DNA of 64,000 bases from Chloroflexota bacterium (GCA_005880985.1 VBIQ01000008.1:64003-128002); one strand, 5' to 3'; positions 1-64,000 are shown, numbered from the stretch's first letter. A program made the numbers and translations. The notes: generated by a model not told the origin, from the letters alone.

Positions 1-1
1 C

Positions 2-1072
2 CGCGGCGGCATGCGCCCTTTGCTGCTCGAGCGAGCGACCCTCGGGGAGGGGTCGACCGCAAAGGGCGCCGGCGGGGTGCGGCAGCAGTTCTCCACCGAG
101 GTCAACGTCCGCGTCAGCCGGATGTCGCGCGCCATGTTGCGCCGCTTTCCCGATGAGATCGGCGCCACCGCGGCGCTGCGCGAGATCGGCTATCTCCTCC
201 TCGCCACCACCGACGTTGAGGCCGAACAGTTCGCCCGCAACGTCGAGGTGCAACGCACTGCCGGGCTCGAGGAGGTCCGGCTGCTGAGCCCCGACCAGGC
301 CCTCGAGCTGGTCCCCGAGCTGCGCGGTGACGATCTGCGCGCCGCCACCTTCTGCCCCACCGACGGTCTCGCCGGGCCTCACGAGGTGACCACCGGGTAC
401 GCCGCCGCGGCGCGCCGGCTGGGAGCGCGGATCGTCGAGGACTGCGCGGTCGAAGCGGTCGAGCGCGATGCCGGCCGGGTCATCAGCGTCCGCGCTCGCG
501 GCCAGAGCGTTGCTGCCTCGATTGTCGTGAACTGCGCGGGCGCCTACGCCGCGGTGGTCGGCGCCATGGCCGGGGTCAGCGTGCCGGTCAAGCCCTACCG
601 CCGCCACATCTTCGTCACCGAGCCCTTCTCGCTGTCGCGGCCGGCGCCGATGACGGTGGACTTCCACACGTCCTTCTATTTCCATCCCGAGGGCGACGGG
701 CTGCTGCTGGGGATGAGCGACCCCGCCGAGCCGCCTTCCTTCGACACCTCGGTCGCCTGGGACTTTCTCGAGCACCTGATCGAGCACGCGACCTGGCGCC
801 TGCCGGTGCTGGAGCGCGCCACCATCCGCACCGGCTGGGCGGGGTTGTACGAGGTGTCGCCCGACAATCAGGCCATCGTCGGAGAGGCGCCGGAGCTGGC
901 GGGCTTCTGGCTCTGCTGCGGGTTCTCGGGACACGGGTTCATGCAGGCGCCGGCGATGGGTCACCTGCTGGCGGAGCGGCTGCTCGGAGGTGAGCCCGAG
1001 ATCGACCTGGCTCCCTACGCCCCGCAACGCTTCGCGCGCGGCGACCTGCGGCCCGAGGCGGCCGTCATCTGA
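2..1072 (+). CDS. FAD-dependent oxidoreductase (DAO family; glycine/sarcosine-oxidase-like), C-terminal part; the 5' end lies outside the window
   Basis: Open frame runs from window edge; translation shows DAO-family C-terminal motifs (GxGxxG-type region, ...CGFSGHGFMQAPAMGHLLAE...); high GC3. Confidence 0.8.
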   Translation, partial: RGGMRPLLLERATLGEGSTAKGAGGVRQQFSTEVNVRVSRMSRAMLRRFPDEIGATAALREIGYLLLATTDVEAEQFARNVEVQRTAGLEEVRLLSPDQALELVPELRGDDLRAATFCPTDGLAGPHEVTTGYAAAARRLGARIVEDCAVEAVERDAGRVISVRARGQSVAASIVVNCAGAYAAVVGAMAGVSVPVKPYRRHIFVTEPFSLSRPAPMTVDFHTSFYFHPEGDGLLLGMSDPAEPPSFDTSVAWDFLEHLIEHATWRLPVLERATIRTGWAGLYEVSPDNQAIVGEAPELAGFWLCCGFSGHGFMQAPAMGHLLAERLLGGEPEIDLAPYAPQRFARGDLRPEAAVI

Positions 1073-1102
1073 GGCCGCTGCGGCCGGGCTGTCAGCGGAC
1101 GG

Positions 1103-2719
1103 TTGCGCCGGCGGCGCCGCGCCGGCCGCCGGGTATCGTGGCCGCGCGTGAGCGCGATGCCAGGGTCGGCCGAGTCACCGCCGCGGCCCCCGCTGGGGCG
1201 GCGCGGGCGGCGGTGGTGGCTGCTGCTGGCGCTGATGGTGGCGCTGGTGCCGACGGTGGTGGTCGCCGGCCTGACCCTGGCCGGCCGAGCGCGCGGCGGC
1301 GGGGCCGAGGTCGCCCTGGTCGGTGCCGTCGCCCGCGGCGCCACCGCGACCAGCATCGACCGCGTTGAGCTCGGCGGTGCGGGCAACACGGTGACGCTGA
1401 CGGCGACGACGTCACCCCTGGCCCGCGCCCCCGACGAGGCCGATCTCGGCGTGCAGCATGTTCCCGCGGGACGCTACCAGGAGGTTCGCGTCGGTGTCGG
1501 TTCCACCACGCTGCGCGCCGCGCTCCGGCTGCAGCTCCATGACGGCGATCTGGTTCCGCTGCTGGTCGTCGTCGACGGTGGCAGGCTCAGCGCCTACACC
1601 GGCAGCGGCGCGGTGAGTCTTGGGTTACAGCTGGCGGGGGGCACCGTGGTCCACCCGCCCGACGCCATCACCCTCGCCGACCAGAACGGGGTCACCGCCT
1701 CGCTGCAGCAGCTGCTGCGTGGCCATCTCACCGTCCTCGTCTCCTTCAACACCCACTGCCACGACACCTGTCCGCTGTACACGGCTCTGCTCGCCGACCT
1801 CGAGCAGACCCTGCGGGCGCGCGGCTGGCAGGACCGGGTGCAGCTGTTGGAGGTGACCATGGACCCGGGCCGCGACAGTCCCGCGGTGCTGAGCGCCTAT
1901 GCCCGGCTGACCGGCGCCGACTGGAGGCTGCTCACCGGCGATCCCGCGGCGGTGCGGCTGTTCTGGAACGCTCTCGGGGTGCGCTATCAGGAATCGGCGT
2001 ATCCGCCGCAGGCCGCGCCGATCGACTGGTACTCGGGAACGCCGGAGGCCTATCACCTCGATCACGATTCGGCGGTCTTCGTCGTCGATGGCGACGGCAA
2101 CAGCGACTTCGCCCTGCTCGGCAATCCGCGCCTCTCCCACGGGCTCAGCCAGCCCCTCGACCACCTGCTGCAGCTCGGCGGCCACTCAGCGGCGCCGTAC
2201 GAGGCGCTGGCAACGTGGACGATCACCGACCTGCTGGACCGCGTCGACGTGGTGCTGCACGAGCCCGCCGAGCAGGCGCGAGCGACCGAGGCCACGGTGG
2301 CGCCGGGGACGGCAGTTCCCGACTTCACCCTCCGTGACCTCGATGGGCAGCAGGTCCGGCTGGCGCAGCTGGTCGGCGCGCCGGTGATCGTCAACTTCTG
2401 GGCCACCTGGTGCGGTCCCTGCCGCGCCGAGCTGCCGCGACTCGCCGCCGCGGTGCGCGAGCATCCCCGACTGCGGGTGCTGGCGGTGGACGAGGCGGAG
2501 GACGCGGCATCGGTGCGCAGCTATCTGCGTTCGCTCACCGGAACCTCGTCGCTCACCGTGCTGTTGGACGGCGACCGCGCCGTGGCGGAGCGATACGCGC
2601 TGGCGGGGATGCCGGTGAGCGTGATGGTCGATGCCGGCGGCACGGTGCGCGCGGTCCACGTGGGCGAGTTGAGCAGCGGCGATCTCCGCCAGGCGTTGAC
2701 GGCGATCGGAGCCGCCTGA
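1103..2719 (+). CDS. Membrane-anchored SCO1/SenC copper chaperone fused to a C-terminal TlpA/ResA-like thioredoxin (alternative start about 1157)
   Basis: N-terminal Arg-rich segment then hydrophobic anchor (WWLLLALMVALVPTVVVAGL); SCO1 CxxxC motif (VLVSFNTHCHDTCP) with downstream His; C-terminal VIVNFWATWCGPCRAELP thioredoxin-fold motif. Confidence 0.8.
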   Translation: MRRRRRAGRRVSWPRVSAMPGSAESPPRPPLGRRGRRWWLLLALMVALVPTVVVAGLTLAGRARGGGAEVALVGAVARGATATSIDRVELGGAGNTVTLTATTSPLARAPDEADLGVQHVPAGRYQEVRVGVGSTTLRAALRLQLHDGDLVPLLVVVDGGRLSAYTGSGAVSLGLQLAGGTVVHPPDAITLADQNGVTASLQQLLRGHLTVLVSFNTHCHDTCPLYTALLADLEQTLRARGWQDRVQLLEVTMDPGRDSPAVLSAYARLTGADWRLLTGDPAAVRLFWNALGVRYQESAYPPQAAPIDWYSGTPEAYHLDHDSAVFVVDGDGNSDFALLGNPRLSHGLSQPLDHLLQLGGHSAAPYEALATWTITDLLDRVDVVLHEPAEQARATEATVAPGTAVPDFTLRDLDGQQVRLAQLVGAPVIVNFWATWCGPCRAELPRLAAAVREHPRLRVLAVDEAEDAASVRSYLRSLTGTSSLTVLLDGDRAVAERYALAGMPVSVMVDAGGTVRAVHVGELSSGDLRQALTAIGAA

Positions 2720-2777
2720 CCGCCGCCGACGGGCGCGGCCCGCGGCAGCGGGAGGGGGAGGTAGCATCAGAGCGGAG

Positions 2778-5519
2778 ATGACCCAGCTCGACGAACGACC
2801 TCCTGCCACGCCGCTGATCTCGGGACCGAGCGGCCCGCTGGCGGTGGTGCCGCCGGCGCTCGAGGACATCGACCCCGAGGAGACCCGGGAGTGGCTGGAG
2901 TCTCTCGACGAGCTCATCGACCGCTACGGTCCCGAGCGCGCTCGCTTCATCGTGACCCGGCTGATGGAACGTGCCCACCACCGGCACGTCCACCTGCCGC
3001 TGCGACGCACCACCGACTACGTCAACACCATCGCTCCCAATGAGGAAGCGGCCTTCCCCGGTGACGAGGCGATGGAACGTCGCATCCGGCGCATCGTCCG
3101 CTGGAACGCGGCCGCCATGGTCACCCGCGCCAACGCCCGCTGGCCGGGCATCGGCGGTCACCTCTCGACCTACGCGTCGGCGGCGTCGCTCTACGAGGTC
3201 GGCTTCAACCACTTCTTCCGCGGCCGCGACAAGGGCTCGGGGGACCAGGTGTACTTCCAGGGTCACGCCACCCCCGGCATCTACGCGCGCGCCTTTCTCG
3301 AGGGGTTCTTCGACGAGGCCCGCCTCGATCACTTTCGCACCGAGGTGCAGGGTCCCGGGCTGTCGTCCTATCCGCATCCGCGGCTGATGCCTGACTTCTG
3401 GGAGTTTCCCACGGTGTCGATGGGCCTCGGCCCGCTCAACGCCATCTATCAGGCACGCTTCAACCGCTACCTGCGCGACCGCGACATCAAGGACACCGAC
3501 GCCTCTCGCGTCTGGTGCTTCGTCGGCGATGGCGAGATGGACGAGCCGGAATCGCTCGCCGGCCTGGCGATCGCGGCCCGCGAGAACCTGGACAACCTGA
3601 TCTTCGTGATCAACTGCAACCTGCAGCGGCTCGATGGCCCGGTGCGCGGCAACGGCAAGGTGATCCAGGAGCTCGAGGCGCTGTTCTTCGGGGCCGGCTG
3701 GAACGTCATCAAGGTGATCTGGGGCCGCGAGTGGGACGACCTGCTGGCACGTGACCGCGACGGAGTGCTGCTGGAGAAGATGAACCGCACCGTTGATGGT
3801 GAGTTCCAGAAGTACGCGACCGAGACAGGCGCGTATGTCCGTGAGCGCTTCTTCGGTCCCGATCCCCGTCTCCAGCAGTTGGTGGCCCATCTCTCCGACG
3901 ATGAGATCCGTCACCTGCGACGGGGCGGCCACGACTACCGCAAGCTCTACAGCGCCTACCGCAAGGCGGTGGAGTGGGAGCACAGCCCCACCGTCATCCT
4001 GGCCAAGACGGTCAAGGGCTGGGTGCTCGGTCCCGTCTTCGAAGCGCGCAACGCCACCCACCAGATCAAGAAGATGAGCGAGCTGGAGGTGAAGACCTTC
4101 CGCGACCGGCTCGAGCTTCCCATTCCCGACTCCGAGCTGAAGGACGGCCATGTGCCCTACTTCCACCCCGGGGAGAAGAGCGAGGAGGTCGCCTACCTGC
4201 GCGAGCGCCGGCAGGCGTTGGGTGGCTACATCCCGCGGCGGTCGACCAAGGCTCGCAAGGTGGAGATGCCCGCCGCCGCCGCCTTCGCCGACCTCTTCGG
4301 CGGCACCGGCGACAAGGGGCAGGCATCGACCACCGCCGCCTTCGTGCGACTGCTGCGCAATCTGCTTCGCGACAAGTCGGTGGGCAAGCGGGTGGTGCCG
4401 GTGATCCCGGATGAGGGACGCACCTTCGGCATGGACGCGCTCTTCCACGAGTTCAAGATCTACGCGTGGACGGGACAGCTCTACGAGCCCGTCGACGCCA
4501 AGATGCTGATCAGCTACCGCGAGGGCAAGGACGGCCAGATCCTCGAGGAGGGAATCACCGAGGCGGGCAGCATGGCGAGCTTCACCGCCGCCGGCACCTC
4601 GTACGCGACCCACGGCGAGCCGATGATCCCGTTCTTCACCTTCTACTCGATGTTCGGGTTCCAGCGGGTGGGCGACCTCATCTGGGCCTTCGGCGACGTG
4701 CGCGGACGCGGCTTCCTGCTCGGCGGCACCGCCGGGCGCACCACCCTGCACGGCGAGGGGCTGCAGCACGACGACGGCCACAGCCTGCTGGTGGCATCGT
4801 CGGTTCCAAACTGCCACGCGTACGATCCTGCTTTCGCCTATGAGGTGGCGGTGATCGTCCGCGACGGCATGCGGCGGATGCTCATCGACAAGCAGGACGT
4901 CTTCTACTACCTCGCGCTCTACAACGAGAACTACCCCATGCCGGCGATGCCCGCCGGGGTGGAGGAGGGGATCGTGCGCGGTCTCTATCCGCTGCACGCC
5001 GCCGAGGGAGTGAACCAGGACGCGCTGCGGGTGCAGCTGCTGGGGAGCGGCCCGATGGTGCGGGCGGCGCTGGAGGCGCAGTCGCTGCTCGCCGACCATC
5101 ACGGCGTGGCCGCCGACGTGTGGAGCGCGACCAGCTACCAGCAACTGCGCGCGGAGGCATTGCGAGTGGAGCGTTGGAACCGCCTCCACCCCACCAAGAC
5201 GCCGCGCGTGCCGCTGGTCACCGAGCAGCTGGCCACCTCGAAGGGGCCGATCATCGCCGTGAGCGACTGGATCAAGTCGGTGCCCGACCAGATCGCGCGC
5301 TGGGCGCCGCGGCGCTGGTGGACCTTGGGGACGGACGGATTCGGTCGCAGCGACACCCGCGAGGCGCTGCGCCGCCACTTCGAGGTCGACAGTGGCCACG
5401 TGGTGGTGGCGGCTCTGCATGCCCTCGCCGTCGAAGGCGCGGTGGAACCGGCGGCGGTGGCGGCCGCCATCAAGCGCTACGGCATCGACCCCGATGCCGT
5501 GGATCCCCGCGACGCGTAA
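2778..5519 (+). CDS. aceE: Pyruvate dehydrogenase E1 component (homodimeric type)
   Basis: 913-aa product with characteristic AceE N-terminus (EETREWLESLDELIDRYGPERARFI...), ThDP-binding region and full length. Confidence 0.95.
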   Translation: MTQLDERPPATPLISGPSGPLAVVPPALEDIDPEETREWLESLDELIDRYGPERARFIVTRLMERAHHRHVHLPLRRTTDYVNTIAPNEEAAFPGDEAMERRIRRIVRWNAAAMVTRANARWPGIGGHLSTYASAASLYEVGFNHFFRGRDKGSGDQVYFQGHATPGIYARAFLEGFFDEARLDHFRTEVQGPGLSSYPHPRLMPDFWEFPTVSMGLGPLNAIYQARFNRYLRDRDIKDTDASRVWCFVGDGEMDEPESLAGLAIAARENLDNLIFVINCNLQRLDGPVRGNGKVIQELEALFFGAGWNVIKVIWGREWDDLLARDRDGVLLEKMNRTVDGEFQKYATETGAYVRERFFGPDPRLQQLVAHLSDDEIRHLRRGGHDYRKLYSAYRKAVEWEHSPTVILAKTVKGWVLGPVFEARNATHQIKKMSELEVKTFRDRLELPIPDSELKDGHVPYFHPGEKSEEVAYLRERRQALGGYIPRRSTKARKVEMPAAAAFADLFGGTGDKGQASTTAAFVRLLRNLLRDKSVGKRVVPVIPDEGRTFGMDALFHEFKIYAWTGQLYEPVDAKMLISYREGKDGQILEEGITEAGSMASFTAAGTSYATHGEPMIPFFTFYSMFGFQRVGDLIWAFGDVRGRGFLLGGTAGRTTLHGEGLQHDDGHSLLVASSVPNCHAYDPAFAYEVAVIVRDGMRRMLIDKQDVFYYLALYNENYPMPAMPAGVEEGIVRGLYPLHAAEGVNQDALRVQLLGSGPMVRAALEAQSLLADHHGVAADVWSATSYQQLRAEALRVERWNRLHPTKTPRVPLVTEQLATSKGPIIAVSDWIKSVPDQIARWAPRRWWTLGTDGFGRSDTREALRRHFEVDSGHVVVAALHALAVEGAVEPAAVAAAIKRYGIDPDAVDPRDA

Positions 5520-5525
5520 CCACGA

Positions 5526-6884
5526 TTGCGTGTCGGTGCGAGGAGGGTGATCGAGCCGAGCGGAATCGAGGCGCCGGTCGACCTCGCCGCCGTGAGCGCC
5601 GAGCCGGCCGCGCAGGCTTCCCCAGCGCGGGCACTGCGCCGCTTTCCCCCTCCGGCGCTCCAGGTCCGCCCCTTTCGCTGGTACTGGCTCGCGCAGTGGC
5701 CGGTGCTGCTCGGCGTCTGGATGCAGATGGTCGCCCTCGGCTACCTGGTGTACCGCCAGACGCACAGCAGCACCGCGGTCGGTGTCGCCGCCGCCGCTCA
5801 GGGACTGCCCGCGGTGCTGCTCTCCCTGGCCGGCGGAGTCGCCGCCGACCGGGTGCCCCGCCGCCGGATCCTGCTGGTGACCCAGAGCGTGCTCGGCACC
5901 AGCGCGGCAACCCTCGCCGTGCTTGCGGCGACCGGGCACGCGACCTTCGCCGCCATCGTGGTGGTCGCCGCCGTCTTCGGCTCGGCCGACGCCGTCGACC
6001 TGCCCACCAGGCAGGCGCTGGTCGCCGACCTGGTCGACCGCGAGCTGATCGTCAGCGCCGTCGCCCTCGGCACGGTGGTGATGAGCGCCACCCGCATCGC
6101 CGGGCCTTCACTCGCCGGGGTGCTGATCGCCTGGACCGGTCCCGCCGCCTGCTTCGCCACCTTGGCCCTCGCCTACACGGTGCCGCTGGCGGTGCTCGCT
6201 CTGGTGATCCCCGACCTGCCACCGGCGCCGCGGCGGGCCGGCAGCACCGCCTTGGGCGAGATCGGCCGGGCGCTGAGCACGGCCGCGCGTGATCGGCTGG
6301 TGCGTCCGGTGCTGATCTGCGTCGCCGTCATCTCCTTCCTCGGGGTGTCGTACATGCCGTACCTGCCTGTCCTGGCAGCAACTCGGCTGCACGGCGGCTC
6401 GACCGTGCTCGGCATCCTCTACAGCACCGGTGGGATCGGCGGCCTGGTGGGGGGAGTGGCGCTGGCATCGCTGGGGCGGACGGCGTCGCGGCGGCCGCTG
6501 CTCCTCGGCGGGGCGGTGCTCTATGCCTGCGGGTTGTTCACCGTCAGCCACACCGGTGCGCTGGCGGTCGCCCTGCCCGCGCTGGTGCTGATCACCCTCG
6601 GCTTTCTGGCGATGAACACCTCGCTGACGACGTGGATCCAGGCCGACACCGATCCCGCGATGCGCGGCCGCCTGCTCGGCATCTACACCATGCTGCTGGC
6701 CGGACTGCAGCCGCTGGGCACGTTGACCTACGGGCTGCTCGCCCACGTGGTGCCGCTGTTCGACGCCATCGGCATCGGCGGGCTGATCGTCGGCGCCGTC
6801 GGGGTGCTCACCGCCGGCAGCCCGGCGATGCGTGGTGCCTCAGGGGTCGCGCCCGCGGTCGCCGCAGTCGACGATCCTGGCTGA
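5526..6884 (+). CDS. MFS transporter (EntS/YbdA-like exporter family), start uncertain
   Basis: 12 predicted TM segments, MFS signature region (FRWYWLAQWPVLLGVWMQMVALGYLVY...GGVAADRVPRRRIL). Confidence 0.8.
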   Translation: MRVGARRVIEPSGIEAPVDLAAVSAEPAAQASPARALRRFPPPALQVRPFRWYWLAQWPVLLGVWMQMVALGYLVYRQTHSSTAVGVAAAAQGLPAVLLSLAGGVAADRVPRRRILLVTQSVLGTSAATLAVLAATGHATFAAIVVVAAVFGSADAVDLPTRQALVADLVDRELIVSAVALGTVVMSATRIAGPSLAGVLIAWTGPAACFATLALAYTVPLAVLALVIPDLPPAPRRAGSTALGEIGRALSTAARDRLVRPVLICVAVISFLGVSYMPYLPVLAATRLHGGSTVLGILYSTGGIGGLVGGVALASLGRTASRRPLLLGGAVLYACGLFTVSHTGALAVALPALVLITLGFLAMNTSLTTWIQADTDPAMRGRLLGIYTMLLAGLQPLGTLTYGLLAHVVPLFDAIGIGGLIVGAVGVLTAGSPAMRGASGVAPAVAAVDDPG

Positions 6885-6924
6885 GAGGACGCTCGAGCTC
6901 GGCGGACTACACTGCCCGACCGCC

Positions 6925-7899
6925 ATGCCCCCGGGTCTCGGTCGACGCAACGCTGCCCTCGTCGCGTCGGCGGCGGCAGCGCTCGCCTCGATGCTGCTTC
7001 TCAGCGGCTGCGGTGGGCCGACCTCGAACGCGGCCGCCACCGCCTCCAGCCCGGTCGCCCGGGTCGGGAACGACGTGATCCCGGTGTCCCTCTTCGAGCT
7101 CCGGGTCGGCAAGACCCTGGCCGGCATCCGCCAGGGAGGAGGGCCGGCGCAGGGTTCACCCGGCTACGCGGCGATGGTGAAACAGGTGCGGGCCAGCGTC
7201 ATGCGCAGCCTGATCATCGACACCGTCATCGCTCACGAGGCGTCGTTTCGTGGACTGGGCGCGACCGATGCAGAGGTTGAGCGCGAGCTCGCCAACGACG
7301 CCCGCGCCGCGGGAGGGATGGACAAGCTCCGCCAGCAGCTCGCCGGCGACGGTGGGTCACTCGATCAGCGCCGTGACGAGCTGCGCGCGCACATCAACGA
7401 GCAGCGCCTCGAGGATCTCTTCGCCAGGCAGCGAGCCGACGAGATCGCGGCTCAGCTCAACCACGGTGCCGACTTCGCCACCCTGGCGACGCAGCTCTCC
7501 GACGACGTGGCGACGCGCAGCCGCGGCGGTGATCTCGGAGTGCTCGGCGCAGACCAGCTCCGCGCCGGCGACGCGGCCTTCTCCGTCGCGGTCACCGCCC
7601 TGTCCGCCGGTCACACCACCTCCGCGCCGGTTCGTGACGACGCCGGGTACGAGCTGATCCGGGTCGACACCGTCGCCGCCGCCGGAAGCAGCGTGCGCCA
7701 CATCCTGGTGGCGGCCCCGCGCGTCTATCGTGTCGCCGACCGGCCCGCATGGTTCAGCCAGTCGATCCTCGACGCCGTCGCCCAGGACTGCGCGCACAAG
7801 GCGATCACCGTCTACATCGACGCGGGTCAGCAGCCGTGCGTCGCCGGTGCGTCGGCAACCGCGTCGCCGGCAACGGGTACCGCCTCCCCGACCCGGTGA
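6925..7899 (+). CDS. Lipoprotein peptidyl-prolyl cis-trans isomerase (SurA-N-like plus PpiC/parvulin domain)
   Basis: Signal peptide with lipobox (LLLSGCGG); parvulin rotamase region (ADFATLATQLSDD...SRGGDLGVLG...); ORF track start 6832 trimmed to the Met before the signal peptide. Confidence 0.8.
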   Translation: MPPGLGRRNAALVASAAAALASMLLLSGCGGPTSNAAATASSPVARVGNDVIPVSLFELRVGKTLAGIRQGGGPAQGSPGYAAMVKQVRASVMRSLIIDTVIAHEASFRGLGATDAEVERELANDARAAGGMDKLRQQLAGDGGSLDQRRDELRAHINEQRLEDLFARQRADEIAAQLNHGADFATLATQLSDDVATRSRGGDLGVLGADQLRAGDAAFSVAVTALSAGHTTSAPVRDDAGYELIRVDTVAAAGSSVRHILVAAPRVYRVADRPAWFSQSILDAVAQDCAHKAITVYIDAGQQPCVAGASATASPATGTASPTR

Positions 7900-8498
7900 G
7901 GGCGTTCCTGGGCGTCGCCGTCACCGAGCCCGCGCTTGCCGCGGCGGTCTCGCTGCTGGCGGAGCTGCGGCGGGAGGTCGCCGACGTTCGCTGGGTCCGC
8001 GACGAGGGGCTCCACCTGACCATTCATTTCTTCGGCGCGCTTCCCGCCGATCGCCTCGATGCCGCGGTGGCCGCGGTGGCCCCCGCGGCGGCGGCCACGT
8101 CGCCCTTCCGGGTGCGCCTCGCCGGGCCGGGCAGCTTTCCCGGCGGGCGTCGCGAGCGGGTGCTCTGGATCGGGGCGTCCGAGGGGACGGCGGAGATGGC
8201 GGCCCTGGCCGGGCGCTGCACCGCGGGCCTCGCCGCCACCGGCTTCGCCGTCGAGGAGCGACCGTTCCGCGCCCACTGCACCCTGGGGCGGCCCCGCGGC
8301 ACGGCGCTGAGCGCCGCCGCACGCGGGGCCTGGGAGCAGGCTGCCGCCGCCTCACTGCCCGCGTTCACCGCCGACCGGCTGACCCTCTACGAGTCGGTCC
8401 CGGCCCAGGGCGGACCCCTCTACGTGCCTCGCGCCGAGGCGGGGTTCGGTCAGGCGGGCTCGGCGAGTGCCGGGTTCGGCGCCGGCACCGGGGCCTGA
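7896..8498 (+). CDS. thpR: RNA 2',3'-cyclic phosphodiesterase (2H phosphoesterase, LigT/ThpR)
   Basis: Two H-x-T/S-x motifs (HLTIHFFG and AHCTLGR) at the expected spacing; GTG start overlapping the upstream stop (GTGA). Confidence 0.8.
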   Translation: MRAFLGVAVTEPALAAAVSLLAELRREVADVRWVRDEGLHLTIHFFGALPADRLDAAVAAVAPAAAATSPFRVRLAGPGSFPGGRRERVLWIGASEGTAEMAALAGRCTAGLAATGFAVEERPFRAHCTLGRPRGTALSAAARGAWEQAAAASLPAFTADRLTLYESVPAQGGPLYVPRAEAGFGQAGSASAGFGAGTGA

Positions 8499-9394
8499 AG
8501 CGCGGCCACCGGCGCCGGTCGCGGCCGGCCAACCACCACCCCGGCGATCACCACCACGCCGCCCGCCAGTTGCAGCGGTCGCAGCGTCTCGCCCAGCGCC
8601 AGGAAGGCCACCACCGCCCCGAGGAAGGGCTGGAGGTAGCCGTAGACCGCCGCCCGGGTCGCGCCGAGGTGCTCGAGGCCGATGTAGAAGGCGAGGTTGC
8701 ACCAGCCGACCGCCATCACCGTGCTGAAGGCGAAGAAGCCGAGCAGCTGCCAGCTCAGCCGTGGCGGGGCCGTCGCCGCCTGGGCGGCGGCCACCGGGAG
8801 CAGGGGCAGGGCGCCGAGGATGGTGACCCAGCCGCTCAGGACCAGGGGCTGGTAGCGGGGGAGGAGGTCGACCAGGCGGGTGACGTAGAACGCCCAGACC
8901 AGCGGCGCTCCCAGGGCGATGAGGTCGCCGCCGATCTGGCCGTGCGCCCCGCCGCCCGCTCCGACCACCAGGACCAGGCCGGCCGCGCCCACCAGCATGC
9001 CGCTCCAGGCGCGGGCTCCAATCCGCTCGGAGCTCAGCAGCGCGCCGTAGGCGGCCACCACCAGGGGGGTGGCGCCGAGGATCAGGGAGACGTCGACGGC
9101 GGTGGTGTAGCGCAGCGAGACGGTGAAGGCGGTCTGGTTGGCGGCGATTCCGAAGAGCCCCGCCAGCGCCATCGCCCCCAGGTCGCGAAGCGGCGGCCGC
9201 CCCGACTCGGAACGGTGTAAACGCACCACGCTGAGCAGAAGCGTCCCACCGAGAAGGAACCGCGCCGCCGTGTACACGAGCGGGTCGACCGCGTCGAGGG
9301 CGACCTTGACCACGATGACGTTGACGCTCCAGACGCAGATCGCCGAGAGGACGAGGAGGTCGGAGGAGGACGCGCGGCGCGGGTGGCGACTCAC
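8450..9394 (-). CDS. EamA/DMT-family transporter
   Basis: 10 TM helices in two EamA-like halves; typical length about 300 aa. Confidence 0.8.
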   Translation of the reverse strand: MSRHPRRASSSDLLVLSAICVWSVNVIVVKVALDAVDPLVYTAARFLLGGTLLLSVVRLHRSESGRPPLRDLGAMALAGLFGIAANQTAFTVSLRYTTAVDVSLILGATPLVVAAYGALLSSERIGARAWSGMLVGAAGLVLVVGAGGGAHGQIGGDLIALGAPLVWAFYVTRLVDLLPRYQPLVLSGWVTILGALPLLPVAAAQAATAPPRLSWQLLGFFAFSTVMAVGWCNLAFYIGLEHLGATRAAVYGYLQPFLGAVVAFLALGETLRPLQLAGGVVVIAGVVVGRPRPAPVAALQAPVPAPNPALAEPA

Positions 9395-9563
9395 CCGGGC
9401 ACCCTACCGGAGGGCGGATGAACGGCGCCGGCGAAATGCAGCCCGGCCGGCACCGCAAGGGGATGAGCGCCACGTGTTAGGGGGGACAGCGACCGCGCGC
9501 CCCATGAAGAGAGGACAGGGGGGTGGGGGAGACGTTGCAGCGGCCACCGGCGTGGATGTGGCC

Positions 9564-10262
9564 TCAGTCGCCCCCCGTGGCGGCGGCGAGCACCGCCCTC
9601 GCCCCGGCGGCCGGGCCGCCAGGATGGCCGAAGACCGCGGTTCCCGAGACCAGGACGGTGGCACCGGCCTCGACGCAGGCGCGCGCGTTGGCGGTGTCGA
9701 CCCCGCCGTCGACCTCGACCTCGGTGGCCAGGCCCTGCCGCTCCACCTCCCGGCGAACCTGCTCCACCTTGTGGAGAGTGCGGGGGATCAGCTCCTGGCC
9801 GCCGAACCCGGGATCGATGGTCATCACCAGGGCCAGGTCGCAGGCCTCGAGGACGTCGTCCAGGTGATGGGCGGCTGTGCTGGGATTGATGGCGGCGCCG
9901 GCGCGGCAGTTCAGCTCGCGGATGGCGCCGAGGGTCCGATGCAGATGGGGGGAGACCTCGTAGTGGACGGTGATGCCGTCGGCGCCGGCTCGGGCGAAGG
10001 TCACGAGGTGGCGCTCGGGATCGACGATCATCAGGTGGAGCTCGAGGGGCAGCTCGGTCTCCCGGCGCAGGGAGCGCACGGTGTCGGTGCCGAAGGTGAA
10101 GTTGGGCACGAAGACGCCGTCCATCACGTCGACGTGAATCCGCTCGGCGCCGCCTCCCTCGAGCGCGCGCACGGCGTCTGCGAGGTGGCCGAAGTCGGCA
10201 GCCAGGACGCTGGGAGCGAGATGGATCGCCCCGGGGCACGGCGTCCAGGTGGAGCGCGGCAT
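9564..10262 (-). CDS. rpe: Ribulose-phosphate 3-epimerase
   Basis: Strong Rpe signature (APSVLAADF...HVDVMDGVFVPN...HLMIVDPE...MTIDPGFGGQ). Confidence 0.9.
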   Translation of the reverse strand: MPRSTWTPCPGAIHLAPSVLAADFGHLADAVRALEGGGAERIHVDVMDGVFVPNFTFGTDTVRSLRRETELPLELHLMIVDPERHLVTFARAGADGITVHYEVSPHLHRTLGAIRELNCRAGAAINPSTAAHHLDDVLEACDLALVMTIDPGFGGQELIPRTLHKVEQVRREVERQGLATEVEVDGGVDTANARACVEAGATVLVSGTAVFGHPGGPAAGARAVLAAATGGD

Positions 10263-10317
10263 CCGGTGATGATGCCAGCGCCTCCCATCGTGGTGGCGGT
10301 TTGCCAGACTGCGCGGC

Positions 10318-11250
10318 GTGCGGTGGGTGACCTTCCGGCGGGCGGATCACGTCGAGGACCGGGTCGGTCTGGTGGTCGGCGATCGCGTTCACGCGCTGCC
10401 TCCGCGCACCGCGCTGATCGACCTGCTCGGTGACGACGGCGAGCGCCTGTCACGCGCCGGCGAGCGCGCCGAGCATGAACCCGACCTGGTTCTGGTGCTG
10501 AGCGAGGTGCGACTGCGGCCGCCGATCACCAGACCGCCGTCGGTCCGCGACTTCTACGCCTTCGAGCAGCACGTGCGGACGGCTCGTCAGAGCCGCGGGT
10601 TGGAGATGGACCCTGACTGGTATGAGCTGCCGGTCTTCTACTTCACCAATCCGCATGCGATCTCGGCGGACGGTGATGACGTTGCCGTCCCGCCGGGTTG
10701 CGGCGAGCTCGACTACGAGCTGGAGGTCGCCGCGATCGTGGGACGCGGGGGCACCGACCTGGATCCTGATGAGGCAGAGCGTGCCATCGCCGGGTACTGC
10801 GTGATGAACGACTGGAGCGCGCGCGACCTGCAGCGACGCGAGATGAAGCTCAACCTGGGTCCCGCCAAGGGCAAGGACTTCGCTACCGGGCTGGGACCGT
10901 GGTTGGCGACGCCGGACGAGCTCGAGCCGGTGCGTTCCGGCGAGGCCTTCGATCTGGCGATGACCGCGTCGGTCAACGGCCGCGAGTACTCACGTGCGTC
11001 GCTGGCGGACGTGTACTGGAGTTTCGGTGAGATGATCGCCTATGCCTCACGAGGCACCCGCGTCGAGCCCGGGGATGTGATCGGGTCGGGGACGTGCGGC
11101 ACCGGCTGCATCCTCGAGCTGTCGCTGGTTCATGGCGGTGACGCGTACCCATGGCTGCAGCCCGGCGACCTGGTCGAGCTCTCGGTCGACCGCTTGGGAG
11201 CGCTGCGCAACCGGGTCGTGCCGGGGCCGCCGCTGCGCTCGCTGCGATGA
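10318..11250 (+). CDS. Fumarylacetoacetate hydrolase (FAH) family protein
   Basis: FAH-fold C-terminal domain signature (FYFTNPHAI...DYELEVAAIVG...GDVIGSGTCGTG...GDLVELSVDRLGAL). Confidence 0.85.
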   Translation: MRWVTFRRADHVEDRVGLVVGDRVHALPPRTALIDLLGDDGERLSRAGERAEHEPDLVLVLSEVRLRPPITRPPSVRDFYAFEQHVRTARQSRGLEMDPDWYELPVFYFTNPHAISADGDDVAVPPGCGELDYELEVAAIVGRGGTDLDPDEAERAIAGYCVMNDWSARDLQRREMKLNLGPAKGKDFATGLGPWLATPDELEPVRSGEAFDLAMTASVNGREYSRASLADVYWSFGEMIAYASRGTRVEPGDVIGSGTCGTGCILELSLVHGGDAYPWLQPGDLVELSVDRLGALRNRVVPGPPLRSLR

Positions 11251-11738
11251 CCGCCGGCGCGGCCGCGGATCTGCTGATGCGCCTCGACGCGGTGGAGGCT
11301 CGCCTGGCATCGCTCGCGGTCGAGTCGGTTGGCGGGCTGACCGACGCCGACCCCGCAACCGGTGAGCGCTGGGATGCGGGACAGGTGTGGGCGCATCTGG
11401 CGGAGTTTCCCGGCTACTGGCTGGGGCAGGCCCGTCTGGTGGTGGAGAGATGGCGGGACGAGCCGGTTCCCTTCGGCCGGGTCAAGACCGATCCCGAGCG
11501 GCTGGCCGCCATCGAGAACGAGCGGATGGCGGCTCCTTCGCTCCTGTTGGATCGCGTGCATGCGCAGCTCGACGCGCTGCGGAGCTGGCTGCGCGAACTG
11601 CCCGGGGACGCCTGGGACGCGGTGGGGTTGCACGTCAGGCTCGGTGAGATGGGGCTGGCCCGCACCCTGGACGAGTTCGTGGTCGGCCACCTCGAGGAGC
11701 ACGCCGCCCAGCTCGAAGGGATGGCGGGACGCGGCTGA
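11247..11738 (+). CDS. DinB_2 / mycothiol-dependent maleylpyruvate isomerase N-terminal-like domain protein
   Basis: About 160-aa helical protein with DinB/MDMPI-like features (WDAGQVWAHLAEF...VVGHLEEHAAQLE); ATG overlaps the FAH stop (ATGA). Confidence 0.55.
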   Translation: MTAGAAADLLMRLDAVEARLASLAVESVGGLTDADPATGERWDAGQVWAHLAEFPGYWLGQARLVVERWRDEPVPFGRVKTDPERLAAIENERMAAPSLLLDRVHAQLDALRSWLRELPGDAWDAVGLHVRLGEMGLARTLDEFVVGHLEEHAAQLEGMAGRG

Positions 11739-11749
11739 GCGGCACTCCA

Positions 11750-11926
11750 TCACGACTCCAGGCGTTCGCGGAGCTCGGCGCTCAGGCAGGCGGGACACGC
11801 GGGAGCGCCGCCACCGCGGATCGAGCACTCCGCGCTCAGATGACCGTCGTACAGCCGGGCGGGGCTCGGGCGGGTCTCGGTGTGGTGGGGGCGCACCCGG
11901 GCGGGATTGCCGGCCCCCTCGGGCAT
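11750..11926 (-). CDS. Small hypothetical Cys-containing protein (58 aa) downstream of pgl
   Basis: High GC3 codon bias; C-x10-C-x2-C (ECSIRGGGAPACPAC); no recognisable family. Confidence 0.25.
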   Translation of the reverse strand: MPEGAGNPARVRPHHTETRPSPARLYDGHLSAECSIRGGGAPACPACLSAELRERLES

Positions 11927-11958
11927 GAACGGCTGGCGGGCGGGGTCGGGGCGAGGAC

Positions 11959-12690
11959 TCACGCCGCGATGCTGCGTGCCGCCGCCTCGTCGAGGAACCA
12001 GATCAGCTCGCCCTCGCGCGGCGCCACGCCGGCCGCGGGCACGCTGCCGTCCAGCACTCCCCGCAGCGCGTCCGCCTTGTTGGCGCCAGCCACCAGGAAG
12101 GCCACCGCCGCGGCGGCGTTGATCGTCGCGTACGTCAGGGTGATGCGGTCGTACGGCGCGTAGTCGGCACGACCCCGGGTGGCCCAGGTGTCCTGGACCC
12201 GGAGCGCGGGCTGTCCGGGAAAGAGCGAGGCGGTGTGTCCGTTCTCGCCCAGACCGAGCAGGATGCAGTCGAGCCGCGGCGCCCCGCACGGGCCTCGCGG
12301 CAGGGTGCGGACCAGCAGCTCTGCGTAGCGGGCGGCGGCGGCGGCGGGATCGGGCGCCTCGCCCTCCATCCGGTAGATGTGGTCGCGATCGACGGGAACC
12401 TGGCGGAGCAGGGTCTCGTCGATCAGGCGGTAATTGCTGGCGGGATCATCGGGCGGGCAGGCCCGCTCATCGGCGAAGTAGATGCGCCAGCGCTGCCAGT
12501 CGGCGCGAGTGCGCCATGGCTCTCCAGCCAGCAGCTGATACAGGGGGCGCGGGGTGCTCCCGCCGGAGACGGCGAGGGTGAAGCGGCCGTGATCGCCGAT
12601 GGCGGCAGCGGCCCGGTCCATCAACCACGCCGCCACCGTTTCCGCCAGGTTGGCCGCGATCCGCACCTGGCCGGGAAGCGACTCAGGCAT
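11959..12690 (-). CDS. pgl: 6-phosphogluconolactonase
   Basis: Pgl/DevB signature (FTLAVSGGSTP...ILLGLGENGHTASLFPG); overlaps the opcA stop. Confidence 0.85.
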   Translation of the reverse strand: MPESLPGQVRIAANLAETVAAWLMDRAAAAIGDHGRFTLAVSGGSTPRPLYQLLAGEPWRTRADWQRWRIYFADERACPPDDPASNYRLIDETLLRQVPVDRDHIYRMEGEAPDPAAAAARYAELLVRTLPRGPCGAPRLDCILLGLGENGHTASLFPGQPALRVQDTWATRGRADYAPYDRITLTYATINAAAAVAFLVAGANKADALRGVLDGSVPAAGVAPREGELIWFLDEAAARSIAA

Positions 12691-13744
12691 TGTCGGCCAG
12701 CGCTGCAGCCCGCAGCGCGGCGAGGTGGATGGGATCGACATCGGTCTCCTGCAGGATGCTGCCGACCAGTTCGGCGGTGCTTGGATCTGTCGCGGGAAGG
12801 CTGCGGACCAGGCGGGGACCGCGTTCGACCTCCAGGGAACAGGTGATGACCCCCTGCTCGCGGGCCAGCCTCACCCGCGCCGCGCCTCCTCCCGCGTGTC
12901 CTTCCAGCTCGACGGCGGCGAGCCGCGGCGCCGCGTCCGAGCCGCTGATGGTGGCCATCTCCACTTTTGGCGAGAACGACTCCCCGGCGGTCGGGGGGAC
13001 CCGGGATGCGATCCAGCCGGCGATCAGCCACCCGTCGCTGCAGGGACGGTCCCCGGCGGTGGTCACGGCGAGACTTTGCAGTCCCCGCAGGTAGCGCGGC
13101 ATGTCCGGTCCGTCGAAGGCCTGCGCCAGCAACTCGCGCCAGCGCCGCCCGCGGACCCAGGCGAGGTCGGCCAGCCGCAGCCGTGGCTGAACGGATGCGT
13201 GGGTGGCAAGCAGCATCAGCGTTCTCGCGCTGTCGGCGTAGCCGTTGCTGTCGAGGATGACCCGCTCGCAGGCGCCGGCGACGTCGTCGCTCAGCGCCTG
13301 GTCGAGCGGCGGCGCTCCCACCACCCAGAGGTAGACGGGGACGTCGGGCAGCAGCAGCGGCGCGACCACGCTGAGCAGGTGGCGGGCCGGTTCGCCGGCG
13401 ACGCGCAGCTGAACCTGTTCGGCGCAGACCTGGCCGCCGCCGCGGACCGAGCATTGGAGGGAGAGGTCGGCGGTGATCGACGCCTCCGCCGCCGCGGGGT
13501 CGGCGAGGATGATGATGATCCGCGCCGGACTGGTCTCGGCGATGCGCGACGCCACCACCTCGGCGGTCTCCGTGCCCGCCTCGTCGGTACAGGCAGCGAC
13601 CAGGGTCAGACAGCTGAGGCGCACCGGGGTGCTGCCCTCCTCGCCCGCCCTGAGCGTCTCCGCATGCAGCGCGATGAGCTCGTGGGCGACCGCGTTCAGC
13701 CCGCTGGCGTGGGCGGTACGGATCAGGGTCGGCGACTGGCTCAC
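12683..13744 (-). CDS. opcA: Glucose-6-phosphate dehydrogenase assembly protein OpcA
   Basis: About 350-aa product immediately downstream of zwf with OpcA-like sequence; conserved actinobacterial zwf-opcA-pgl order. Confidence 0.8.
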   Translation of the reverse strand: MSQSPTLIRTAHASGLNAVAHELIALHAETLRAGEEGSTPVRLSCLTLVAACTDEAGTETAEVVASRIAETSPARIIIILADPAAAEASITADLSLQCSVRGGGQVCAEQVQLRVAGEPARHLLSVVAPLLLPDVPVYLWVVGAPPLDQALSDDVAGACERVILDSNGYADSARTLMLLATHASVQPRLRLADLAWVRGRRWRELLAQAFDGPDMPRYLRGLQSLAVTTAGDRPCSDGWLIAGWIASRVPPTAGESFSPKVEMATISGSDAAPRLAAVELEGHAGGGAARVRLAREQGVITCSLEVERGPRLVRSLPATDPSTAELVGSILQETDVDPIHLAALRAAALADNA

Positions 13745-13754
13745 CGGCGGAGGA

Positions 13755-15356
13755 CTACAGGCGGCGCCAGGCGCGGCCGTCGCCGGCGATGAAGTCGTGC
13801 GCCTCGCGCGGTCCCCAGGTTCCCGCTTCGTAGTTGGGGAACTGAGCCGGATCGGGAGGGTGGGTGCGCCAGGCGTCGAGGATGGCGGTGCAGACCCGCC
13901 AGGCCTCCTCCACCTCGTCTTCGCGGGCGAACAGGGTGGCGTCGCCGAGCATGCAGTCGAGCAGCAACCGCTCGTACGCGTCCGGCGAGGCGCCGAGGAA
14001 GGAGCTGCCGTAGAGGAAGTCCATCGAGACGCTGCGGATGCGCATCGTCTGGCCGGGCACCTTGGCGGCGAAGCGGAGGGTGATGCCCTCGTCGGGCTGG
14101 ATGCGGAGGATCAGCCAGTTGGGTTCGATCGTCCCGCCGACCACGGACGAGCGCGGGCTGTCGAACGGGCTGTGGGGGACGCGCCGGAACTGGACGGCGA
14201 TCTCGGTGGCGCGCCGCGGGAGCCGTTTGCCGGTGCGCAGGTAGAAGGGCGTCGTCGCCCATCGCCAGTTGTCGACATCGAGCTTGAGGGCGACGAAGGT
14301 CTCGCGCAGCGACTGCTCGGGAACACCCTCCTCCTCGCGGTATCCGGGGACGCGCTCGCCGTCGATCCAGCCGGGGCCGTACTCGCCTCGGACGGTGCGC
14401 GCGAGCGCGTCCTCCGGGGCAATGGGACGGATGGCGCGCAGCAGCTTGACCTTCTCGTCGCGCACCGTCTCGGCGGCGAAGTCGGCCGGCGCCTCCATAC
14501 CGACGAGCGCGACCAGCTGCATGATGTGGTTCTGCACGATGTCGCGCAGCGCCCCCGACTCCTCGTAGTAGTTGCCGCGCCCTTCGACACCGAGCGACTC
14601 CGCCACCGTGATCTGGACGTGATCGATGTACTGGCGGTTCCAGATCGGCTCGAAGATGCCGTTGGCGAAGCGGAACACCATCAGGTTCTGGACTGTCTCC
14701 TTGCCCAGGTAGTGGTCGATGCGGTAGATCTGGTCCTCGTTGAAGCTGCGGTGGAGCTCCTCGGTGAGGGTGCGAGCGGTGGCGAGGTCGCGGCCGAACG
14801 GCTTCTCGACCACCAGGTGGACATAGGCGCCGGGGCTGTCCGCGGCACGGTTGAGGCCCTCCTCGCCGAGCCGGGTGGCGACCCGGCCGATGCCGCTCGG
14901 GGGGATGCTGAGATAGAAGAGTCGGTTGCCGCCGGTGCCGCGGTCGCGATCGCACTCGGCCAGCACCTGTTTCAGCGCCTCGAAACCGCCCTCGGCTTGG
15001 AAGTCGACGACGGCGTAGCGCAGGCCCTGGGCGAAGCCGCTCCAGACATCGTCGCGGAGCTCGACGCGGCCGTACTTCTCCACCCCCTCCCGCATCGCGG
15101 CGCGGAACGCGTCGTCCGACATCTCGGTGCGGCCGGCGCCGACCACACTGGTGCTCGAGGGGAGCAGGCCGTCGGAGGCCAGGGCGTAGAGAGCGGGGAC
15201 GAGCTTGCGCTGAGTGAGGTCGCCGCTGGCGCCGAAGATCACGACCGCACAGGGCAGCGGGGTGCGCTGCTGCCGAACCCCCTCGCGAAGCGGGTTGACC
15301 TCCTGCTCTGGTGGCGCCTGCGTCTGCACCGGTGCCGACGCTCCGTCGGGAGCCAC
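13755..15356 (-). CDS. zwf: Glucose-6-phosphate 1-dehydrogenase
   Basis: Rossmann GASGDLT motif, RIDHYLGKE active-site motif, full-length 533 aa. Confidence 0.95.
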   Translation of the reverse strand: MAPDGASAPVQTQAPPEQEVNPLREGVRQQRTPLPCAVVIFGASGDLTQRKLVPALYALASDGLLPSSTSVVGAGRTEMSDDAFRAAMREGVEKYGRVELRDDVWSGFAQGLRYAVVDFQAEGGFEALKQVLAECDRDRGTGGNRLFYLSIPPSGIGRVATRLGEEGLNRAADSPGAYVHLVVEKPFGRDLATARTLTEELHRSFNEDQIYRIDHYLGKETVQNLMVFRFANGIFEPIWNRQYIDHVQITVAESLGVEGRGNYYEESGALRDIVQNHIMQLVALVGMEAPADFAAETVRDEKVKLLRAIRPIAPEDALARTVRGEYGPGWIDGERVPGYREEEGVPEQSLRETFVALKLDVDNWRWATTPFYLRTGKRLPRRATEIAVQFRRVPHSPFDSPRSSVVGGTIEPNWLILRIQPDEGITLRFAAKVPGQTMRIRSVSMDFLYGSSFLGASPDAYERLLLDCMLGDATLFAREDEVEEAWRVCTAILDAWRTHPPDPAQFPNYEAGTWGPREAHDFIAGDGRAWRRL

Positions 15357-15357
15357 C

Positions 15358-16266
15358 CTACGGGGCCTCTGCCTTCACCGCGTGGCCGCCGAACTCGTTG
15401 CGCAGCGCCGCGATCACCTTGTTGGCGAAGCTGTCATCGCGGCGCGAGTCGAACCTGGTGAAGAGACTCAGGGCGATGGTCGGGGCGGGGATGCGCAGGT
15501 CGATCGCCTCCTGCACCGTCCAGCGGCCCTCGCCGGAGTCGTCGACCCAGCCGCGCAGCCTGTCCAATCCCGGATCGCGCTGAAAGGCCGCCTCGGCGAG
15601 CTCCAGCAGCCAGGAGCGCACCACGCTTCCCTGGTTCCAGAGGTGGGCGATGCCGTGCAGGTCGAGCTCGAACTCCGACTTGGCGTGCAGGATGTCGAAG
15701 CCTTCCGCATACGCCTGGAGCATGGCGTACTCGATCCCGTTATGGACCATCTTGACGAAATGTCCCGCGCCGGTGGGACCGACATGGAGGAAGCCGTCGG
15801 GAGGCGCCAGGGTGTCGAACACCGGCCGCAGGTGGTCGATGGCGGTCTGGTCGCCGCCGGCCATGATGCAATAGCCGACCTCCAGGCCCCAGATGCCTCC
15901 GCTGGTGCCGGCGTCGACCAGGTGCACGCCCCTGGCCCGGCAGCGTTCGGCGTCGGCCATGGTGTCGCGGTAGTTGCTGTTGCCGCCGTCGACGATGATG
16001 TCACCGCCGCCGAGCAGCTCCAGCAGCCGGCTGATGGTGTCCTCGGTGACCTTGCCGGCGGGGACCATCAGCCACACGGCGCGGGGCCGGTCGAGCCTCC
16101 CGACCAGCTCGTCGAGGGAGGAGACGGCAACCGCGCCGAACTGCTCGACCGCGTTCCGGGCCTGCGGGTCAGGGTCGAAGGCGACCACCGCGGTGTCGCT
16201 GTCGCGGCGCAACCGGTGGACCATGTTGCCGCCCATCCGGCCCAGCCCGACGAATCCCAGCTGCAT
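15358..16266 (-). CDS. gnd: 6-phosphogluconate dehydrogenase, decarboxylating, short (about 300 aa) form
   Basis: N-terminal GxGxMG Rossmann motif (LGFVGLGRMGGNM), 6PGDH central motifs; TGATG overlap with the upstream tal-pgi stop. Confidence 0.9.
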   Translation of the reverse strand: MQLGFVGLGRMGGNMVHRLRRDSDTAVVAFDPDPQARNAVEQFGAVAVSSLDELVGRLDRPRAVWLMVPAGKVTEDTISRLLELLGGGDIIVDGGNSNYRDTMADAERCRARGVHLVDAGTSGGIWGLEVGYCIMAGGDQTAIDHLRPVFDTLAPPDGFLHVGPTGAGHFVKMVHNGIEYAMLQAYAEGFDILHAKSEFELDLHGIAHLWNQGSVVRSWLLELAEAAFQRDPGLDRLRGWVDDSGEGRWTVQEAIDLRIPAPTIALSLFTRFDSRRDDSFANKVIAALRNEFGGHAVKAEAP

Positions 16267-19106
16267 CAGCGTACCGCCCCCGCTGCGGTGGTCAGCGCCG
16301 CGGTGAGGCGCTGCAGGCCCGAGCGGAGGTCACCGGCGATGTGGATGCGGATGGCGCGGCGCCCGTGCTGGTGGAGCGATTCGAGGTCGCCCTGGGCCTG
16401 CGCCCTTTTCAGTACCGAGAAGGTGTACCGCTTGCCGGGGACCTCCACGTCGGTGGTGTCGTCGGTGGTGATCTGGATGAAGACCCCCTTGTCCGGGCCT
16501 CCCTTGTGGAGCTGGCCGGTGCTGTGCAGGAAGCGCGGTCCGAATCCCAGCGTGGTCGCCACCCGGCGGCCGTCGCGGATGGCGACTCGCAGCTGCTGCA
16601 GGGCCGCCTCATTCTCCTCGCTCGGGGTGACGTAGGCCATCAGCGCGACGTAGTCGCCACGCTGCGCGCTCTCAACGAAGCGGCGAAGGGCGGCGCCGGC
16701 GTCACGCTCCTTCTCGCCACCGAAGACGGCGATGTCGCCGTCGCTGACCGCCGGCTCGCCGGCATCGGGCAGCGCGCCGCTGCTTGCGAAGGCGTCGAGC
16801 AGCCGCTTGGTGTTGTCCTTCGACTCCTGCACGTTGGGCTCGTCGAAGGGGTCGATGTGCAGGGACGCGCCAGCCACCGCGGTGGCGAACTCCCAGCGGA
16901 AGAATTCGCCACCCAGGTCGTAGAGGTCGGCGAGGTCGAGGGTGACCATCGGCTGGCCCGCGGTCCGCAGCGCGCCCACCCCGCGGTCGAACGACGGGTC
17001 ATCGCCCAGGCGCAGGGCGACGAAGAGGCGGTCGTCGCCGTAGACGTCGGGGCGGCCGACCGGCTCGCCGCCGATGGGGATGATCCCCTTGCCCTCCTTG
17101 CCGGTGCTCTCGGCGATGAGCTGTTCCGCCCAGAGGCTGAACGCGGCGATGCGGGGCGGCGCCAGGATGGTGACCTTGTCGCGGCCCACACCGCTCAGCA
17201 GCCCCATGGTGGTGCCCAGCTCGAGGCCGGGATTGAGCTGGGCCGGAGCCTCGGCGCCGCACTGGGCCGCCATGGTGGCGGCTCGGTCGAGCAGCGCCTC
17301 GATGTCGATGCCGGCAACCGCTGCGGGTACCAGCCCGAAGAACGACAGTGCGGAATAGCGGCCGCCGATATCGGGAGGATTCTCGAAGAGGTGTCGGAAC
17401 CCGCGCTCTCCGGCGGTCTTCCCCAGTGACGTCCCGGGATCGGTGATCGCTGCGAAGGCTCGTCCGGTGTCGGGGATGCCGGCGGCGCGGACCACCCGCC
17501 AGAAGTGCTCCAGGTGGGAGAGCGTCTCCACCGTGCCGCCCGATTTGCTGGCGACGATGAAGAGGACGCGGTGCGGGTCGATGCCCCGGGTGACGGCCAC
17601 GATGGCGGCGGGATCGGTGGTGTCGAGGACGTGGAGGGTCGGGTAGCCGGCGGCGCTGCCGAAGGAGGTGCGCAGCACCTCGGGACACAGGCTGCTGCCG
17701 CCCATGCCGAGCAGTACCGCGTCGCGGACGCCCTCGTCTCGCAGCGCCGCGGCAAAGCCGAGCAGCTCGGGCACACGGCCCTTCATGGTGTCGATCACCT
17801 CGAGCCAGCCGAGACGGTTCTCGATGATCGCCTTGTGGGCGGCATCGCCTGGCTTCCAGAGATCGGCGTCCCGCTGCCAGATTCGCGTCGCCACCTCGCC
17901 GGCGGTACCCTCCCTGAGCTCCGACTCGACCACCGACGCCTGGGCGCCCAGCTCCAGACGGGTGCGCCCCGACAGCCCGCCGCGCAGCTTCTCGACCTCG
18001 CGCGCGATCGCGGCGATCAGCTGGTCGTACGAGTCGGCGAACGACTTGACTCCGGCGTCGAGGAGATCCTGAGTCACCTCGTCCATGTCGATGCCGACCG
18101 CCGCCAGGCGCTCGAAGGTTCGGTGAGCTCCGGGATAGTCGCTGGACGCGGTGTCGCCGTCGACGATGCCGTGGTCGCGGAAGGCCTCGATGGTCGCCGG
18201 TGGCATGGTGTCGATGGTGTCGGGGCCGACCAGCGCCTCGGCGTAGACGACGGCCCGGTACTTGGGGTTCTTGGCGCTGGTGCTGGCCCAGAGGGTGCGC
18301 TGCGGCCTGGCTCCCACCTCGCGAAGCTGCTCGAATCGATCGCCTTTGAAAACCTGCTCGAAGCTCTCGTAGGCAAGCCGCGCGTTGGCGATCGCGGCGG
18401 TACCCAGCAGTGACCTGAGCTCCTGGTTGTCGGGGTCCTTCTCGAGCTTCTCCTCGAGCAGCTTGTCCACGGCGGTGTCGACCCGGCTGACGAAGAAGGA
18501 GGCGACGGAGGCGATGTCGACAGACTGCCCGCGTTCGCGACGCTCCTCGAGTCCGCCGATGTACGCCTCGGCCACCGCCTGGTAGGCGGAGAGGGCGAAG
18601 ATCAGCGTCACGTTGATGTTGACGCCGGCGGCGACCAGACGGCGGATGGCCGGGATGCCCTCGGGAGTCGCCGGCACCTTGACCATCAGGTTGGGGCGCT
18701 CGACCTTGCTCCACAGGAACTTGGCCATGTCGATGGTGGCAGCGGTGTCGTGGGCGAGCGCCGGCGCGACTTCGATGCTGACGAAGCCGTCGGCTCCTCG
18801 GGTGCGGTCGTAGACGGGTCGCATGATGTCGGCGGCCTGCTGGATGTCGGTCACCGAGAGCTCGACAAAGAGGTCGTCGGGAGAGGCGATGCCGGCCTGG
18901 AGCAGGGCGGCAAGCTGCGCGTCGTAGTCGGTGCCCTCGGCGATCGCCTTCTGGAAGATGGTGGGATTGCTGGTGAGCCCGGTGACGTGCTCCGCGGCGA
19001 CCAGGCGCCGGAGCTCGCCGCTGGTGATGAGCTCGCGGCTGATGTAGTCGAGCCAGATGCTCTGCCCGTGCTCCACCAGCTTCTGCAGCGGGTTCTTGTC
19101 GGCCAT
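16266..19106 (-). CDS. tal: Bifunctional transaldolase / glucose-6-phosphate isomerase fusion
   Basis: N-terminal about 370 aa is transaldolase (Schiff-base Lys region NLMVKVPAT); C-terminal about 550 aa is PGI (sugar isomerase SIS motifs, GGRYSALS). Confidence 0.9.
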   Translation of the reverse strand: MADKNPLQKLVEHGQSIWLDYISRELITSGELRRLVAAEHVTGLTSNPTIFQKAIAEGTDYDAQLAALLQAGIASPDDLFVELSVTDIQQAADIMRPVYDRTRGADGFVSIEVAPALAHDTAATIDMAKFLWSKVERPNLMVKVPATPEGIPAIRRLVAAGVNINVTLIFALSAYQAVAEAYIGGLEERRERGQSVDIASVASFFVSRVDTAVDKLLEEKLEKDPDNQELRSLLGTAAIANARLAYESFEQVFKGDRFEQLREVGARPQRTLWASTSAKNPKYRAVVYAEALVGPDTIDTMPPATIEAFRDHGIVDGDTASSDYPGAHRTFERLAAVGIDMDEVTQDLLDAGVKSFADSYDQLIAAIAREVEKLRGGLSGRTRLELGAQASVVESELREGTAGEVATRIWQRDADLWKPGDAAHKAIIENRLGWLEVIDTMKGRVPELLGFAAALRDEGVRDAVLLGMGGSSLCPEVLRTSFGSAAGYPTLHVLDTTDPAAIVAVTRGIDPHRVLFIVASKSGGTVETLSHLEHFWRVVRAAGIPDTGRAFAAITDPGTSLGKTAGERGFRHLFENPPDIGGRYSALSFFGLVPAAVAGIDIEALLDRAATMAAQCGAEAPAQLNPGLELGTTMGLLSGVGRDKVTILAPPRIAAFSLWAEQLIAESTGKEGKGIIPIGGEPVGRPDVYGDDRLFVALRLGDDPSFDRGVGALRTAGQPMVTLDLADLYDLGGEFFRWEFATAVAGASLHIDPFDEPNVQESKDNTKRLLDAFASSGALPDAGEPAVSDGDIAVFGGEKERDAGAALRRFVESAQRGDYVALMAYVTPSEENEAALQQLRVAIRDGRRVATTLGFGPRFLHSTGQLHKGGPDKGVFIQITTDDTTDVEVPGKRYTFSVLKRAQAQGDLESLHQHGRRAIRIHIAGDLRSGLQRLTAALTTAAGAVR

Positions 19107-19122
19107 CGATTGCGTTCCTCCC

Positions 19123-21018
19123 TCAACGGCGGCCGTCGGCGGCCAGGCTGCGCGCCGCCGCGACGATGTGACGTGCGGAGATCCCAGCCGCGTCGAGCAG
19201 CTCGGCCGGTCTTCCCGATCCGGGAAGACCGCGCACCGCCAGGTGCCGGATCCGCGGCGGTCGCTCCTCCTCGGAGAGCGCCTCCATCACCGCCGCTCCC
19301 AGGCCTCCCTGGGGATAGTGGTCCTCGACCACCACCAGCCGCCCTCCGGTCACTCGCGATGCTTCGCGCAGGGTCGCGACGTCGACCGGCTTGACCGAGT
19401 ACAGGTCGATGACGCGGACGTGGGCGCCAGCGGCGTCGAGCTCGGCCGCCGCCTCGAGGCATTGGTGGAGGGTGACCCCGGCCCCGATCAGGGCCACCTG
19501 GTCGTCGTCATGCTGGCGCAGGACCTTCGATCCGCCGACCGCGAACGTCTCGTCCTCGGTGTAGATGACCGGATAGGCGCCGCGGGTGGTGCGCATGTAG
19601 ACGATTCCGTCGGTCGTGGCCATCTCCGCCACCAGCCGCACCGCCGACACGGCGTCGCATGGATAGAGCACCGTCGAACCGTGCACCGCGCGCAGCGCGG
19701 CGAGATCCTCGAGCGCCATCTGCGACGGGCCGTCCTCGCCGATCTCGACCCCGGCATGCGAGCCCGACAGGCGGATGTTGGCCTGGGAGATCGCGGCCAT
19801 GCGGATGAAGTCGTAGGCGCGGCTGAGAAAGGCGGCGAAGGTCGAGGCGAAGGGGACGTAGCCGCGCACGCTCATGCCCACCGCGGCCGAGATCAACTGC
19901 TGCTCGGCGATGAACATCTCGAAGAAGCGGTCGGGATAGGCCTGCTTGAACTCGTCGGCATGGGTCGAGTTGCTCACCTCACCGTCCATGGCGACGACGT
20001 CGGGGCGCGCTCCGAGCGAGACCAGCGCATCTCCGTAGGCCTTGCGAGTCGCCACCTTGTCGCCCAGCTGGTAGCGCGGCAGCTCGATGCGGGCGCCGGC
20101 ACCGTGTGGGGTTGCCGGCTCGCGGTGCTCCGGCACCGCCACCTCGACCCGGAGGTCGCGAACGCCGCCGAGCTCGGCGATGGCGCGCTCCGCCATGTCC
20201 TTGGGCAGCGCCTTGCCGTGCCAGCCGTCCTTGTTCTCGATCTCCGGGAAGCCCTTGCCCTTGACGGTGCGGGCGATCACCACGGTGGGACGGTCGCCGC
20301 CGTCGCGGGCATCGCCGAGGGCACGGTCGATCTCACGCAGGTCGTGGCCGTCGATCACCAGCGGACGGCAGCCGAACGCTTCGACTCGCTGCCGGTAGCG
20401 GTCGAGGTCCCAGCCGAACTCCGTCTCGCCGCGTTGACCCAGGCGGTTGACGTCGATGATGGCGCAGAGATTTCCGAGCTGGTAGTGCGCGGCCTTGTCG
20501 AGCGCCTCCCACATCGAGCCCTCGGCCATCTCGCTGTCGCCGCACAGGGCCCAGACGTGGTAGGGGAGCTTGTCCATCGCCTTGCCGGCGAGAGCGATGC
20601 CGACGGCAATGGGCAGCCCCTGTCCGAGCGAGCCGGTGGCGACGTCGACCCAGGGGAGCACCGGGGTCGGGTGCCCCTGCAGACGTGACCCGAAGCGGCG
20701 ATAGGTGGTGATCAGCTCGCGGTCGTCGATCACTCCCACCGCCTTGAACATCGCGTAGAGCAGCGGTGACGCGTGGCCCTTGGAGAAGACCAGGTGGTCG
20801 TTGTTGGGCTCACGCGGGTTGGCCCAGTCGTAGCGGAGGTGGTGCGCCAGCAGCATCGCCATCAGGTCGGCGGCCGACATCCCCGAGGTGGGATGGCCGG
20901 ATCCGACCTCGGTGCTGCAGCGGACGCCGTCGACACGCAGCTGCTGCGCCAGTTCGTGCACGACGTCGAGGTCGACGCCGGCCTCGCCGGTGGTGCGCCG
21001 GGTGACTGCCATTCTCAC
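19123..21018 (-). CDS. tkt: Transketolase
   Basis: ThDP-binding motif (GDGEMAEG...), TK C-terminal domain, first gene of the PPP operon. Confidence 0.95.
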   Translation of the reverse strand: MRMAVTRRTTGEAGVDLDVVHELAQQLRVDGVRCSTEVGSGHPTSGMSAADLMAMLLAHHLRYDWANPREPNNDHLVFSKGHASPLLYAMFKAVGVIDDRELITTYRRFGSRLQGHPTPVLPWVDVATGSLGQGLPIAVGIALAGKAMDKLPYHVWALCGDSEMAEGSMWEALDKAAHYQLGNLCAIIDVNRLGQRGETEFGWDLDRYRQRVEAFGCRPLVIDGHDLREIDRALGDARDGGDRPTVVIARTVKGKGFPEIENKDGWHGKALPKDMAERAIAELGGVRDLRVEVAVPEHREPATPHGAGARIELPRYQLGDKVATRKAYGDALVSLGARPDVVAMDGEVSNSTHADEFKQAYPDRFFEMFIAEQQLISAAVGMSVRGYVPFASTFAAFLSRAYDFIRMAAISQANIRLSGSHAGVEIGEDGPSQMALEDLAALRAVHGSTVLYPCDAVSAVRLVAEMATTDGIVYMRTTRGAYPVIYTEDETFAVGGSKVLRQHDDDQVALIGAGVTLHQCLEAAAELDAAGAHVRVIDLYSVKPVDVATLREASRVTGGRLVVVEDHYPQGGLGAAVMEALSEEERPPRIRHLAVRGLPGSGRPAELLDAAGISARHIVAAARSLAADGRR

Positions 21019-21125
21019 CTCCCTCGATCACGGTGCACGGGAACGCCCGCCGGTCTCCATCATGGCCCCTGGGATCGGATGACTGCAGGGGCCCAACTCC
21101 GGCGCGGAGTCGCGTGCGCCGACGC

Positions 21126-21824
21126 TCAACCCGGGCCGAGCAGGGCGGTGACGGCGGCGCGGGCGGCGGCGGCGCGCGCCGGCGCGGCGGCGAGCTCGTC
21201 CTGCCGCCGCCGGCGCCGTTCGTCCGGCCCGCCGGGGTCGATCGCCCGCCGCCACCACGGTACCGCGGCCTCCCCGAGACCCACGCGCCGCGCCAGCCGG
21301 GTCACCGCGACGGCGTCGGCGACGCCGCCGCAGACCAGCACCTGCCCGACCACCGCTGCCGCGGCCTGGCGCCAGGCATCCGCCTCGCGGTCGACAGCGG
21401 CGATGCCGGCGCGGCCCAGGGAGATGAGCACCTGCTCGCTGCGACCAACGTCGCGCACGGTGGCGATCCGGCCCACCGCGGTGTTGGGGCCGCCGCTCGC
21501 ACGGGCGGCCAGCTCGGCGTCGCCGTCGAGGATGACCGCCGCCTCGCCGGCCATCGGAGTGGCGATCGCGGTCCCCGCGACGGCGACGCGGCGGGCCCGC
21601 GGCATCCAGAACCCGGCCGCCTGCCGCGCCGCGGCGATCCCGCTCCCGCTGACCACCAGGGCGATCGTTCCCGCGGGAGCGGCACAGGTCCACGCGGCGC
21701 GCGCGCGACCGGCGGGCACGCTGCGCAGCTGCAACCGCCGGCGGCGGAGCTCGCCCCGGACGGGGACGGCGTCCGCCGACAGCGCGCAGGCGACGATCCC
21801 GACCAGCCAGGGCTGCTGTGCCAT
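21126..21824 (-). CDS. Hypothetical protein (Ala/Gly-rich, soluble), start chosen at MAQQPWL
   Basis: Only frame with consistent GC3 bias in this interval; the overlapping Arg-rich frames look like GC artefacts; no confident family assignment. Confidence 0.35.
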   Translation of the reverse strand: MAQQPWLVGIVACALSADAVPVRGELRRRRLQLRSVPAGRARAAWTCAAPAGTIALVVSGSGIAAARQAAGFWMPRARRVAVAGTAIATPMAGEAAVILDGDAELAARASGGPNTAVGRIATVRDVGRSEQVLISLGRAGIAAVDREADAWRQAAAAVVGQVLVCGGVADAVAVTRLARRVGLGEAAVPWWRRAIDPGGPDERRRRRQDELAAAPARAAAARAAVTALLGPG

Positions 21825-21948
21825 TGCGGAGGCTCCTCGGTGCTTCGATATGGGCGTGAGGAGTCTGCCCGGAGACCGGCGGCGGGCGTGGGTGACCCCC
21901 GCCGGACGGGGTGTACACTCGGGTTCCCGAGACGGTTTTGCGCGCCGC

Positions 21949-22025
21949 GCGCCCATAGCTCAGCCCGGATAGAGCAGCGGACTACGGATCCGCGTGCGGG
22001 GGTTCAAATCCTCCTGGGCGCGCCA
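21949..22025 (+). tRNA. tRNA-Arg (anticodon ACG)
   Basis: Cloverleaf parsed by hand: acceptor GCGCCCA/TGGGCGC, D arm GCTC-AGCCCGGATA-GAGC, anticodon stem GCGGA/TCCGC with loop CUACGGA (U33, ACG at 34-36), 4-nt variable loop, T arm GGGGG-TTCAAAT-CCTCC, discriminator G then genomically encoded CCA; loop identical to known bacterial tRNA-Arg(ACG). Confidence 0.88.
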
Positions 22026-22063
22026 CCCTGTTTCGAGTTCGATTCGCAGCGTGGAGCTAGCCG

Positions 22064-22681
22064 ATGGGTTTGTACCAGGACCAACTCCTGCCGCGATTCC
22101 AGGACAAGGTGATGAGTCGAAAGGCGACGCGCGAGCCCCGAGCCCGCGTCTGTGCCGGCCTGCATGGCGAGATCGTGGAAGTCGGCTTCGGCACCGGGCT
22201 CAACGCTCCGCACTATCCGGCCGAGGTCGTCAAGGTGTTGGCGGTCGAGCCGTCGGCGGTGTGCATGCGGCTCGCGGAGCCACGGATCGCCCGCACCTCG
22301 GCCCGGGTCGAGTTGGCGGGTCTCAGCGGCGAGCATCTGGACCTGCCCTCCGATGAGTTCGACGGTGTGTTGTCGACGTGGACGCTGTGCACCATCCCCG
22401 ACGTCGGTGTCGCCCTCACCGAGCTGCGACGGGTGTTGCAACGCGGCGGGTCATTCCACTTCATCGAGCACGGGCACGCGCCGGATCCCAAGGTGGCGCG
22501 CTGGCAGGGACGGCTCGAACCGCTCAACAAGCGGCTCGCCGGGGGGTGCCACCTCACTCGCGACATCCCCCGGCTGATCGAGGACGCGGGGTTCGCCATC
22601 GAGCACCTCAACAAGTATTACTTCAAGGGCGAGCCCAAGGTGTTCGGCCACACATTCGAAGGCCGCGCCGTCAAGGTTTGA
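22064..22681 (+). CDS. Class I SAM-dependent methyltransferase
   Basis: Motif I (EVGFGTGLN) and Methyltransf_11-like layout (RVLQRGGSFHFIEH). Confidence 0.8.
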   Translation: MGLYQDQLLPRFQDKVMSRKATREPRARVCAGLHGEIVEVGFGTGLNAPHYPAEVVKVLAVEPSAVCMRLAEPRIARTSARVELAGLSGEHLDLPSDEFDGVLSTWTLCTIPDVGVALTELRRVLQRGGSFHFIEHGHAPDPKVARWQGRLEPLNKRLAGGCHLTRDIPRLIEDAGFAIEHLNKYYFKGEPKVFGHTFEGRAVKV

Positions 22682-22695
22682 CGAGGGAGCCGCAA

Positions 22696-22713
22696 GCCGC
22701 AGCGGGAGGCGGC
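22696..22713. terminator. Candidate bidirectional terminator hairpin between convergent genes
   Basis: GCCGC-agcgggag-GCGGC stem-loop sits exactly between the methyltransferase stop (22679-22681) and the HD-GYP stop (22715-22717); weak, no U-tract. Confidence 0.25.
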
Positions 22714-22714
22714 C

Positions 22715-24652
22715 TCAGGCTTTGACGGTGGTGCTGGCCGTGCCGGAAGAGCCGTCGTCGTCGCTGATGACCACCGTCACCGTGTAGGTGTGTCCCTGGG
22801 CGTACTGGTGGTTGAGGGTGAAGGTCCGTCCCGTGAGGGCGAGTGGCTGCGGCCCGGCTCCGTCGCCGTAATCGACCGTCGCCGTCCAGGTGTCCGATGC
22901 GGGATCGCTGAACGAGCCCGGCTGTGAGTAGGTCTTCGTCCCCGAGCCGGCGAGGGTTGCCGTGGGAATCGCCTGGACCACCGGCGCGACGTCCACAACC
23001 CGCAACGACGTGCTGCCTCGTCCTGAAGCACTGCCGTCGTCGGTGACGGTGACCGTCACCGCGAACGTTCCCTCGTTGGCGTAGGTGTGGCCCAGCGTGA
23101 ACGATCGCCCCGCGAGCGCCAGCGGGTGGGTTCCGCTGCCATCGCCGTAGTCCACGGTCGCCGTCCACGAGCTGCTGTCGGGATCGCTGAACGAACCGCC
23201 GCCAGAGAAGCTCGTCCCCTCGGACACCTGGGCAGCCGCGTTGACGGTGACCGTCGGCGGCGTGTCGACCCTCGCGGTGGGAGTGGGTGATGGCGAGGCC
23301 GGTCCGGTGCTGGTTGGTTGGGCGGCAGCTGATGCTGCCGGCGTCGCCGTCGCGGTCGGGTTCGGCTGCAGCCGAACCGCCGACGGCACCGGCGAGCCCG
23401 CGGACGCAGCCGGGGTGGATGCGGGCTGAGGGTTGGGCGACGGCGTGGCCGTCGCGCCGGGTATCAAGGATGCGGAGCGACCCGGGGGAACCGGCTTGGT
23501 GTGGGCCGCCGCAGTTGCCGGTGCGCTCGCGGCCGCCGAGTGGTGCGGTCCCAGCACGCCGCCGACCACCAGTCCGGCGGTCGTCGCGGTCACCGCCACG
23601 CCGGAGGCGATCTGGCTGCCGATCTGGCCGAAGCCACCGCCGAGGCGCCCGAGCAGCGGGAATTGACCGAGCCAGGCTCCGAAGCCGGCAGCCCGCCAGA
23701 TCCGGCCAACCGAGATGTTGAGGAAAGCGCGGACCACTGCGGGATCGAAGTGCGTGCCGGAGCACCGAACCAGCTCCCCGCGCGCCGCGGTCGCCCCCAT
23801 CGGCCGGCGGTACGGCCGGGGAGCGGTCATCGTCTCGTAGGAGTCGGCGACCGCGACGATGCGGCCTCCGAGTGAGATCTCCTCACCTCGGAGGCCGCGA
23901 GGGTAGCCGCTGCCGTCGAATCGTTCGTGGTGGTGTTCCACCGCGAACGCCCACTCGCCCAGCCAGGGGAAGATCGGTGCGACCAGCTTCGCGCCCTGCT
24001 CCGGGTGTGCATGCAGGGTCGCCCACTCTTCGTCGTCCGGCGCTGCCGCCTTGGTGAGGATGTCGGCGGGCACGTCGAGCTTGCCGATGTCGTGCAGTAG
24101 GGACGCCCACCGCAGCCGCGCCCGGTCGAGCTCGGGCAGCTGCATCTCCTCGCTGATGAGGTCGGTGAACACCCGCGTCCGTTCCGAGTGCCCGCGGGTC
24201 TGGCGGTCATGGAGCTGCAACGCGGTGACAAGCTCGAGCACTGTTCGCGCCCCGAAGGCATCGTCTTCGAGGCCGTCCTCATGGGCGCGAAGCAGCTTCT
24301 GGCGGAGCTCCTCGGGCCGGCCGACCCGGCGGGCCACGGCGAAGCGCGCCGGCGCGCGGTCGGGGAAGAGCAGGCTGAGGTTGAGCAGCGTCGCCAGAGG
24401 AATCAGCCGCCGGGCCAGGCGCCCGACCCCTATCAGCGCCACCAGCGATCCGGCCACCACCACCGTCCACCACAGCCCGATCCGGAGCGCGCCTTCGGGG
24501 CGGGGAAGGACCTTGATCAGCAGCATCGACGCTGCCAGCGAGGCGGCGACGGGAAGCACGAAGATCGCCGCGCGCAGGAGCCCGCTGAGCAGCGGACGAC
24601 GCCGCCAGAGTTGCCCGGGACGCGGCTCCTCCACCCTCTGCTCGGGGTTCAA
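22715..24652 (-). CDS. Membrane HD-GYP c-di-GMP phosphodiesterase with C-terminal tandem PKD-like domains
   Basis: Two N-terminal TM helices; HD motif (LLHDIGK) and HHERFDGSGYP (HD-GYP signature); a third hydrophobic segment, a Pro/Ala/Thr/Ser linker, then two about 85-aa repeats with a PKD-like core (WTATVDYGDGSG...GHTYANEGTFAVTVTVTDDDG). Confidence 0.85.
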   Translation of the reverse strand: MNPEQRVEEPRPGQLWRRRPLLSGLLRAAIFVLPVAASLAASMLLIKVLPRPEGALRIGLWWTVVVAGSLVALIGVGRLARRLIPLATLLNLSLLFPDRAPARFAVARRVGRPEELRQKLLRAHEDGLEDDAFGARTVLELVTALQLHDRQTRGHSERTRVFTDLISEEMQLPELDRARLRWASLLHDIGKLDVPADILTKAAAPDDEEWATLHAHPEQGAKLVAPIFPWLGEWAFAVEHHHERFDGSGYPRGLRGEEISLGGRIVAVADSYETMTAPRPYRRPMGATAARGELVRCSGTHFDPAVVRAFLNISVGRIWRAAGFGAWLGQFPLLGRLGGGFGQIGSQIASGVAVTATTAGLVVGGVLGPHHSAAASAPATAAAHTKPVPPGRSASLIPGATATPSPNPQPASTPAASAGSPVPSAVRLQPNPTATATPAASAAAQPTSTGPASPSPTPTARVDTPPTVTVNAAAQVSEGTSFSGGGSFSDPDSSSWTATVDYGDGSGTHPLALAGRSFTLGHTYANEGTFAVTVTVTDDGSASGRGSTSLRVVDVAPVVQAIPTATLAGSGTKTYSQPGSFSDPASDTWTATVDYGDGAGPQPLALTGRTFTLNHQYAQGHTYTVTVVISDDDGSSGTASTTVKA

Positions 24653-24963
24653 GCTGCTGACTGCCTCCTCGATGGCGCGGCACGAGATCTCGCCCGCGCG
24701 CGTTCACGGTGATCATGGATGCCAGTAACCCCACCGCCTGAACCGCCGGCGTGACAAGCCCGTAAACGCCCTCCCGGCTCCCGGTTCGGCTTCTGCCCCG
24801 GATCGGTCACGAGGCCTTGACGCGCTCGTCGGGGCGGCCGGTGGGCGGCGACGATTCCCCGCGACGCGAAGGTTCGCGCGTGAGGGACCGCCGGGAACGC
24901 CATGGCAGTGGCCCGGTCCGGCCACCCTGACGTTCGCCTACCCAAGAGGATGGATGAGTTGAG

Positions 24964-25551
24964 GTGAAGGCAGACGGGGGTGGTGCCCTCGCCCGACGCG
25001 CACAGCGCCGGCGCGAGTCCGGCGTCTCCATGGTCGAGTTCGCGATCGTGGCACCGCTCGGACTCCTCCTCATGTTCGGCATCGTGATCTTCGGCCTGCT
25101 GGAGATGAACCAGGTGGCGCTGAGCAACCTCACGAGGGACTCGGTGCGTGCCGGCGGTGTCTGCGGCAGCGCGTTGCGAGCTTCGAACTCCAAGCTTCCC
25201 GATGGGAATGCCTGCTCCTACGCAAACCTCAAAACCTTCGTCACCAACCGCCTCAACGGGCTGCCGAGCGGCTCGGTGGTGAAGCCGCCCGCCGCCGGCT
25301 TCAGCAGCACCAACTGCGACACCACCGACACCAACGCGATCTACTGCGTCTGGGACGCATCGCACAATGCCGTCTCGATCAGCAGCTCCAACCCGCTCGA
25401 CGCCTGCATCAAGGGCGACGAGCTGGAGATCGTCACTGAATTCAGCCAGAGCCTGTACACCCCGTTCGTCGGCAAGGCCTTCGGCGGCAGTGGCTCGAGC
25501 AAGACGCTGAGCGCCGACGCCTACGCAGCGTGCGAGCAGGCACTGTCATGA
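24964..25551 (+). CDS. tadE: TadE-like pilus assembly protein (Flp/Tad pseudopilin), GTG start
   Basis: TadE N-terminal signature (RRRESGVSMVEFAIVAPLGLLLMFGIV) with single TM. Confidence 0.7.
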   Translation: MKADGGGALARRAQRRRESGVSMVEFAIVAPLGLLLMFGIVIFGLLEMNQVALSNLTRDSVRAGGVCGSALRASNSKLPDGNACSYANLKTFVTNRLNGLPSGSVVKPPAAGFSSTNCDTTDTNAIYCVWDASHNAVSISSSNPLDACIKGDELEIVTEFSQSLYTPFVGKAFGGSGSSKTLSADAYAACEQALS

Positions 25552-26090
25552 GCTTTCGCCGCTCGCGATCGAGGAGACGGCGGGGTCAGGCGATGGTTGA
25601 GCTGGCCATCGTCGCCCCGATCCTGGTGCTGCTGGTGACCGGTGGCGCCCAGGTAGCGGTGGTCGTCTATTCCCAGGTATCCGTTGGCACCGCGTCGAGG
25701 GAAGGCGCCCGCACCGCTGTCGACAACCCCAAGGACACGCAGCTGTTCCCGGCAGCAGTCACCAAGGACTGCACCAGCTCCAGCGACACGCGCAAGGCCT
25801 GCGCCGCCGCCTTCAACTCGACGACCCAGACCTTCGGCCTTGTCAACCCCGCGAATTTCACCGTCCACCTGTCGTCGCAGAAGTACCCCTCGGGGACCTC
25901 CACCCCTTCCTGCAACGGGAGCGCAGGCACGGCCGACGATGGGCTCGTCCAGGTGCAGGTCACGTATCAGGCGCCCATCTTCGTCCCATTTGTCAACCGG
26001 TTCTTCGCTGATTCCGGTCAGTCGTATCGCACGGTAAAGAGCACCGTGACGATGCGGGTCAGCCCATGCTCGGCCAATGGTGGTAACTAG
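25548..26090 (+). CDS. TadE/TadF-like pilus assembly protein
   Basis: TadE N-terminal signature (RRRRGQAMVELAIVAPILVLLVTGG); ATG overlaps the upstream stop (ATGA). Confidence 0.7.
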   Translation: MSFRRSRSRRRRGQAMVELAIVAPILVLLVTGGAQVAVVVYSQVSVGTASREGARTAVDNPKDTQLFPAAVTKDCTSSSDTRKACAAAFNSTTQTFGLVNPANFTVHLSSQKYPSGTSTPSCNGSAGTADDGLVQVQVTYQAPIFVPFVNRFFADSGQSYRTVKSTVTMRVSPCSANGGN

Positions 26091-26091
26091 A

Positions 26092-27645
26092 ATGCACAGG
26101 CCTCGTCGCTCCGGCGGGCAGTCCGGCCAGATGCTCGTCGTCACGGCGCTCCTGGCTCTGGTCCTCATCGGCGCCACCGCTCTGGCGGTCGATCTCTCGG
26201 CCAACACCCAGAGCCGGCGCAGTCTCCAGAACATCACCGACTCGGCCGCGCTGGCGGCGGCTCGGAACCTTCCGAGCAACCAGAATCAAGCGATGAAGGA
26301 CGCGCTCGACGACCTGGACCGCAATTCTCCATGGTCCAGCGACCCAACCTGGCTGGCCAACGCCCAGGCTGCGATCACCTGCGCCGGCGGCACCTGCACG
26401 GTCAGCTACCCGGGGCCGGGAAGCTACAGCAACTACACCGTATCGGCCAGCACCCCACCGGCCAGCCCGAAGAACTCCGCCTACAACAGCAGCAGCTACA
26501 TCCAGGTGGACCTGACGCAGAGCACGACCAACGGCTTCGCCGGGGCGGTCGGGTTCAGCTCGTCCACCGAGGTGGGCCACTCGGTGGGCTACAGCGCCGG
26601 TCCGTCGACGTTCTACGACTATGCCTTCTTCTCCAAGGTGCACGCCGGTTCGGGTAACCAGCAGGAGCAGATCTACGGGGACGCGTACCTCGGTAATGGG
26701 TACTCGCCGCAGAGCTCAGGCAAGGCGGGCTTCTGCGCCTTCCAGCTGACCGGCAAAGAGACCGCCGCGACAGATACCGATAACGACCTGAACGATCCGA
26801 TGCCTGACAGCGGCGGCGACGTCGATGATCAGGGCCACCTGACCTTCGCCGGGCCGCCGAGTGTCGGGCCAAACCCCAGCTATGATGTGGGACCGCCCTG
26901 TGCGGGCAGCGGCGGGCTGAGCGCGCAGTCCGGCCCGCCGAGCGCGAGCAACTGTCCGCCGGCTTCAGCTCCGCAGTCATACACAAGCGGCGGCACCACC
27001 TACTCGGTCTGCGTTCAGGCGGCGCCTCCCCTTCCGAATATCATCGCGCCCACCGTCACCACGGCGAGCGGCACTCCTGCCCTCTGCGGCGCCACCATCT
27101 CCAACGGATACGCTAAGGGCGTATACGCGGTGGGCGCCAATTGCACGGTGACGCTCGACTTCTCGTCCGGCAACATCGACTGCGTCTCCCTCGTGCTGGG
27201 CGCGGGGGCATCGGTCAGCATCACCAACAAGAAGGGACAGAACTACATCAGCGCTTTTGGCTTTGACCCCACGACCTCCGCCAAGGCTGTTGCCGCCATC
27301 AACGCTTTGCCAGCGGTTGCCCCGGTCGCTGCGTGTCTCGGTGCGAGTGGGACGGAGCCGGGGCCGAACAAGAGCGTCATCTGGTCACCCAACACCTCGG
27401 CCAGCCCCATGCCGACGGCGTTGAGCAATGCCGCGACAGGCTGCTGCAGTGACACCCTCTTCCTCGGCACCGTCTATCTGCCCGGCCAGCAGGTGAGCTT
27501 CGCCACCAACCAGGCGATGGAAGACGTCGGCATGGTGTACGTGGGGGACTGGGACGTCCAGAGCGGAAACCATCCCAACCCCATGGTGCAGTTCGATGGG
27601 GCGGTGGCGGCACCCCTGCAGACCATCCTTCGGTTGGTCGAGTAG
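26092..27645 (+). CDS. tadG: TadG-like protein (putative Flp pilus-assembly TadE/G-like domain), alternative start 26077
   Basis: N-terminal TM then the TadG-like segment (LVLIGATALAVDLSANTQSRRSLQNITDSAALAAAR); Ser/Gly/Pro-rich, Cys-containing extracellular region. Confidence 0.7.
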   Translation: MHRPRRSGGQSGQMLVVTALLALVLIGATALAVDLSANTQSRRSLQNITDSAALAAARNLPSNQNQAMKDALDDLDRNSPWSSDPTWLANAQAAITCAGGTCTVSYPGPGSYSNYTVSASTPPASPKNSAYNSSSYIQVDLTQSTTNGFAGAVGFSSSTEVGHSVGYSAGPSTFYDYAFFSKVHAGSGNQQEQIYGDAYLGNGYSPQSSGKAGFCAFQLTGKETAATDTDNDLNDPMPDSGGDVDDQGHLTFAGPPSVGPNPSYDVGPPCAGSGGLSAQSGPPSASNCPPASAPQSYTSGGTTYSVCVQAAPPLPNIIAPTVTTASGTPALCGATISNGYAKGVYAVGANCTVTLDFSSGNIDCVSLVLGAGASVSITNKKGQNYISAFGFDPTTSAKAVAAINALPAVAPVAACLGASGTEPGPNKSVIWSPNTSASPMPTALSNAATGCCSDTLFLGTVYLPGQQVSFATNQAMEDVGMVYVGDWDVQSGNHPNPMVQFDGAVAAPLQTILRLVE

Positions 27646-27706
27646 GCAGGGAGCGGTCGGCACCAACCGGCCGCCACTTCGCCCGGCGTCGCGTACGCTG
27701 CTCACC

Positions 27707-28747
27707 ATGGACGAACCCGCCGCAGCCCCAGCCTTCCGGCTGGCGGCGTTGCGCCCGCCGGTGGCGCTGGCGCTGAGCGGCGGCGGCGCGCGGGGCGCCG
27801 CCCAGGCGGGCGTGGCCATCGAGCTGATCGCGGCCGGGCTGCGGCCGGACCTGATCATCGGCACCTCGATCGGTGCCTGGAACGGCGCCTGGCTGGCCGC
27901 CCACCCGGACGACGTGGAGTCGCTGGCGACCTGGTGGCTGGACGCCGAGGTGCGGCGCATCTTCCGCGGCATGTGGCTCGGCTATGCCGGCGCCCTCGCC
28001 TGGCGTCGCAGCGCCGCGCTGTCGGCGGGGCGGGTCGATCACCTGCTGGGGCGCGGTCTCGGCGACATGACCTTCGAGGAGCTGCCGGTCCGGCTGGTGA
28101 TCGGCGCCGCCGACCTGCTCACCGCCGACCTCGTCTACTTCGACAGCGGCCCGGTCGCTCCCGCGGTGCGCGCCTCCTCGGCGATCCCCACGGTGCTGCC
28201 TCCGGTGGCGCTGGGAGACCGCCTGCTCGTCGACGGCGGCATCCTCGACAACTTCGGCGTGCACGAGGCGGTCCGCCGCGGCGCTCGCAGCATCATCCTC
28301 GTCGACGTCAGCACCTACGATCTGGTCCAGCCACCGGTCGGTCTGGGCGAGATCTTCGACCGTTCCACGGTGATCGCGCAGGTGCACCAGCGGCGCCGAT
28401 CGGCGGCGGCGGCGGCAGGCGCCGGCGTGCCCATGCACCTCATCGAGGCGAGCAACGGGGAGTCGCCGCTCGACTTCCAGCATGCGGCGGCTGCGCTGGA
28501 GCACGGCCGTGCCGTGGCCCGTGCCTGGCTGGCCGGCGAGGCTCTACCACCGCTCCGTCCGGCGCCGCCGGCCGAGGAGCGGGTCCGGCTTCTGCAGCGG
28601 TGGCGGGTCCTCGAGGAGCAGCTGGTCGCCCGGATGTCCGCCATGCCCCTCTGGCGGCGAGTGGCACAGTATGGGAACGGCTCCGACCCGGCGGTCCCGG
28701 CCGCCGACCTCGAGCCCATCGACCCGGTGGGGGACGCCGCCGGCTGA
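27707..28747 (+). CDS. Patatin-like phospholipase
   Basis: Oxyanion GGGARG and nucleophile elbow GTSIGA (GxSxG), DGG catalytic Asp motif (LVDGGILDN). Confidence 0.8.
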   Translation: MDEPAAAPAFRLAALRPPVALALSGGGARGAAQAGVAIELIAAGLRPDLIIGTSIGAWNGAWLAAHPDDVESLATWWLDAEVRRIFRGMWLGYAGALAWRRSAALSAGRVDHLLGRGLGDMTFEELPVRLVIGAADLLTADLVYFDSGPVAPAVRASSAIPTVLPPVALGDRLLVDGGILDNFGVHEAVRRGARSIILVDVSTYDLVQPPVGLGEIFDRSTVIAQVHQRRRSAAAAAGAGVPMHLIEASNGESPLDFQHAAAALEHGRAVARAWLAGEALPPLRPAPPAEERVRLLQRWRVLEEQLVARMSAMPLWRRVAQYGNGSDPAVPAADLEPIDPVGDAAG

Positions 28748-28798
28748 CCGGTCCCAGGAGCGACGCCTGTCCGAGATGAGCTGCGTGATCAGTCGTCA

Positions 28799-29653
28799 AT
28801 GCCGGTGAGCGAGCGCACCACCCGCCGCCGCATCCTCCACCTCGACGGAACGCAGCAGCGCTGGCGCACCGACGAGGTCGCCGGCGAGGAGCCCCTCGAG
28901 ATCCGCATCGGCGGCGTGCCGCTGGCGCTGACCATGCGCACTCCCGGCCATGACTTCGAGCTCGCCATCGGCTTCCTCTTCACCGAGGGGGTGGTCGGCG
29001 AGCCGTCCCACATCCGGTCGATCCGCACCTGCGCGGCCAAGCAGGACGCGGCCCGCAGCGGCGTCTACAATATCCTCGACGTCACCCTGGCGCCCGGCGC
29101 CCCACCGTTCGATCCCCGCGGCGGGCGCAACTTCTACACCACCTCGTCCTGCGGCGTCTGCGGCAAGGCGAGCATCGAGGCATTGCAGACCAGGGCCCGG
29201 TGGCAGGTTCGCGACGACCCGTTGATGCTCGACCCGGCGCTGCTGGCCGCGCTGCCCGACCGGTTGCGTGAGGCGCAGCGCGTCTTCGAGCGCACCGGCG
29301 GCCTCCACGGCGCGGCACTGTTCGACGCGGCGGGGAACCTCGTGTGCCTGCGCGAGGACGTCGGCCGCCACAACGCCTTCGACAAGGTGGTGGGATGGGC
29401 CGCGGGCGAGGGCCGGCTGCCGCTTCGCTCCCACGTCATCCTCGCCTCCGGCCGGGCCAGCTTCGAGCTCACCCAGAAGGCGTTGATGGCGGGCATCCCC
29501 GCGCTCGTGGCCATCTCGGCTCCGTCGAGCCTGGCAATCGAGCTCGCCGACGATGCCGGGATGACCCTGGTCGGCTTTCTGCGCGGGCCGCGCATGAACG
29601 TCTATGCCGGCCACCACCGCATCGTCGCCGTCGCGGCGGTGACGACCGCCTGA
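28799..29653 (+). CDS. fdhD: Formate dehydrogenase accessory sulfurtransferase FdhD
   Basis: Conserved SSCGVCGK cysteine motif and FdhD-length (284 aa) product. Confidence 0.9.
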   Translation: MPVSERTTRRRILHLDGTQQRWRTDEVAGEEPLEIRIGGVPLALTMRTPGHDFELAIGFLFTEGVVGEPSHIRSIRTCAAKQDAARSGVYNILDVTLAPGAPPFDPRGGRNFYTTSSCGVCGKASIEALQTRARWQVRDDPLMLDPALLAALPDRLREAQRVFERTGGLHGAALFDAAGNLVCLREDVGRHNAFDKVVGWAAGEGRLPLRSHVILASGRASFELTQKALMAGIPALVAISAPSSLAIELADDAGMTLVGFLRGPRMNVYAGHHRIVAVAAVTTA

Positions 29654-30690
29654 TGCTGCCCCTCGCCCCGCCGCTGGAGCCGATGCTCGCCCGGGTGCAG
29701 GACGAGATCCCGCGCGGGAAGGGCTGGCTCTACGAGCCCAAGTGGGACGGCTTCCGCGCCCTGGTCTACCGCGACAACGACGGCCTGGTCATCGGCAGCC
29801 GCAAGGGGCAGCCGCTGGAGCGGTACTTCCCCGAGCTGAGCCAACCGCTGAAGGCGGCGCTGGCCGAGCACTGCGTGGTCGACGGAGAGATCGTGGTCCC
29901 CGGCCGGGCCGGGCTCGACTTCGATGGGCTGCTGCAGCGCATCCATCCGGCCGCCTCGCGGGTCCGGCTGCTGGCGGAGAGCACCCCGGCGATCTTCATC
30001 GCCTTCGACCTGCTGGCCCTGGGTGGCGACGACCTGCGCGGCTCACCGCTGCACGATCGCCGGGCGGCGCTGCGAGCGATGCTCCGACCGAATCCCAGCG
30101 TCGTGCTGACTCCGCAGACCGATGACGCGGAGCTCGCCGCCTCGTGGTTCGAGCGATTCGAGGGGGCGGGCCTCGACGGCGTGGTCGCCAAGCACGCCGA
30201 CATCCACTACGTCCATGGCGAGCGGGTGATGATCAAGGTCAAGCACATCCGGACCGCCGACTGCGTGGTCGGCGGCTACCGGGTCGCGTCCAAGGGGGGC
30301 GGGGTGGCGTCGCTGCTCCTCGGGCTGTACGACGCGAACGGCGCCCTGCACCACGCCGGCCACACGTCGTCGTTCAACGCGGCGCAGCGCGTGGAACTGC
30401 TCGAGCTGCTGCGGCCGCTCGAGGGCGGTCACAGCTTCGGAGGCGGGCGCACCCCGGGCGGCCCCAGCCGGTGGTCGCAGGGACGGGACCTGTCCTGGGT
30501 CGCGGTGGAGCCCACGCTGGTCTGCGAGGTCCAGTTCGACCATCTCCAGGCCGACCGCTTCCGCCATGCCACCCGCTTTCTCCGCTGGCGGCCCGACAAG
30601 GATGCCCACCAGTGCACCTACGACCAGCTGGTGCCGCCCCACTCCTTCTCGCTCGACGACGCGCTCCACGCCGACGCGGGCGGTCTCTAG
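29653..30690 (+). CDS. ATP-dependent DNA ligase (LigC/LigD-ligase-domain type, about 345 aa)
   Basis: Adenylation motif I (EPKWDGFR, KxDG), OB-fold C-terminal region; start ATG overlaps the fdhD stop (TGATG). Confidence 0.85.
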   Translation: MLPLAPPLEPMLARVQDEIPRGKGWLYEPKWDGFRALVYRDNDGLVIGSRKGQPLERYFPELSQPLKAALAEHCVVDGEIVVPGRAGLDFDGLLQRIHPAASRVRLLAESTPAIFIAFDLLALGGDDLRGSPLHDRRAALRAMLRPNPSVVLTPQTDDAELAASWFERFEGAGLDGVVAKHADIHYVHGERVMIKVKHIRTADCVVGGYRVASKGGGVASLLLGLYDANGALHHAGHTSSFNAAQRVELLELLRPLEGGHSFGGGRTPGGPSRWSQGRDLSWVAVEPTLVCEVQFDHLQADRFRHATRFLRWRPDKDAHQCTYDQLVPPHSFSLDDALHADAGGL

Positions 30691-30736
30691 GGGGCGCCGC
30701 TCGGGTCGCGTCCGCGGCCTCCGCTAGGCTACCGGC

Positions 30737-31894
30737 ATGGGGCTGGGCGACGACGACAGCGGAGGGCTCGCCGGCCTCGACCCCGCCACCCTCGCCGTGC
30801 ACGCCGGCGCGGAGCCGAGCGCGCTCGACGGCGCGGCGATGCCGCCCCTGGTGTTGAGCACCATCTACGAGAACAGTCGCGCCGGCGAGCACAATTACGG
30901 CCGCGAGCGCAACGCGACCTGGGAGCGTCTCGAGACGGTGCTCGCAGCCCTCGAGCGCGGCCCGCGCGCGGTCGTCTTCGCCTCGGGTATGGCCGCAATC
31001 GCGGCCGTCGTCGACGCCGTGCCGGTCGGTGGCCGGGTGGTGGCGGCCCACAACAGCTACTCGGGAACGCGCCAGCTGCTTCGCCGGCTACACCACGCCG
31101 AGCGGGTCGAGGCGGTGCTGGTCGACATCGCCGACACCGAGGCGGTGACCGGCTCCTGTGACGGCGCGGCGCTGCTCTGCCTCGAGAGCCTGACCAACCC
31201 GATGCTGACGATGCCCGACCTGCGGGCGTGCATCGACGCCGCTCACGACGCCGGCGCGATGGTGATGGTCGACAACACCTTTGCCACCCCGGTGACGCTC
31301 ACCCCGCTGACCTGGGGCGCCGACGTGGTGGTGCATTCATTGACGAAGTACGTCGGCGGCCACAGCGACCTGCTGCTCGGCGCCCTCGTCTGCCGCGACC
31401 CCGCGCTGGCGGAGCGCCTGGTCGAGCACCGCACCCTCGGCGGGGCCGTCCCCGGCCAGCTGGAGACGTGGCTGGCGCTTCGCGGCATCCGCACCCTCGA
31501 TGTCCGGGTGCGTCGCCAGATGGCGAGCGCGGCCACCCTCGCCGGCCGGCTGGTCGAGCATCCCGCAGTCGCCCGGGTCCACTATCCCGGGCTTGCCTCG
31601 CACCCGCAGCACGCGCGCGCCGCCCGGCAGCTCGAGGGAGGTTTCGGCGCGGTGCTCTCCATCGAAGTGGCCGGCGGTCGCGAGGAGGCCGAGGCGGTCT
31701 GCGCCGCGACCAGGCTCTGGCTGCATGCCACCAGTCTGGGCGGCGTCGAATCCACTCTGGAGCGGCGGCGGCGATACCCGGCGGAATCCGACGCCGTCCC
31801 CGAGTCGTTGCTCCGGCTCTCGGTGGGCATCGAGGCGGTCGAGGATCTCGCCGCCGACCTGGTCAGCGCCCTCGACGGCGGCGCGTCGCGCTGA
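30737..31894 (+). CDS. PLP-dependent Cys/Met-metabolism enzyme (cystathionine gamma-synthase / beta-lyase family)
   Basis: N-terminal TLAVHAG motif and PLP-lysine motif (SLTKYVGGHSD). Confidence 0.8.
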   Translation: MGLGDDDSGGLAGLDPATLAVHAGAEPSALDGAAMPPLVLSTIYENSRAGEHNYGRERNATWERLETVLAALERGPRAVVFASGMAAIAAVVDAVPVGGRVVAAHNSYSGTRQLLRRLHHAERVEAVLVDIADTEAVTGSCDGAALLCLESLTNPMLTMPDLRACIDAAHDAGAMVMVDNTFATPVTLTPLTWGADVVVHSLTKYVGGHSDLLLGALVCRDPALAERLVEHRTLGGAVPGQLETWLALRGIRTLDVRVRRQMASAATLAGRLVEHPAVARVHYPGLASHPQHARAARQLEGGFGAVLSIEVAGGREEAEAVCAATRLWLHATSLGGVESTLERRRRYPAESDAVPESLLRLSVGIEAVEDLAADLVSALDGGASR

Positions 31895-32625
31895 TGGACC
31901 AGCCCGCCGCCGGGGGCACCGAGTACGCCGAATACCTGCTGATCGATGACCTGCTGCGCCTGCAGTGTCCGCTTACTCCCGGCGCCGACGACGAGCTTCT
32001 CTTCATCGTCGTCCACCAGGTGTACGAGCTGTGGTTCAAGCTTCTGCTGGCCGAGCTCTCTCGCGCCCGCGACCTGCTGGCGGCGTCGGATGCCAACGCC
32101 GCAGTGGGCCTGCTGCAGCGCGTGAGCCGCATTGACCGCTTGCTGGTCGAGCAGCTCGCCGTGTTGGAGACGATGAGTCCCGACGAGTTCCTGCGTTTCC
32201 GCGATCCGCTGGCACCGGCATCCGGTTTCCAGTCACGCCAGTTCCGCGCCATCGAGAGGATCTCCGGGGACGCCGGCGACGGCGGCGGGGGACTGTGGGA
32301 CGCGTTCTGCGCCTGCGGACGCGGCCTGGGTCTCGACCTTCCAGCCGGCGAGGAACCGCTCGCGCGCAGCGCGCGGCTGGCCGCGCTGGCTGGTCTCTAC
32401 CACGAGCATCGGGCTCCCGGTCGTGCCGCCCTGCACCGCGTCGCCGAGCTGCTGCTCGACCATGACGAGACGATCGCGGCCTGGCGGTTCCGGCACACCC
32501 TGATGGCGGCGCGGGCGATCGGTTCGCGCCCCGGCACCGGCGGCTCGAAGGGGGTCGGTTACCTGCGCGGCACCATCGACCAGCGTTTCTTTCCCGAGCT
32601 GTGGGAGGTGCGCAACCGGCTGTGA
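31894..32625 (+). CDS. kynA: Tryptophan 2,3-dioxygenase
   Basis: TDO motifs (YELWFKLLL and PASGFQSRQFRAIE); ATG overlaps the upstream stop (TGATG). Confidence 0.85.
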   Translation: MDQPAAGGTEYAEYLLIDDLLRLQCPLTPGADDELLFIVVHQVYELWFKLLLAELSRARDLLAASDANAAVGLLQRVSRIDRLLVEQLAVLETMSPDEFLRFRDPLAPASGFQSRQFRAIERISGDAGDGGGGLWDAFCACGRGLGLDLPAGEEPLARSARLAALAGLYHEHRAPGRAALHRVAELLLDHDETIAAWRFRHTLMAARAIGSRPGTGGSKGVGYLRGTIDQRFFPELWEVRNRL

Positions 32626-33872
32626 CCGGGCTCGCCGGTGGTCCGCTGACCCGGGAGCGGTGCGCCGCCCTCGACGCCACCGATCCGCTGGCATCGCTGC
32701 GCGATCGATTCCAGGTTCCCGACGATGTGGTCTACCTCGATGGAAACTCGCTCGGGGCGCCGCCACGCGCCGCGGCCGACACCGTGCGGCATCTCCTCGA
32801 TGAGGAATGGGGGCGGGGACTGATTCGTAGCTGGAACGAGGCGGGTTGGATCGATGCGCCGCGGCGCATCGGCGACAAGCTCGGCCGGCTGATCGGCGCC
32901 GCCCCCGGTCAGGTGGTCGTCAGCGACAGCACCTCGGTCAACCTGTTCAAGCTGCTCACCGCAGCGCTGCGGGCCCGGCCGGGCCGCCGGGTCATCCTCA
33001 GCGAGCGCGACAACTTCCCCACCGACCTCTATGTGGCCGAGGGCGTGGCGCGCGGCATGGATGCCGTCCTGCGCATCGTCGACCGCGGTGAGCTCGAGGG
33101 CGCCATCGACGAGTCGGTGGCGGTGCTCATGCTCACCCACGTCGATTACCGCACCGGCTTCATGCACGACATGGGCAGCTTGACCGAGGTGGCGCATGCC
33201 GGCGGGGTGGTGGCGCTGTGGGACCTCTCCCACAGCGTCGCCGCCGTTCCGCTGGCGGTCGACGAGTGGGGTGTGGACCTCGCCGTCGGGTGCGGCTACA
33301 AGCATCTCTGCGGCGGTCCCGGGGCGCCGGCTCATCTCTATGTGGCCTCGCGTCTCCAGGAGGAGATGCGCTCGTCCATCCAGGGATGGATGGGTCATGC
33401 CGACACCTTCGGCTTCGAGGCCGAGTACCGTCCGGCGCCGGGAGTATTGCGTCACCTCTGCGGTACACCGCCGATGCTCGCCATGGCCGCGCTGGAGGCC
33501 GCCGTCGACCTGTTCGGCTCGATCGATACGGCGGAGGTGCGGCGCAAGTCCGTCGCCCTGGGCGATCTCCTCATCCGGCTGGTGGACGAGCGCCTCGCCG
33601 GTCGTGGCCTGGTGGTTGCCTCGCCGCGTGATGGCGCCTGCCGCGGCTCGCAGGTGTCGCTCTCCCATCCGCAGGGATACCGGGTCATGCGCGCGCTCAT
33701 CGATCGAGGGGTCATCGGAGACTTCCGTCCGCCCGACCTGATGCGGTTCGGCCTGGTGCCGCTCTACGTCCGCCACGTCGACATCTGGGACGCGGTGGAG
33801 GTGCTGCGCGAGGTGATCGACGGCGAGCTCTGGCGCGACCTGGCGTATGCGGTGCGCGCCACCGTGACGTGA
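32622..33872 (+). CDS. kynU: Kynureninase
   Basis: PLP-lysine region (VDLAVGCGYKHLCGGPGAPA), kynureninase N-terminus (TRERCAALDATDPLASLRDRF); GTG start overlapping the kynA stop. Confidence 0.9.
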   Translation: MTGLAGGPLTRERCAALDATDPLASLRDRFQVPDDVVYLDGNSLGAPPRAAADTVRHLLDEEWGRGLIRSWNEAGWIDAPRRIGDKLGRLIGAAPGQVVVSDSTSVNLFKLLTAALRARPGRRVILSERDNFPTDLYVAEGVARGMDAVLRIVDRGELEGAIDESVAVLMLTHVDYRTGFMHDMGSLTEVAHAGGVVALWDLSHSVAAVPLAVDEWGVDLAVGCGYKHLCGGPGAPAHLYVASRLQEEMRSSIQGWMGHADTFGFEAEYRPAPGVLRHLCGTPPMLAMAALEAAVDLFGSIDTAEVRRKSVALGDLLIRLVDERLAGRGLVVASPRDGACRGSQVSLSHPQGYRVMRALIDRGVIGDFRPPDLMRFGLVPLYVRHVDIWDAVEVLREVIDGELWRDLAYAVRATVT

Positions 33873-34633
33873 GGACGAGCCATCGATACGGTGCCGCGCC
33901 GGATCAGGAGGGCGAGCTCTGGCTGCCGTCCGGCAACGGACCCCATCCCGTCGCGGTGCTCATCCACGGCGGCTTCTGGCGTGCCCGCCACCGGCTCGAT
34001 CTCATGGACGCGCTCGCCGCCGACCTGCAGGCACGCGGTCTCGCCGCCTGGAACCTCGAGTACCGCCGTATCGGTGCCGGTGGCGGCTGGCCCGCGACCT
34101 TCGTCGACGTGGCCGCGGGAGTCGACGCGCTCACCGTCATCGCTGACGCGCACCACCTCGACGTCACCCGCATGGTGGTCGCCGGCCACTCGGCGGGTGG
34201 ACACCTCGCCCTCTGGACCGCGGCGCGGGCGACACTTCCCCACGATGCTCCCGGCGCCTCGCCGCGACTGCGTCCGCGGCTGGCGATCGCCCTCGCCGGC
34301 GTCTGCGACCTGGTCGCCGCCGCCGAGCGTCGCCTCGGCGACCGTGCCGCCATCGAGCTGATGGGCGCATCGCCCGAGGCGGCTCCAGACGCCTATGCAC
34401 TGGCATCACCAGCGGCGCGGTTGCCGCTGGGCGTGCCCCAGCTGTTGGTCCACGGCACCGCCGATGACAGCGTTCCGGTGGATGTCAGCGAGCGCTACCA
34501 GGCCGCCGCGACCGCCGCCGGCGACCGATGCCGGCTGCTGCGGCTGCCCGGGGTCGATCACTTCGCGCTGATCGACCCCGGCAGCGATGCCTGGCGGTTG
34601 ACCGCCGACGAGATCGGCGCGGCCCTGAGCTGA
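33869..34633 (+). CDS. Alpha/beta hydrolase (esterase/lipase fold); candidate kynurenine formamidase of the alpha/beta-hydrolase type
   Basis: HGGFW oxyanion motif and GHSAGG nucleophile elbow; coupled (GTGA overlap) to kynU. The formamidase assignment is an inference from context. Confidence 0.65.
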   Translation: MRTSHRYGAAPDQEGELWLPSGNGPHPVAVLIHGGFWRARHRLDLMDALAADLQARGLAAWNLEYRRIGAGGGWPATFVDVAAGVDALTVIADAHHLDVTRMVVAGHSAGGHLALWTAARATLPHDAPGASPRLRPRLAIALAGVCDLVAAAERRLGDRAAIELMGASPEAAPDAYALASPAARLPLGVPQLLVHGTADDSVPVDVSERYQAAATAAGDRCRLLRLPGVDHFALIDPGSDAWRLTADEIGAALS

Positions 34634-34646
34634 GGTCGGTCGCGGA

Positions 34647-35087
34647 TCAGGAGACCGTGGCCGGCGCCGCAACCAGTCCGAGCTGGGTCAGGAACTCGTG
34701 GCGATCGAAGTAGAGGCGGTCCTCGACGAGGCGGTTGCCCTGGACGCGGGCGATGTTGACGCCTCGCATGCTGATGCGCTTCCCGGTTGACTGCACGGTT
34801 TCGCCGGTGGCAAGCCGCAGGGGCGCGGTGTGCGTCGCCGTGTTGCGAAACTCGCTGACCACCACGTCGCCGTCGACGTACTGCTGCTCGATGTCGATGC
34901 GGGTGTCGGAGTAGGCGCGCAGCAGGTTCTCGTAGTGCTCGCGGATGGCGGCGGTGCCACTCACCCGGCGCCCTCCCGGCCAGACCAGCTCCGCATCCGG
35001 CGTGTAGGTGGCCATGATCGCGTCCAGGTCGTGCGTGTTCATGGCGTCGATGTTCCGCCGAACCACCGCTTTGGGATCAGCCATCAC
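34647..35087 (-). CDS. SnoaL-like / NTF2-fold protein (ester cyclase or ketosteroid-isomerase-like)
   Basis: About 145 aa with the SnoaL-like signature (VRRNIDAMNTHDLDAIMATYTPDAELVWPGG). Confidence 0.7.
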   Translation of the reverse strand: MMADPKAVVRRNIDAMNTHDLDAIMATYTPDAELVWPGGRRVSGTAAIREHYENLLRAYSDTRIDIEQQYVDGDVVVSEFRNTATHTAPLRLATGETVQSTGKRISMRGVNIARVQGNRLVEDRLYFDRHEFLTQLGLVAAPATVS

Positions 35088-35172
35088 CGCCCCCCTCTAT
35101 ACCAGCCAAACGAAGGACACGATGATCGCGCCTGCCGGGCGATGGGTCAACCGCCGCGTCGTGGGGTGTCGC

Positions 35173-36066
35173 TCAGCCTCCCCGGCTCTCGCCGCGCTCG
35201 ATGCGGGCGCGCTGCGGCCCCACCGCATAGGCGGGGTCGCGCACCGAGTGAGCGCCGGCGGCGAAGACCGTCCAGCGCAGGCAGGCGGCGCCGGCGAGCA
35301 CCGACAGGCCGCCGAGGATCGCCGCCGGGCGGCGCCGCCCGGTCAGCGTCATCGCCAGCGCGCCCGCGGCGGTCAGGCCCCTGGCCAGACGACGGCTGAC
35401 CGCGTTGCCGCCGGTGGAGTACGGCTGGCCGGCCTCACCCAGCCGGCGCTCCATCACCCCGGTGGCGGCCAGTTCCACCAGCGCGCCCATCGCGCACAGC
35501 CGGCGGGCGGGTCGCGCCGACGCCGCCGGTGTCACCAGCGCCGCCGCCGCGCCTGCGCTCGCCGCCGAGCTGGCGGCGAACACGAAGGGAAGCTCGAAGC
35601 GTGCCTCGTGCCACGCCGGCACCGCGGTGTCGGCGATGAGCACCGCGGTGTAGGTGGCGAGCGCCGGTCCCAGCGCACCGGCGGCGGTCTCGGTGGCGGT
35701 GCGGAGTCGCGGCATGACGCCCAGCACCTCGCAGCCGGTGGCAACCCCGGTGGCAAGCCCGCTGGCGCTGAGCACCCAGGTGCCGACGCTCATCGGCGAG
35801 GTGACCTTGAGGACCCGCAGCATGTGGTGGAAACGGGCCGGTCGGCCGAGGTCGCGGATGAGCAGGGGAGGGCTGACGATCAGGCCCGCCAGCGCGACCA
35901 TCAGGGCGCGCCGCGCCAGCACATCGTTGCCGCGCCGCCGCGCCGCCGCAGCGAGCGTCGCCGACGCTCCTGCCAGCCCACCGGTGAAGAGGTAGGCGGC
36001 GATGTCCGGCTCCCACACCGGTCCCTTGAGCAGCGGACGGCCGTAGTACGAGCGCGCCTCGGTCAC
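35173..36066 (-). CDS. Formate dehydrogenase membrane subunit (NrfD/PsrC-like polytopic anchor)
   Basis: About 8 TM helices, NrfD-like; GTG start overlaps the fdhB stop (GTGA). The 649-aa track ORF here is a frame-merge artefact. Confidence 0.7.
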   Translation of the reverse strand: MTEARSYYGRPLLKGPVWEPDIAAYLFTGGLAGASATLAAAARRRGNDVLARRALMVALAGLIVSPPLLIRDLGRPARFHHMLRVLKVTSPMSVGTWVLSASGLATGVATGCEVLGVMPRLRTATETAAGALGPALATYTAVLIADTAVPAWHEARFELPFVFAASSAASAGAAAALVTPAASARPARRLCAMGALVELAATGVMERRLGEAGQPYSTGGNAVSRRLARGLTAAGALAMTLTGRRRPAAILGGLSVLAGAACLRWTVFAAGAHSVRDPAYAVGPQRARIERGESRGG

Positions 36067-36923
36067 CGCCGCTCTCCGAGAAAGGCCGCGGCCACCCCCA
36101 GGGCGAGCGCTCCCGCAGCGGCGGCGGCGGCCCCCCACATCTGTCCCAGCCGGCGGGTGCTGACCACCGGATCCGGCGGCAGCCCGTACACCTCCGGCTG
36201 GTCGAGGAGCAGGAAGAAGGCGCCGAAACCACCGACGCCGTTGTCGCGGTCGGCGCCGTACAGCCGGGCGTCGCCGACGCCGCGCTGGTGCAGGGTGTCC
36301 ACCCGCTCGCGCGCCAGCGCCAGCAGCTCGTCGACGGGGCCGAACTGGATCGACTTGGTCGGGCACGCCTGGGCGCAGGCGGGCTCCAGGTCGCCGCGGA
36401 GACGGTCGTAGCACAGGGTGCACTTCCAGACCCGGCCGTCCTCCCGGCGCTTGTCGAGCACGCCGAAGGGACAGGCAGACACGCAGTAGCCACAGCCGTT
36501 GCAGATGTCCTGCTGGACGACCACGGTGTCGAACTCGGTGCGGAAGAGGGCGCCGGTGGGGCAGACGTCGAGACAGGCGGCGTGGGCGCAGTGCTTGCAG
36601 ACATCGCTGCTCATCAGCCAGCGAAGGCCATCGCCGGCTTCGGGGTCGGAGACGGCGACCGGCCGTCCCTGCTCGATGAAGGCGACGTGCCGCCACGAGT
36701 TGCATCCGATGCTGCCGGTGTTGTCGTAGGAGTCGCCGGTGAAGCTCAGGCCGTCGTCGGGAACCAGGTTCCACTCCTTGCAGGCCACCTCGCAGGCCTT
36801 GCAGCCGATGCAGATCGAGGTGTCGGTGAAGAAGCCCATCGCCCGCGGCGACCCGTCCGGATGGTGCGAGGCGACATCGATGTCGTGGCTGATGATGGTC
36901 GGATCGCCGCTGATCGCGGTCAT
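36063..36923 (-). CDS. fdhB: Formate dehydrogenase iron-sulfur (4x[4Fe-4S]) beta subunit
   Basis: Four ferredoxin Cys clusters (CIGCKACEVACKEW, CKHCAHAACLDVCPTGA, CNGCGYCVSACPFG, CTLCYDRL) plus a C-terminal TM anchor; ATGA overlap with the fdhA stop. Confidence 0.9.
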   Translation of the reverse strand: MTAISGDPTIISHDIDVASHHPDGSPRAMGFFTDTSICIGCKACEVACKEWNLVPDDGLSFTGDSYDNTGSIGCNSWRHVAFIEQGRPVAVSDPEAGDGLRWLMSSDVCKHCAHAACLDVCPTGALFRTEFDTVVVQQDICNGCGYCVSACPFGVLDKRREDGRVWKCTLCYDRLRGDLEPACAQACPTKSIQFGPVDELLALARERVDTLHQRGVGDARLYGADRDNGVGGFGAFFLLLDQPEVYGLPPDPVVSTRRLGQMWGAAAAAAGALALGVAAAFLGERR

Positions 36924-39900
36924 CTCTCGGAGCGCCGCCCTGAGGAGCGGCCGGCCCGGCCCGGTGGCCTGGCTGCGGCACGCTGTCGGTAGCCGGCGAC
37001 CAGCTCGAGCAGCGCCGCTCCCCGCGGGCGCCGTCCCGGCCGGATGTCACAGGTCGCCGCCTTGCACTCCTGGATGTGGACGTTGGGGTCGAGCGCCAGC
37101 GGGAGAAGATCGTTGCCCGCATCCCCGGTGCTCAGCCCGCAGACGCCCCAGTGATAGGGCACGCCGACGGTGTGCACCTCGCGCCCCTGGACGCGCACGC
37201 TGGGGATGCGCTCGGTCACCAGCACCCGTGCCTCGATCGCGGTGCGAGTGGTGATGATCGTCGCCCAGCCGCCGTGCTCCAGGGCGCGCTCGGCGGCCAG
37301 TTGCGGGCTCACCTCGCAGAAGAGCTCGGGCTGCAGCTCGGCCAGGTACTCGACCGAACGGCTCATGCCCCCTGCGGTGTGATGCTCGGTGAGGCGGTAG
37401 GTGGTGAGCAGATAGGGGAAGAGACCGTCGTCGTCGAAGGCGTCCGGGGCGTTGTTGTAGGCGTTGAGCGGGTGCCGGAACTGCTGGCGCACGGGATTGC
37501 TCTGCTGGCGGTACAGCGGGTTGCGGAAGACCGACTCCTGCGGCTCGTAGTGGGTGGGGAACGGTCCGTCGCGCAGGCCCTCGGGGACGTACAGCCAGGC
37601 CTTGCCATCTGCCTGCATGATGAACGGCTCGGTGCCGCGCAACGCCTCCTCCGCGGCCGCCTGCTTGCCGGGCTCGTGGTCGGGCGGCATCGTGCGCTTG
37701 AAGTCGGGGGTGTCGATCCCGGTCCACTGGCGCCTGGCGCGGTCCCACCAGACGTAGCGTTTGCGCTCCGACCACGGCTCGCCGCGAGGATCCGCCGAGG
37801 CGCGGTTATAGAGGATGCGCCGGTTGTCGGGCCAGGCCCATCCCCACTCGGCGCCGACGTAGCTCTGCTCGCGGTGCGGCGTGCGGCGCGCCGTCTGGTT
37901 GACACCGTCCCGGTAGCAACCGCTGTAGATCCAGCACCCGCACGCGGTGCTGCCGTCCGCCTTCAGCTCGGTGAACGACGAGAGCTGCTTGCCGTCCGGG
38001 CCCCAACCGCTGATCTCCCGCAACACCGCGTCCGCGCTGGGCTCGGCACGCCTGCCCTCGACCGGATAGTCCCAGGTGAGCTCGAGGACGGGGCGGTTCT
38101 TGGGATCGTCCGGAGCGCGGTCACGCAGCTTCATGCGGATGATCCGGCCGAGGTGGAAATAGAACCACAGGTCGCTGCGACAGTCGCCCCGGGGTTGCAC
38201 CGCGGTGTGGTGCCACTGCAGCAGTCGCTGGGTGTTGGTGAACGAGCCGTCCTTCTCGGTGTGCGACGCCGCCGGCAGGAAGAACACCTCGGTGGGAATG
38301 TCGTCGGTGCGCAGCTCGCCGGTCTCGATCTCCGACGATCGGTACCAGAAGGCGGCGCTCTCGATCTCGACCAGGTCGCGCACCACCAGCCAGTCGAGCC
38401 TGGCCATCGCCATCCGGTTGAGCTTGCCGTTGGCCGAGCCCACCGCCGGGTTCTCCCCGGGCAGGAAGTAGCCCCTGACCCCGCCCTCCAGCATTCCCAT
38501 GGTGAAGACATAGGCGGAGTGGTCGCCGTCGATCCGAGGCAGGTGGCCGAAGGCCCAGTCGTTGTCAGCGGTCGCGTGCTCACCCCACCACGCCTTCATC
38601 AAACTGATGAAGTACTCCTCCATGTGGCCCCAGAAGCCGGTCGGTGCCGAGTTCTTGCGCACGTAGTCCTGATGGCCGAGATACCGCTCGCTGTGCGGCA
38701 TGGGGAGATATCCCGGCAGCAGGTTGTAGAGGGTGGGGATGTCGGTCGAGCCCTGGATGCTGGCGTGGCCGCGCAGCGCCAGGATGCCGCCGCCGGGCCG
38801 GCCGATGTTGCCCAGCAGCTGCTGGACGATCGCCGCGGTGCGGATGTACTGCACCCCGACGGTGTGCTGGGTCCAGCCGACCGCGTAGCAGAAGGCGGAA
38901 GTGCGCTCCCGTCCGCTGTTGGCGCAGAGCGCCTCGGCCACCCGCAGGAAGAGCTGCCGGGGGATGCCGCATGTCTCCTCGACGAGCTCGGGCGTGTAGC
39001 GCCGGTAATGCTTCTTGAGCAGCTGGAAGACACAGCGCGGATGCTGCAGGCTGCGGTCCTGGGGCGGCTCACCGTGCTCGATCGGACGGCCGGCGCCGCC
39101 GGTCTGCTCGCCGTGCGGCACGCCGGGTGGCGCCTCCATCCCGTCGTACAGCCACGACCGCACGTCGTACGCGGCCTTCTTCGCATCGAAGCCGGAGAAG
39201 ACGCCGTCGAGGTCCTCGGTGTCGCGGAAGTCCGCCTTGATGATCGTCGCCGCATTGGTGTACTCGACCACGTAGTCGCGGAAGTACCGCTCGTTCTCGA
39301 GGATGTGGTTGACGATGCCGCCGAGGAAGGCAATGTCCGAGCCGGGGCGGATGGGAACGAAGATGTCGGCGAGGGCGCTGGTGCGAGTGAATCGAGGATC
39401 GACATGGATGATGGTCGCGCCCCGTTCCTTGGCCTCCATCACCCACTGGAATCCGACCGGATGGCACTCCGCCATGTTGGATCCCTGGATGACGATGCAG
39501 TCAGCGTTCTGCAGGTCCTGCTGGAAGGTGGTGGCGCCTCCCCGACCGAAGCTCGTCCCCAGACCGGGGACCGTGGAGCTGTGTCATATCCGCGCCTGGT
39601 TCTCGACCTGGACCACGCCGAGGGCCGTCATCAGCTTCTTGATGAGGTAGTTCTCCTCGTTGTCCAGAGTCGCGCCGCCCAGCGAGGCGATGCCGAGGGT
39701 CCGGTTGCGGGGTCGCTCCTCGTCCCCGTCTCCCTCGGTGCTCTGCCAGGTGGCGTCGCGAGTGGTGATGACCCGCTCGGCGATCATGTCCATCGCCGCA
39801 TCCAGCGACAGTTCCTCCCACTCGGTGCCGAAAGGTCGCCGGTACTTGACCCGGTACTCGCGGCGCGGCGCGGTGACCAGGTTCTTGGTCGCCGCACCCT

Positions 39901-40201
39901 TGGGACATAGCCGGCCGCGCGAGATCGGGCTGTCGGGGTCACCCTCGATCTGGACGATGCGCTCGTCCTTGACGAAGACGCGCTGCCCGCAGCCGACCGC
40001 GCAGTAGGGACAGATGGAGCCGACCACCCGGTCGGCGGTGGCGGTGCGCGGTCGCAGGCGTTCGGTCGCCGGCGAGCGGACCGAGTCGCCACGGCCGAGG
40101 AGGTCACCGCGGGTGAGTTGTCGCACCAGCGGCCAGCGGGCGAGCATGCCCCCGAGACCCATCGGGGGCTGACGGTAGGGGAGTGGACCGCTCGGCGGCA
40201 A
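36920..40201 (-). CDS. fdhA: Formate dehydrogenase alpha subunit, molybdopterin-dependent, selenocysteine-containing (in-frame TGA at 39584-39586); N-terminal start uncertain (TTG 40201, ATG 40162 or 40147)
   Basis: The two track ORFs (39584-40201 and 36920-39475) are in the same frame, separated only by TGA. The flanking sequence ENQARI-U-HSSTVPGLGTSFGRGGATTF closely matches the E. coli FdnG/FdhF Sec region (NQARV-U-HGPTVASLAPTFGRGAMTNHW). N-terminal CPYCAVGCG...C [4Fe-4S] motif. Confidence 0.85.
39540..39583 (-). promoter_or_regulatory. Candidate bacterial SECIS hairpin directly 3' of the Sec UGA
   Basis: On the coding strand, 11 nt after UGA: GUCCCC-GGUCU-GGGGAC stem-loop whose GGUCU apical loop resembles the E. 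coli fdhF SECIS loop; structure judged by eye only. Confidence 0.5.
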
Positions 40202-40253
40202 GACGGCCGATCGCTACCCGTGTCGAAGCGAAGGTACTTTGGTCGCGCCGACC

Positions 40254-40457
40254 CTACGCGGCGGTGGCGATGACCTGGCCGCCCCGCCCCGTCACCCTCA
40301 GCGTGCAGCGTTCGACGTCCAGCGGTCCTGCCAGGGTGTCGCCGCAGCCGAGGCAGCGACCACGCAGCCCGCCGGCCGCCTCCTCCAGGGCTCGATGACG
40401 TCCGCCGCATCGCCGGCACTCTGCTAGGCGCAGTACGAAGGTATCCATGTTCAGCAC
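40254..40457 (-). CDS. Small zinc-ribbon-like hypothetical protein (about 65 aa) immediately upstream of fdhA
   Basis: Two CxxC pairs (CRRCGG...CLGCGD), strong GC3 bias, same strand and about 50 bp from fdhA. Confidence 0.4.
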   Translation of the reverse strand: MLNMDTFVLRLAECRRCGGRHRALEEAAGGLRGRCLGCGDTLAGPLDVERCTLRVTGRGGQVIATAA

Positions 40458-40556
40458 CGTGACATGACGACGCCGCCGTCACCAGGGGCGCGGTGCACGA
40501 GATTTGCTCCGCCCGAACTGTGCGCGGCGACGGTTCTCGCCGGCACGACGAGCCGC

Positions 40557-41243
40557 CTATTCGCCCATCGACCGTGCCGTTCGGACACCGCGAACTACGG
40601 CGAAGCCCAACACCAGGACCACCAGGGCTCCGGTGAACCAGAGCCCGTAATGGGAGATGTTGTCCGCAATGCTGGTGGCGCGGCTTCCCAACGCCCAACC
40701 CAGGCACACGAGCAGCCCGATCCAGGACAGGGTTCCCAGCGCGTCGGCCGCGGCGAAGAGCGGGATCGGCATTCGCGCCTCTCCGGCGGCGATGTAGAGG
40801 AGGAGGTTGGGCACCGGGAGGAAGTACCCGAAGGCTATGGTCCAGGCGCCCCAGCGGGCGAAGAATCTCTCCCCGCGGGCCACCAGCCGTTGCGAGCGTG
40901 GGCTCTGACGCGCGTAGTGCTCCAGGATGCGGCGTCCGTAGCGCCGGCCGGCCCAGTAATAGAAGGGGTCGACGGCCACCATGATCGGAATGGGGGTGAT
41001 CATCGCCAGCCAGATCGGCCCCTTGGCGCCCGAGGCGATCAACGCCGAGATGCTGCCGCGGAGCGCCGATAGGAGGAACGGGTGGGGTCCGATCAGCCAC
41101 GGCCCCAGCGGAATCGAGGCCCACGCGTAGATCGCCATCACGAATGGCGGCCCGAGGCAGGCGACGTCGGTGCGGGTGATGGTCAAGCCGCCCGGCTGCG
41201 GCGGTGCCGGCTCGGACGACGGGGCGCGCGCGGCCTCCTCCAC
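40557..41243 (-). CDS. DedA-family (VTT/SNARE-associated domain) membrane protein
   Basis: DedA signature (FYYWAGRRYGRR...) with flanking TM helices. Confidence 0.85.
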   Translation of the reverse strand: MEEAARAPSSEPAPPQPGGLTITRTDVACLGPPFVMAIYAWASIPLGPWLIGPHPFLLSALRGSISALIASGAKGPIWLAMITPIPIMVAVDPFYYWAGRRYGRRILEHYARQSPRSQRLVARGERFFARWGAWTIAFGYFLPVPNLLLYIAAGEARMPIPLFAAADALGTLSWIGLLVCLGWALGSRATSIADNISHYGLWFTGALVVLVLGFAVVRGVRTARSMGE

Positions 41244-41290
41244 CAGGTGATTCTCCGTGTTGACCGCCGGTGAGAGGCTGGGCGCGACGG

Positions 41291-41596
41291 CTACCAGCGC
41301 CGTCCGGACCAGAAGCGCCGCCGTCGCACTCCGCCCAGGCCGCGGCCGCCGCTCAGCACGCGGAGGAGCGCCAGCAGCAGGACCGCGCCGACGAAGGCGA
41401 CCACCACGCTCCAGAGCCCGCGGTAGTCGACGCTGGGATCGACGGCCCGGAAGACGGCGCCGCCCACGATGGCTCCGGCGAGGCCGACCACCAGGTCGCC
41501 GAGCAGGCCGAAGCCTCCGCCCTCGACCACGCGGCCCGCCAGCCAGCCGGCCACGATGCCGATGACGATCCAGGCGATGAGGCTGTGGGTGGGCAT
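41291..41596 (-). CDS. GlsB/YeaQ/YmgE-family (transglycosylase-associated) small membrane protein
   Basis: About 100 aa, three Gly-rich TM helices (LIAWIVIGIVAGWLAG...GDLVVGLAGAIVGG...); the ATG at 41594-41596 was checked on the reverse strand. Confidence 0.7.
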   Translation of the reverse strand: MPTHSLIAWIVIGIVAGWLAGRVVEGGGFGLLGDLVVGLAGAIVGGAVFRAVDPSVDYRGLWSVVVAFVGAVLLLALLRVLSGGRGLGGVRRRRFWSGRRW

Positions 41597-41653
41597 TGGC
41601 AGGACGTGTATAGCATCAGGGTCGTCGGCGGCGACGGTGGTGAGGTGGATGTG

Positions 41654-43072
41654 ATGGCGATCCAGGCGGCGCGGATGAAATCGGTCGATCCGGCCACCGG
41701 AGAGACCATCGCGGAGTTCGACGTCATGGGGGAGGCCGACGTCGACCGCGCCCTGGCTCAGGCGCACGCGATCTTCCCCGGGTGGCGGGACGCCGGCTTC
41801 GCCGAGCGGGCGCGGCTGATGCGCGCCGCCGCGGAGCGCCTGCGCGGTGACCGGGAGAGGCTCGCCCGGATCATCACCGCCGAGATGGGCAAGGTGATCG
41901 CCGAGGCCGAGGCCGAGGTGGAGAAGTGCGCCTTCGCCTGCGACTACTACGCGGAGAACGCCGCCCGCTTCCTCGCCGACGAGCCCTTCCCCAGCGATGT
42001 GCCCGGCAGTTTCGTCGCCTTCGAGCCCCTCGGCGCCGTGCTGGCGGTGATGCCGTGGAACTTCCCCCTCTGGCAGGTGTTCCGTTTTGCCGCCCCCAAT
42101 CTGATGGCGGGCAACACCGCGGTGCTGAAGCACGCCGCCAACGTCAGCCGCTGCGCTCTGGAGATCGAGGACGTCTTCCGCCACGCCGGATTTCCCGAGG
42201 GCGCGTTTCGCACCCTGCTCCTCCCCGGGGACCGGGTCGGCTCGGTGATCGCCGATCCGCGGGTGCGGGCCGTCACCCTGACCGGGAGCGACACCACCGG
42301 CAGCAAGGTGGCGGCCGTGGCCGGCGAGCATCTCAAGAAGACGGTGCTCGAGCTGGGCGGATCCGACGCCTTCATCGTGCTCGCCGATGCCGACCTCGAC
42401 GCGGCGGCCACCACCGCGGTGCGGTCGCGATTCCAGAACGCCGGCCAGAGCTGCATCGCCGCCAAGCGCTTCATCGTGGTCGAGGCGGTGGCCGCGGAGT
42501 TCGAGTCGAAGATGGCAGCAACAGCGGCACGGCTGAAGGTGGGCGATCCCCGCGAGCCGGGGGTCGACATGGGACCGCTGGCCCGCGAGGACCTGCGCCA
42601 GACGCTGGAGAGGCAGCTCGAGCAGTCGCTGCAGGCGGGGGCGCGGCTGCTCACCGGTGGCGGGCGGGCGGGGCAGCGGGGCTGGTTCTTCGAGCCCACC
42701 GTGATCACCGATTGCACGCTGGAGATGCCCGCCGTCGCCGAGGAGACCTTCGGTCCCCTGGCGGCGGTGATCCGCGTCTCCGGCGAGGAAGAGGCGGTGG
42801 ATGTCGCCAACCGGTCCCAGTACGGCCTCGGTGGCAACCTCTGGACCGCCGACGTCGAGCGGGGTGTCGCCCTGGCGCGACAGCTCGAGACCGGTGGGGT
42901 CTTCATCAACGGGATGACCCACTCCGACCCGCGTCTGCCGTTCGGCGGCGTCAAGCGCAGCGGCTACGGGCGGGAACTGTCCAGCTTCGGCATCCGCGAG
43001 TTCGTCAACGTGCAGACCATCTGGATTCCCGGCGAGCAGGACGGCCGGCGCCCGTCCGTCGCCGTCGAGTAG
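41654..43072 (+). CDS. NAD(P)-dependent aldehyde dehydrogenase, succinate-semialdehyde dehydrogenase-like
   Basis: ALDH catalytic Cys (FQNAGQSCIAAKR) and Glu (LELGGSDAF) motifs, NAD-binding region; about 470 aa from ATG 41654. Confidence 0.9.
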   Translation: MAIQAARMKSVDPATGETIAEFDVMGEADVDRALAQAHAIFPGWRDAGFAERARLMRAAAERLRGDRERLARIITAEMGKVIAEAEAEVEKCAFACDYYAENAARFLADEPFPSDVPGSFVAFEPLGAVLAVMPWNFPLWQVFRFAAPNLMAGNTAVLKHAANVSRCALEIEDVFRHAGFPEGAFRTLLLPGDRVGSVIADPRVRAVTLTGSDTTGSKVAAVAGEHLKKTVLELGGSDAFIVLADADLDAAATTAVRSRFQNAGQSCIAAKRFIVVEAVAAEFESKMAATAARLKVGDPREPGVDMGPLAREDLRQTLERQLEQSLQAGARLLTGGGRAGQRGWFFEPTVITDCTLEMPAVAEETFGPLAAVIRVSGEEEAVDVANRSQYGLGGNLWTADVERGVALARQLETGGVFINGMTHSDPRLPFGGVKRSGYGRELSSFGIREFVNVQTIWIPGEQDGRRPSVAVE

Positions 43073-43075
43073 ACG

Positions 43076-43516
43076 GTGGGGGAGATCGCCGAGGGGTCGG
43101 GAGTGGTGGTGGTGAGGCCGTGCCGCCGGGACGAGGTCGCGACCATCCTCGAACTCTGGCGCAACGCCGGCGCTCCCCCGAGCGTCACCGACGACTCCGC
43201 CGGCCTCAACCGTCTGCTCGACCGCGATCCCCAATGCCTGCTCGTCGCCGAGGTCGACGGCGAGGTCGGCGGGACGGTGATCGCCGGCTTCGACGGCTGG
43301 CGCGGCCACATGTACCGGCTCGCCGTGCTGCCGGCCCATCGGCGACGCGGAATCGCCCGCCGTCTGGTCGTCGAGGCCGAGCGGCGGTTGCAGCGCGTTG
43401 GTGCGGTGCGCGTCGGCGCGGTGGTCATCACCGCCAACCCGGAGGCGGTCGGCTTCTGGTCGGCGGCCGGCTACCGGCTCGACGGGACGATGCGGCGCTT
43501 CATCAAGGACTTCTGA
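43076..43516 (+). CDS. GNAT-family N-acetyltransferase
   Basis: Acetyl-CoA binding motif (LAVLPAHRRRGIARRLV). Confidence 0.8.
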   Translation: MGEIAEGSGVVVVRPCRRDEVATILELWRNAGAPPSVTDDSAGLNRLLDRDPQCLLVAEVDGEVGGTVIAGFDGWRGHMYRLAVLPAHRRRGIARRLVVEAERRLQRVGAVRVGAVVITANPEAVGFWSAAGYRLDGTMRRFIKDF

Positions 43517-43546
43517 GCGAGGCGAGGTCGTGCGCCACGCGCGGCG

Positions 43547-44470
43547 TCAGAGCCGTAGCGCGAGCTGTCGCGGCGCCGCCGGCGGCTCGCGCCGGGGCGC
43601 GGGCTGCTCACTGAAGCCCCAGCGTGCACGCAGCGATGCCATTGCCTCCAGGGCCGGCGCCGCCACCGCGGACGGAACGCTCGTCCTGCCGGCAAAGATC
43701 TGCTGGTAGCGCGGCACCAGTTCTGGCCAGTCGCGGGACAGCGCCTCGATGAAGTGCTCGCGCGTTCCCGGCTGCAGGCGCACCATGCTCGGCCAGACGA
43801 AGCTGGCTCCCGATCGGCGGGCGGCGGCGAGCACGGCGGCCAGGCTGTCGGCGCCGTCGCTGAGTCCTGGGAGGATGGGCGCCACCGCGACACCGGCGTT
43901 GACTCCGGCGGCGCGCAGCCGCTCCAGAGCCCGCAGCCGCGCCCGCGGAGGTGCGGTGCCGGGCTCGGTGGTGCGCCACACGGCGTCGTCAAGAGTCGGA
44001 ACGCTGAAGATGACGGTGGCCCCGGCGTGCGCCGTCATCGTCGCCAGCACGTCGATGTCGCGCACCGCCATCGGTCCCCGGGTGATCAGCGCCGCCGGGG
44101 TGCGGAAGTCGTCGAGCGCCACGAGGCAGGCGCGCGTCAGGCGGTAGCTGCCCTCCGCGGGTTGGTAGGGATCGGTCGCGGTGCCGATGTGCACCGACTG
44201 CCGCTGCCATGACCGTCGCGACAGCTCCCAGCGCAGCCGTTCGGCGATGTTGACCTTGACCCGCACGGTTCGCCCGTAGCGTTCGTCGGAGGCCCGGTCG
44301 GCGCGGCGTTCGAAGGAGCGCACGTAGCAGAAGGTGCAGCGATGGGCGCAGCCGACGTACGGGTTGAGCGACCACTCGAACCCCATGCCGACCACGTGGT
44401 GGAGGGCGGCGCGGCACGGCTGCTCGAGGTAGGCGGTGGGCAGCCGGCGAGCGTTCACGGGACCGCCCAT
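43547..44470 (-). CDS. Radical SAM protein, SPL/DNA-repair-photolyase-like family (COG1533-type)
   Basis: CxxxCxxC cluster (CAHRCTFCY) in an SPL-like N-terminal context (LNPYVGCAHRCTFCYV). Confidence 0.8.
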   Translation of the reverse strand: MGGPVNARRLPTAYLEQPCRAALHHVVGMGFEWSLNPYVGCAHRCTFCYVRSFERRADRASDERYGRTVRVKVNIAERLRWELSRRSWQRQSVHIGTATDPYQPAEGSYRLTRACLVALDDFRTPAALITRGPMAVRDIDVLATMTAHAGATVIFSVPTLDDAVWRTTEPGTAPPRARLRALERLRAAGVNAGVAVAPILPGLSDGADSLAAVLAAARRSGASFVWPSMVRLQPGTREHFIEALSRDWPELVPRYQQIFAGRTSVPSAVAAPALEAMASLRARWGFSEQPAPRREPPAAPRQLALRL

Positions 44471-44545
44471 TGTAGAACATATGTTCGCGCCAGGTCGGGG
44501 CCCCGCTCCCGTCCCGCCTGGCCCCGTCCGAGCCGGCCGCGTCGC

Positions 44546-45562
44546 TCAGTTGGCGGTGGCGTAGACCCAGTCGGCGATCCGCCGCCGGTGCCAGTCGGCG
44601 TCGCCGTAGGCGATCTCGAGCGCCTTGCCCCGCTTCAGCCAGAGGTGGAGGTCGTGCTCCCAGGTGAAGCCGATGCCGCCGTGGAGCTGGAGGGCCTCGT
44701 AGTTGGCCCGGCGCTCGGCGTCGCTGGCGTAGGCCTTGGCCACCGACACCGCGATCGGGGCGTCGGGCAGCTCGTTGGCGAGGGCGTAGGCCGCGTAGTA
44801 CACCGCGCTGCGGGCCGACTCCACCAGCAGCAGGGTCTCCGCCAGCTTGTGCTGCACCGCCTGGAAGGCGCCGATGCGGCGGCCGAACTGCTCGCGCTGC
44901 TGCACGTAGGCGACCGTCTGGTCGAGGAGCGCCGCGGCGACGCCGACCAGGACGGTCGCGGTGGCGGCGGCGGCGTGGTCGAAGGCCCAGTGGGCCGGTT
45001 CGCGGCCGCCCGCCAGGCGGGTGTCGTCACCGGTCTCCGCCGCGGTCACCTCGAAGAGCCGGCGGGTGCCGTCCCAGCTGCGCAGCGGGGTCAGGGTCAG
45101 CCGGTCCTGGGTGAGCGCGTGCAGCTCGCCGTCACGCTCGAGAACGACCAGGTCGGCGGTGGCGTCGGCGACGAACGGGGAGGAGGCCAGTCCGATGCTG
45201 GCGGTCGCCTCACCGGACGAGAGCCGTGGCAACCACTCGCGTCGCTGCGCCTCGCTGCCGGCGTGCGCCAGCAGCGGCGCCGCCACCGCGGTGTGCTCGA
45301 GCAGCGGCTCCGGCAGCAGGCTGCGTCCCGCCTCCTCGAGCAGCAGCACCAGGTCGACCTCGTTCATCCCCGAGCCGCCGTACTCCTCGGGGACGGTGAG
45401 GCCGACGACTCCCAGCTCGGCGAGCTTGCGCCAGCGTTCCGGTGAGCGACCGCCGGGATCGTCGTAGAGCGCGCGGATGTGCTTGGGGGTGCATTCCCGC
45501 CGCAACAGGTCGCGCACCGTGTCGCGGAGCAGGTACTGCTCCTCCGAGAAGTCGAAGTCCAC
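44546..45562 (-). CDS. Acyl-CoA dehydrogenase family protein, short (338 aa) beta-like subunit
   Basis: ACAD fold; the N-terminal region is short relative to canonical ACADs, and the gene is adjacent and co-oriented with a full-length ACAD. Confidence 0.8.
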   Translation of the reverse strand: MDFDFSEEQYLLRDTVRDLLRRECTPKHIRALYDDPGGRSPERWRKLAELGVVGLTVPEEYGGSGMNEVDLVLLLEEAGRSLLPEPLLEHTAVAAPLLAHAGSEAQRREWLPRLSSGEATASIGLASSPFVADATADLVVLERDGELHALTQDRLTLTPLRSWDGTRRLFEVTAAETGDDTRLAGGREPAHWAFDHAAAATATVLVGVAAALLDQTVAYVQQREQFGRRIGAFQAVQHKLAETLLLVESARSAVYYAAYALANELPDAPIAVSVAKAYASDAERRANYEALQLHGGIGFTWEHDLHLWLKRGKALEIAYGDADWHRRRIADWVYATAN

Positions 45563-45576
45563 GGCTCAGCAGCCCG

Positions 45577-46764
45577 TTATTCGCGGGGGAGGCCGAGCAC
45601 GCGCTGGGCGATCACGTTCTTCTGCACCTCGCTGGTGCCGGCGAAGATCATGCTGGCGCGGGCGTAGAGGTACTCGCTGTACCAGTCGCCGTTGCGTTCG
45701 GCGCCGGGTGATCCCTTGGCCAGCTCGGCCCGCGGACCGAGCACGTCCATGGCGAGCTCCTCGAGGCGTGCCTCCATCTCCGACCAGTACAGCTTGGTCA
45801 GCGACGCCTCGGGGCCGAGGGTGCCTCCCTTGGCCAGGCGGGTGAGCGTCCGCTGCGAGCTCAGTTCGAAGATGCGGGTCTCGATATACGCCTGCGCCAC
45901 CCGGCGGCGGATGTCGGGGTCGTCGGCGGCGACGCCGCCGTCGCGGGGCGAGCGGCGGGTCAGGTCGACGACCTCGTCGAGGATGCGGTTGAAGACGGCC
46001 GGGCTGCCGAGACCGGTGCCGCGCTCGAACCCGAGGGTGGTCATCGCCACCCTCCAGCCCTCGTCGACGGCTCCCACCACGTTGCTTGCCGGGGTCCGAG
46101 CCTCGGTGAAGAAGATCTCGGCGAAGCGGGCGTCACCGTTGATCTGCACCAACGGGCGCACCTCCACCCCGGGGGCGTGCATGTCACAGAGGATGAAGCT
46201 GATGCCCTTGTGCTTGGGGGCATCGGGATTGGTCCGGCAGAGCACGAAGATCCAGTCGCCGAAGACCCCCAGGGAGGTCCAGATCTTCTGGCCGGTGATG
46301 ACGAAATCATCACCGTCACGGACGGCGCGGGTGCGCAGCGAGGCCAGGTCGCTGCCGGCGTTGGGTTCGGAGAACCCCTGGCACCAGATCTCGTCGCAGC
46401 GCGCGATCTTGGAGAGGTGAGCCTCCCGCTGCTCCGCGGTGCCGTGCAGCATCAGCGTCGGTGCCAGCAGGTTCAGTCCCAGCCGGTTGATGCGGTCTGG
46501 GCCCTTGGCTCGCACGTACTCGTCGGTGAAAAGCGCCTGCTGCACCAGGCTGGCGCCGCGGCCGCCGTACTCCTTGGGCCAGGTCACCGCCCCCCAGCCG
46601 GCATCGAAGAGGATGCGTTCCCACTCCCGGTAGCGCTCGAAGCGCTCCCCCCCGTCCTCCCAGTTGACCGCGCGCACGTGCTCGATCTGGTCGCGGTTCT
46701 CCGCCAACCAGCCACGCACCTCGTCGCGGAAGGCGGCATCCTCGGGGCTGAGCTCGAAGTCCAC
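45577..46764 (-). CDS. Acyl-CoA dehydrogenase (395 aa; GTG start after a GGAGGA RBS)
   Basis: ACAD motifs including the catalytic Glu region (FAGTSEVQKNVIAQRVLGLP); N-terminus VDFELSPEDAAFRDEV typical of ACADs. Confidence 0.85.
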   Translation of the reverse strand: MDFELSPEDAAFRDEVRGWLAENRDQIEHVRAVNWEDGGERFERYREWERILFDAGWGAVTWPKEYGGRGASLVQQALFTDEYVRAKGPDRINRLGLNLLAPTLMLHGTAEQREAHLSKIARCDEIWCQGFSEPNAGSDLASLRTRAVRDGDDFVITGQKIWTSLGVFGDWIFVLCRTNPDAPKHKGISFILCDMHAPGVEVRPLVQINGDARFAEIFFTEARTPASNVVGAVDEGWRVAMTTLGFERGTGLGSPAVFNRILDEVVDLTRRSPRDGGVAADDPDIRRRVAQAYIETRIFELSSQRTLTRLAKGGTLGPEASLTKLYWSEMEARLEELAMDVLGPRAELAKGSPGAERNGDWYSEYLYARASMIFAGTSEVQKNVIAQRVLGLPRE

Positions 46765-46909
46765 CGGTCTGTCCTCCTGACCTCCCCTCCGGTCCCCACG
46801 GCAGCGCCGCCGAGTGCGGCCGATGATGGCACGACCGCGGTCACGCACGGAGCGGCACCCGACCCGATCGACGTCGAATCCTGGGGCGGCTCAGCGGTAC
46901 GCTGCCGCC

Positions 46910-47470
46910 ATGCGGGGAGCACCGCGACCACGTGCTCGGCGCGGGCTGGTGCTGGCGGTGGCCGCCGTATCGCTCGGCATCTCCGCCTGCGGCAGCGCCG
47001 CGTCGAGCCCGGCGACCTCGACCGAGGCAACCGCCTTCGTGCTGCCGCGGCTCAACGGGAGCGGCGAGGTCCGCCTCGCCGACCTGCGCGGCCACCCGGT
47101 GGTGGTGAACTTCTTCGCCTCGTGGTGCACCGCCTGCCGGGGGGAGCTTCCCATCCTCGCCGACGTCTCGCGCCGGCTCCGCGGCCGGGTGACCTTCGCC
47201 GGCGTCAACGCCTACGAGAGCGGTGACGGGATGGCGATGGCCCGCAGCTTCGGCATCGACTGGTGGCCGCTGGCCCGCGATGTCGACGGCGCCCAGGACA
47301 GCGGGCTCCACGACAACCTCTTCGCCGGCAAGGCGATGCCCATCACCGCCTTCTACGACGCCACCGGGCGCCTGCTGTACGTCAACCCGGGAGCCCTCAC
47401 CGCGGACGCTCTCCGCGCTGCCCTCGAGCAGTACGCGGGGGTGGCCGTCCAGGCCGACACCACCCTTTAA
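46910..47470 (+). CDS. TlpA-family thiol:disulfide oxidoreductase lipoprotein
   Basis: Signal peptide plus lipobox (LGISACG); thioredoxin motif (VVVNFFASWCTACRGELP). Confidence 0.75.
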   Translation: MRGAPRPRARRGLVLAVAAVSLGISACGSAASSPATSTEATAFVLPRLNGSGEVRLADLRGHPVVVNFFASWCTACRGELPILADVSRRLRGRVTFAGVNAYESGDGMAMARSFGIDWWPLARDVDGAQDSGLHDNLFAGKAMPITAFYDATGRLLYVNPGALTADALRAALEQYAGVAVQADTTL

Positions 47471-47537
47471 GTGATCGTCGCGCTCCGTTGCGCGACCGCG
47501 ACCGGGCCCGAACGGGGCGACCCGTAGGCTCGCCAGG

Positions 47538-49340
47538 ATGGGTGTGTCCGTCGATCTCGAGGGGGGCGGCGGCCGCCTGCCCGCGCCCGGCGGCGCCGCG
47601 GTTCGGACGGCGCTGCGCGAGCTCTCCGCCAGCCGGTACCCGGAGCGTCCCGAGGCGGTTGCCGGTCGCGAGCGCAGCGCCTCTCCCCTGGCCTTCGCCC
47701 TGATGCTTGCCGCCGCGGTCAGCGCGTCGGTCGTCCTCGGCCGCCCCCATCTCTCCGCCGAGGTCTGGCCGCGGCTGGTGCCGGATGCGGTCGCCGTGAT
47801 GGTGGCCACCGTTCTGCTGATGCCGCGAACCGTGCAGCTGCGGGTTCGATTCTGGCTCTGCGGCATCACCGGCACGATCGCCGCCACCGTCGGTGTCTAC
47901 CTGGCCGTGGTGCCGCTGCGCGGCTCGGGCAACGTGACCTCCGATGTGGTGGTGCTCGGCGTCGCCACCGGTATGATCGCCATCCTGCTGACCAAGTGGC
48001 TCGTCGAGGAGCTGCGCTTCCGGGTTGCCCAGCTGGCGACGCTGGCGGGAACCGACCAGCTGACCGGACTGGCCAACCGGCGGGCCTGGGACGACGAGCT
48101 GCAGCGCGAGCTGCTGCGCGCCCGGCGTGACACCTCTCCACTGTGCATCGCCGTCCTCGACCTCGACCACTTCAAGGCGTTCAACGACATGCGCGGACAC
48201 CCGGAGGGCGACCGCCTGCTCGCCGCCACCGCCGCCGCCTGGCTGGAGGTGCTGCGAGGCGGCGACTTCCTGGCCCGCTACGGGGGCGAGGAGTTCGCCG
48301 CGGTCTTCCGGCGCTGCACCCTCGACGACGCGCTGATCGCCGTCGAGCGCCTGCGGATGGCGGTGCCCGACGAGCAGACCTGCTCGGTGGGCCTCGCCCG
48401 ATGGGATGGTGAGGAGACCGCTGACCAGCTGGTGGCCCGCGCCGACGAAGCGCTGTACATGGCGAAGGTCGGCGGCCGCAACCGCGTCAAGTGTGCGGAG
48501 TGGGTCACCGAGACCGGCGGCCGTCTCGGGGTCACCAACTGGGCTGCCCTCGTGCCCAAGATCATCGCGGACGAGGGACTCGTCTCCGCCTACCAGCCGA
48601 TCGTCGACCTCGGCAGCGGCACCGTGGTGGCCCACGAGGCATTGGCGCGGCCCGGCGTGGAGTACGACGGCAGTGTCGAGGGACTCTTCACCGCCGCCCA
48701 CAAGATGGGCATGGGCTGCGACCTCGACTGGCTCTGCCGGCGCGCTGCGCTGGTGGGCTCGGAGTGGATCCCGCAGGGCGTGCCCCTGTTCATCAACGTC
48801 AACGTCTCGACGCTGCTCGACACCAACCTGCGGGTCGACCACATGCTGCTGCTGCTGGAGGGCTACAGCGGCCGGAGCCCGGAGGAGGTGGTGCTGGAGA
48901 TCACCGAGCGCGAGGTGTTCAGCGACCTGGTGCGGTTGCGCCTGGTGGTCGGGCTGTACCGGCAGCGCGGTTTCCGCTTCGCCATCGACGACGTCGGTGA
49001 GGGCCACTCGACCCTCGAGGTGCTTGCCGCGGTCACCCCCGAATACATCAAGATCGCCCGTCCCATGGTTGTCGACGCGCTCAGCGTCGGACCGCGGGCC
49101 GCGGTCGCGGCGGTGGTCGCCTTCGCTCAGGCGAGCGGTTCGACCGTCATCGCCGAGGGAATCGAGTCGGAGCTGACCGCCAGCTTCATGCGGCGCATGG
49201 GCGTCCATCTGGGCCAGGGATTCCACTTCGGCCGTCCGCTGGTACCGGCCGGCACGGCGCTGAACCTGTCGGTGCCGCTGCTGCGTCCGCCCAGCGGCGG
49301 AAGCACAGGCCTGCTAGCCGGCGGCGCCCAGGTGGCCTGA
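47538..49340 (+). CDS. Membrane-anchored GGDEF-EAL protein (c-di-GMP synthesis/hydrolysis)
   Basis: Five N-terminal TM helices; GGDEF active site (RYGGEEF) with Asp/His motifs; EAL domain (VAHEALARP...DDVGEGHSTL). Confidence 0.9.
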   Translation: MGVSVDLEGGGGRLPAPGGAAVRTALRELSASRYPERPEAVAGRERSASPLAFALMLAAAVSASVVLGRPHLSAEVWPRLVPDAVAVMVATVLLMPRTVQLRVRFWLCGITGTIAATVGVYLAVVPLRGSGNVTSDVVVLGVATGMIAILLTKWLVEELRFRVAQLATLAGTDQLTGLANRRAWDDELQRELLRARRDTSPLCIAVLDLDHFKAFNDMRGHPEGDRLLAATAAAWLEVLRGGDFLARYGGEEFAAVFRRCTLDDALIAVERLRMAVPDEQTCSVGLARWDGEETADQLVARADEALYMAKVGGRNRVKCAEWVTETGGRLGVTNWAALVPKIIADEGLVSAYQPIVDLGSGTVVAHEALARPGVEYDGSVEGLFTAAHKMGMGCDLDWLCRRAALVGSEWIPQGVPLFINVNVSTLLDTNLRVDHMLLLLEGYSGRSPEEVVLEITEREVFSDLVRLRLVVGLYRQRGFRFAIDDVGEGHSTLEVLAAVTPEYIKIARPMVVDALSVGPRAAVAAVVAFAQASGSTVIAEGIESELTASFMRRMGVHLGQGFHFGRPLVPAGTALNLSVPLLRPPSGGSTGLLAGGAQVA

Positions 49341-50267
49341 GCCCCCGGCCGGGGCGAGCGCATCCTCTCCCGCGGTCGCCAGCGCCCGGCTGACGTCGGG
49401 GCGGCCCGACCAGCTGAGCACCGTCTCGAGGAAGCGATCGGGGTCCTCGATCTGCGGCGTGTGGCCGAGACCGTCGAGCATGCGGAGGGTCCAGTCGGGA
49501 TGACGGGCAGCGAGCGCCCGGGCTGACACCGGCGACACCAGGCGGTCACGCTCGCCCTGGATGAGCAGGGTGGGGGAGCGGACCGCGCCGGTCAGGCGAA
49601 AGAAGCGCCGGCGGACCAGCAGCATGCGGGTCAGCGAGCGCCCCGCCGCCCGGGTGGCAGGGACGCTCCAGGGCATGGCCGCGCGGTCGCGCGCCGCGGC
49701 CGCGAATGCCTGCACCACCTCGTCGGACAGGCGGCTGGGATCGCCGAAGCACATCGTCAGCGTCTCGCGGACCAGCCGTTCGGCGGCCACCGTGCGCATC
49801 CGCCGCTGCATCAGCCGCAGGCCCAGCAGTGGGATGCCGTACACCACTCCCATCCGCACCACCTGGGGGTCGAGCCTGGCACCGCGCGCATGGGGAACGG
49901 CCGGGTCGACGAGGACCAGGGCGGCCACGTGCTCGGGACGCAGCGCGGCCTCCAGCAGAGAGATCAGCCCACCCATCGAGTTGCCGACAAGAATGGCAGG
50001 TACACCGGAGACCTCGAGCAGGAAGCGGTCGAGAAGGGCGCGGTTGGCGGGGATGGTGGCCCGGGTCGGCGGTATCGCCGGCGTATGCCCGAAGCCGGCC
50101 AGGTCGAGCGCGAAGACTCGGAAGTCCCGGGTCAGTGCTGGGGCGACGTACATCCAGTCGGCGTGCGAGCCACCGAGTCCGTGGACCAGCACCAGGCGTG
50201 GTCCCTGCCCGCCGTGATCGACGGCGTGGACCTCGACACCCAGGTCGACGGTGAAGCTGCGCATCAT
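49314..50267 (-). CDS. Alpha/beta-fold hydrolase
   Basis: HGLGGS oxyanion region and GNSMGG nucleophile elbow; ATGA-coupled to the upstream lipoprotein gene. Confidence 0.8.
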   Translation of the reverse strand: MMRSFTVDLGVEVHAVDHGGQGPRLVLVHGLGGSHADWMYVAPALTRDFRVFALDLAGFGHTPAIPPTRATIPANRALLDRFLLEVSGVPAILVGNSMGGLISLLEAALRPEHVAALVLVDPAVPHARGARLDPQVVRMGVVYGIPLLGLRLMQRRMRTVAAERLVRETLTMCFGDPSRLSDEVVQAFAAAARDRAAMPWSVPATRAAGRSLTRMLLVRRRFFRLTGAVRSPTLLIQGERDRLVSPVSARALAARHPDWTLRMLDGLGHTPQIEDPDRFLETVLSWSGRPDVSRALATAGEDALAPAGGSGHLGAAG

Positions 50268-51172
50268 CCGGTGGCGACGTCGACGGCGGGGACGTGGCCG
50301 GCGAGGGTGCCGTCCGCCGCCGATCGCAGCTCACCGATGGTCACCGGACCCTCGAAGCGGTCGGCGACGACCCCCTGGGCGTTGACGAAGTAGACCCACG
50401 GCTCACTCTGGAACCCGAAGGCAGTGAACACCGGGTTCTCCGGCGCCTTGCCGGTGGGGCCGGCGGGGAAGTTGACCTCGATGTGCTCGAAGAGCAGCTT
50501 GTCGCAGTACTGGGCGCAGAGCTTCTCCAGCACCTGCACGGTGGGCCCGCAGGTCTGCGTCTGGCAGAAACCCGGTTGACCGAAGTAGAGAACCATCGGG
50601 CGGTGTTGCGCCAGCCCATCGGCGATGGTGGCGGTGTGCCAGTCGTCGGGCTTGGGGACCCCGCTGTCGAGCTGGGCCAGGGTCACGCCGGGCTCACCGA
50701 GGATGTGCTGGCGTGCCGCGGGGACCTGGAAGCCGACGGGGAGGCTGGGCGACTTGGTGGTGACATCGACGTTGGCCTGGCCGGTGGCGTGGACCCCGCC
50801 GGGCAGCGTCGCGTCGATGACGTAGCGGTAGCGTCCCGCGGCGGGGAATCGCGCCGTGCCCAGATAGACGGGAATGGAGCCGTACTCGGGGCCGATGTAC
50901 TCGAGCGGCCGCTGCTCGGGCACCGCCGCGCCGGGTCCGTCGATGGTCAGGGTGACCCCGGTGGCACCGTTCACTGCCTTGCGGTCGGAGCTGAAGAGGG
51001 CGACGCCGACGCGGTCGAGACCGACCAGCAGCATCGAGTTCTGCGCCTCGACCACGAGGAAGCCCGGCACCGCCGACGCGGTGGACGACGAGGCGATGTT
51101 GCTCTCGCCACACGCGACCGCGGCCAGGGCGGCGGCGGCGAGGACGGCTGTCAGAGTGGCGCGGACGCGCAT
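50264..51172 (-). CDS. Lipoprotein of unknown function (start chosen at MRVRATLTAV...)
   Basis: Signal peptide with lipobox (LAAVACG); C-terminal CxxxxC (FCQTQTCGP) hints at a thioredoxin-like fold. Confidence 0.5.
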   Translation of the reverse strand: MRVRATLTAVLAAAALAAVACGESNIASSSTASAVPGFLVVEAQNSMLLVGLDRVGVALFSSDRKAVNGATGVTLTIDGPGAAVPEQRPLEYIGPEYGSIPVYLGTARFPAAGRYRYVIDATLPGGVHATGQANVDVTTKSPSLPVGFQVPAARQHILGEPGVTLAQLDSGVPKPDDWHTATIADGLAQHRPMVLYFGQPGFCQTQTCGPTVQVLEKLCAQYCDKLLFEHIEVNFPAGPTGKAPENPVFTAFGFQSEPWVYFVNAQGVVADRFEGPVTIGELRSAADGTLAGHVPAVDVATG

Positions 51173-51443
51173 TGTGTCGGGTGTCCTTCCGGGCTGAACC
51201 GGCGGCGAGTATAGCGACGGGCTTGGCGGCGGCCTCGATGCCCGCCACCTGTGACTCAGTACCCCGGGGGGTGACACCGCCGCTCGGCGCCGCTCGTCAT
51301 GCCGCTGCTCAGCCCTGCTCGCGGCGGCTATGCCAGCTCCCCTGTTGTGGCCAATGCTTTCCGCAACGTCGGCGCCGGGACGCCGAGCCGGCCGGCTGAT
51401 CGCTGATTTCGAGGGGCGTCAGCCGGCCGGGCTCGGCGTTTAG

Positions 51444-51815
51444 CTACCGCTTGGCGTAGTCGGCGATGCCCTGCCAGTCGACGACGACGCAGCGGTCGCC
51501 GCCAACCACCCAGGCATCGTGGCCCGGGGGCACGATCATCAGGTCGCCGGTACCGAACTCCTCCTGCGACCCGTCGTCCATCACCACCTTCATCCGCCCG
51601 GAGACGACGTACCCCATGTGGGCGCCCTGACAGCTGTTGGTCTTGGCGATGGGCTTGACGTGCTCGGACCAGCGCCATCCTGGCTCGAAGGTGGCCCGGC
51701 CGACCGGCCCGGTATCGGCGTTCACCAGCTCGAGCTTGCCTTTGCCCTGCTCGAAGGGCCGGGTCTCCTCGGGAGAGTCGAAGCTCTTGCGAACCATCTT
51801 GACTGCTGCGGCCAT
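51444..51815 (-). CDS. Cupin-domain protein
   Basis: 123-aa product with a cupin motif pair (GAHMGYVVSG...MIVPPGHDAWVVGG). Confidence 0.75.
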   Translation of the reverse strand: MAAAVKMVRKSFDSPEETRPFEQGKGKLELVNADTGPVGRATFEPGWRWSEHVKPIAKTNSCQGAHMGYVVSGRMKVVMDDGSQEEFGTGDLMIVPPGHDAWVVGGDRCVVVDWQGIADYAKR

Positions 51816-51890
51816 GACTGCCCTCCTCGCGAACCGGCGATCGAGGGGCGCGCCCCCTCGGCCGCATGGTAGCCGCCCGGGACGTCCCGC

Positions 51891-54713
51891 TCAATGGCCC
51901 CGGCGTTCGAGACGGACCTGGCCGGAACGCCGGGCCACGGACGCTGCCAGCTGCACCCGCGAGCTGACGCCGAGCTTGGTGAAGACGTGGGAGAGGTGGG
52001 TCTCCACGGTGCGGCGGGAGACGAAGAGGCGCGCTCCGATCTCGGGGTTGGTGAGCCCCTGGGCGGCGAGCCGTACCACCTCGCGCTCGGCGGGGGTCAG
52101 GCTCTCCCAGCCGTGCGCGGCGCGGGCATGGCGGCCGCGCGGCCCCGGATGGGCGCCCAGCTCTCGCAGCATCGCCGCCGCCTCCGCCTCGTCGCGACGT
52201 GCCCCGATGCGTCCGAAGATCGACCGCGCCTCCTCGGCCATGGCGACGGCTTCGTCGCGCCGGTCCCTGGCCGCGAGCACCGTGGCGGCGTCGCGACAGG
52301 TGGCCGCCAGGTCCACCCGGCGCGGGGTGCTCAGGTACGCGTCCACCGCGCGTTGCATCAGTGACGGGTCGCGCTCGGCCAGGCCGCGGCAGCGCAGCGC
52401 CGCCGCCCGGGCGCTCGGGATCATGGCGCGGGCCGCCGTGCGGTCGACGGCGGTCAGCACCCGCCCGACCAGGGCCCGGTCCGCGGTCGACCCCGAGAGC
52501 CGGATCAGCGGCGGCCCCAGCATCAGCTGGACCGAGAGGGCCTCCAGCGCCGTGGCGCACAACCACCCCCTCTGCACGATCTCCAGGGCCCGGTCGCGCT
52601 CGCCTCGCGCCTCCGCGAGCGCAGCCTGGGCCATCGCCAGCCACTCCCACCCGAATTCACGGGGCTCGTCGGTGCCGAAGGCGCGCTCGGCGTGGCGGAG
52701 GTGGGCGGTGGCGCCGTCGAGCTCGTCGCGGTGGACGGCGATCAGTGCGAGCCGGGCGAGGATGTGGGGCACCGACCAGCGCGTTTCCACCTGCTCAGCG
52801 ACGAGCAGGCCGGCCTCGAGCTCGGCGACGGCATCGTCCCACGCCCCCACGAGGAAGTCGGCGTGGGCCTGGACCGGGTCGTGGAGGGCGAGATGCCAGC
52901 TTCGCTCGCCCTGGTTTGCGGTTCGACGGCTCGCCGCCAGCGCCTGGCGGGCCTCGTCGATGCGGCCCGCCTCCGCCAGCAGCCATCCGTGCCAGACGTG
53001 CGGGGTGCGGCCGAGCGTCTCGTCCCCGCCCGCCTGGGCGAGGGCCACGGCCCGGGCGGAGAGCTCGACCGCCTTGGCCGTGTAGCCGCGGCCGGCGGCG
53101 GTGATCGACAGCGCCAGCAGGCCGGTGGACACCGCCCGGGCGTCGCGGACCCCCGCCCCGATGAGCACCGCCGTCTCGGCGGCGCGAGAGGCGCCGGGCA
53201 GATCGCAGCCCAGGGCAAGCACCAGAGCGGCCTGGGCCAGCAGCTGGGCCCGTCGCGGCTCCGGGGTCTCGTCGCGCGCCGCGATCAGCGAGAACTGCTC
53301 TGCCGCCTCCTGCCAGCGCCCCAGGAAGGCCAGGGCGCGGGCCAGCACCAGCCGGGCCCTTTCCTCGGGGCCGCCCGGTGCCGCTCCCTCCAGCAGGGCG
53401 CGCGCCGCCAGCTCGCCCTCGCGGGGCCTGCCCGCCCAGACCAGGACGTCGGCCTCGTCGAGCCGCAGCGCCCGCTGGTCGCGGTAGCCGGTGCCGGCCA
53501 GCCGTGAGGCGCTGGCGATCAGCTCGCGGGCGGCCGCGGGTGCCTGGGCCGACGCCTCAAGTGCCGCCTGGCGCAGCCAGCCGACGGTCTCCTCGTCACC
53601 CGGCTCGGCTCCCAAGGCCAGCTGGGTCGCAACCCGCCAGGCCGGGGCGTGGCGGGCAGCCAGGGCACGCCCCGCTTGGAGGTGGAGGGCGGTGCGCAAC
53701 GGGGGTGGCTGCTCCAGGTAGACGAGCTCGCGGACCACCGGGTGCCGGAAGGCATAGCGTTCGCCCTTCTCGACGATCAGGCCGAGACGGGCCGCCTCCT
53801 CGAGCGCCGGGGCCAGCTCGACGGCAGGCGTGGCGAGCACCGCCGCCAGGTCATCGACGGGGAAGCTCGAACCCAGCAGCGAGGCCGCCTTGAGAACCGC
53901 GAGATGCTGGCGATCGAGGGTTCGCAGCCGCCGGCGCATCAGCCCGCGAAGGCGTCGAGGCAGCGTGGGCCTGCCCATCAGCTCGGCAACCCCGTCGGCG
54001 ACCTCGACGGCACCGTCGTCGCGCAGGCCGTTGACCAGCTCGGTGACCAGCAGCGGGTCGCCGCCGGCGCCCAAAACCTGTTCCAGCAGGCGAGGACCCG
54101 GCTCGGTGCCGACCATCACCCGCACCAGGTCCACCACCGCGGCCGCGTCGAGTGGCGCCAGCTCGATGATCGTCGCCCCCGCGCTGCCGGCGGCGGCCGC
54201 GAACGCGGCCAGCTCCGGGGACGGCGCCGAGGCTCGGAAGGCAGCGAGGATGAGAAGCCGCCTGGCCTCCGCCCGTCTCCCCAAGCGGTCCAGCGCCAGC
54301 AGGGTGCCGGGGTCGGCCCGGTCGAGGTCGTCGAGGGCGATGGCCACCGCGGCGCGACCCGCCAGGCGGTCGACGTGAGCGATCAGGCCGTTGATGAGCC
54401 GGGCGCGCCCGGCCTCCGACCCCGGGGACCGATCGGCGAGCCCGGCGAGGGTCGGGTCGCCGGCTGCGTCCGCGACGCCCAGGGCGTCGAGCAGCGCCCC
54501 ACAGGGGCGGCCCGCCTCGGCCACGCCGGCGCCGGCGGAGAAGACCTGGCAGCCGCATCGCCTGGCCTCGGCGACGCCCTCCTCGAGCAGGCGGGTCTTG
54601 CCCACGCCGGGCTCTCCCTCGATGAGCACCATCTGGCCGCGCCCGGTGCCGGCGTCGGCGACCGCGCCGCGGAGAATGGCCATCTCGCGGTCACGGCCCA
54701 GCAAGGCCTGCAT
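51891..54713 (-). CDS. Large ATP-binding LuxR-family transcriptional regulator (AAA+/STAND-like NTPase, TPR-like middle region, C-terminal LuxR HTH)
   Basis: Walker A (IEGEPGVGKTRLLEE); long helical repeat region; C-terminal LuxR HTH (LTPAEREVVRLAAQGLTNPEIGARLFVSRRTVETHLSHVFTKLGV). Confidence 0.9.
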   Translation of the reverse strand: MQALLGRDREMAILRGAVADAGTGRGQMVLIEGEPGVGKTRLLEEGVAEARRCGCQVFSAGAGVAEAGRPCGALLDALGVADAAGDPTLAGLADRSPGSEAGRARLINGLIAHVDRLAGRAAVAIALDDLDRADPGTLLALDRLGRRAEARRLLILAAFRASAPSPELAAFAAAAGSAGATIIELAPLDAAAVVDLVRVMVGTEPGPRLLEQVLGAGGDPLLVTELVNGLRDDGAVEVADGVAELMGRPTLPRRLRGLMRRRLRTLDRQHLAVLKAASLLGSSFPVDDLAAVLATPAVELAPALEEAARLGLIVEKGERYAFRHPVVRELVYLEQPPPLRTALHLQAGRALAARHAPAWRVATQLALGAEPGDEETVGWLRQAALEASAQAPAAARELIASASRLAGTGYRDQRALRLDEADVLVWAGRPREGELAARALLEGAAPGGPEERARLVLARALAFLGRWQEAAEQFSLIAARDETPEPRRAQLLAQAALVLALGCDLPGASRAAETAVLIGAGVRDARAVSTGLLALSITAAGRGYTAKAVELSARAVALAQAGGDETLGRTPHVWHGWLLAEAGRIDEARQALAASRRTANQGERSWHLALHDPVQAHADFLVGAWDDAVAELEAGLLVAEQVETRWSVPHILARLALIAVHRDELDGATAHLRHAERAFGTDEPREFGWEWLAMAQAALAEARGERDRALEIVQRGWLCATALEALSVQLMLGPPLIRLSGSTADRALVGRVLTAVDRTAARAMIPSARAAALRCRGLAERDPSLMQRAVDAYLSTPRRVDLAATCRDAATVLAARDRRDEAVAMAEEARSIFGRIGARRDEAEAAAMLRELGAHPGPRGRHARAAHGWESLTPAEREVVRLAAQGLTNPEIGARLFVSRRTVETHLSHVFTKLGVSSRVQLAASVARRSGQVRLERRGH

Positions 54714-54950
54714 GCGAACCCCTTCCGTGGCGGTCCAAGCGATCCCGTCGAGCCGCCTGGGATCCGCCCAGCATATCCGGTAGGTCCCTGATGTCTGAAA
54801 CGGTGAGAAGCGCGACCATCAACGTCGAGCGACGCACCGAGGCGGGGTGGCACTCGAGGCGGGGCAGCCAGGCCCCCGGGCGGGGGGGGAATCGACGCCC
54901 CGGGAGGGGTCTGTTCGCCCGCCTATGTCGACGGCGGGCGATGTGGCAGA

Positions 54951-55271
54951 ATGGTGGTCTTCCCCGTCCCCCATTCCGCGGTCTCATTCATGGATCTCGA
55001 GACGGGCGCCGCCCTCGAGGGCGAAGAGCCCCGCGATGCCACCGCTCGCGATGTCGAGTACTGGCTCAGCATCTATGACGGCCTGCTCTCCTTCACCGAG
55101 GAGATGCTGCAGCGCACGCGCGACTTCATGCGAGAAGCGCCGATGCCGGCTCGCCGGCACCTCGAGACGACCAACGTTCGGATCATGGAGGAGGAGCTGG
55201 CCCAGTTCCGGGCGCGCCTCGACTACTGGCGGCAGCAGCGCGACGAGGCTCGGGGCCAGGCTCAATCCTGA
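54951..55271 (+). CDS. Small hypothetical protein A (about 93-106 aa), paralogous to the convergent neighbour
   Basis: Strong GC3 bias; shares motifs with 55286-55603 (EYWLSIY / EHWVSSY and FRARLDYWRQQ / YRARLEYWKNK). Confidence 0.5.
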   Translation: MVVFPVPHSAVSFMDLETGAALEGEEPRDATARDVEYWLSIYDGLLSFTEEMLQRTRDFMREAPMPARRHLETTNVRIMEEELAQFRARLDYWRQQRDEARGQAQS

Positions 55272-55285
55272 CGACCCGACGACGG

Positions 55286-55603
55286 TCAGCGATGGCCGCC
55301 GGCGGGTGGCTCCCTGACCTTGTTCTTCCAGTACTCGAGGCGCGCGCGATAGCGGAGCAACTGGTTGCGCAGCAGCCGCTCGTCCGCAGACATCGCTCGC
55401 CCGCCGGCGGCCGGCATCACCTTCAGCGCCCTTCCCGACCCGAGCAGGACCTCGTTCTTGTAGGCGATGCGGTCGCGATAGCTGGAGACCCAGTGCTCGG
55501 CTTGGGATGCGCCCGCGATGACAAACGCATCGCTGCTCCTGCCAGCCGGTGGGCGCCGCGACGTGGAGTCGTCGCCGCCCATGACGTACGGTCGTCGAAC
55601 CAC
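55286..55603 (-). CDS. Small hypothetical protein B (about 98-105 aa), paralog of protein A
   Basis: Strong GC3 bias on the reverse strand; conserved blocks shared with protein A; convergent with it (14-bp gap). Confidence 0.5.
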   Translation of the reverse strand: MVRRPYVMGGDDSTSRRPPAGRSSDAFVIAGASQAEHWVSSYRDRIAYKNEVLLGSGRALKVMPAAGGRAMSADERLLRNQLLRYRARLEYWKNKVREPPAGGHR

Positions 55604-55722
55604 GCTTCCGTTCCCTCGCAGCCGCAGCCGGCGCTACTCGAACCGGCAAGCACTCCCCCGTCCTTCGATCATACCCTCATGCCGCCGCGAGATACGAGAG
55701 AACCGCGGGGTTCATCGCTCCG

Positions 55723-56496
55723 GTGACCAACCATGCTCGTGCCGGCTGCGCGACCGCGCTGGTGCTCGCGACCGGCATCGTCGCCGGCTGCGGCGGTTCG
55801 GCGGGCGCGCTGTCAGCGCCACCAGCACAACCGCCGTCGGCCTCGCCCTCCGGGCCGGCTCCGTCGGGCGTCCCCGCGACCGCTGAACCATCAAGCGCGT
55901 CGTTCACCGTCGCCGTCCGTCCCTTTCACGAGCCGGGCGATTTCGCCCACCGCAACTACTGCGGATCGGGCGCCACCGAGGTGCTGCTGTCGGCGTGGAT
56001 CGCCGAGCTCCCCGACCTCGAGACCGTGGCCCGGCGCGCCCACCTGGATCCGCGGAGCGGCCAGACCGGCGCCGACACCACCGCCGGCATCAACTCGTTC
56101 ATCGACCCGCTTGTCACCCCCGCCCTCGGACGCAGCTGGTACCGGCCCGACCATGTCACCGGCATCGCCGCGCTGGAGGCACGGCTGCGCGCCGACCTCG
56201 GCAGCACCCAGGCGCGGCGCCTCTTCGGCCATGCCGTGCCGGTGATGGTGCAGACCATGACCAAGACCATGCCCGGCTGGCGCGGCTGGCAGGCGACCCA
56301 CATGATCACCGTCTCGGCCGCCGACCTCGGTCCCGGCGACCCTGGCCTGGACACCGTGACCTACGCCGAGACGCCGTCGGCGCTGGCGGGGTACCGGGGC
56401 CCCGACTTCCAGACGATGACGGTGGCGGCCCTCTGGCAGGCGATGCACGCCTTCCTGGCCGACGACCCCTCAGATCCGGTCAACGTCATCTGGTGA
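55723..56496 (+). CDS. Lipoprotein of unknown function
   Basis: Signal peptide plus lipobox ([11 protein letters not shown]), Pro/Ser-rich linker, about 190-aa globular domain with no recognised motifs; immediately upstream of the hybrid kinase. Confidence 0.6.
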
Positions 56497-56548
56497 CGTT
56501 ACCGACGAGTTGGTGGAGTTTGGCTTCTGAGGTAGTACATTCCCCCCG

Positions 56549-59500
56549 TTGACCGTCCGGCGGCCGCTGGGGGGAGCGCCGCCGACACTGGGCGCCGCCC
56601 ACGAGGGGACCATGCCGACTGCTACGTCGCCGCCAGACACCTTGGACGCCCGGGTACTCCTGGGCGTCCTCACCAAGCTCAAGAAGGGCGACTTCACCGC
56701 CCGCATGCCGGAGGACTGGACCGGCATCGCGGGCAAGGTCGCCGACACCCTCAACGAAGTCATCGAGACCAACCAGCGCCTCGGCCGAGAGCTCGATCGG
56801 GTGGGGCGGACGGTCGGCAAGCAGGGCAAGACCTCGCAGCGGCTCAACCTCGGTGAGGTGGGCGGCGGATGGGCCACCGCCGTCGACACGGTCAACGAGC
56901 TGATCGAGGACCTGGTCCGGCCCACCAGCGACATGGCCCGGGTCATCGGCGCGGTCGCCAACGGCGACCTCAGCCAGACCATCCCACTCGAGGTCGACGG
57001 GCGGCCGCTCGAGGGACAGTTCCTGCGCACCGCGAAGACGGTCAACACCATGGTGTCGCAGCTGGACTCCTTCGCGGCCGAGGTCACCCGGGTGGCGGGC
57101 GAGGTGGGCACCGAGGGGAAGCTGGGTGGCCAGGCGCGCGTCCGCGGCGTCGGCGGCGTCTGGAAGGACCTGACCGACAACGTCAACTCGATGGCCGGCA
57201 ACCTCACCGCCCAGGTGCGCAACATCGCCGAGGTCACCACCGCGGTGGCGCGAGGCGATCTCTCCAAGAAGATCACCGTCGACGTGCGCGGTGAGATCCT
57301 CGAGCTGAAGAACACCATCAACGTGATGGTCGACCAGCTCAACGGCTTCGCCTCGGAGGTCACCCGCGTGGCCCGCGAGGTCGGCAGCGAAGGCAAGCTC
57401 GGCGGCCAGGCCAAGGTCGAGGGCGTGGGCGGCGTCTGGAAGGACCTGACCGACAACGTCAACATGATGGCCGGCAACCTGACCGGACAGGTGCGCAACA
57501 TCGCCGAGGTCACCACCGCGGTGGCCAACGGCGACCTCTCCAAGAAGATCACCGTCGACGTGCGTGGTGAGATCCTCGAGCTGAAGAACACCGTCAACGT
57601 CATGGTCGACCAGCTCAACGCCTTCGCCTCCGAGGTCACCCGCGTCGCCCGCGAGGTCGGCAGCGAGGGCAAGCTGGGCGGCCAGGCGGACGTCCGTGGC
57701 GTTGCCGGCGTCTGGAAGGACCTGACCGACAACGTCAACATGATGGCCGGCAACCTGACCGGCCAGGTGCGCAACATCGCCGAGGTCACCACCGCGGTGG
57801 CCAACGGCGACCTCTCCAAGAAGATCACCGTCGACGTGCGTGGTGAGATCCTCGAGCTCAAGGACACCATCAACGTGATGGTCGACCAGCTCAACGACTT
57901 CGCCTCCGAGGTCACCCGCGTGGCCCGCGAGGTCGGCAGCGAGGGCAAGCTGGGCGGACAGGCGGAGGTGCGCGGCGTCGGCGGCGTCTGGAAGGACCTC
58001 ACCGACAACGTCAACTTCATGGCGTCCAACCTCACCGGCCAGGTGCGCAACATCGCCGATGTGACCACCGCGGTGGCCAACGGCGACCTGTCCAAGAAGA
58101 TCACCGTCGACGTGCGCGGCGAGATCCTCGAGCTGAAGAACACCATCAACACCATGCTCGACCAGCTCAACGCCTTCGCCTCCGAGGTCACCCGCGTCGC
58201 CCGCGAGGTCGGCAGCGAGGGCAAGCTGGGCGGACAGGCGGAAGTCCGCGGCGTCGGCGGCGTCTGGAAGGACCTCACCGACAACGTCAACTTCATGGCG
58301 TCCAACCTCACCGGCCAGGTGCGCAACATCGCCGAGGTCACCACCGCGGTGGCCAACGGCGACCTCTCCAAGAAGATCACCGTCGACGTGCGTGGCGAGA
58401 TCCTCGAGCTCAAGGACACCATCAACGTGATGGTCGACCAGCTCAACGACTTCGCCTCGGAGGTCACCCGCGTGGCCCGCGAGGTCGGCAGCGAGGGCAA
58501 CCTGGGCGGACAGGCGGAGGTCCGCGGCGTCGGCGGCGTCTGGAAGGACCTCACCGACAACGTCAACTTCATGGCGTCCAACCTCACCGGCCAGGTGCGC
58601 AACATCGCCGACGTGACCACCGCGGTGGCCAACGGCGACCTCTCCAAGAAGATCACCGTCGACGTGCGCGGTGAGATCCTCGAGCTCAAGAACACCATCA
58701 ACGTGATGGTCGATCAACTCAACGCCTTCGCCTCCGAGGTCACCCGCGTCGCCCGCGAGGTCGGCACCGACGGCAAGCTGGGCGGCCAGGCCCAGGTGCG
58801 CGGCGTCGGCGGCGTCTGGAAGGACCTGACCGACAACGTCAACTTCATGGCATCGAACCTGACGGGCCAGGTGCGCAACATCGCCGAGGTGACCACCGCG
58901 GTGGCCAACGGCGACCTGTCCAAGAAGATCACCGTCGATGTGCGCGGTGAGCTGCTGGAGCTCAAGAACACCATCAACGTGATGGTCGATCAGCTCAACA
59001 ACTTCGCCTCGGAGGTGACCCGCGTCGCCCGCGAGGTCGGCAGCGACGGCAAGCTGGGCGGCCAGGCCCAGGTGCGCGGCGTGGCCGGCGTCTGGAAGGA
59101 CCTGACCGACAACGTCAACATGATGGCCGGCAACCTCACCGACCAGGTGCGAGGCATCGCCCGGGTCGTGACCGCGGTGGCCGACGGCGATCTGAAGCGC
59201 AAGCTCATCGTCGAGGCCAAGGGCGAGGTCGCCGCGCTCGCCGACACCATCAACAACATGACCGACACCCTGGCCACCTTCGCCGATCAGGTGACCACGG
59301 TGGCCCGCGAGGTCGGTGTTGAAGGCAAGCTGGGCGGTCAGGCGAACGTGCCCGGCGCCGCCGGCACCTGGCGCGACCTCACCGACAACGTCAACCAGCT
59401 GGCGGCCAATCTCACCACCCAGGTGCGGGCGATCGCCGACGTCGCCATCGCCGTCACCGAAGGCGACCTCACCCGGTCGATCGCGGTCGTGGCGAGCGGC

Positions 59501-62320
59501 GAGGTCGCCGTCCTCAAGGACAACGTCAACGCGATGATCCGCAACCTGCGTGAAACCACGCAGCGCAACACCGAGCAGGACTGGTTGAAGACCAACCTGG
59601 CTCGCTTCACCCGCATGCTCCAGGGCCAGCGCGACCTGCTGACGGTTTCGCGCCTCATCCTCTCCGAGCTGGCCCCCCTGGTCGGCGCCCAGCACGGCGT
59701 CTTCTACACCATCGACGGCCAGAACGGGAGCGCGAGTCTTCGCTTCATGGCCGGCTACGGGTACAAGGAGCGCAAGCACCTCGCCAACGAGTTCAGACTG
59801 GGCGAGGGCCTGATCGGCCAGTGTGCGCTCGAGAAGGAGCGCATCCTGCTCACCAACGTCCCCGACGACTACATCAGAATCAGTTCCGGGCTCGGCGAGG
59901 CCAAGCCCCTCAACATCGTCACCCTTCCCGTCGTCTTCGAGGGTTCGGTGCGTGCGGTGGTGGAGCTGGCCTCGTTCGAGCGTTTCAGCGTGGCCCATCT
60001 CGACTTCCTCGACCAGCTGACCGAGAGCATCGGCATCGTCATCAATACCATCGAGGCGACGATGCGCACCGAGTCGCTGCTCGAGCAGTCGCAGCGGCTC
60101 GCCCAGGAGCTGCAGAGCCAGCAGGACGAGCTGCAGCAGACCAATGACGAGCTCGCCGAGAAGGCGCGGCTGCTGGCGGAGCAGAACGCCGAGGTCGAGC
60201 GCAAGAACGCCGAGGTCGAGGCCGCCAAGCTTTCACTGGAGGAGAAGGCCGCCCAGCTGGCGCTCACCTCCAAGTACAAGTCCGAGTTCCTGGCCAACAT
60301 GTCGCACGAGCTACGGACGCCGCTGAACAGCCTGCTCATCCTGGCCGAGCAACTCGCCCAGAACCCGCAGGAGAACCTGTCGCCCGAGCAGGTGGAGTAC
60401 GCGACCATCATCCGCTCGTCGGGCAACGACCTGCTCAACCTGATCAATGACATCCTCGACCTGTCCAAGATCGAGTCGGGCACGGTGGCGCTCGACGTCA
60501 CCCGGGAACGCTTCACCGACCTGCGTGACTTCTGCGAGCGCGCCTTCCGTCATGTCGCCGAGGCTCAGGCACTCGACTTCGCCGTCGAGGTCGATGCGCG
60601 GCTACCCGAGGCCATCCTCACCGATCCCAAGCGCTTGCAGCAGATCCTCCGCAACCTGCTCTCCAACGCCTTCAAGTTCACCGAGAAGGGATCGGTGAAG
60701 ACACGCTTCCGCCTGGCGGACGGTGGCTGGAGCCCCGACGAGACCGTGCTCACCCGAGCGGGGCAGGTGGTGGCGGTCGACGTGGTCGACACCGGCATCG
60801 GCATTCCCAAGGATCGCCAGCGCCACATCTTCGAGGCGTTCCAGCAGGCGGATGGCACCACCAGCCGCCGCTATGGCGGCACCGGACTAGGACTGTCCAT
60901 CAGCCGCGAGCTGGCGCGGTTGCTCGAGGGCGAGATCATCGTCGACAGCGAACCGGGCCGGGGAAGCACCTTCACGGTCTATCTCCCCATCAGCCGGATG
61001 GTGTCGATCACCGGTCCCGTCCCCCACACCATCGAGAGCACCGTGCCGGCGCCGGTGGTCGAGGCTCTCACCGACGGTGACGGCGCCGCCGCGACCCGTC
61101 CGGGAATCGTGGCGATACGCGATGACCGCTACGCGATCGAACCGGGCGATCGGGTGGTGCTGATCGTCGAGGACGACGCCAACTTCGCCCGGGTGCTAGC
61201 CGACCTCGCTCACGAACGCGGTTTGCGAGCGGTGGTGGCGACTCACGGAGGTGAGGCGCTCCAGCTCGCCAAGGAGTTCGGCGCCGACGCCATCACCCTG
61301 GACCTGCTGCTCCAGGACGTCAGCGGCTGGACGGTGCTCGACCAGCTCCAGCACGATCCCGTCACCAAGCACATTCCCGTCCACATCGTCAGCGTCCAGG
61401 ACGAGGGCGACCGGGGGGTGGTCGAGGGCGCCTCGACGGTGCTCACCAAGCCCGCCCACCGCGACGAGCTGCAGGCTCTCTTCGCCCGCATCGAGGAGGC
61501 CATCGAGAAGCGCGTCAAGCACCTGCTTGTGATCGAGGACGATTCCGTGCAGCGGCAGACCATCGTCGACCTGCTGTACAACGGCCACACCACCGTCCGT
61601 GGTGCCGGCAGCGGTGAGAACGCCTTGCAGGCGATGCGCGAGCAGCACTTCGACTGCGTGGTCCTCGATCTCGGTCTTCCCGACACCAACGGCTTCGACC
61701 TGCTCGAGAAGATGAAGGGGGAGCCGAGCCTGCGCAGTGTGCCGGTGGTCGTCTACACGGCGGGCGATCTCGCTCGCAAGGACGAGACGCGCCTGCGCCG
61801 CCTGGCCCGCAGCATCGTGCTGAAGGAGGTCCGATCTCCGGAGCGGCTGCTCGAGGAGGTGAACCGGCTGCTGCAGCGGGTCGCGGTCCCGGTTCCGGTG
61901 GGAGCCGACGGCGGCGAGCCTGAGGAGGCGGGCACCGATGCCAAGCTGGCCGGCAGGAAGGTGCTCATCGTCGATGACGACGTGCGCAACATCTTTGCCC
62001 TCACCGCTGCCCTGGAGCGTCACGGGCTCGAGGTGGTGGCGGCGGAGAGTGGGCGCGATGCCGTCGAGCTGATCCGCTCGGACCGGACCATCGACATCGC
62101 CCTGATCGACGTGATGATGCCGGAATTCGACGGCTACGAGACGATGCGCGCCGTGCGAGAGGTCACGGACCTCAAGGACTTCCCGATGCTGGCGGTCACC
62201 GCCAAGGCGATGAAGGGTGACCGTGACAAGTGCCTGGAGGCCGGTGCCAACGACTACATCCCCAAACCAGTCGACACCAGCACCCTGCTCTCGATGCTGC
62301 GGGTATGGCTGCGTCGCTGA
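56549..62320 (+). CDS. Cytoplasmic poly-HAMP hybrid sensor histidine kinase: about 20 HAMP domains, GAF, coiled coil, HisKA, HATPase_c, three receiver domains (start TTG 56549 or ATG 56612)
   Basis: No TM segment; nine tandem 92-aa di-HAMP units (...[92 protein letters not shown]...); GAF at about aa 1010-1170; H-box [12 protein letters not shown]; G-box [14 protein letters not shown]; three REC domains with intact Asp/Thr/Lys. Confidence 0.9.
57080..59563 (+). repeat. Tandem 276-bp coding repeats (7 near-identical plus 2 degenerate) encoding the di-HAMP units
   Basis: Unit boundaries 57080, 57356, 57632, 57908, 58184, 58460, 58736, 59012, 59288; roughly 90% or more nucleotide identity between the first seven units, judged by eye. 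Confidence 0.85.
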
Positions 62321-63174
62321 CCGCGGGGGCCGCGAGCGCGGCGCCGCCGCAGACGGCGGAGACGCTCCTCGAGCTGGAGACCGACCTGCTCTTCGAGGGC
62401 ATCCGCCGGCGCTACGGCTACGACTTTGGCGCCTACTCCCGCGAGTCGTTGCAGCGGCGGTTGCAGGCGAGGATGAAGGCGGAAGGAGTGCTCACCCTCT
62501 CGGCGCTGCAAGAGGCGGTGCTCCACGACAGCGCCTGCATGCACCGCCTGCTGCGCGCCATCTCGGTGCCCGCGACGGCGCTCTTCCGCGATCCCGGGCT
62601 CTTCGCGAGCATCCGGGAGGACGTGATCCCGCTGCTGCGGACGTGGCCCTGGTTGCGTATCTGGCATGCCGGCTGCGCCAGCGGCGAGGAGCCCTACTCG
62701 ATGGCCATCCTGCTGGCCGAGGAAGGGCTGCTGGCGCGGACATCGATCTATGCCACCGATGTCAATGACGAGCTGCTGACCCGGGCAGCGTCGGGCAGGC
62801 TGACGGCGAGCAAGCTGGCCGCTTCGCGGCAGGCGCATCACGACGCCGGCGGCGCGCGCCCGCTCGACGAGCACCTGATCGTCGACGGCACCGGCGCACG
62901 ACTGAGACCGGAATTGCTGGAGCGCATCACCTGGGCCCAGCACGACCTGGTGAGCGACACCGGCTTCAACGATTTCCACCTGATCATCTGCGCCAACGTG
63001 CTGATCTACTTCACCCCGCCCTTCCGCGAGCGGATCCACCGGCTGCTCTATGAGAGCCTGGTGCCGTTCGGGTTTCTCGGCCTCGGTGAGCGCGAGTTGA
63101 TCGCCGCGCACCCGCCGACACCGCGGTACCGCCCGGTGCCGCAGGCCAACCGGCTGTACAAGAAGGTGGCCTGA
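62305..63174 (+). CDS. cheR: CheR-type protein-glutamate O-methyltransferase
   Basis: CheR N-terminal all-alpha domain and SAM-binding motifs ([35 protein letters not shown]); overlaps the kinase 3' end by 16 nt. Confidence 0.85.
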
Positions 63175-64000
63175 TGCCTCGCGACGCCCGCGCCAGCATC
63201 CTGGTGGTGGACGACAATCCCAACAAGCTGTTTGCCCTGGAGACGGTGCTGGCCCCGCTCGGCCAGCGGGTGGTGCGTGCCTCGTCAGGGCGCGAAGCGC
63301 TGCGTCGCCTGCTCCACGAGGACTACGCCGTCGTCCTGCTCGACGTGCGGATGACGGAGATGGATGGTTTCGAGACCGCCGAGCTGATCCGCCAGCGGCA
63401 GCGTTCGGAGCGCACCCCGATCATCTTCGTCACCGCCTTCGCCCAGGCGGAGGCCGATATGGCTCGTGGCTACTCGCTGGGCGCGGTGGACTTCGTCTTC
63501 TCTCCGATCGTGCCCGAGGTGCTCCGCAACAAGGTCTCGGTCTTCGTCGACCTGCACAAGAAGTCCGAGGAGGTCAGGCGGCAGAGCGATCGTCTGCGAC
63601 GCCTCGAGGAGCTGGAGCATCAGCGCCGCCTGGAGCGGGCGGAGAGCGGTCGCCGCCAGGCGGAAGCCCGCTTCGCCACCATGCTGGACATCGCCGGTGA
63701 CGCCATCATCGCGGTCGAGGACGACTGGCGGATCGTCCTCTTCAACAAGGCGGCAGAGCGCACCTTCGGGCAGAGTGCGGAGGCCACCATCGGCCATCGG
63801 CTCGACGAGCTGATCGTGCACGGCTTGGAGGGGATGCTGCCGGTCGGGGTCGAGCATCCCGTCAACGGCGTCCGTCACGAGGTGCGGGGCCGGCGGCCCG
63901 ACGGGAGCGAATTCCCCGCCGAGGTCAGCGTGGCACGCACCGACGCCGGCGACAGGGCCGTGTTCACCGTGATCCTGCGCGACATCACCGAGCGTCGCGA
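63174..64000 (+). CDS. Response-regulator receiver plus coiled coil plus PAS domain protein; the 3' end lies outside the window
   Basis: REC (ILVVDDNP...[15 protein letters not shown]...VTAF...), coiled coil, PAS ([30 protein letters not shown]); ATG overlaps the cheR stop (TGATG); not in the ORF track because no stop occurs within the window. Confidence 0.8.

Follow-up and report, generated by a model that had tools for sequence, protein, structure and literature searches.

Gene organization of the locus

The stretch of DNA analysed here (64 kb, hereafter the window) carries towards its 3' end a three-gene operon, with all genes on the plus strand and translationally coupled, which comprises a hybrid histidine kinase gene (HK1), a gene of the CheR methyltransferase family and the beginning of a second kinase gene (HK2). 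The following features were assigned:

55723..56496 (+), putative lipoprotein ORF, 257 aa, with signal peptide and VAGC lipobox
56612..62320 (+), HK1, soluble poly-HAMP hybrid histidine kinase, 1902 aa from the ATG at 56612
56651..59584 (+), HAMP array of HK1, 21 HAMP domains, canonical and non-canonical alternating
59630..60043 (+), GAF domain of HK1, aa 1028-1165 (Pfam GAF_2, 1.9e-19)
60068..60286 (+), heptad coiled coil of HK1 from GAF to H-box, aa 1174-1246
60278..60991 (+), HisKA and HATPase_c of HK1, aa 1244-1311 and 1358-1481, phospho-acceptor His 1253
61139..62299 (+), three receiver domains of HK1 (Pfam Response_reg), acceptors D1582, D1704 and D1851
62305..63174 (+), CheR-family methyltransferase, 289 aa (Pfam CheR_N and CheR)
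63174..64000 (+), 5' part of HK2 (REC-PAS), running past the window end

As stated in the first-pass annotation, the HK1 stop and the CheR start overlap by 16 nt and the CheR stop and the HK2 start by 1 nt; the 16-nt overlap recurs on contig L006. The upstream lipoprotein described there does carry a signal peptide and a VAGC lipobox, and its ORF had no match in Pfam or NCBIfam. It is separated from HK1 by a gap of 52-115 nt and is found in the closely related contig L001, whereas in L006 and L008 it does not precede the cassette; it is a neighbour that lies outside the conserved cassette.

The maximal HK1 ORF (56549..62320, +) encodes 1923 aa from a TTG start, as given in the first-pass annotation. 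The start is likely the ATG at 56612, resulting in 1902 aa, since this agrees with the gene call on the near-identical contig L001. The description of the protein as a soluble kinase of about 20 HAMP domains followed by GAF, HisKA/HATPase and three intact receivers was borne out. Pfam detected HAMP or HAMP_2 matches in 19 stretches and motif counting yielded 21 HAMPs with a di-HAMP period of 92 aa, which at the DNA level appears as a 276-nt tandem repeat of 7.7-8.5 copies (57069-59427); the array of the L001 kinase has 15 HAMPs. No transmembrane segment was detected in HK1, the maximal Kyte-Doolittle mean over 19 residues being 1.51. The acceptor Asp is intact in all three receivers, and sequence inspection revealed that Thr/Ser and Lys are retained as well. 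The top PDB matches, in which the N-terminal 283 aa are aligned, were the 6-HAMP and 4-HAMP constructs of AskA (9trk and 9trj, E 6.6e-124). HK1 is a kinase of the AskA/AskB type: a soluble alternating di-HAMP array, then GAF, DHp/CA and receivers.

The methyltransferase is composed of the all-alpha N-domain (CheR_N, 1.1e-11) and the SAM-binding alpha/beta domain (CheR, 3.8e-31), and its PDB matches were 5ftw (the best, 1e-25), 5xly and 1af7. The SAM-binding residues, whose loss would have counted against the first reading of the locus, are kept on alignment: the motifs GEEPYS, ATD with the acidic post-I Asp, FRD (FxR, R98) and IYF (Y235) are present. The CRNV motif is changed to CANV (Arg to Ala), a position at which both Ala and Arg are seen in the CheR alignment (genome-scan pattern). 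The basic alpha2 helix is present, including the equivalent of R53, a residue that is directed towards the acidic methylation helix in enteric CheR. The ORF is intact and 100% identical in several independent assemblies. All SAM-binding and catalytic motifs except the Arg in CRNV are kept.

On contigs with an identical CheR, HK2 is complete and encodes a REC-PAS-GAF-HisKA-HATPase protein of 707 aa, that is, a partner kinase starting with a receiver (AskC-like) that lies downstream of HK1 with CheR interposed; in CheR-less relatives such a kinase directly adjoins the poly-HAMP kinase. The receiver motif of the terminal gene of related cassettes, LLDVQMPGMDGFE...GAVDYxxKP, is present in HK2 save for the Lys, conserved (KP) in 44 orthologues, which is replaced by Ser (FSP).

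A canonical che cluster immediately downstream had been named as an observation that would refute the first reading. In the 10 kb past CheR on contigs with an identical CheR, the REC-PAS-GAF kinase was found instead, followed by Big_5, HTH, radical-SAM and other genes, and no MCP, CheA, CheW or CheB is encoded there; the CheB gene after CheR is missing from the contig family of the window. The reported lack of MCP, CheA and CheW within 8 kb could be extended to the whole window: tblastn with E. coli Tar, Tap, CheW, CheA and CheB against the 64 kb detected no MCP, CheW, CheA-P5 or CheB catalytic domain. The locus is not a chemosensory pathway, as neither an MCP signalling domain nor CheW or CheA is encoded with CheR in the 64 kb window and 10 kb downstream.

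A conserved cassette around CheR

Eighty genome loci were collected by means of a CheR-clade profile. An HK1-type kinase ends at CheR in 74 of the 80 genomes, representing about 12 phyla, which substantiates the earlier claim that CheR is wired to a kinase rather than to an MCP. Within 10 kb, only two of the 80 loci encode an MCP signalling domain and none encodes CheW or CheA P1/P5. The order of the cassette is a kinase composed of sensor, GAF, acidic coiled coil, HisKA/HATPase and two to three receivers, then CheR, usually a catalytic-only CheB without receiver domain, and a receiver-first protein. CheB is next after CheR in 57 of the 75 loci with enough DNA and is fused to the REC-HK2 protein in L035 and L047. 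The last gene begins with a conserved receiver, usually followed by a second kinase, and the architecture after this receiver differs (PAS-GAF-HK, HK alone, GGDEF or REC alone). The cassette is also present on plasmids of cultured Deinococcus deserti and Agrobacterium. CheB-less variants occur in Deinococcus, Limnocylindrales, Eisenbacteria and Bacillota, too, and the CheR-only arrangement is stable in Chloroflexota, Eisenbacteria and Deinococcus and in many Bacillota, the latter with EE-rich coils.

The sensor part varies: just 10 of the 80 kinases linked to CheR carry a poly-HAMP array there, and in 52 kinases without such an array CHASE3 (35), 4HB_MCP (11), dCache (3), TarH (2) or NIT (1) was found. 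Despite this variation, the GAF-coil-kinase core is constant across cassettes. Moreover, CheR is absent from most of the poly-HAMP kinases sampled (Azospirillum, R. etli, M. loti and about 15 metagenome loci). The conserved partner of CheR is the GAF-coiled coil-HisKA-HATPase-REC core and not the poly-HAMP array.

Candidate substrates of CheR

Between GAF and kinase, all CheR-linked HK1 proteins have a conserved heptad coiled coil that contains acidic pairs. Among 2882 ORFs of at least 150 aa from the surveyed loci, the [EQ]E[LM] heptad coil was detected in 54, all of which encode HK1-type kinases, and in none of 35 HK2 proteins; an N-E-E-L heptad coil is also found inside three CheB-CheR fusion proteins (S. 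meliloti, Leptolyngbya and Rhizobium). In poly-HAMP kinases accompanied by both CheR and CheB (n = 10) the central two doublets are invariably EE/EE, in those with CheR and without CheB (n = 9) they are [ED][EQ], and in CheR-less kinases (n = 15) they are relaxed in many to K/R/T-E and E-Q. The coil characterizes the kinase family as a whole and persists in degraded form in CheR-less relatives, and the CheR-less lineages L096 and L107 retain EE_EE or EE_DE. A Mann-Whitney test of the coil doublets against CheR gave p of about 0.001, a value that is uncorrected and confounded by phylogeny and is not to be taken at face value. The coil of the window is the most degenerate among the CheR-linked kinases: its pairs are DE, DE and AE, and EE does not occur; candidate glutamates are those of the 'DEL' triplets starting at aa 1193 and 1200.

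The first-pass annotation had proposed to look for methylation heptads after the HAMP array and in the REC-PAS protein. The strict MCP methylation consensus, which recovers four of four Tar sites, is absent from both HK1 and HK2, and a recognition motif would therefore have to differ. From these sequence features we infer that the best candidate for a methyl-accepting segment is the HK1 coil between GAF and kinase (aa 1174-1246).

Following this, we propose that CheR would be dedicated to the two-component module rather than to chemoreceptors, with exposed glutamates in the coiled coil that connects GAF and DHp in HK1 as its most likely substrate. Neutralization of their charge could make the helix relaying the HAMP/GAF input to the catalytic domains more or less stable or change its register, and might in this way shift the kinase/phosphatase balance of HK1, in parallel to the effect that methylation has on chemoreceptor methylation helices. 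Phosphotransfer would then take place between the receivers of HK1 and that of HK2, as has been reported for AskA Rec3 and the AskC receiver. In relatives containing CheB, reversible adaptation would be expected, unlike in the window clade, where methylation may act as a slow or one-way set-point or as a SAM-dependent input, since CheB is missing from this clade and the coil has DE in place of EE pairs. We consider this explanation as a whole, i.e., a CheR dedicated to the cassette and methylating the HK1 coil, about equally likely to be right or wrong. If true, some ordinary sensor kinases may be tuned by methylation like chemoreceptors.

The first-pass annotation had named the HAMP array itself as a possible substrate, and within HK1 no helical, Glu-rich part indeed stands out more; the array is also encoded in the same operon as CheR. 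It is nevertheless a very improbable target because so few CheR-linked kinases are poly-HAMP, the others having sensors such as CHASE3, 4HB or Cache, and most poly-HAMP kinases occur without CheR; moreover, the array is devoid of the MCP-type methylation consensus. Similarly improbable, if slightly less so, is that CheR serves ordinary chemoreceptors encoded elsewhere and that its position in the operon is incidental. CheR is a bona fide member of its family, and the scan for che genes covered the window and 10 kb downstream; however, the linkage to HK1 across about 12 phyla, the identical HK1/CheR overlap in the window and in L006 and the scarcity of MCP, CheW and CheA genes around related cassettes argue against it. 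In addition, plasmids carry the cassette, as do many Bacteroidota and Deinococcus, lineages generally regarded as being without flagellar chemotaxis. Methylation of HK2 or of a receiver domain is unlikely. HK2 is translationally coupled to CheR by the 1-nt overlap, its receiver is orthologous across cassettes and CheB is fused to the REC-HK2 protein in some genomes, but HK2 has neither the acidic heptad coil nor the MCP consensus. Since its architecture past the receiver varies, the receiver is the sole constant candidate substrate in HK2, and we know of no receiver fold that serves as a CheR substrate.

The proposed methylation of the HK1 coil is also to be weighed against a rather unlikely alternative concerning the CheB-less clade, namely that CheR is no longer a reversible modifier there and now either serves the kinases structurally or is left over from a decaying CheR-CheB cassette. 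The coil doublets of the window clade, degraded to DE/DQ, are in line with this, and given the lack of CheB, the lost Lys in the HK2 receiver and the change from CRNV to CANV, the CheR of this clade may have a different mode of action or be on its way to becoming non-functional. By contrast, the CheR ORF is intact and invariant across assemblies, its SAM-binding motifs are kept, both residues occur at the altered position in the CheR alignment, and arrangements with CheR only are stable in several lineages, in many Bacillota with EE-rich coils.

Relation to known signalling systems

The first-pass annotation had regarded the locus as a candidate uncharacterised system based on methylation-dependent adaptation. 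CheR methylation of a non-chemoreceptor kinase is indeed not established in the literature searched, nor were methylation data found there for any member of the cassette. However, the AskA/AskB family and the BmsA cluster are known, and the term adaptation is doubtful at the window locus because it lacks CheB.

Canonical chemosensory pathways (MCP-CheW-CheA, including Wsp and Frz) resemble the cassette in having a CheR with intact motifs and, in the relatives, CheB; the sensor types of the relatives (4HB_MCP, dCache, TarH, CHASE3 and HAMP) are found in chemoreceptors too, and some relatives end in REC-GGDEF like WspR. They differ in that the cassette has a HisKA-type hybrid kinase and no MCP signalling domain, CheW or CheA, that the CheB of the relatives is without a receiver domain and that the MCP methylation-site consensus is absent. 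The CheB-CheR fusion sensor kinases (CheB_methylest-CheR-coil-PAS-HK; L091-L093), named 'CheB/CheR fusion protein' in KEGG, combine an N-E-E-L heptad coil with CheB and CheR in one polypeptide. There, by contrast, enzymes and coil are in cis, PAS domains are present and the kinases are often of other types; identity of their CheR to that of the window is 27-30%.

Soluble poly-HAMP-GAF hybrid kinases are a described family comprising AskA, AskB and Amb07, i.e., the ambruticin-sensing kinases AskA/AskB/AskC of Myxococcus xanthus and Amb07 from Sorangium, referred to as bacterial 'group III' (PMC7643160); crystal structures of AskA and poly-HAMP arrays of the kinase type were reported by Coles et al. 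2026 (PMC13446029). HK1 shares with AskA and AskB the alternating soluble HAMP array followed by GAF, DHp/CA and several receivers. The receiver-first second kinase downstream of HK1 is in accordance with the finding that askC follows askB and that Rec3 of AskA interacts with the REC of AskC (PMC7643160). The difference is the CheR between the two kinases and coupled to both; CheR in Ask loci is mentioned in neither PMC7643160 nor PMC13446029. Fungal group III hybrid kinases (Nik1/Os-1/TcsC) are also soluble, with an N-terminal run of HAMPs, kinase and receiver (PMC7643160, PMC11253588). They differ in having fewer HAMPs, one receiver and neither GAF nor CheR, and they act in the HOG pathway.

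The BmsA cluster of Pseudomonas, in which a CHASE3/GAF hybrid kinase is linked to CheR, CheB and a further hybrid kinase, was studied genetically (Lee et al. 2016, as cited in PMC8175716), and Pseudomonas and Stutzerimonas loci are part of our survey (L029, L033, L038, L050 and L060). No methylation target was reported for this cluster in the literature consulted. BmsA, whose cluster includes CheB, senses at the membrane through CHASE3 and has one HAMP, as opposed to the soluble array of 21 HAMPs without CheB in the window; the gene order, the GAF-acidic coil-HisKA-HATPase-REC core and the CheR directly downstream are the same. Taken all together, the locus is one variant, with CheB missing, of a widespread BmsA-type cassette of CheR-linked GAF hybrid kinases.

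Genes of the window locus

The locus lies in DNA of about 71% G+C; its genes and their upstream neighbors are as follows:

51891-54713, - strand: LuxR-type regulator (AAA_16 and GerE domains), 940 aa, just upstream of the cassette
upstream of the kinase: ORF of 257 aa with signal peptide and lipobox
56549..62320, + strand: HK1, the poly-HAMP-GAF hybrid kinase, maximal ORF of 1923 aa from a TTG
62305..63174: CheR, overlapping the HK1 stop by 16 nt, with both CheR domains found by Pfam
63174 to the window end: REC-PAS ORF, the 5' part of the REC-kinase HK2, overlapping CheR by 1 nt

The gene call on the near-identical contig L001 places the HK1 start at an ATG equivalent to 56612, giving 1902 aa. 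Pfam recognized HAMP or HAMP_2 in 19 stretches of HK1, followed by GAF (1028-1165), HisKA (1244-1311), HATPase_c (1358-1481) and three receivers, all of which keep the acceptor Asp. Counting of the two alternating HAMP signature motifs gave 21 HAMPs with a strict di-HAMP period of 92 aa, and at the DNA level the array is a 276-nt tandem repeat (7.7-8.5 copies, 89-91% matches, 57069-59427). No membrane-spanning hydrophobic stretch was found along the protein. The first-pass annotation had described a soluble poly-HAMP kinase with GAF, HisKA/HATPase and three intact receivers, coupled to its neighbors by overlaps of 16 nt (kinase/CheR) and 1 nt (CheR/REC-PAS) and preceded by a lipoprotein; each of these points agrees with the ORF coordinates and domain searches. 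The lipoprotein was rejected as a component of the system, as it was not found adjoining related cassettes.

The HAMP array of the window is evolving quickly. L001 (5136-10016) carries 15 HAMPs versus 21 in the window region 57069-59427, a difference of three 276-nt di-HAMP units between sequences that share 96-99% DNA identity and an identical CheR protein; this is either a real, rapid change in copy number or an assembly collapse of the repeat. Summed over the HAMP repeats of HK1 (56549-62317), sub-threshold Pfam hits also arise for SpoIIID, Laminin_II, FliE and GatB_Yqey; SpoIIID, for example, reaches 7e-11 although none of the individual stretches passes. For AskA and AskB of Myxococcus xanthus, 'partial SpoIIID/HTH' domains have been described (PMC7643160); these may be the same HAMP-repeat artefact and not DNA-binding domains.

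The window CheR is a member of the CheR family and aligns with the CheR structures of B. subtilis, P. aeruginosa and Salmonella. A possible loss of its SAM-binding residues was checked in this alignment: GEEPYS, the Asp of ATD, FRD (R98), IYF (Y235) and the basic alpha2 helix are kept, and the sole change is Arg to Ala in CRNV. The resulting 'CANV' lies at 62989-63000, within the conserved CRNVxIYF motif, and the scan pattern derived from the alignment of cassette-linked CheR proteins includes Ala as well as Arg here.

Searching the entire 64-kb window by tblastn with E. coli Tar, Tap, CheW, CheA, CheB, CheR and CheY returned only CheR, besides receiver and ATPase cross-hits, which bears out the earlier statement that no MCP, CheA or CheW lies within 8 kb upstream and extends it to the whole window. 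A look-up of the exact CheR protein found it on four contigs, where HK2 is seen at full length (707 aa, REC-PAS-GAF-HisKA-HATPase) and is followed by a Big_5 protein, an HTH protein, a radical-SAM enzyme, a hydrolase and others. Within 10 kb downstream on these contigs there was no MCP, CheA, CheW or CheB; the downstream che cluster that would have refuted the earlier reading is not there. Scans for promoters and terminators gave nothing above shuffled expectation. The domains of the LuxR-type regulator, which is encoded on the strand opposite to the cassette, are those annotated by Pfam for the identical gene in L001.

Conservation of the CheR-kinase cassette

CheR homologues stand likewise directly after a poly-HAMP kinase in a Limnocylindrales MAG and in a Gaiellaceae MAG, and in the latter a CheB catalytic domain of 200 aa separates CheR from the REC-kinase. 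With a profile built on the CheR clade, 80 loci were collected from genomes sampled one per species; these loci were then probed by tblastn and span Cyanobacteriota, Gemmatimonadota, Acidobacteriota, Bacillota, Deinococcota, Alpha-, Beta- and Gammaproteobacteria, Bacteroidota, Verrucomicrobiota, Planctomycetota, Desulfobacterota, Bdellovibrionota, Actinomycetota and others. In 74 of the 80, a same-strand gene for a GAF-HisKA-HATPase-REC hybrid kinase ends at CheR, and two of the six loci without such a kinase have no upstream DNA. Catalytic-only CheB comes next in 57 of the 75 loci with enough DNA, and a gene beginning with a receiver, usually a second kinase, then follows in 43 of 69. An MCP signalling domain was present within 10 kb in only two of the 80 loci, both times distant and on the other strand, and neither CheW nor the P1/P5 domains of CheA were detected by tblastn around any of them (0/80). 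The linkage of CheR to a hybrid kinase is conserved well beyond the window. Plasmids carry the cassette in Deinococcus deserti VCD115, where the poly-HAMP kinase is followed by CheR, REC-PAS-HK and a diguanylate cyclase and CheB is missing, and in Agrobacterium, where the order is kinase, CheR, CheB, REC-kinase.

Several loci depart from the common gene order. In the Bacteroidota/Sericytochromatia loci L035 (8985-11429) and L047 (10774-12600), the CheB catalytic domain and the REC-kinase form one fusion protein, and a separate REC gene precedes CheB in the Alcanivorax-type loci L044 and L076 (~10819-11935), resembling a split canonical CheB. The gene after CheB, the last of the cassette, encodes REC-GGDEF in place of the REC-kinase in L031, L051, L078, L079, L088 and L128, and in Deinococcus a sensor diguanylate cyclase follows HK2 (L089 10660-12348, L025 ~13755-14285). 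This hints at c-di-GMP output in part of the family; no GGDEF gene adjoins the window locus, though some relatives have one.

The first-pass annotation had named the HAMP array as one possible substrate of CheR. Poly-HAMP kinases account for only 10 of the 80 CheR-linked loci; the N-termini of 52 non-poly-HAMP kinases carry CHASE3 (35), 4HB_MCP_1 (11), dCache_1 (3), TarH (2), NIT (1) or PAS (1), usually with a single HAMP. Conversely, in Azospirillum lipoferum, R. etli and M. loti the poly-HAMP kinase is followed directly by the REC-kinase, without CheR, and a metagenome sample of poly-HAMP loci contained four with CheR versus about 15 without it despite room for it. Of the suggested co-occurrence, the link between CheR and the kinase thus stood (74/80), and its dependence on poly-HAMP did not (10/80, with most poly-HAMP kinases CheR-less). 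On this distribution the HAMP array was rejected as CheR substrate; the constant partner of CheR is the kinase core. In an Ask-like pair of kinases, CheR is therefore an optional insertion between the two genes, alone or together with CheB. Beside two poly-HAMP kinases that lack CheR in their operon, a CheB-CheR fusion gene was seen, downstream on the opposite strand in L111 (4848-8433, - strand) and upstream in L155 (3579-5093).

An acidic coiled coil as candidate methyl-accepting segment

In every CheR-linked HK1 the segment from GAF to the H-box is a long heptad coiled coil with acidic pairs, of the approximate consensus LQxQQEELxxxNEELEEQ…SEELLxxQQEELQQTNEELEEK. In the register read from this consensus, Asn/Gln would occupy position 'a', Leu position 'd' and the acidic pair positions 'b' and 'c'. 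A heptad regular expression matched 54 of 2882 ORFs of at least 150 aa from all loci, and all 54 encode HK1-type kinases. HK2 did not match (0/35), and 20 of 24 ORFs classed as 'other' lack the coil, the two that pass the threshold being HK1-type kinases in rearranged loci. Three CheB-CheR fusion proteins, from plasmids of S. meliloti, Leptolyngbya and Rhizobium, each carry a coil of this kind in cis, e.g., ATEELRAANEELQSMNEEYRSTAEELETSKEELQSINEELQTVN. The acidic coil is specific to HK1 and the CheB-CheR fusions, and therefore accompanies CheR and CheB in two independent architectures. In the fusion genes (L091 4362-7847, L092 4293-7241, L093 4353-8636) the N-E-E-L coil lies about 200 aa after the CheR domain.

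A search for Glu/Gln methylation heptads in the kinase after the HAMP array and in the REC-PAS protein had also been suggested. A regular expression for the strict MCP methylation consensus, which recovers all four sites of Tar, found no match in HK1 or HK2, and a cryptic MCP-like methylation helix in the locus was rejected on these grounds. Therefore, substrate recognition would differ from that of chemoreceptors. Within the poly-HAMP subfamily, where the coil aligns without gaps to the H-box, two central doublets were compared. Kinases with both CheR and CheB (n = 10) all have EE/EE and an extra SEELL unit. Those with CheR and no CheB (n = 9) have E (5) or D (4) followed by E (6) or Q (3) in one doublet, and E (6) or D (3) followed by E (8) or Q (1) in the other. 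In CheR-less kinases (n = 15) the first doublet is E5 R4 K3 T2 D1 followed by E14 K1, and the second is E10, A2 and others followed by Q7, E4, D2 and others. In the same order of groups, EE plus a hydrophobic residue occurs on average 3.8, 1.6 and about 0.6-0.9 times. A tree from which the coil was left out indicates several changes in the presence of CheR; the degraded doublets, however, fall mainly within a single large clade without CheR, and acidic doublets persist in two lineages that lack it. The trend is in the predicted direction and suggestive, is confounded by clade structure, and no significance is claimed for it. Taken together, the comparative data offer a specific candidate for a methyl-accepting segment in a histidine kinase.

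CheR/CheB methylation is a textbook mechanism of sensory adaptation that, to our knowledge, has been demonstrated only on chemoreceptors. Searchable full-text literature yielded no CheR substrate other than chemoreceptors, no link of CheR to poly-HAMP kinases and no publication on the role of CheR in these cassettes, in agreement with the earlier remark that methylation of a non-chemoreceptor kinase is not established. Starting from the observed gene order, domain architectures, conserved CheR-kinase linkage and lack of chemotaxis core genes nearby, we tentatively propose, with somewhat less than even confidence, that HK1-type proteins are 'methyl-accepting histidine kinases', in which CheR and, where present, CheB methylate and demethylate the Glu pairs of the coil, an acceptor module shared with the fusions. 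The CheR substrate would then be encoded within the cassette and would be the HK1 coil, which links the sensor/GAF part with the catalytic core. By analogy with the methylation helices of chemoreceptors and with the helix-rotation model discussed for HAMP/S-helix signalling (PMC13446029), charge neutralization may alter the stability or rotation of the coil and thereby kinase output. Phosphoryl groups might flow between the HK1 receivers and the HK2 receiver, by analogy with AskA and AskC. A classical two-component phosphorelay would in this way gain a chemotaxis-style memory or set-point without MCP, CheW and CheA, the CheB-CheR fusion kinases would use this acceptor module again, in cis, and the window would represent the soluble, poly-HAMP, CheB-less form.

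CheR-only cassettes from Limnocylindrales and Eisenbacteria bins and one metagenome contig form a group with the window, and this group is sister to the Deinococcus cassettes. The window cassette lacks CheB, and no other CheR-linked kinase has a coil as short and as degenerate as that of its HK1 (pairs QE, DE, DE, AE). Any methylation in this clade is more likely to serve as a slow or irreversible set-point, or as an input for the SAM level, than as a fast adaptive loop. In the HK2 receiver of the window (~63480-63510), Ser replaces the conserved Lys of the KP motif kept in 44 orthologues, and this Lys is also lost (FSP or FAP) in the CheB-less poly-HAMP cassettes L025, L006 and L010, which suggests an altered HK2 receiver in the window's clade.

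If the proposal holds for a HisKA-type kinase, adaptation or set-point control would also be a property of some two-component systems. It would explain CheR/CheB genes in non-motile bacteria and would account for the higher proportions of CheR/CheB in metagenome-assembled genomes reported in MiST 4.0. Furthermore, it would provide a handle on the input and regulation of poly-HAMP kinases, beyond the new structures. The survey points to specific candidate residues of the coil, which in the window are the glutamates of the DEL triplets at aa 1193-1195 and 1200-1202. Tractable carriers of the cassette are D. deserti VCD115 plasmid 2 (DEIDE_RS15325/15330), Agrobacterium pAt plasmids (e.g., CFBP6625_26615-26600) and Pseudomonas with the bmsA cluster, such as P. 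alkylphenolica.

Comparison with the Ask and BmsA kinases

The best PDB matches of HK1 were 9trk (E 6.6e-124) and 9trj (2.2e-72), annotated as 'histidine kinase, Gcn4p'; both entries are segments of M. xanthus AskA, with six and four HAMPs, respectively, from a paper of 2026 (PMC13446029). In kinase-type poly-HAMP arrays, non-canonical and canonical HAMPs alternate, are amplified as di-HAMP units and stand upstream of GAF, DHp/CA and receivers (PMC13446029). The architecture of HK1 corresponds exactly to this definition, and HK1 is a member of the AskA-type poly-HAMP family; the system can thus not be called wholly uncharacterized as far as the kinase is concerned. Among cultured bacteria, plasmids and chromids of Rhizobium, Azospirillum, Mesorhizobium, Ensifer, Streptomyces and Deinococcus frequently carry poly-HAMP-GAF kinases as well (186 records). 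AskA, AskB and AskC interact with one another, and as a set they control development in Myxococcus and respond to ambruticin; askC is located directly downstream of askB, and the AskC receiver binds Rec3 of AskA (PMC7643160). CheR is unmentioned in both Ask papers (PMC7643160; PMC13446029), whereas the window cassette has it.

The Pseudomonas version of the cassette is the bmsA cluster, whose kinase BmsA carries CHASE3. PMC8175716 notes in passing CheR, CheB and hybrid-kinase neighbors of a BmsA orthologue and attributes a biofilm and motility phenotype to bmsA (Lee et al. 2016, as cited there). The REC-GGDEF and diguanylate cyclase genes of some relatives fit the biofilm phenotype; the window locus has no such gene nearby. 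The window operon does not qualify as a chemosensory pathway, since a search for the defining MCP-CheW-CheA core did not find it, and it is not categorically new, because the cassette is widespread in public genomes, those of cultured strains included. Relative to the CheR/CheB-linked hybrid-kinase cluster known from bmsA, it is a variant with a poly-HAMP kinase and no CheB.
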